Of a stretch of 19,825 nt of DNA, positions 1 to 19,825 are shown piece after piece. The notes beneath the pieces are model-generated. The model made no database searches, was not told the DNA's origin, and saw only the letters and a program-made list of their open reading frames with translations. The stretch is from Bdellovibrionota bacterium (GTDB lineage: Bacteria > Bdellovibrionota_C > UBA2361 > JBIKWN01), in the NCBI GenBank assembly GCA_044356295.1, contig JBIKWN010000047.1, positions 1 to 19,825 of the forward strand, in the 5' to 3' direction. Every line of letters starts with the position of its first letter. The first letter of the stretch is position 1. A program made the position numbers and the translations under genes.

Positions 1-420
1 AGAGGATAAAAATACTGCGCTACATAAATAAAAAAACCTTTTATGATCATTAGCCAACGACAAAGAAATCTTCCAGAAAAATAACAACCACAGACAAATT
101 CCACTGACTAAGAAACAAGAATAAAGAAAATGCGCCACGAAAATATTTTTTCCCGAAAGGAAGTAAAGTATCGCCGTGAGATAATAGTAGAGTGGCCCCA
201 AATGGCGCCCTCCTGTATGTGATGGTGCACCAAGAAGAGGTAAGTGCCCTGATAAACTATGGTCAGCTACTGCAAAAGTCAGCCCAGCATCGGAAGTAAT
301 AGCAATTTGTGAAGGTGTAAAGTTATAAAAAATACTGAAAAGAAAAAGGGCTGCACTCACTATGAATAATAATTGGTATCGATTGCCGTGATGGGGGAGT
401 TTTTTATTGAGATGTTTCAC
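1..420 (-). CDS. Partial (5' end; runs off the left edge) membrane-bound GT-C fold glycosyltransferase, ArnT/PMT (GT39/GT83)-like
   Basis: Not in the ORF track; translated by hand from GTG at 420-418 and open to position 1: MKHLNKKLPHHGNRYQLLFIVSAALFLFSIFYNF...SDAG...GHLPLLGAPSHTGGRHLGPLYYYLTAILYFLSG...LVSGICLWLLFFW. A first TM helix, an Asp in the first loop and a PLLG..S..G..LGPLYYYL motif followed by more TM helices are typical of ArnT/PMT-like proteins. Start codon uncertain (frame open up to 492). Confidence 0.7.
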   Translation of the reverse strand, partial: MKHLNKKLPHHGNRYQLLFIVSAALFLFSIFYNFTPSQIAITSDAGLTFAVADHSLSGHLPLLGAPSHTGGRHLGPLYYYLTAILYFLSGKNIFVAHFLYSCFLVSGICLWLLFFWKISLSLANDHKRFFYLCSAVFLSS

Positions 421-460
421 GATAATCCGGAACGCTTTTTTTAAGCTTCTTGCAAATTTG

Positions 461-488
461 ATTGTAATAGCATCAGTAGAGAAGGCAA
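461..488 (-). promoter_or_regulatory. Putative sigma70 promoter for the glycosyltransferase gene
   Basis: Minus strand reads TTGCCT (488-483), 16-nt spacer, TACAAT (466-461), about 40 nt upstream of the GTG at 420. Confidence 0.35.
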
Positions 489-552
489 AGAGTTATAAAA
501 ATACTACTTGCTTAATACGAACTACTTTTAGAAAGACTAGATGTTGCGAGTC

Positions 553-1479
553 TTAAGAAACCAAAGATCCCTTAGGAACAAACACATGAAAAGGTTTTCT
601 AGGATTATTTAACACAACCCATGATCGTGATTGTCTACTATCTGAAACCCAACCTTTAGGTGTCCATATTTGTGTATGACCTGCAGGATTGCCGCTGACT
701 GAATGACCCACTACAACTGTTCCGTAAGGAAGATTGCCTTGCTTGACTTGCTCTGGTGTGATTTTAACTTCTTGTATTAAATCGAAGGCTTGCCATTTAG
801 GAATTGCTCGGCGAGCTGTTGCAGCTGTTATATCGTTACGATTTACGCCGGTAGCTACTGAAACAGCTCTACTTGAATATTCTTGACAACGCCTAATTGA
901 ATTATCAACCCTTCCGCCGGTACCTCTTATCGCTTGTTTTGCAATTGCCAGACCCATGTCGCATTGCTGGTAACTAAAATCATTAGTGAATATTGTAGCC
1001 AGCCCTTTTTGTTGTCGTGCAAGAACAAGGCTTGCGGGTGACAGTGAAAAGTTTGGATCATTTTTACGCATCTCTTCAAGTTGAGGCTGTGGGAGCGCTT
1101 TTAGGTCAGGTGAAATCCCTGATTTTCCTTCTCTAATATTAGCAAGTTCATTGAGTGCTTTAGTTTTTTCTAAAAGATCTTTGATTTCACTAATTGAGTC
1201 GGCTGCAATACCATTACCTGTTTTAGTTTTCGCAGATAAATATTTGCTATGTAGCTCATTGATGATCTTATTTCTTTCAGGATCGTCTCTCAGTCCAAGC
1301 TTTGACATTCTTCCTTCAACGGAGCGTTCAAACATATTAATGAACTCTCGGTTTAATGCAGAGACTTCGAAAGGATTATCAAAAATTTGAGGTAAGCGAT
1401 TAATGCGACTTTGACCAAAGTCAGATTCCAGCGGCTCTGGCTGAGAAGGGGTACTAGTTTTTAGCGGATTCGTTATCAT
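553..1479 (-). CDS. Hypothetical protein with C-terminal CHAP/NlpC-P60-like (papain-fold) peptidoglycan hydrolase domain
   Basis: 308-aa ORF. C-terminal motifs RRC198QEYSSRAV ... LPYGTVVVG ... AGH268TQIWTPKGWVSDSRQ match the C..Y...A / G..VV / GH..I.....WVSD..Q pattern of CHAP/Tae-like amidases. The N-terminal ~180 aa are unrecognised; no signal peptide is evident. Confidence 0.6.
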   Translation of the reverse strand: MITNPLKTSTPSQPEPLESDFGQSRINRLPQIFDNPFEVSALNREFINMFERSVEGRMSKLGLRDDPERNKIINELHSKYLSAKTKTGNGIAADSISEIKDLLEKTKALNELANIREGKSGISPDLKALPQPQLEEMRKNDPNFSLSPASLVLARQQKGLATIFTNDFSYQQCDMGLAIAKQAIRGTGGRVDNSIRRCQEYSSRAVSVATGVNRNDITAATARRAIPKWQAFDLIQEVKITPEQVKQGNLPYGTVVVGHSVSGNPAGHTQIWTPKGWVSDSRQSRSWVVLNNPRKPFHVFVPKGSLVS

Positions 1480-1609
1480 GGCTCTACCTAGTTAATCGTA
1501 GTCTGCCTTAAGAACGGTTCTGACTGTTTTAAAAATTTCTTTTAAAACTGAGAATTGAAATTTTTTGCTCTCTAAAGGCAAGTAGATAATATACTTAGTT
1601 AAAATGATG

Positions 1610-1622
1610 TAACTCTTTGAAA
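1610..1622 (-). promoter_or_regulatory. Putative IHF binding site (one mismatch)
   Basis: Minus strand TTTCAAAGAGTTA vs consensus WATCARNNNNTTR, one mismatch, in AT-rich context. Confidence 0.4.
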
Positions 1623-1712
1623 TTATTCAATTTATACTGTAAATAAACAAATGTTCTACAAAGAGCATCTTTCTGTAATAAAAACTCCAATTATATTAAG
1701 TAAATAAATATT

Positions 1713-1725
1713 TAAATCGCTGATT
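1713..1725 (-). promoter_or_regulatory. Putative IHF binding site adjacent to the ihfB promoter
   Basis: Minus strand AATCAGCGATTTA is a perfect match to WATCARNNNNTTR, ending 5 nt before TTGACA at 1731. Confidence 0.55.
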
Positions 1726-1730
1726 TTACT

Positions 1731-1761
1731 TTGACATCTTATAAGGGTGCCGATATATGAT
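1731..1761 (+). promoter_or_regulatory. Putative sigma70 promoter of ihfB
   Basis: Perfect TTGACA at 1731-1736; -10 candidates TATATG (1754-1759, 17-nt spacer) or TATGAT (1756-1761, 19-nt spacer); AT-rich upstream region; AAGGA ribosome site before GTG 1801. Confidence 0.5.
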
Positions 1762-1800
1762 CATTGTAGCGGCTAAACAGTTGTTATTATAAGGATTTGC

Positions 1801-2097
1801 GTGAATAAGTCTGAACTTATAGAAAAAATGGCAGCAAAAACTGGTCTTAACGTTTTTCAAGCAGAAGAAGTGGTTAACTTAATCTACAGAAAAATGCGTG
1901 AAGCGATGGTTTTGGGTGGCAGAATAGAGATTAGAGGCTTTGGAAGCTTTGTCGTAAAAGAATACGAAGCGTATCAGGGTCGAAATCCTAAGACAGGGGC
2001 TAAAATTCCTGTACCACCAAAAAAATTACCTTTCTTTAAAGTTGGAAAAGAACTGAAGGAAAGGATAGATCGTGTCGATGACACTGTTGGTGGCTAG
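1801..2097 (+). CDS. ihfB: Integration host factor beta subunit (HU/IHF family DNA-binding protein)
   Basis: MNKSELIE...RIEIRGFGSF...GRNPKTG...KKLPFFKVGKELKERI; IEIRGFGSF and GKELKER are IHF-beta-type signatures. Confidence 0.88.
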   Translation: MNKSELIEKMAAKTGLNVFQAEEVVNLIYRKMREAMVLGGRIEIRGFGSFVVKEYEAYQGRNPKTGAKIPVPPKKLPFFKVGKELKERIDRVDDTVGG

Positions 2098-2154
2098 GGA
2101 TATTTTGTTATTCCTATAGATTTTTTACATTAAAAATTTTATTGTTTTATTATT

Positions 2155-2529
2155 ATGTCAATTGATTGGTTACTAGATTTAGAGCGTTCTATCGATGGTG
2201 GAAAAACAGTTTATGCTTGTTCTGGCGTTGGCCGGAACCAGTGGGTGATGGGAAAAACTGTTGAAGACCTTATGCCAGCAGCAAAGCGCGCAGCTAACAC
2301 CAAAAAAATACCTATCCAGATCGTTAGAATCATTCCAAAGAATGATGCTATCACTGGTGATATGTACTTGGTGCCAACCAATATTGGCGAGCCTGGTGTT
2401 CGTGGTGAACCATCAATCGAATGGAAACCTATCGAAGCAAAAGAAGCAGCTGAGAACATGAGAGATGTACGAAAAGGTCCATCTCCTTTTTTTGGTATGC
2501 AAGTTGAAACTACTGTTAATCCTGACTAA
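2155..2529 (+). CDS. Hypothetical protein (124 aa)
   Basis: ATG start, co-directional with ihfB, protein-like composition and A/T-ending codon usage like the housekeeping genes; no family recognised. Confidence 0.75.
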   Translation: MSIDWLLDLERSIDGGKTVYACSGVGRNQWVMGKTVEDLMPAAKRAANTKKIPIQIVRIIPKNDAITGDMYLVPTNIGEPGVRGEPSIEWKPIEAKEAAENMRDVRKGPSPFFGMQVETTVNPD

Positions 2530-2571
2530 ATTAAGTCACATTTAACGTTCGGTTTCTTTCACCTAACAAAT

Positions 2572-2614
2572 ACGCCAGAGAGCATGACACAAGTTTAGTC
2601 ATACTCTCTGGCGT
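2572..2614. repeat. 17-bp inverted repeat (hairpin), possible terminator or REP-like unit
   Basis: ACGCCAGAGAGCATGAC (2572-2588) / 9-nt loop / GTCATACTCTCTGGCGT (2598-2614); 16 of 17 complementary; no U-tract on the + strand. Confidence 0.8.
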
Positions 2615-2668
2615 CGTTCATTGACATGTCATATTCTGAAGACGTGTTGTATTTATGAACGGATTCTT

Positions 2669-2932
2669 ATGAGCGGAAGAAAAATCACTGTAAAAAAAAT
2701 AGTATCACAACGTTATCCGGTTGGAATCTTACGTCCTTCAAGCTGGGACGATCGCATTGAAGGAGTTGATACAATTGAATCTACTGACGGCGAGAAAATT
2801 AATTTACAAAGCACTGGGCAGCAATCTGTACCGCAGCCAGGGTGGGTAATACTTGTGGATGAATCTGGTCAAACTTCTGCGAAGTCTTGGACGCTTTTTG
2901 GATTGCCTAAGGGATCTCAGATTGCTGCTTAG
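2669..2932 (+). CDS. Small hypothetical protein (87 aa)
   Basis: The ORF track starts at TTG 2621, but that TTG is part of a TTGACA box and the first 16 codons look non-coding; ATG 2669 (MSGRKITVKK...) preceded by GGA is more likely. No family recognised. Confidence 0.65.
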   Translation: MSGRKITVKKIVSQRYPVGILRPSSWDDRIEGVDTIESTDGEKINLQSTGQQSVPQPGWVILVDESGQTSAKSWTLFGLPKGSQIAA

Positions 2933-2953
2933 GTTGAGAAGGTGTTCATTGTA

Positions 2954-3147
2954 GGTTCACCGCAGCTTATTTGTTTTGTTTTTTACCGCAGAGGTACCCA
3001 GGGTATCGCAGGGTAGTTCTGTGACCATGACCGTAGGCGTGAGCGTGACCTTAAATTGTTTGGGTCACGCTCACGCCTACGCTCATGGTCACGGAGTAGG
3101 AATGACCTAATCAATAAATCCCCAGCCAAAAAAAAAGCTGCGGTTCA
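2954..3147. repeat. Nested inverted-repeat intergenic element (MITE/REP-like or structured RNA)
   Basis: Outer IR ACCGCAGCTT (2959-2968)/AAGCTGCGGT (3135-3144), continued inward by T/A tracts; three ~10-nt CAG(A/G)GGTA-like units at 2985-3015; 33-bp inner stem 3018-3050/3063-3095 (31/33 Watson-Crick); GGTTCA direct repeat at 2954-2959 and 3142-3147. Confidence 0.75.
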
Positions 3148-3155
3148 AACAAACC

Positions 3156-3911
3156 CTAAGCTTGCTCAGGAAATACTAATTGCTGAACAGGTTGTTCACT
3201 AAAAACCTTGGAACAATCAATCTCAAAATCATGATATAAAGGACGCGGAATCAAAGCGTCACAAACATACAGTCGACCAGTGTATTCTTCAGCAGTGAGA
3301 AGCCCAGCAGGTGGAACACCAAGCGTAAGTGTTGCAGAAGCATAAAGTGGTGAGCCTTGTGACTCTCCAGTATCAGTATTCACCGATAGTGGAAAATCAA
3401 CAGCGTAAATAGGAGTGCTCAATTCATTGAGCATTTCGTTAATCTGTTTTCCAAATTGATCAGCAGGTTTCCCCAGATCAGCTAATCCGTGCAAAGAATT
3501 GTGACAGGTGCCAATGATTGTTTCGATTGAATCTTTTTCAGCAATCGAATCCCATACCGTTAATGAAACATTATATCCACCTAAAATATTAAGCTGGGTT
3601 TCAAGTTGAACAGAAGGGGCATCAAGGTTTCCTACATAGATCAGTTCAACTTGAGCACCACTGTTAATAAGGTGCCGAGCAGTGGCAAGACAGATCCAAC
3701 CTGCCAAGGTATCACCGACGATGCACGCAGTCTTTGCGCCTTCAGCAGAAAGCCCAAGGGCATACCTGACAACCATTGCGAAGCTAAAAGCACATGCCTC
3801 GGTTACCTGGAGTGGCGATAAACCGAAAACCTGTTCAGTTTTAGAGCGTAGAGCAGCAATCTGGTCGGTTTGAAGGGTAGGGACAAGAACGCCAGCTTTT
3901 GTTTTAAACAT
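3156..3911 (-). CDS. YjeF N-terminal domain (NAD(P)H-hydrate epimerase NnrE-like) protein, degenerate active site
   Basis: Recognisable YjeF_N pieces: LATARHLINSGAQVEL, PIYAVDFPLSVNTDTG, ASATLTLGVPPAGLL, YTGRLYVCDALIP. GAGGTG (3926-3921) looks like the ribosome site for ATG 3911, so the ORF-track GTG at 3923 is probably not the start. Confidence 0.75.
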   Translation of the reverse strand: MFKTKAGVLVPTLQTDQIAALRSKTEQVFGLSPLQVTEACAFSFAMVVRYALGLSAEGAKTACIVGDTLAGWICLATARHLINSGAQVELIYVGNLDAPSVQLETQLNILGGYNVSLTVWDSIAEKDSIETIIGTCHNSLHGLADLGKPADQFGKQINEMLNELSTPIYAVDFPLSVNTDTGESQGSPLYASATLTLGVPPAGLLTAEEYTGRLYVCDALIPRPLYHDFEIDCSKVFSEQPVQQLVFPEQA

Positions 3912-3967
3912 ATAAAAATTCACCTCGATAGACGAATGATAAAATTTTATGCATCATCTTGAACACT

Positions 3968-4981
3968 ATGAAAAAACAACCTGTTATTGCTATCGCCGGA
4001 GCGACCGGAGTCGTCGGCCAAGAGATGCTCTCTGTCCTTAACGAGGGGTTAGTCCCTTATTCGGATGTTCGACTTTTTGCCTCTAAAGACTCTGTTGGTG
4101 AGTTTTATCAGATATCTGGTGGCGAAGCGGAAGTTCAAGAGCTCAATGAAGGTTCCTTCGAAGGAGTTGATATTGCTCTCTTTGCAACAAGTGGTGAACT
4201 TTCCCAAAAGTTTGTCCCACTTGCCGTTAAAGCTGGCGCGTATGCAATCGATAACTCAAGCCACTTCCGTATGCAGCAAGGGATTCCATTAGTTGTTCCA
4301 GAAGTAAATCCAGAAGCAATTACAAAAGATACAAAAATTATCGCAAATCCTAATTGTTCAACAATTCAACTTGTTCCAATTTTAAATGTAATTCATAAAG
4401 CTGCTGGACTAAAAAGAGTAGTTGTATCTACATATCAATCAGTATCTGGTGCTGGAAAAGCTGCCCTTGATGAATTGTGGAGCCAAACATTAGCAGTTTT
4501 TAATCAGCAAGAGATGCCACAAGAAGCGTTTCAACATCAGATTGCCTTTAACTGTATTCCACAGATCGATGTTCTTCTTGATAACGGTTATACAAAAGAA
4601 GAATTTAAAATTATTAATGAATCAAGAAAGATTCTTTCAATCCCTGAATTAAAAATGACAGCAACTGCGGTTCGTGTTCCTGTTTTTTATGCTCACGCAG
4701 AGTCTGTGAACGTTGAAACCGAACGACAGTTATTTCCGGATGACTTAAATGCGCTGCTCGCCAAAACTGAAGGTATAGAAGTATATCCAAACGCGAGTGA
4801 CTATCCGATGCAAATTACTGTTGGAGGAACGGATCCAATTCATGTAGGCAGAATTAGAAAAGATGAATCGGTAACTCATGGACTCGATTTTTGGGTAGTC
4901 GCAGATAATGTCCGAAAAGGTGCGGCTTTGAATGCAGTTCAAATTGCAAAAATACTTGTTGATAGGTTTGGCAAAGAATAA
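3968..4981 (+). CDS. asd: Aspartate-semialdehyde dehydrogenase
   Basis: IAIAGATGVVGQEM nucleotide-binding motif, IDNSSHFRM, ANPNCST catalytic Cys, STYQSVSGAG, DNVRKGAALNAVQIA; ATG 3968 preferred over TTG 3959. Confidence 0.97.
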   Translation: MKKQPVIAIAGATGVVGQEMLSVLNEGLVPYSDVRLFASKDSVGEFYQISGGEAEVQELNEGSFEGVDIALFATSGELSQKFVPLAVKAGAYAIDNSSHFRMQQGIPLVVPEVNPEAITKDTKIIANPNCSTIQLVPILNVIHKAAGLKRVVVSTYQSVSGAGKAALDELWSQTLAVFNQQEMPQEAFQHQIAFNCIPQIDVLLDNGYTKEEFKIINESRKILSIPELKMTATAVRVPVFYAHAESVNVETERQLFPDDLNALLAKTEGIEVYPNASDYPMQITVGGTDPIHVGRIRKDESVTHGLDFWVVADNVRKGAALNAVQIAKILVDRFGKE

Positions 4982-4983
4982 CT

Positions 4984-5796
4984 TTGAATAAGAATAACTA
5001 TCGTATTGTTATAGAGTATGATGGAAGCCATTTTCATGGGTGGCAAAAGCAATCACAGGTACTCTCTGTGCAAGAAGCACTTGAAATTGCAATTCATCAA
5101 GCACTTCACTCTACGGAAATTTCACCACTGCAAGCATCAGGTCGAACCGATGCTGGAGTTCATGCGAGGGCGCAAGTTGTAAATTTTCGCACCGACCTTG
5201 AGATTAACGAGTATGCATTTACTCATTCCGTAAGTAGTATTCTAAAAAATAAAGTCGCAGTGCTTTCAATAGAAAAAGTTTCGGATGATTTTCATTCTTT
5301 GCTCAGTGCGACCTCTCGCCAATATCAATATTATATACTCAATCGCCCAGCAACTGCGGTTCTTGATTTTGGAAAAGCGTGGCATGTGCCTAAGCCTCTT
5401 AATTTTGATCAGTTAAATATTGATGCAGCCGCATTAATTGGAAAACATGATTTTTCAAGTTTTAGAGGGTCTGGATGTTTAAGTAAAAATCCGGTTAAAA
5501 ATGTATTCGAAAGTTATTGGAAACAAGAAAGTGGCGGGATGCTTGTCTATACGATTCGTGGAAAGGGTTTTTTAAAACAGATGGTCAGAAACATTGTTGG
5601 AACCTTAGTTCGAATAAATCATGGAAAATTAAAGATTAAGTCTATGAACGAAGTCATCGCTGCAAAAGACCGGACAAAGGCAGGGATAACAGCTCCTGCA
5701 TGTGGGCTTTTTCTTGACTATGTTTCGTATGGGGATTGGCACAGTAATTCTGTTATGGAATGCAGGGGTGCACTTTCTGATATGACTAAGAAGTAA
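4984..5796 (+). CDS. truA: tRNA pseudouridine(38-40) synthase
   Basis: IEYDGSHFHGWQKQ, SGRTDAGVHARAQV (catalytic Asp), GKHDFSSFR, GFLKQMVRNIVG, TAPACGLFL; asd-truA adjacency is common. Confidence 0.97.
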   Translation: MNKNNYRIVIEYDGSHFHGWQKQSQVLSVQEALEIAIHQALHSTEISPLQASGRTDAGVHARAQVVNFRTDLEINEYAFTHSVSSILKNKVAVLSIEKVSDDFHSLLSATSRQYQYYILNRPATAVLDFGKAWHVPKPLNFDQLNIDAAALIGKHDFSSFRGSGCLSKNPVKNVFESYWKQESGGMLVYTIRGKGFLKQMVRNIVGTLVRINHGKLKIKSMNEVIAAKDRTKAGITAPACGLFLDYVSYGDWHSNSVMECRGALSDMTKK

Positions 5797-5817
5797 AGTT
5801 CATTTAAAATCCATTCA

Positions 5818-7017
5818 ATGTTTGCTCCTGATCCCAAATATGGAGATGAAAATGAATCTTTTCATTCTCTTTCTGTTGACCCAAAATCCTATGATATTGG
5901 TGGTGCTCTTTTAACCAGTGCCGAGCATCTTACGTCACAGCAAGAATTTGAAATTGGCAAAATGAAGTCTGAAGCTTCATTAGAGTTTTCAAAAGCACTT
6001 TTATCAAATGCATTTGTGCAGGAAGTAATTATTAAATCGCTCCGGTTGGTTCGTGAAGGCACTCTTGCTCACCGAAAAGGTGATTTTCATGTTCGGAAGA
6101 GTAAAGCTAAAAGCTCAGATCAATTTAGTGATTCCGAATTACAAGCTCTCTACTTTAAACTTATAGATGAATCAGTATCTCGAGAAGAAAAAATTTCACT
6201 GTTTTCATCAATCAAACTATCTGAAAAATTTCGATATGAATTAGTAACATTCTGTAAGGAAGATAAAGCAGTAAAAAATGCTCTAACAAGATATAGTCAA
6301 TTGATTGAGTCGTTTATCGTATCAAACTATGGATTGGTTCTATCGATTGCGAGAGGTCACTCCGGTACGAACGAACAGTTGGAAGATAACTTTTCTCGTG
6401 GTGTTATAGGGCTTCATTTGGCAGCTCAAAAATTCGATGCAACCAAAGGGTATCGTTTTAGTACATATGCGACTCATTGGATTCGTAGAGAAATTATTCG
6501 TGGTATTCAGAATGAAGATTCGAGTATTAGGTTGCCTTCATATATTCATGGTTTGTTGTTGCAGATTGAGAAACTCGATCATAGTGCTCGTGTACATTTG
6601 GGGCGGGAATTAAAAGAGGAAGAAATTTTAGAATTAACAGGCGATAAAGCTTTATCTAAATTAAAAATTCGACGCGGTGATTTATACGTATCTTCACTCG
6701 ATGATCCGCTGCCACATAAAGACAATGTGGGCACTAAAACTATCGACTCAATTGCAGATCCTGATGAAGACACGGTCTCTTTGTTACTTGAAGATGAAAA
6801 ACGAAAAGCATTAATCCAATGTATATCCAAGGGATGTCGTACAGATTCACAAAAAAAAGTTCTCTATCTTAAGTATGGTTTACTTAATGGGCAACCAATG
6901 GATACTGATGAAATCGCTGAAAGGCTTAGATGTACACGCAAAGTAATACTACAAATGGAAAGAACAGCTATTAAAAATTGTAAAACATACGCCAAAGAAA
7001 GGGGTATTAAACTCTGA
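5818..7017 (+). CDS. Sigma70-family RNA polymerase sigma factor (RpoD/RpoS/RpoH-like, divergent alternative sigma)
   Basis: Region 1.2-like HLTSQQEFEIG; region 2 SNYGLVLSIAR...GVIGLHLAAQKFDATKGYRFSTYATHWIRR; region 3 SIRLPSYI...SSLDDPL; region 4 VLYLKYGL...DEIAERLRCTR..ILQMERTAIK; no region 1.1. Confidence 0.88.
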   Translation: MFAPDPKYGDENESFHSLSVDPKSYDIGGALLTSAEHLTSQQEFEIGKMKSEASLEFSKALLSNAFVQEVIIKSLRLVREGTLAHRKGDFHVRKSKAKSSDQFSDSELQALYFKLIDESVSREEKISLFSSIKLSEKFRYELVTFCKEDKAVKNALTRYSQLIESFIVSNYGLVLSIARGHSGTNEQLEDNFSRGVIGLHLAAQKFDATKGYRFSTYATHWIRREIIRGIQNEDSSIRLPSYIHGLLLQIEKLDHSARVHLGRELKEEEILELTGDKALSKLKIRRGDLYVSSLDDPLPHKDNVGTKTIDSIADPDEDTVSLLLEDEKRKALIQCISKGCRTDSQKKVLYLKYGLLNGQPMDTDEIAERLRCTRKVILQMERTAIKNCKTYAKERGIKL

Positions 7018-7110
7018 ACAGCTGACCAGTTCGAAAGTCCCTTAGTTTAAAATTTAGGTGTAGAATACCTAACATCAAGTAACTGTTAGCATTCTTGGCA
7101 CCTATCCTTC

Positions 7111-7140
7111 TTGCGTCAGAGTCCCTAAGAAGAGTATAAT
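7111..7140 (+). promoter_or_regulatory. Putative sigma70 promoter of the rimP-nusA-infB operon
   Basis: TTGCGT (7111-7116), 18-nt spacer, perfect TATAAT (7135-7140). Confidence 0.6.
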
Positions 7141-7150
7141 CGAAATGTTT

Positions 7151-7273
7151 TCGAGGGTTTAACGACCGTTTTAACCCGATAAAATCCACCTCAAAAAATT
7201 TTGTTTCGAGGTGAGGTTGTCTTTATTGAAAAGATAAAGATGACACTCAGGCGATAGCTTTGGCTTATTTTTT
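7151..7273 (+). promoter_or_regulatory. Structured 5' leader of rimP (tandem hairpins, including a rimP-leader-like hairpin)
   Basis: GGGTT..AAC-gacc-GTT..AACCC (7155-7177); CACCTC/GAGGTG (7187-7192/7208-7213); TCTTTAT/ATAAAGA (7220-7226/7234-7240); AGGC-GATA-GCTT (7249-7260) followed by a T-rich run to ATG 7274. Confidence 0.45.
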
Positions 7274-7750
7274 ATGAGTATTGATCGTTGGCAGATAATT
7301 TCGCAGATGTGCAAATCAGAGGGGATTGAACTCTTTGAACTTGAACAAAGTGGAAATATTTTAAGAGTGTATATTCACCAACCTGATGGCTCTGGAATTC
7401 AGCATGCTCACTGCGCTGGCGTCAGCAACAAGATTTTAAATCATGTTGAGGTCGAAAAGATTCTTCCCGGAAGCATGCTTCTAGAAGTTTCAAGTCCTGG
7501 GGTCAACAGAAAGCTCACTCGAACTGAGCATTTTGTTGGAGCGATCGGCGAACGAGTGAAAGTTTCTTTCCGTCAAGAAGACGGTAAAAAAGTTTCAGTC
7601 ATTGGAATTCTTAAAGCTGCTAATGATTCTTTGTTAACTATTGATTCGCGAAGTGACAAGAAGAAGAGCGATAAGAGCGAAGCTGAGCAGCAAATAATGA
7701 TTCCTCTGAGCGCTGTAGTTGAATCAAGAGTAGATTTTTTATTTAAGTAG
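7274..7750 (+). CDS. rimP: Ribosome maturation factor RimP
   Basis: ILRVYIH...GI...C..VS, LEVSSPGVNRKL..EHF...IGERVKV; immediately upstream of nusA. Confidence 0.95.
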   Translation: MSIDRWQIISQMCKSEGIELFELEQSGNILRVYIHQPDGSGIQHAHCAGVSNKILNHVEVEKILPGSMLLEVSSPGVNRKLTRTEHFVGAIGERVKVSFRQEDGKKVSVIGILKAANDSLLTIDSRSDKKKSDKSEAEQQIMIPLSAVVESRVDFLFK

Positions 7751-7780
7751 GTAACCTGAACCAAAAAAGGAATGTAAAAC

Positions 7781-9265
7781 ATGTCGTTTGATCTGAATGC
7801 AATTATCGGACAGATGGGGAGAGATAAAGGTATCAACAAAAAAGTGTTGATCGATGCGGTTGAATCCGCGATGCTTTCTGCCGCTAAAAAGCACTATGGG
7901 CACAATCTGAATCTTGAAACCAAGTTTAATGAAGAAACTGGCGAGATCGAAGTTCACCAATTTAAAGTTGTTGTTGATAAAGTAGACGATCCTGATACTC
8001 AAATCGGGATGACTGAGGCTCGTAAAAATTTCGATCCTGATGCGATGGTCGGCGATGAGTTCGGTGAAAAGCTCGATACTCATATGCTTGGACGTATTGC
8101 TGCACAAACTGCAAAACAAGTTATTATCCAAAAAGTACGCGATGCTGAGCGTGGTGTAATCTTTGAAGAATATAAAGGTTCTAAAGGTGAGCTCATTAAC
8201 GGAATCGTTCAACGATATGACCGAGGAAACGTTATTGTTAACTTAGGTCGTACTGAAGCAATCCTTCCACGTCGTGAGCAGATTATTCGTGAAAAATATC
8301 GACAAGGTGATCGTGTTAGAAGCATGATTCTTGATATCGATCCATCTGCACGTGGACCGCAGATTATTCTTTCGAGAAGTCATCCAGAATTTTTAAAGAA
8401 AATTTTTGCTTTAGAAGTTCCAGAAATAAATGAAGGAACTATCGAGATCAAAGCTGTTGCAAGAGAGCCAGGCGAGCGAGCAAAAATTGCAGTTCACTCA
8501 ACTGATTCTAGTGTTGATCCAGTAGGAGCATGCGTTGGAATTAAAGGGTCTCGTGTTCAAGCAGTTGTTCAAGAATTAAAAGGTGAGCGTATTGATATTG
8601 TCACATGGACTCCTGATGAGCCGTCATTTGTTGCTCGTGCGCTTTCTCCTGCAGAAGTTACCCGTGTTGTTGTTGATGAAGATAAACATGCAATGGAAGT
8701 TATTGTTGCTGATGATCAATTATCACTTGCAATTGGCCGACGTGGACAAAACGTAAAACTTGCTAGCAAATTAACTGGTTGGAAAATTGACGTACGAAGT
8801 GTTTCAGTTGCTGAAGAAGAAGCAAAACGTGCTCGTGCTGCGCTTTCAACAATTCCTGGTCTTGAGTTCACAAGAGTTGAGCTTATGTTCCAAGAAGGCT
8901 TCAGAAGTGTTCGCGATGTAATGAATGCCAATATTGATGACCTGCTTGAAGTCGAAGGAATGACTGAGCAAGAAGCAAAAGATATCGTTCAACGAGCTCA
9001 TGTATTATATGAGCAGATGAAAGCTGACGGATTAGTCAGTGAAGATGACGAGAACGATTCAACACCAAGTGATCTTGATAAACTTTTAATCTCGAACGAA
9101 CTCAAAGAGAGAGTAAAAGGAAGTGGTTATAACAATATTCAAGCGCTTGCTTCTGCAAGTTTTGATGAGTTAGGGACAAAAGGTTTTTCTGAGGAAGACG
9201 TTCAATCCATCCGTGATGCATTGGATATATTCTTTAGAGGTGGAGTGATTCGACCAAGTATGTAA
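7781..9265 (+). CDS. nusA: Transcription termination/antitermination factor NusA
   Basis: GRIAAQTAKQVIIQKVRDAER, S1 domain, AREPGERAKIAV, DPVGACVGIKGSRVQ, SLAIGRRGQNVKLASKLTGW, plus C-terminal acidic HhH-type repeats. Confidence 0.98.
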   Translation: MSFDLNAIIGQMGRDKGINKKVLIDAVESAMLSAAKKHYGHNLNLETKFNEETGEIEVHQFKVVVDKVDDPDTQIGMTEARKNFDPDAMVGDEFGEKLDTHMLGRIAAQTAKQVIIQKVRDAERGVIFEEYKGSKGELINGIVQRYDRGNVIVNLGRTEAILPRREQIIREKYRQGDRVRSMILDIDPSARGPQIILSRSHPEFLKKIFALEVPEINEGTIEIKAVAREPGERAKIAVHSTDSSVDPVGACVGIKGSRVQAVVQELKGERIDIVTWTPDEPSFVARALSPAEVTRVVVDEDKHAMEVIVADDQLSLAIGRRGQNVKLASKLTGWKIDVRSVSVAEEEAKRARAALSTIPGLEFTRVELMFQEGFRSVRDVMNANIDDLLEVEGMTEQEAKDIVQRAHVLYEQMKADGLVSEDDENDSTPSDLDKLLISNELKERVKGSGYNNIQALASASFDELGTKGFSEEDVQSIRDALDIFFRGGVIRPSM

Positions 9266-9291
9266 CGACATTCTTGGGAAGGTTAAACTGT

Positions 9292-9576
9292 ATGCGAGCA
9301 CACCAGATACGATCATGTGCAGTGTGCCGCAAACGAGAGCCTCAAGAGTCACTATTTCGAATCAGTTTTTCAGATAAAGGGTTATGCCTTGCTGACAAAC
9401 GAGGAGTAGGTGGACGAGGAGTGTATGTTCACCAAAGTGTGTCATGTACGTCTAAGCCGATGGATGTCGGTCGAATTAGTAGAGCGCTTCGACTTTCGAG
9501 TGGAGTGCTGCAAAAGCAGATGATTGATGCGGTTTGGAATGAAATGCATCAAGAAGTGCTTAAATGTTTAGGATAA
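9292..9576 (+). CDS. ylxR: YlxR/RnpM family (DUF448) nucleic-acid-binding protein
   Basis: RSCAVCRK...LFRI...GGRGVYVHQSVSC motif; canonical position between nusA and infB; ATG 9292 preceded by GGAAGG preferred over TTG 9274. Confidence 0.88.
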   Translation: MRAHQIRSCAVCRKREPQESLFRISFSDKGLCLADKRGVGGRGVYVHQSVSCTSKPMDVGRISRALRLSSGVLQKQMIDAVWNEMHQEVLKCLG

Positions 9577-9582
9577 GGATTT

Positions 9583-12219
9583 ATGTCAAAGCTTCGTATA
9601 TACGAATTAGCAAAAGAACTCGGTGTCGACAATAAAATTGTCATTCAAATTGCTACTGAGCTTGGAATGAGCGGCAAAGCGTCTCACTCAAATTCACTCG
9701 ATAATGATGAGGCTGATCAAATACGTCGTACCTATCAGCGTCAACTTATTGCTGGTAAATCACCACAAGAGTCAGAAGTAGTTACTCGTCGCGTTGATAA
9801 ATCGACTGGGGAATCGCAAGCAGTCGTTGAAAAACGATCAGGAACAGTCATTAGAAGACGACGTGCAACTGATGATGAAGCACAAACAGCACCGGTTGCT
9901 GTTGAAGAAGCGCCTCAAGCTGAAACAGCAGTAGAAGCTGAAGAGCAGATATTTGCAGAAGAGGTTGTTGAAGATACAGTTTTACATGCTACTGATTCAG
10001 ACGACGAAGCTGATACTACTGCAGAACAAGTCATTGAAGAACCTGAACAAGAAGTTGAAAGTGAAGAAGTATCAGAATCAATCGAAACACCTAAGCAGTC
10101 CGCAGAAGTCAATGCTGCTCCTAAGGAATCAGAAGACGAAGCAAAAAAAGCTGGTCCACGCGTATTAGGAAGGATTCAGCTTCCCGTTTCTAAAAAAACT
10201 ACAACAACCACATCTCGTACAGATTCACGACCAGGTGTTGGCAGAGGTCCTGCACCAACTGGTGTTAGAACTGCTGTTACCACTGAGGAAGATGAAAAAG
10301 GTAAACTTGGTAAAAAAACTAAGAAAAGAGAGATCTCAAGACTCGACCTTGTTGATTATGAAGGTAAAGACGTACGTCGTAGCCCTCGCGGTGGAAGCGG
10401 TAAAACGCAACGTGAAAAAGACAAAGCACAAAACGTCGAACAAAGTCGTGCAATTGTTACAAAAAGAGTTCTTGAGATTGGAGATTCAATTAGCGTTGGT
10501 GATCTTGCTCACCAAATGAGTGTCAAAGCCGGTGAAGTAATTTCTAAACTTATTGAATTAGGAATTATGGCTACGATTAATCACGCAGTTGATTTTACTA
10601 CTGCTTCTTTAATTGCTGAAGAACTTGGTTATGAAGTCAAAAGCATGGCATTCGATGAAACTCAATTCATTGAAACTGAGAACGCCGATGATCCTGAATC
10701 ACTCAAAGAACGTCCTCCTGTAGTAACCATTATGGGACACGTCGATCATGGTAAAACATCACTCCTCGATTACATTCGTAAAACAACTGTCGTTGCGAAA
10801 GAAGCGGGAGGTATTACTCAACATATCGGTGCATATAGTGTTTCTGTAAATGGAAAACCAATTACGTTCCTCGATACGCCAGGTCACGCAGCATTTACTG
10901 CAATGAGGGCTCGTGGTGCAAACGTAACAGATATCGTCATTCTTGTTTGCGCTGCAGATGATGGTGTTATGCCTCAAACCCTTGAAGCAATTAACCATGC
11001 TAAAGCTGCAAAAGTTCCAATTATTGTTGCTGTCAACAAAATGGATAAACCTGAGGCAAATATCGACCGAGTGAAACAACAACTTACTGAACGTGGTCTG
11101 CAACCCGAAGATTGGGGAGGCGATACTATGTATTGCCCAGTTTCTGCTCTTAAGGGAACCGGAGTTAAAGAGTTATTAGAAGGTATTTTGTTGCAAGCGG
11201 AAGTCAAAGAGCTTACAGCTAATCCAGATACTCGAGCGAGTGGAACAATCATTGAAGCGAAACAAGAAAAAGGCCGTGGAGCTGTTGCTACTGTACTCGT
11301 TCAACGAGGTACGTTACGAGTTGGCGATATCTTTGTTTGCGGTGCTCAGTTTGGTCGAGTTCGTTCAATGGATAATCACGCTGGAGTTCGTTTGAAAGAA
11401 GCTGGGCCTTCAACGCCGGTTGAGATTACTGGTTTGGAAGGTGTTCCTTCTGCAGGTGATGATTTCCTTGTAGTTGAAGATGATGCAAAAGCAAGAACAG
11501 TTGCTGCAAACAGAGCTGATAAAAGAGCTGCTGAAGAGAGAGCCCTTGCAACTGGACCAATCAGTCTTGAAGAATTTGCAAAACGTGCTAACAACATTAC
11601 TTTGGCTGAGCTAAACGTCATTGTTAAAGCAGATGTAGATGGTTCTGTTGAAGCAGTAAAAGCTTCGATTGAAAAACTAACAACTGAAAAAGTAAAAGTG
11701 AGAGTACTTCATGCAGCCGTAGGTGGTGTGAATGAATCGGATATCCAACTTGCGATTGCTTCAAGAGCAGTTATTGTTGCCTTTGGTGTTAGAGCTGAGC
11801 CTCGTGCATCTCAAGCAGCTGAACGTGCAAGTATTGAGATCCGTTTTTACCGAATTATTTATGAACTTCTTGATGATGTGAAAATGGCGATGGTTGGACT
11901 GTTGCCTCCGGATAAACAAGAAGTTTCTCTTGGACGAGTTGAAGTTCGCGAAACATTTCAGGTACCAAAAGCTGGAACAGTCGCTGGATGTTATGTTCTC
12001 GATGGTTCAGTGAAGCGTGGTGCGTTTGTGCGACTACTGCGTGATAGTAGAGTCATTCATGAAGGCAAAATGTCTTCTCTACGAAGATTTAAAGATGATG
12101 TCCGTGAAGTTAACAGTGGCTATGAGTGTGGTATTGGACTCGAAAGCTACAATGATGTTAAGCCTGGGGATGTTTTCGAAGTATTTGAAGTGAAAGAGGT
12201 TGCTGCCTCTCTTGAATAA
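9583..12219 (+). CDS. infB: Translation initiation factor IF-2
   Basis: N-terminal LRIYELAKEL, RPPVVTIMGHVDHGKTSLLD, EAGGITQHIGAY, FLDTPGHAAFTAMRARGA, NKMD, SLRRFKDDVREV..GYECGI. Confidence 0.99.
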   Translation: MSKLRIYELAKELGVDNKIVIQIATELGMSGKASHSNSLDNDEADQIRRTYQRQLIAGKSPQESEVVTRRVDKSTGESQAVVEKRSGTVIRRRRATDDEAQTAPVAVEEAPQAETAVEAEEQIFAEEVVEDTVLHATDSDDEADTTAEQVIEEPEQEVESEEVSESIETPKQSAEVNAAPKESEDEAKKAGPRVLGRIQLPVSKKTTTTTSRTDSRPGVGRGPAPTGVRTAVTTEEDEKGKLGKKTKKREISRLDLVDYEGKDVRRSPRGGSGKTQREKDKAQNVEQSRAIVTKRVLEIGDSISVGDLAHQMSVKAGEVISKLIELGIMATINHAVDFTTASLIAEELGYEVKSMAFDETQFIETENADDPESLKERPPVVTIMGHVDHGKTSLLDYIRKTTVVAKEAGGITQHIGAYSVSVNGKPITFLDTPGHAAFTAMRARGANVTDIVILVCAADDGVMPQTLEAINHAKAAKVPIIVAVNKMDKPEANIDRVKQQLTERGLQPEDWGGDTMYCPVSALKGTGVKELLEGILLQAEVKELTANPDTRASGTIIEAKQEKGRGAVATVLVQRGTLRVGDIFVCGAQFGRVRSMDNHAGVRLKEAGPSTPVEITGLEGVPSAGDDFLVVEDDAKARTVAANRADKRAAEERALATGPISLEEFAKRANNITLAELNVIVKADVDGSVEAVKASIEKLTTEKVKVRVLHAAVGGVNESDIQLAIASRAVIVAFGVRAEPRASQAAERASIEIRFYRIIYELLDDVKMAMVGLLPPDKQEVSLGRVEVRETFQVPKAGTVAGCYVLDGSVKRGAFVRLLRDSRVIHEGKMSSLRRFKDDVREVNSGYECGIGLESYNDVKPGDVFEVFEVKEVAASLE

Positions 12220-12221
12220 TT

Positions 12222-12581
12222 ATGGCTGATCAACGCCGAGGATACCGCGTAGCGGAAAGGATTCAGATCCTGCTTGCTAAAGAGTTACAAAGAGTCTCTG
12301 ATCCTCGACTTACCTTAGTTACGATTTCCAGGTGCGAAATTAGTCCAGATTTAAAGCATGCAAAGATTTTTTGGATGCTCTTCGGTGATGAAGAGAGGAA
12401 AACTCAAGCGACTGAAGCATTTGAAGAATCTATTGGTATTTTTAGAAAATATCTAGCTTCTCAATTGAAAGTGCGCGCAGTACCTTCAATAAAGTTTATT
12501 TATGATTCATCTCTTGATGAAGCCCAAAAAATGGAGGAGCTTTTTCAAAAAATACGAAAAAGCGACGGGAGGGATTCCTAA
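12222..12581 (+). CDS. rbfA: Ribosome-binding factor A
   Basis: RVAERIQILLA...DPRL..VTISRCEISPDLKHAKIF...RAVPSIKFIYDSS; follows infB. Confidence 0.95.
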   Translation: MADQRRGYRVAERIQILLAKELQRVSDPRLTLVTISRCEISPDLKHAKIFWMLFGDEERKTQATEAFEESIGIFRKYLASQLKVRAVPSIKFIYDSSLDEAQKMEELFQKIRKSDGRDS

Positions 12582-13579
12582 TGAATACCGTTGATTTATA
12601 TGCTGCCACCTTTGATGAAGTAATTAAAATCATCAATGCCAACGATCAGATATCAGTTATAAGCCATTACAATCCAGACAGTGACGCCTATGGATCGAGT
12701 ATCGGATTAGCGCTCTCATTACAGGCAGCAGGCAAAAAAGTATCTATTATTAACGAATCGGGAATTGTTGATCGTTATGAATGTCTTCCTGGAATAAATC
12801 TCATAGAAAAGAATTTAGGAATTTCACTCCCTTTAGTTATTGCATGTGATTGCGGAGCACTAAAAAGAGTAGGCGATACACAGGTACCAGCTGTTAAAAG
12901 TGGAAAAGTGATCGTTAATATTGATCACCATGTATCAAATGAAATGTTTGGAACGACGAATCTTGTTGTAGAAACTGCGAGTTCAACATCAGAGATAATT
13001 TTTGAGCTTATACAACGAGCAGGCTTTCCACTAACTAAAGATATAGCATCCTTACTTATGGCTGGGATTATTGGAGATACAGGATCGTTTCGATATTCGG
13101 CAACCACTGCAAGAACTTTTGAAATTGGTGCGGTGTTGATGAAAGCAGGGGCAAATCCGTATGAGCTTTATAAAAACTTATATGCGAATCCGCCCATCGG
13201 TGCCGTACGACTTCAAGCTGAAAGTATGCTCAACCTTACTACTGACTTTAATGGTGCGTATGCAGAAGTCATTGTGACTGCAGACAGTATTAAAAAACAC
13301 CAAGCATCACTCGATGATACTGATGGTCTTGCAGAACGAGCAAGAGATCTGAAAGGAGTTAAAATTGCTGCTTCAGTTCGTCAGGATGGAGCATTATGGC
13401 GTGTCAGCTTACGCTCTGTTTCCGAAAAATATGATGTTTCAAAAGTTGCTCAATCATTTGGTGGAGGTGGTCACAAACAAGCAGCAGCGTTTCGTATTAC
13501 TCAACCACTAACAGTTGTTCAAAAAAATATTAGGGAAAAGGTTCTTGAAGCTCTTAAAACTGCTGAAGGAGTCCAATAA
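12581..13579 (+). CDS. nrnA: Bifunctional oligoribonuclease/PAP phosphatase (DHH/DHHA1 family)
   Basis: SHYNPDSDAYGS, ACDCG, NIDHHVSN, GDTGSFRY, VSLRS, FGGGGHKQAAA; TAATG overlaps with rbfA and truB. Confidence 0.93.
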   Translation: MNTVDLYAATFDEVIKIINANDQISVISHYNPDSDAYGSSIGLALSLQAAGKKVSIINESGIVDRYECLPGINLIEKNLGISLPLVIACDCGALKRVGDTQVPAVKSGKVIVNIDHHVSNEMFGTTNLVVETASSTSEIIFELIQRAGFPLTKDIASLLMAGIIGDTGSFRYSATTARTFEIGAVLMKAGANPYELYKNLYANPPIGAVRLQAESMLNLTTDFNGAYAEVIVTADSIKKHQASLDDTDGLAERARDLKGVKIAASVRQDGALWRVSLRSVSEKYDVSKVAQSFGGGGHKQAAAFRITQPLTVVQKNIREKVLEALKTAEGVQ

Positions 13580-14241
13580 TGCAACAAGATGGTGTCATCG
13601 TCCTTGATAAAGCCCAAGGGATTACTTCTGCTCATGCAATTGCGCAGATTAAAAAAAAACTTCAATTAAAAAAAATCGGACATGCCGGAACTCTTGATCC
13701 AATGGCGACAGGTATCTTAGTTTGTCTTTGCGGTACTGCTACAAAAAAAGCTACTGAATTTCAAGGTGGTAAAAAAACGTATGAAGGACAGATTCTTTTA
13801 GGCGTAACGACTGATACGGATGATTTAGACGGTGAAATTCTTACTAAGAATATTGTTCCAGATCTTACCGATGATTTTTTAGTTCAAATTCATAAAACTT
13901 TTCAAGGGGAAATATCGCAGATTCCCCCACAAGTTTCGGCGATCAAAAAAGATGGTAAACGTGCTTATGATTTGGCTCGAAAAGGGGAAGTCGTTGATAT
14001 TCCAGCTCGCCAAATTACCATCTATGAAAGTAGTTTTAAAAAAGTTTCTGATACTGTTATTTTTTATTCAGTAACTTGTTCTACTGGAACATATATACGG
14101 TCTATCGCAAGAGACATTGGCACAATGCTTGGATGTGGAGGAGCAATTAAAGAGCTTCGAAGAGTTGCAAGTGCCCCATTTGTTATAGCAGACGCAGTTC
14201 GTTTTGAAGATTTAACGGAGGAAAATATATGCCATCACTAG
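13579..14241 (+). CDS. truB: tRNA pseudouridine(55) synthase, short form without the C-terminal PUA domain
   Basis: LDKAQGITS, KIGHAGTLDPMATGIL, TTDTDDLDG, QIPPQVSAIKKDGKRAYDLARKG, CSTGTYIRSIARDIG, LRR. Confidence 0.95.
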   Translation: MQQDGVIVLDKAQGITSAHAIAQIKKKLQLKKIGHAGTLDPMATGILVCLCGTATKKATEFQGGKKTYEGQILLGVTTDTDDLDGEILTKNIVPDLTDDFLVQIHKTFQGEISQIPPQVSAIKKDGKRAYDLARKGEVVDIPARQITIYESSFKKVSDTVIFYSVTCSTGTYIRSIARDIGTMLGCGGAIKELRRVASAPFVIADAVRFEDLTEENICHH

Positions 14242-15575
14242 TCGTTATTGGAGCCCAGTGGGGCGATGAAGGAAAAGGTAAACTTGTTGATTACTTAACC
14301 TCAAAAGCTGAAATGGTTGTTCGTTTTCAAGGTGGAAGTAATGCCGGACATACTCTTGTAGTCGATGGAGTTAAAACTAAATTAAGTCTTGTACCTTCTG
14401 GAATTCTTAGAAAAGAAACAAAGTGTTTAATCGCTGCTGGGGTTGTATTAAATCCCCAAACTTTTATTAAAGAAGTGCAAGACCTTCAACAAGTTGGTGT
14501 CGATTGTTCACCTTCGAGATTAGTTATTGACCGTGATGCACAATTGGTTCTTCAAACACATATTGCAATTGATGTTGCTCGTGAAGAAGCTAAGGGGAAA
14601 GACAAAATTGGAACAACAGGAAGGGGAATTGGTCCTTGCTATGAAGATCGTGCTGCCAGAACTGGTGTTAGACTTGCAGACCTTCAAGATCTTACTGCAC
14701 TAAAAACCAGATTGCAGAAAGATGTTGATCAGAAAAATCTTTATTTAAAACATGTTCTTGGAAGTCAAAATCAAGTTTCATTCGATGAGTTGTGGGCATC
14801 AATCGAAGAAGCTGCGAAAAAACTACTTCCCTATATTGGTAATGGTAGTGTCTTAGTTGATACAGCACGCAAAACAGGTGAAAAAATTGTTTTTGAAGGT
14901 GCACAAGGAACATTACTCGACCAAGTACATGGTAATCTTCCGTTTGTTACCTCTTCTAATACAATTGCTGGAGCTGTAACCACAGGATGTGGAGTCGGAG
15001 CAAAGGTAATTGATCACGTCTTAGCAGTAACAAAAGCATATTCGACTCGTGTTGGAAGTGGACCATTTCCAACGGAGCTCAAGGACGAAACGGGCGATAA
15101 AATTCGCCAGGCAGGGGCTGAATTCGGCACTAATACTGGACGTGCTCGTCGTTGTGGATGGTTTGATGCAGTAGCGATGAAAAGAGCCGTTCGTTTAAAC
15201 GGAGCTGATTCATTGGCAATAACAAAACTCGATGTTCTTACAGGAATGGGTAAATTAAAAATAGCGATTAAGTATACTCTTGATGGTATAGAAATTGATG
15301 ATGTCCCAGCTCTTGCTAGTGAAGTAGACCGTGTGGTTCCTGAATTTATTGAGCTTGACGGATGGGATGAAGACCTCACCGCTGCAAAAAAATGGCACCA
15401 TCTTCCTGCATCGGCTAGGCTCTATCTTACAACAATTGCAGATATTCTTGGATGTCCAGTTTCGATCGTAAGTGTGAGTCCTGAACGAGATTCGACTATT
15501 TTTTCTGGAAACGCACAGTTTGTGAAAAATTTTGTGGATAAAAATGATGAGCTTACCAGCGTTGATGACAACTGA
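14229..15575 (+). CDS. purA: Adenylosuccinate synthetase
   Basis: GAQWGDEGKGKLVD, RFQGGSNAGHT, IGTTGRGIGPCYED, FEGAQG, YSTRVGSGPFPTE, GTNTGRARRCGWFD, TKLDVL; GGAGG ribosome site inside the truB 3' end. Confidence 0.98.
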   Translation: MPSLVVIGAQWGDEGKGKLVDYLTSKAEMVVRFQGGSNAGHTLVVDGVKTKLSLVPSGILRKETKCLIAAGVVLNPQTFIKEVQDLQQVGVDCSPSRLVIDRDAQLVLQTHIAIDVAREEAKGKDKIGTTGRGIGPCYEDRAARTGVRLADLQDLTALKTRLQKDVDQKNLYLKHVLGSQNQVSFDELWASIEEAAKKLLPYIGNGSVLVDTARKTGEKIVFEGAQGTLLDQVHGNLPFVTSSNTIAGAVTTGCGVGAKVIDHVLAVTKAYSTRVGSGPFPTELKDETGDKIRQAGAEFGTNTGRARRCGWFDAVAMKRAVRLNGADSLAITKLDVLTGMGKLKIAIKYTLDGIEIDDVPALASEVDRVVPEFIELDGWDEDLTAAKKWHHLPASARLYLTTIADILGCPVSIVSVSPERDSTIFSGNAQFVKNFVDKNDELTSVDDN

Positions 15576-16938
15576 AAATTTTAAAACCATTCTTGTAGTT
15601 GATGATGATGCTTCGATTCGTAAATCGCTGCAGGGTGTGCTTTTAGATGAAGGCTATCTTGTTACTGAGGCGAGTAATGGACTTGATGCACTTTCATTAA
15701 TAGAAACTGCGACTCCTGATGCTGTCCTATTAGATATATGGATGCCGGGTCTTGATGGTTTGGAAACTCTTGAAAAAATTAAGAAATCATACCCCGATCT
15801 TCCCGTAATTATGATAAGTGGACATGCAACGATCGCAACTGCAGTAAAAGCAACACGTATGGGTGCTAATGATTTTATTGAAAAGCCAGTTGATCTTGAA
15901 GCGGTACTCCTTGTTCTTGAAAAAGCTGTAAAGCGAATTCCATCTTCGTTACAAGATGATAAACTCAAAAATAACTCTATCTTACATGAAGAGATTGATT
16001 CTGAGTTAACTCAAGTTTCGAGCGAAACTAAAACCCACATCACACCGATTGTTTTTACAAAAAAAGCATTACTCGGCGATAGCATACAACAAAAAACACT
16101 TTCTAAAGCTGCAATATTATATGGCTTAGGCCTTCATTCAGGTAAGAAAAGTGGGCTTGTTCTTGAGCCATTGCCTGCAAATTCAGGAATTCATTTTGTT
16201 GGTGTTTCAGAAAAAACAATTGTCCCAGCTCATGTTGCCTATGTTGAATCAACTGGATGGGCTACTACTTTAAAGTTAGGAGATACTCAAGTTGCCACTA
16301 TTGAACATCTTATGTCAGCGCTTCATGCTTACGGAATCAGTAATCTTTTAATAAAATGTAATGGAGAAGTCCCAGTATTTGACGGTTCGGCTAAGGAGTT
16401 TTGTAATGTTATCGAGGGTACCGGTATTGAAACCCAGTTAGAGGCATCTCAGAGCGACTGGAGGGAAATAGTAATCCGTGAGCCAATAAAATTTCAAAAA
16501 GAAAAGGGAGAGTACATTGAGCTAGTTCCTGCAGATACTTTTTCAATTGATTATACACTGAAGTATCCAGCACCACTTAATACCCAGGAATTTTCATTTA
16601 CACTTTCTGATTCTGAAACGTATAAAAATGAAATCGCACCTGCTCGAACTTTTGGCTTTGTTAAAGATATTAGCTATCTTCAGAAACAAGGCTTAGCGCT
16701 TGGTGGACGTTTCGATAACTTCTGTTTAATTGCTGATTCAGGTCCAATTAATACAAACTTCCGATTCGACAACGAACCGGTCCGCCACAAGATTCTTGAT
16801 GCTATCGGCGACCTTTATCTATTAGGTCGTAAAATTCGTGGTAAAGTAAATGCGATGATGACAGGTCACTCTGATAATATTGAAATTCTTCGACTCGTTC
16901 TACAAAAAATGGATGATGAACTATCATCAAGGAAATAA
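15565..16938 (+). CDS. lpxC: Fusion protein: N-terminal response-regulator receiver domain + UDP-3-O-acyl-N-acetylglucosamine deacetylase
   Basis: REC: ILVVDDD...VLLDIWMPGLDG...VIMISGHA...DFIEKP (about 15580-15930). LpxC from about 16090: QKTL....GLGLHSG, TIEHLMSAL, EVPVFDGSA, IAPARTFGF, RFDNEPVRHKILDAIGDL, GHSDN. One continuous frame; ATG 15565 (MTTENF) is the likely start. Confidence 0.93.
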   Translation: MTTENFKTILVVDDDASIRKSLQGVLLDEGYLVTEASNGLDALSLIETATPDAVLLDIWMPGLDGLETLEKIKKSYPDLPVIMISGHATIATAVKATRMGANDFIEKPVDLEAVLLVLEKAVKRIPSSLQDDKLKNNSILHEEIDSELTQVSSETKTHITPIVFTKKALLGDSIQQKTLSKAAILYGLGLHSGKKSGLVLEPLPANSGIHFVGVSEKTIVPAHVAYVESTGWATTLKLGDTQVATIEHLMSALHAYGISNLLIKCNGEVPVFDGSAKEFCNVIEGTGIETQLEASQSDWREIVIREPIKFQKEKGEYIELVPADTFSIDYTLKYPAPLNTQEFSFTLSDSETYKNEIAPARTFGFVKDISYLQKQGLALGGRFDNFCLIADSGPINTNFRFDNEPVRHKILDAIGDLYLLGRKIRGKVNAMMTGHSDNIEILRLVLQKMDDELSSRK

Positions 16939-16941
16939 TTG

Positions 16942-18009
16942 ATGTTCCCAAAAATACGCATTATAGCAATCGTTCTCATTCTACTGATTGGATGCAATAA
17001 ACCAACTGACAAAAACCAGATCTCAATCGGAGCTATTGCAAGTCTTTCCGGCGCTGCAGGTGAGCAGGGTAAGAACTGGGTACAAGGTGCCGAACTTGCA
17101 ATTCATCAAGCAAACAGTAATGGCGCAAACGATAAAACTTTTGCTCTTATCGTTGAAGATGATCAGACTCAACCTGCAAAAGTGGTGGCAGCGATGTCAA
17201 AACTTGCACAAGTAAACCAAGTAGTCGGTGTCATTGGAGGCACATGGGATTTTTTAGGAGAAGCTGCCTATCCACTCGCCGAGAAATTCAAGATTCCTTT
17301 TATTACTCCCTCAAACCCAGTTGAAGTCATAAGCAGCGCTGCCAAGTCTTCTGGATATGTTTTCTCGACCGGAATGTCACTTGCGGCTATGAAAAATGCC
17401 TTATCTGACTTTATTGATTCAGAGAATATCAAAGGTCGCTTTACGGGGAATATTGCTATTGTATTTCCAGACCTTCCCTTTGGTACAAGACAAGCAGAAA
17501 TGGTCCGAGAGGTCATTAAAGAAAAAAAACTTTTGCTCTCATTTGAATATGCTTTTCCACCTGCCAGTTTAATGTCTGATACGGTAAAACTTGCGGCTCA
17601 AAAAATACTTACCGAGAAGCCGGACCTAACCTATATGGTCATTGACTATAATGGTTTAGATCTGGTTACTAAAGAATTCACAGCCCAAAAAATTCAACCG
17701 AAAGTGATGACAACGCAGCATCTCGATCAAGCTTTTTCTTTCTCAAAGGATCCGAGCCGATACAAAAATATATTTGCGCTGTACCCGTTAGCACCATCTT
17801 TAGGGTTTGAAGAAGCCTATCAAGATTATTTTAAAACTCCTCCAAGAGTATATGGATATGAGGGATATCTTGCTGCAAATTTTTTAATTAACGTAGCTAA
17901 GGGTGTTTATACATTACCGAAAGATACGCAGCAGCTCCTTTCAGATGGTCAAATGGAGTCTAAAGCTCGAATTATGACTACAGATAGTGGACAGTTCTTG
18001 CCTTACTAA
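16942..18009 (+). CDS. ABC-type branched-chain amino acid-like (LivJ/Peripla_BP_6 family) substrate-binding lipoprotein
   Basis: Signal peptide with lipobox LLIGC; ISIGAIASLSGAAGEQG..GAELAI...LIVEDDQTQPAK...VIGG...KIPFITPS pattern of type I periplasmic binding proteins. Confidence 0.82.
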   Translation: MFPKIRIIAIVLILLIGCNKPTDKNQISIGAIASLSGAAGEQGKNWVQGAELAIHQANSNGANDKTFALIVEDDQTQPAKVVAAMSKLAQVNQVVGVIGGTWDFLGEAAYPLAEKFKIPFITPSNPVEVISSAAKSSGYVFSTGMSLAAMKNALSDFIDSENIKGRFTGNIAIVFPDLPFGTRQAEMVREVIKEKKLLLSFEYAFPPASLMSDTVKLAAQKILTEKPDLTYMVIDYNGLDLVTKEFTAQKIQPKVMTTQHLDQAFSFSKDPSRYKNIFALYPLAPSLGFEEAYQDYFKTPPRVYGYEGYLAANFLINVAKGVYTLPKDTQQLLSDGQMESKARIMTTDSGQFLPY

Positions 18010-18058
18010 ATAATGTATTACGTTGTACTTTTTTTTTCAGGTACGATGAGAGTTAATA

Positions 18059-19273
18059 ATGAAACCACTTGCTGAAAAGTTACGACCATTAACTGCAGAT
18101 CAATTTTTTGCTGATCCTGCTCTTGCGCAGACGTTGAAACCATTTATAGAGGGACAGTATATTGCTTCTCTTCTCTTATGGGGTCCTCCAGGATGTGGAA
18201 AGACTACTCTGGCAAGAATTATTGGTGCAAAAAATAAAAGTAAATTTACTTTCGTAGAGCTTTCAGCCGTAATGAGCGGCGTAAAGGATATCAAGGAACT
18301 AGCAGAAGCTGCGAAAGATAACCCAATCATTTTGTTTCTTGATGAAATCCACCGATTTAATAAATCACAACAAGATTCATTACTGCCCCATGTTGAAAAT
18401 GGATCGATAATCTTAATCGGAGCGACGACTGAAAACCCAAGCTTTCAAGTGATTGCGCCACTTTTGTCTCGATGTCGTGTGGTTGTTTTGCCAGAGCTAA
18501 GTAATTCGTCACTCGAAAAAATCATAGAACGTGCATCAGAAGTATTACAGATATCAATTCCCGAACAGCTCTCATCCCAACTCATGAAAGCATCGCAAGG
18601 TGATGCAAGAAAATTATGCACCATTCTTGACCATCTGTATCAATCAAATAACGTAACTCTTGATGGACTTTCTCGCTATTTCACTGAAACAATTCCTTAC
18701 GACAAATCTGGTGACCAACATTATGACTTTGCTTCAGCGATGATTAAGAGCATACGTGGGTCGGATCCAGATGCAGCGCTCTTTTACGCATTTAAAATGA
18801 TTGAAGCAGGAGAAGACCCAAGATTTATTTTCCGAAGACTTATTATTTCAGCCAGCGAAGATGTCGGAAACGCTGATCCCAATGCCCTTCGGCTTGCAGT
18901 TGCAGGAGCTGAAGCATTTGATCGAATTGGATTACCAGAAGGAAGGATCCCATTAGCCCAAGTGATTACCTATCTAGCGTCTGCTCCAAAATCAAATCGT
19001 TCATATATTGCGATGCACCGAGTCATTGCTTCAATTAAAAAAAATCCAGCTGCAGTGCCTCCATTACACCTTAGAAATGCACCAACTGGACTTATGAAGA
19101 ACCTCGGACATGGCAAAGACTATCAATATACTCACGACCTACCTGGAGCATATGCTGCTGATGTTCGCTATCTTCCAGATGAAGTACAAGATGCGCCATT
19201 TTACGAACCAAGTAACTACGGGATTGAGAGTAAAATTAAAGAAAGGTTCGCTTTGCTTCGTAAAAAAAATTAA
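18059..19273 (+). CDS. rarA: Replication-associated recombination protein A (MgsA/RarA AAA+ ATPase)
   Basis: [89 protein letters not shown]. Confidence 0.97.
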
Positions 19274-19746
19274 AAGTCATTTTTGTTTATAGAATTAGAC
19301 AAACGACCAGGTAACGTATCAACAAGATAATCAAATGCACTTGCCCCAACTTTTGTTCCTATAAAGTATCCAAGTGCCCCTCCTGCTAAACCGATAGGTC
19401 CAAGTGTGACTCCTAATGTAAGCAGCGCTAACCCACCAAGAGCAAGACCACTTACTTGAGTTGTTGTATACTTAGCAATCTCTTTTCTTGAAGTAGTCAG
19501 ATGAGTATCGTTATTTGCTTCATCATATTCTATTGCATTGCCTATACGTCCCAGGCCACCAAAAAGCTCAATATTTGAAAGTGTTTTATTTACAAAGGAT
19601 CTGTTTTCAGTCGTCGTATCAAATCTATCAGAAAATTGTTTGAAATCATCAAGAATTGGTTGTGCAATTAAATCAAGTCTCTCATTCAAAGGATCGCTGT
19701 AAGGCGAGGAATATAGGGAAGAATTTTGTTGGATTTTATCTGTCAT
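19270..19746 (-). CDS. Hypothetical membrane protein with C-terminal glycine-zipper hydrophobic hairpin
   Basis: 158-aa ORF, ATG start, convergent with rarA (4-nt TTAA overlap); VSGLALGGLALLTLGVTLGPIGLAGGALGYFIGTKVG. Confidence 0.65.
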   Translation of the reverse strand: MTDKIQQNSSLYSSPYSDPLNERLDLIAQPILDDFKQFSDRFDTTTENRSFVNKTLSNIELFGGLGRIGNAIEYDEANNDTHLTTSRKEIAKYTTTQVSGLALGGLALLTLGVTLGPIGLAGGALGYFIGTKVGASAFDYLVDTLPGRLSNSINKNDF

Positions 19747-19825
19747 AAATTATGAATCGAACAAAAAGTAATCTAAGTTTCCTGTTAAATTTGGTAACGC
19801 GAAGGTCGCGAAGTAAGCGAAGGAT

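Follow-up and report, generated by a model that had tools for sequence, protein, structure and literature searches.

The window analysed here, a stretch of 19,825 nucleotides from the Bdellovibrionota genome of a lake bacterium (contig JBIKWN010000047.1), carries on its forward strand a gene in which a response-regulator receiver (REC) domain, a linker and the lipid A enzyme LpxC follow one another, flanked by purA and by a gene for a periplasmic binding protein:

14229..15575, forward strand: purA (adenylosuccinate synthetase), upstream of the fusion gene
15565..16938, forward strand: REC-linker-LpxC fusion gene, 457 aa counted from the ATG at 15565
15589..15909, forward strand: receiver (REC) domain, residues 9-115; Pfam Response_reg
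Within the receiver, forward strand: acidic pocket D13/D14/D15; phospho-acceptor D57 (15733-15735); S85; K107 (15883-15885)
15910..16089, forward strand: linker, residues 116-175 (60 residues)
16039..16080, forward strand: clade-specific motif I-[NT]-P-[IV]-V-F-x-K-x-x-L-x-G, residues 159-172
16090..16902, forward strand: LpxC deacetylase domain, residues 176-446; Pfam LpxC
Within LpxC, forward strand: motifs TIEH (16297-16308), HKILD (16786-16800) and GH (16864-16869)
Within LpxC: residues E247-H248, T362-F363, H408-K409, D412, D416 and H435
16939..18009, forward strand: periplasmic-binding-protein gene (Peripla_BP_6), beginning on the base after the fusion stop codon

That a single reading frame encodes receiver, linker and LpxC, as the original prediction had proposed, is confirmed by the open frame and by the Pfam domains, and the positions given there for D57, K107, TIEH, HKILD and GH are all correct on translation. 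Four starts are possible (TTG 15532, ATG 15544, ATG 15547 and ATG 15565); the frame is open from each of them, and none is preceded by a clear Shine-Dalgarno sequence. The proposal that no Met separates the end of the receiver from LpxC also held; in fact, residues 100-200 contain no in-frame ATG, GTG or TTG, the last possible in-frame start codon before LpxC being the ATG at residue 99. When the linker was checked for a stop codon or a frameshift against contigs from other studies, both X2 (spanning 15949-16207) and X3 (spanning 15841-15991) showed 0 differences and no indels. A second lpxC was sought with PF03331 and none was found: the fusion gene gives the one match in this 93.6%-complete genome and is thus its sole lpxC and, since the cell has no other, all lipid A synthesis would pass through the fusion protein. 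At its 3' end, purA shares 11-44 nt with the beginning of the fusion gene, for which reason the two are probably co-transcribed, and a purA-REC-lpxC overlap of the same kind occurs in locus L002. A scan of positions 13500-19825 for sigma-70 promoters and terminators returned fewer sites than did shuffled sequence, and none at gene borders.

The receiver scores 110.4 bits against Response_reg (PF00072; cut-off 30.2) over residues 9-115 of the fusion protein, and all conserved residues of the family are present. Among 66 diverse relatives (33-82% identity), D14, S85 and K107 are invariant (66/66 each), D13 is Asp in 63 and Glu in three, and the acceptor D57 is Asp in 65 and Asn in one (P0266). 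As originally predicted, the domain is NtrX-like: NtrX (NF051870) is its best NCBIfam match with 126.1 bits, followed by NtrC (99.5) and AtoC (95.9), and 4d6x (101.8 bits) and 5m7n (98.4) are the best solved receiver structures, with NtrC 1dc7 at 86.2. The likeness is confined to the receiver part, to judge from the extent of the profile match, which covers only positions 3-144 of NF051870 and stays far below the full-length equivalog cut-off of 600 bits. Scores on the same profile rise to 288-344 bits for longer fused relatives and to 489-515 for regulators encoded next to NtrY-like kinases, all of them still below 600. NtrX is nevertheless the top family for three of three long fused forms and three of three NtrY-adjacent regulators tested; with the two orphan regulators of this genome it comes no higher than fifth and fourth place. 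By these rankings, the receiver descends from an NtrX-like regulator. A receiver tree (58 rows, none dropped) is poorly resolved and contains long-branch artefacts; in it, the NtrY-adjacent regulators group together (95/92) in the midst of the fused receivers, and nine of 11 other receivers of the genome form a separate clade. The remaining two join divergent fused forms on flagged long branches, so that the number of fusion events is not readable from this tree.

Between receiver and enzyme lies a linker whose acidic and polar part varies in both sequence and length among relatives, with residues 128-141 predicted to be disordered. Its last portion, the clade-specific motif at residues 159-172, directly precedes the canonical LpxC N-terminus. 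An AF2 model of the fusion protein (pLDDT 90.7, pTM 0.79) gives this motif a pLDDT of 81-88 and places a strand at 170-173; a domain-docking prediction for LpxC (176-457) against the receiver (1-125) returned a score of 0.00, which makes no call either way. On the basis of such predictions, the long and partly disordered linker would offer no obvious rigid coupling of the two domains. The LpxC part, for which the original prediction of an intact enzyme proved right, scores 274.7 bits against PF03331 (cut-off 27), covering profile positions 1-267 of 268, and 236.2 bits against the NCBIfam lpxC profile TIGR00325 (cut-off 187.25). The match to the latter stops at position 275 of 297, which suggests that the enterobacterial C-terminal tail is absent. 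The zinc ligands and catalytic residues align with those in P. aeruginosa LpxC structures, and all the LpxC residues listed above are kept in 66/66 relatives except T362 (65 Thr, one Ser); H248, H408, D412, E247, H435, T362 and K409 are what we take to be the counterparts of E. coli H79, H238, D242, E78, H265, T191 and K239. Judged by profile and residues, this part of the protein appears to be a complete, catalytically competent UDP-3-O-acyl-GlcNAc deacetylase.

The fusion is lineage-wide. When it was sought in the GTDB phylum of this genome, whose nearest named records are Bdellovibrionota, 120 of 124 genomes gave a match: in 106 of the 124 there is one match that runs from residue 9 or earlier to at least residue 442, interrupted by one in-frame stop in two cases, and in 14 the matches are partial, mostly at contig ends. 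Relatives display a graded series of architectures, from REC-AAA+-(HTH)-LpxC through REC-HTH-LpxC to REC-LpxC. Nineteen representatives were scanned, of which eight combine REC, AAA+ and LpxC, with or without HTH, two are REC+HTH_8+LpxC and two REC+LpxC, while six are N-terminally short and lack REC and one is LpxC only. The long fused forms in this representative search measure 650-745 aa, and among the 120 matches listed no protein above 800 aa contained LpxC, only hybrid kinases that match via their receiver. The sigma-54 contact motif GAFTGA is present in six of six unfused NtrY-adjacent regulators versus none of 16 long fused forms. A complementary pattern is seen in the DNA: a sigma-54 motif lies upstream of unfused lpxC in 26 of 41 loci (controls: 2/41 antisense, 28/738 random windows, 101/2050 shuffles) but upstream of none of 23 fused genes, and it is absent from the window as well.

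Unfused loci belong to a set of 80 metagenome loci that were ranked by similarity to a long fused form and are enriched for NtrX-like neighbours, so that counts from this set speak to existence and not to frequency. In eight of them, an NtrY-like kinase gene lies 162-1119 nt downstream of lpxC; four of five intervening frames tested between lpxC and the kinase gene (L069-L072) encode DUF4390 according to Pfam, although phmmer with the DUF4390 protein of our genome found no match in the metagenome loci; and an NtrX-like regulator gene follows the kinase in seven of the eight, the contig of L070 ending inside the kinase gene. The fusion protein probably goes back to a full-length regulator (REC, sigma-54-type AAA+, HTH) that was joined to LpxC; its sigma-54 contact motif disappeared, and it then shrank to REC-linker-LpxC. 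Post-translational control would thereby replace the sigma-54 transcriptional control of lpxC seen in unfused relatives. The complementary sigma-54 motif and GAFTGA pattern argues for such a switch rather than for a chance fusion. Perhaps LpxC, once the target of a dedicated NtrY/NtrX-like sigma-54 system acting on lpxC transcription, captured that system covalently; in fused lineages, a periplasmic envelope signal read by the NtrY-like kinase and its DUF4390 partner would then act on the enzyme within seconds via D57. This is a tentative scenario, to which we give somewhat less than even weight.

Which kinase could set the state of D57? The original prediction correctly noted that the window contains none, and suggested that an orphan NtrY-like kinase be sought elsewhere in the genome. 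One candidate emerged, together with a DUF4390 partner, and two orphan regulators have to be considered alongside it:

Contig C37 of the same genome (G000), 4677-6908: orphan NtrY-type membrane kinase gene, no regulator gene beside it
Contig C116: orphan sigma-54 regulator (REC+Sigma54_activat+HTH_8), gene order lpxA-lpxI-AAA-regulator, no kinase nearby

The C37 kinase has five hydrophobic segments, HAMP, HisKA and HATPase domains, and an H-box, HEIKNP, of the bifunctional type. Upstream of its gene, and overlapping its start, lies a gene for a DUF4390 protein (PlrP-like, predicted periplasmic; 39.3 bits, cut-off 27), and fbp lies downstream. No Pfam match to NtrY_N or PAS was obtained in the C37 kinase at E 1e-3; the homologues at L036, L041, L052 and L071, which match its first 500 residues with 167-221 bits, do show these domains, and the NtrY_N scores in the first three (28-36 bits) exceed the cut-off of 23.2. 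Its best NCBIfam match is the LIC_11548 family (Leptospira), with 251.6 bits, below cut-off. The kinase is present in 116 of the 124 phylum genomes and in 73 of the 73 high-quality ones. Two genomes, G001 and G002, yield only a weak match (1e-28; frames 597-612 aa) and keep the phospho-site of the fusion; the notion that the receiver had been lost there together with the kinase was rejected, as the frames encode REC-LpxC in both.

Three loci (L036, L041 and L052) place a homologue of this kinase 23-218 nt upstream of REC-lpxC on the same strand, so that REC-lpxC takes the usual position of ntrX directly after the kinase gene. Upstream sequence of 2.3 kb or more is available for 11 fused metagenome loci, these three among them, and in the other eight no kinase gene lies there; a ruvA-ruvB context is common to L036, L041 and the C37 kinase. 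Within the 124 phylum genomes, kinase and fusion are never adjacent and lie 35-280 kb apart where they share a contig, and their pairing here therefore rests on homology with other lineages. From this homology we infer that the C37 kinase is the most likely phospho-donor, acting in trans.

With the architecture, the residues, the sole copy, the conservation in the lineage, the NtrX-like descent, the orphan kinase and the adjacency in other lineages observed, we read the fusion gene, with moderate confidence, as a response regulator of NtrX-like descent whose output is LpxC and in which phosphorylation of D57, set by a kinase, changes that output. An envelope or periplasmic signal would determine how far the NtrY-like protein acts as a kinase or as a phosphatase, and phosphorylation of D57 would in turn alter LpxC output through receiver dimerisation, through an intramolecular block that is released or imposed, or through changed stability; the effect could thus fall on LpxC activity, stability or location. 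A membrane sensor kinase would then probably control outer-membrane lipid synthesis directly on LpxC. Our guess is that LpxC output is lower when the receiver is phosphorylated, by analogy with homologous or analogous systems in Rhodobacter, Caulobacter and Desulfovibrio, which hold lpxC expression down.

How does this reading fare against others? One might suspect that a misassembly or a frameshift joined a separate response-regulator gene to lpxC, yet the linker is unchanged in the contigs of two independent studies, 106 of the 124 phylum genomes as well as 22 metagenome loci show a single open frame, and a separate lpxC would have no in-frame start codon; the fusion frame is real and no assembly artefact, and we regard the probability of the opposite as negligible. 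Nothing was found in favour of an artefact. It is very unlikely, too, that the receiver has ceased to be a phospho-switch and persists as a structural, dimerisation or localisation module without a signalling role. The Asn at the acceptor position in one of 66 relatives would fit such a loss, as would the retention of the fusion in G001 and G002, where no clear kinase orthologue was found; pseudo-receivers, however, usually miss some of the phosphorylation residues, and here all five are kept in 65-66 of 66 relatives down to 33% identity next to a linker that varies freely.

More deserving of attention, albeit still unlikely, is a scheme in which the NtrY-like kinase signals mainly to the sigma-54 regulator on C116 or to a second orphan sigma-54 regulator on contig C31, either of which could be its real or an additional partner, with the LpxC receiver as a side branch, a phosphate sink or the target of another donor. 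Such a donor could be acetyl phosphate or another kinase among the genome's 22 HisKA matches, of which 20 exceed the Pfam cut-off. The C116 protein, encoded downstream of lpxA-lpxI with no kinase nearby, is the genome's best full-length match to the NtrX profile (374 bits), and the lack of linkage between kinase and fusion in all 124 genomes also speaks for this scheme. On the other hand, NtrX comes only fifth for C116, behind AtoC, NtrC, a PEP-CTERM regulator and ZraR, but heads the list for the fused receiver as well as for each of the six NtrY-linked proteins that were scored; a profile built from fused receivers gives the NtrY-adjacent regulators 129-151 bits and C116 110; and it is the fusion that holds the ntrX position in three loci. 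Finally, the receiver might be a phospho-dependent stability switch, in which phosphorylation makes a degron accessible or conceals it, or else brings in a protease, such that the amount of LpxC is controlled and not its rate, in an echo of LpxC proteolysis by FtsH/LapB in E. coli and of receiver-type adaptors such as RssB and CpdR. This would be a variant of our main reading (the same signal with a different output) rather than a contradiction of it. With its length and flexibility, the linker fits the tethering of a signalling module more readily than rigid allosteric coupling, and the absence of the enterobacterial tail from the fused LpxC is in keeping with this variant; the LapB zinc-ribbon PF18073 is also unmatched in the genome, weak evidence given that the control matches Gram-positive genomes as well. 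According to a 2025 review, LpxC is subject to FtsH/LapB/YejM proteolysis in E. coli and possibly to Lon in alphaproteobacteria, and to activation by MurA in P. aeruginosa (PMC12444477). No feature of the fusion sequence points to a protease, and we consider such a switch a minority possibility, if one to be taken seriously.

Known systems resemble the fusion in parts. The E. coli and P. aeruginosa mechanisms act on the same enzyme and likewise impose post-translational control on the committed step, but through a partner protein or a protease, compared with a covalently attached signalling domain here. The C37 kinase is laid out like NtrY, with membrane segments at the N-terminus followed by a periplasmic stretch and by HAMP, HisKA and HATPase, but neither NtrY_N nor PAS was matched by Pfam; unlike in NtrY/NtrX systems, its gene has no regulator beside it, and unlike NtrX, the fusion has neither an AAA+ nor a DNA-binding domain and uses an enzyme as output. 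In this respect it is reminiscent of CheB, where a linker connects an N-terminal receiver with a hydrolytic enzyme whose active site the receiver blocks, though the LpxC fold and pathway are unrelated to those of CheB; and one kinase may possibly serve a classical regulator and a receiver-enzyme, as CheA does CheY and CheB. In the Bordetella PlrP-PlrS-PlrR system, PlrS has the HEIKN H-box also found in the C37 kinase, and plrP overlaps the start of plrS just as the DUF4390 gene overlaps that of the C37 kinase (PMC13001219). In Desulfovibrio, lpxC has a sigma-54 promoter and is controlled by sigma-54 kinase/regulator pairs devoted to it (DVU2931/DVU2934 and Dde_3000/Dde_3003), for which no other target is known; in Syntrophobacter, the gene sits immediately upstream of the regulator operon (PMC3333781, PMC4045070). 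As described, the Desulfovibrio system resembles the unfused lpxC-DUF4390-NtrY-regulator loci and the sigma-54 motifs reported above; it consists of separate proteins and exerts transcriptional control. In R. sphaeroides, NtrYX is described as a repressor of lpxC (PMC7240162, PMC12444477) that affects lpxC and LPS levels (PMC7240162). Our literature search returned no paper on a receiver-LpxC fusion, in agreement with the original statement that no functional characterisation was known; the words 'fusion', 'fused', 'receiver' and 'response regulator' do not occur in the 2025 review, which names LpxC regulation in 'other organisms' as an open question (PMC12444477).

What would be the significance of such an arrangement? 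LpxC, an antibiotic target, commits the cell to lipid A synthesis and sets its rate; if the reading of the fusion as an LpxC-output response regulator is true, signal input, switch residue and regulated enzyme would all reside within one purifiable protein. The fused and unfused relatives would form a clear series from transcriptional to post-translational control, and this series would give the NtrYX/PlrSR family, about whose physiological output little is understood, one concrete target in the envelope.

The gene at 15565..16938 is a single fusion whose frame is open from 15532 to 16938 on the forward strand; translation from the ATG at 15565 gives 457 residues, along which the following features are found.

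Features of the fusion gene
Residues 9-115, forward strand: receiver domain (REC; Pfam), 110.4 bits against a cut-off of 30.2
Residues 176-446, forward strand: LpxC (Pfam PF03331), 274.7 bits against a cut-off of 27
16039-16080 (residues 159-172): clade-specific motif I-[NT]-P-[IV]-V-F-x-K-x-x-L-x-G, immediately ahead of the canonical start of LpxC

The protein also scores above the cut-off of the NCBIfam lpxC equivalog (236.2 bits, cut-off 187.25), and its LpxC part aligns lengthwise with the solved LpxC chains of P. aeruginosa, E. coli and A. aeolicus (E ~1e-50 to 1e-41) and keeps the catalytic motifs. Every residue coordinate that the original prediction had given for the REC and LpxC motifs proved right, as did its statement that no internal methionine could start a stand-alone LpxC: residues 100-200 contain no in-frame ATG, GTG or TTG, so that a separate LpxC start inside the frame is impossible. 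Contigs from two other studies match the linker region (15949-16207 and 15841-15991) with 0 differences and 0 indels; a further contig, X1, covers the entire window, but this DNA may derive from it. The start of the gene overlaps the purA stop, the downstream gene begins 1 base past the fusion stop, and neither border shows a conspicuous promoter-like or terminator-like site. The other genes of the window form a housekeeping row (asd, truA, a sigma-70 family factor, rimP, nusA, ylxR, infB, rbfA, a DHH phosphoesterase, truB, purA, the fusion, a periplasmic binding protein and mgsA/rarA), and five frames of 103-308 aa (1-420, 553-1479, 2155-2529, 2621-2932 and 19270-19746) gave no Pfam match at E 1e-5.

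When a second lpxC was sought in the source genome (2.96 Mb, estimated completeness 93.6%, with the window as one entire 19.8-kb contig), PF03331 matched once, at the fusion gene itself. The fusion is also kept in relatives: with the fusion protein as query against 124 genomes of the same GTDB phylum, 120 gave a match, which in 106 was a single one spanning residue 9 or lower to at least residue 442 (two of these carry a single in-frame stop) and in 14 was partial, mostly at contig ends. Reading of the frames in G001 and G002, two genomes of the phylum, showed REC-LpxC to be divergent yet intact in both, and the two Pfam domains occur together in all of the best 120 matches listed from a 5.8-billion-protein collection. 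The four phylum genomes with no match are G054 (90% complete), G058 (82%, one contig), G003 (66%) and G026 (77%), and the LpxC family search was also negative for G058, G054 and G003. G058 belongs to the same order as the source genome and is a single contig of ~2.3 Mb with a completeness estimate of 82%; neither the protein query nor PF03331 found LpxC in it, nor was an orthologue of the NtrY-like kinase described below found, the best match (1e-18) being to a generic kinase core. Judged by LpxC, the one lpx gene searched for, this relative may lack lipid A synthesis.

Is the receiver still equipped to work as one? In an alignment of 66 short-form relatives (33-82% identity), the phospho-acceptor D57, whose retention had been singled out for checking, is D in 65 and N in one; D14, S85 and K107 are present in 66/66, and D13 is D in 63 and E in three. 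On the enzyme side, E247, H248, F363, H408, K409, D412, D416 and H435 are found in all 66 relatives, and T362 is replaced once, by S. The interdomain linker, 32-75 residues long, varies freely in length and sequence except for the motif at 159-172. That the key columns are kept while the linker varies argues that selection has kept the phosphorylation chemistry and the enzyme alike. The motif itself, predicted to form a short strand, is kept in relatives of 58-82% identity, is missing from more distant fused forms, and may serve as a docking or latch element. In the AlphaFold model of the fusion both domains are confident (mean pLDDT 90.7, pTM 0.79) and residues 128-141 are disordered.

The description of the receiver as NtrX-like is borne out by NCBIfam, where NtrX (NF051870) is the top family at 126 bits over profile positions 3-144 and NtrC reaches 99.5; the best solved receivers, with NtrC behind, are 4d6x and 5m7n, which we take to be Brucella NtrX. 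A search of 1.84 billion representatives found forms of 650-736 aa alongside the short ones. Among 19 representatives scanned with Pfam, eight carry REC, Sigma54_activat, AAA_lid and LpxC (one of them with HTH_8 too), two REC, HTH_8 and LpxC, two REC and LpxC, and one LpxC alone; the remaining six, which carry AAA+ remnants and LpxC, lack REC and are shorter at the N-terminus, may be fragments. NtrX is the top family for 3/3 long fused forms tested (288-344 bits, all under the 600-bit cut-off); the GAFTGA sigma-54 contact motif is found in 0/16 long forms, and a Walker-A-like motif is kept in 13/16. Taken with the NtrX match, this series marks the window protein as a shortened representative of a family that arose when an entire NtrX-like regulator was fused to LpxC; it is NtrX-like solely in its receiver, and is not an NtrX.

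As originally noted, no kinase lies within the window. HisKA was matched 22 times in the source genome, in 20 cases above the Pfam cut-off, most of the matches being hybrid kinases. An orphan NtrY-like kinase, such as the original prediction had suggested looking for, lies on contig C37 (G000:C37:4677-6908); this 743-aa protein is laid out like NtrY. Its hydrophobic segments span 17-35, 49-67, 91-109, 110-128 and 295-313 and are followed by HAMP (322-371), HisKA (513-577, H-box HEIKNP at 521) and HATPase (621-729); Pfam did not report NtrY_N and PAS here, yet reported them for homologues in other loci, and the best NCBIfam match, the LIC_11548 family, lies under its cut-off at 251.6 bits. The preceding gene overlaps the kinase start; its product matches DUF4390 (39.3 bits, cut-off 27) and begins with a signal-like segment. 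These two genes are flanked by ruvA and ruvB on the upstream side and by fbp on the downstream side, and no response regulator adjoins. The pair has the layout of Bordetella plrP-plrS, minus plrR. According to Wolber et al. 2026 (PMC13001219), DUF4390/PlrP is a periplasmic third component, and HEIKN is typical of bifunctional kinase/phosphatases. A kinase match at E <=1e-40 occurs in 116/124 phylum genomes and in 73/73 high-quality ones, never beside the fusion gene in any of the 124, and 35-280 kb from it when both are on one contig.

In some metagenome loci the two genes lie closer together. A scan with an alignment of 15 long fused forms yielded 80 loci, ranked by similarity to a long fused form, a ranking that enriches NtrX-like neighbours, so that the counts show existence and not frequency. 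The gene is fused in 22 loci, 11 of which have at least 2.3 kb of upstream DNA; in three of these (L036, L041 and L052) a homologue of the C37 kinase (167-221 bits over its first 500 residues; NtrY_N at 28-36 bits, above cut-off) lies 23-218 nt upstream on the same strand, with the fused gene standing in place of ntrX, and in the other eight no kinase is found upstream. In L036 and L041, ruvC-ruvA-ruvB immediately precedes the kinase; since the C37 kinase has this context too, it seems that the fusion gene moved elsewhere in the window's lineage. In L036 (3422-3649) and L052 (3259-3546) the small gene ahead of the kinase is DUF2905 (60-75 bits), not DUF4390, and L041 has there a 105-aa frame with no family given; kinases directly preceding REC-lpxC may have a different small partner. 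In three Bdellovibrionota genome records (L003, L004 and L005), REC-lpxC is preceded at ~2.6 kb by a 1024-1071-aa frame whose receiver is C-terminal and which is probably a hybrid kinase; the window has no counterpart.

The remaining 58 metagenome loci have lpxC without a receiver in frame, some being clipped by the contig start. In eight (L060, L069-L072, L083, L090 and L104) an NtrY-like kinase gene follows lpxC by 162-1119 nt, with DUF4390 between them in 4/5 intervening frames tested (L069-L072), and a regulator gene follows the kinase in seven, the contig of L070 stopping within the kinase gene. The two regulators scanned with Pfam (L071 and L104) are REC + Sigma54_activat + HTH_8; GAFTGA or GSFTGA is kept in 6/6 NtrY-adjacent regulators examined, and NtrX is the top family for 3/3 tested (489-515 bits). 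With a profile of the fused receivers, these regulators score 129-151 bits, level with the fused receivers, and other receivers of the source genome 55-110.

Could the C37 kinase have another partner? Contig C116 of the source genome carries a co-directional row on the minus strand (G000:C116:13500-21500, locus L113), in which an orphan regulator follows lipid A genes.

The C116 row
L113:6833-7636, minus strand: lpxA
L113:5935-6867, minus strand: lpxI
L113:4732-5859, minus strand: AAA_5/AAA ATPase, 375 aa
L113:3304-4683, minus strand: orphan sigma-54 activator, 459 aa, REC+Sigma54_activat+HTH_8

BrkB/YihY and an M16 peptidase come next, and no kinase is near the regulator. Through this row the genome links a two-component regulator to lipid A genes a second time, separately from the fusion. 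A second orphan regulator lies on contig C31, and either could share or take the C37 kinase; NtrX ranks only fifth (C116) and fourth (C31) among the families matching them, which places both outside the NtrX-like lineage.

In several lineages, published work describes transcriptional control of lpxC. Rajeev et al. 2011 (PMC3333781) give lpxC as the one target of the D. vulgaris regulator DVU2934, which shares an operon with the kinase DVU2931; S. fumaroxidans has lpxC immediately before the operon orthologous to it. According to Kuehl et al. 2014 (PMC4045070), the sigma-54 activator Dde_3003 of D. alaskensis receives its signal from the kinase Dde_3000, and only lpxC, which has a sigma-54 site, is strongly raised when the kinase is mutated. 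In R. sphaeroides, lpxC mRNA rises 8.8-fold and LPS rises too when NtrYX is lost, and lpxC there has no NtrX site (Lemmer et al. 2020, PMC7240162). For Leptospira, a review mentions that lpxC is predicted to have a sigma-54 promoter, and names the NtrC-like EbpB (LIC_11549) (PMC12655853). The Desulfovibrio and Leptospira proteins may be homologous to those described here. A 2025 review of lipid A regulation covers such transcriptional effects on lpxC and contains none of the words 'fusion', 'fused', 'receiver' and 'response regulator' (PMC12444477). No description of the fusion was found in the literature searched, where it is annotated only as 'LpxC'.

The 300 nt before each gene were scanned for a -24/-12 motif (TGGCAC-N5-TTGC, at most 2 mismatches, GG and GC fixed). 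It precedes 26/41 unfused lpxC genes, including 7/8 with the kinase cluster, and was met in 2/41 antisense controls, 28/738 random windows of the same loci and 101/2050 shuffles; it precedes 0/23 fused genes, and the window has none. These counts and the GAFTGA pattern suggest that, where the genes are separate, relatives use an NtrX-like activator to transcribe lpxC from a sigma-54 promoter, and that fused lineages gave up this route. The motif is present in 19/33 unfused loci (L059-L109) without an NtrY cluster within the available flanking DNA; control of lpxC through sigma-54 may thus extend well beyond the printed Desulfovibrio and Leptospira cases.

How might phosphorylation reach the enzyme? 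The orphan DUF4390/NtrY-like pair would feed a phosphate signal in trans to the fused receiver, and phosphorylation of D57 could then act on LpxC via receiver dimerisation, a CheB-like block or stability control; the direction of control is a guess by analogy with repression in Rhodobacter and Desulfovibrio. Enzyme-output response regulators are already known, as is control of lpxC by two-component systems; the fusion is a variant of both kinds and is best read as a response regulator whose output is LpxC, with the orphan DUF4390/NtrY-like pair as its putative phosphate source in trans.
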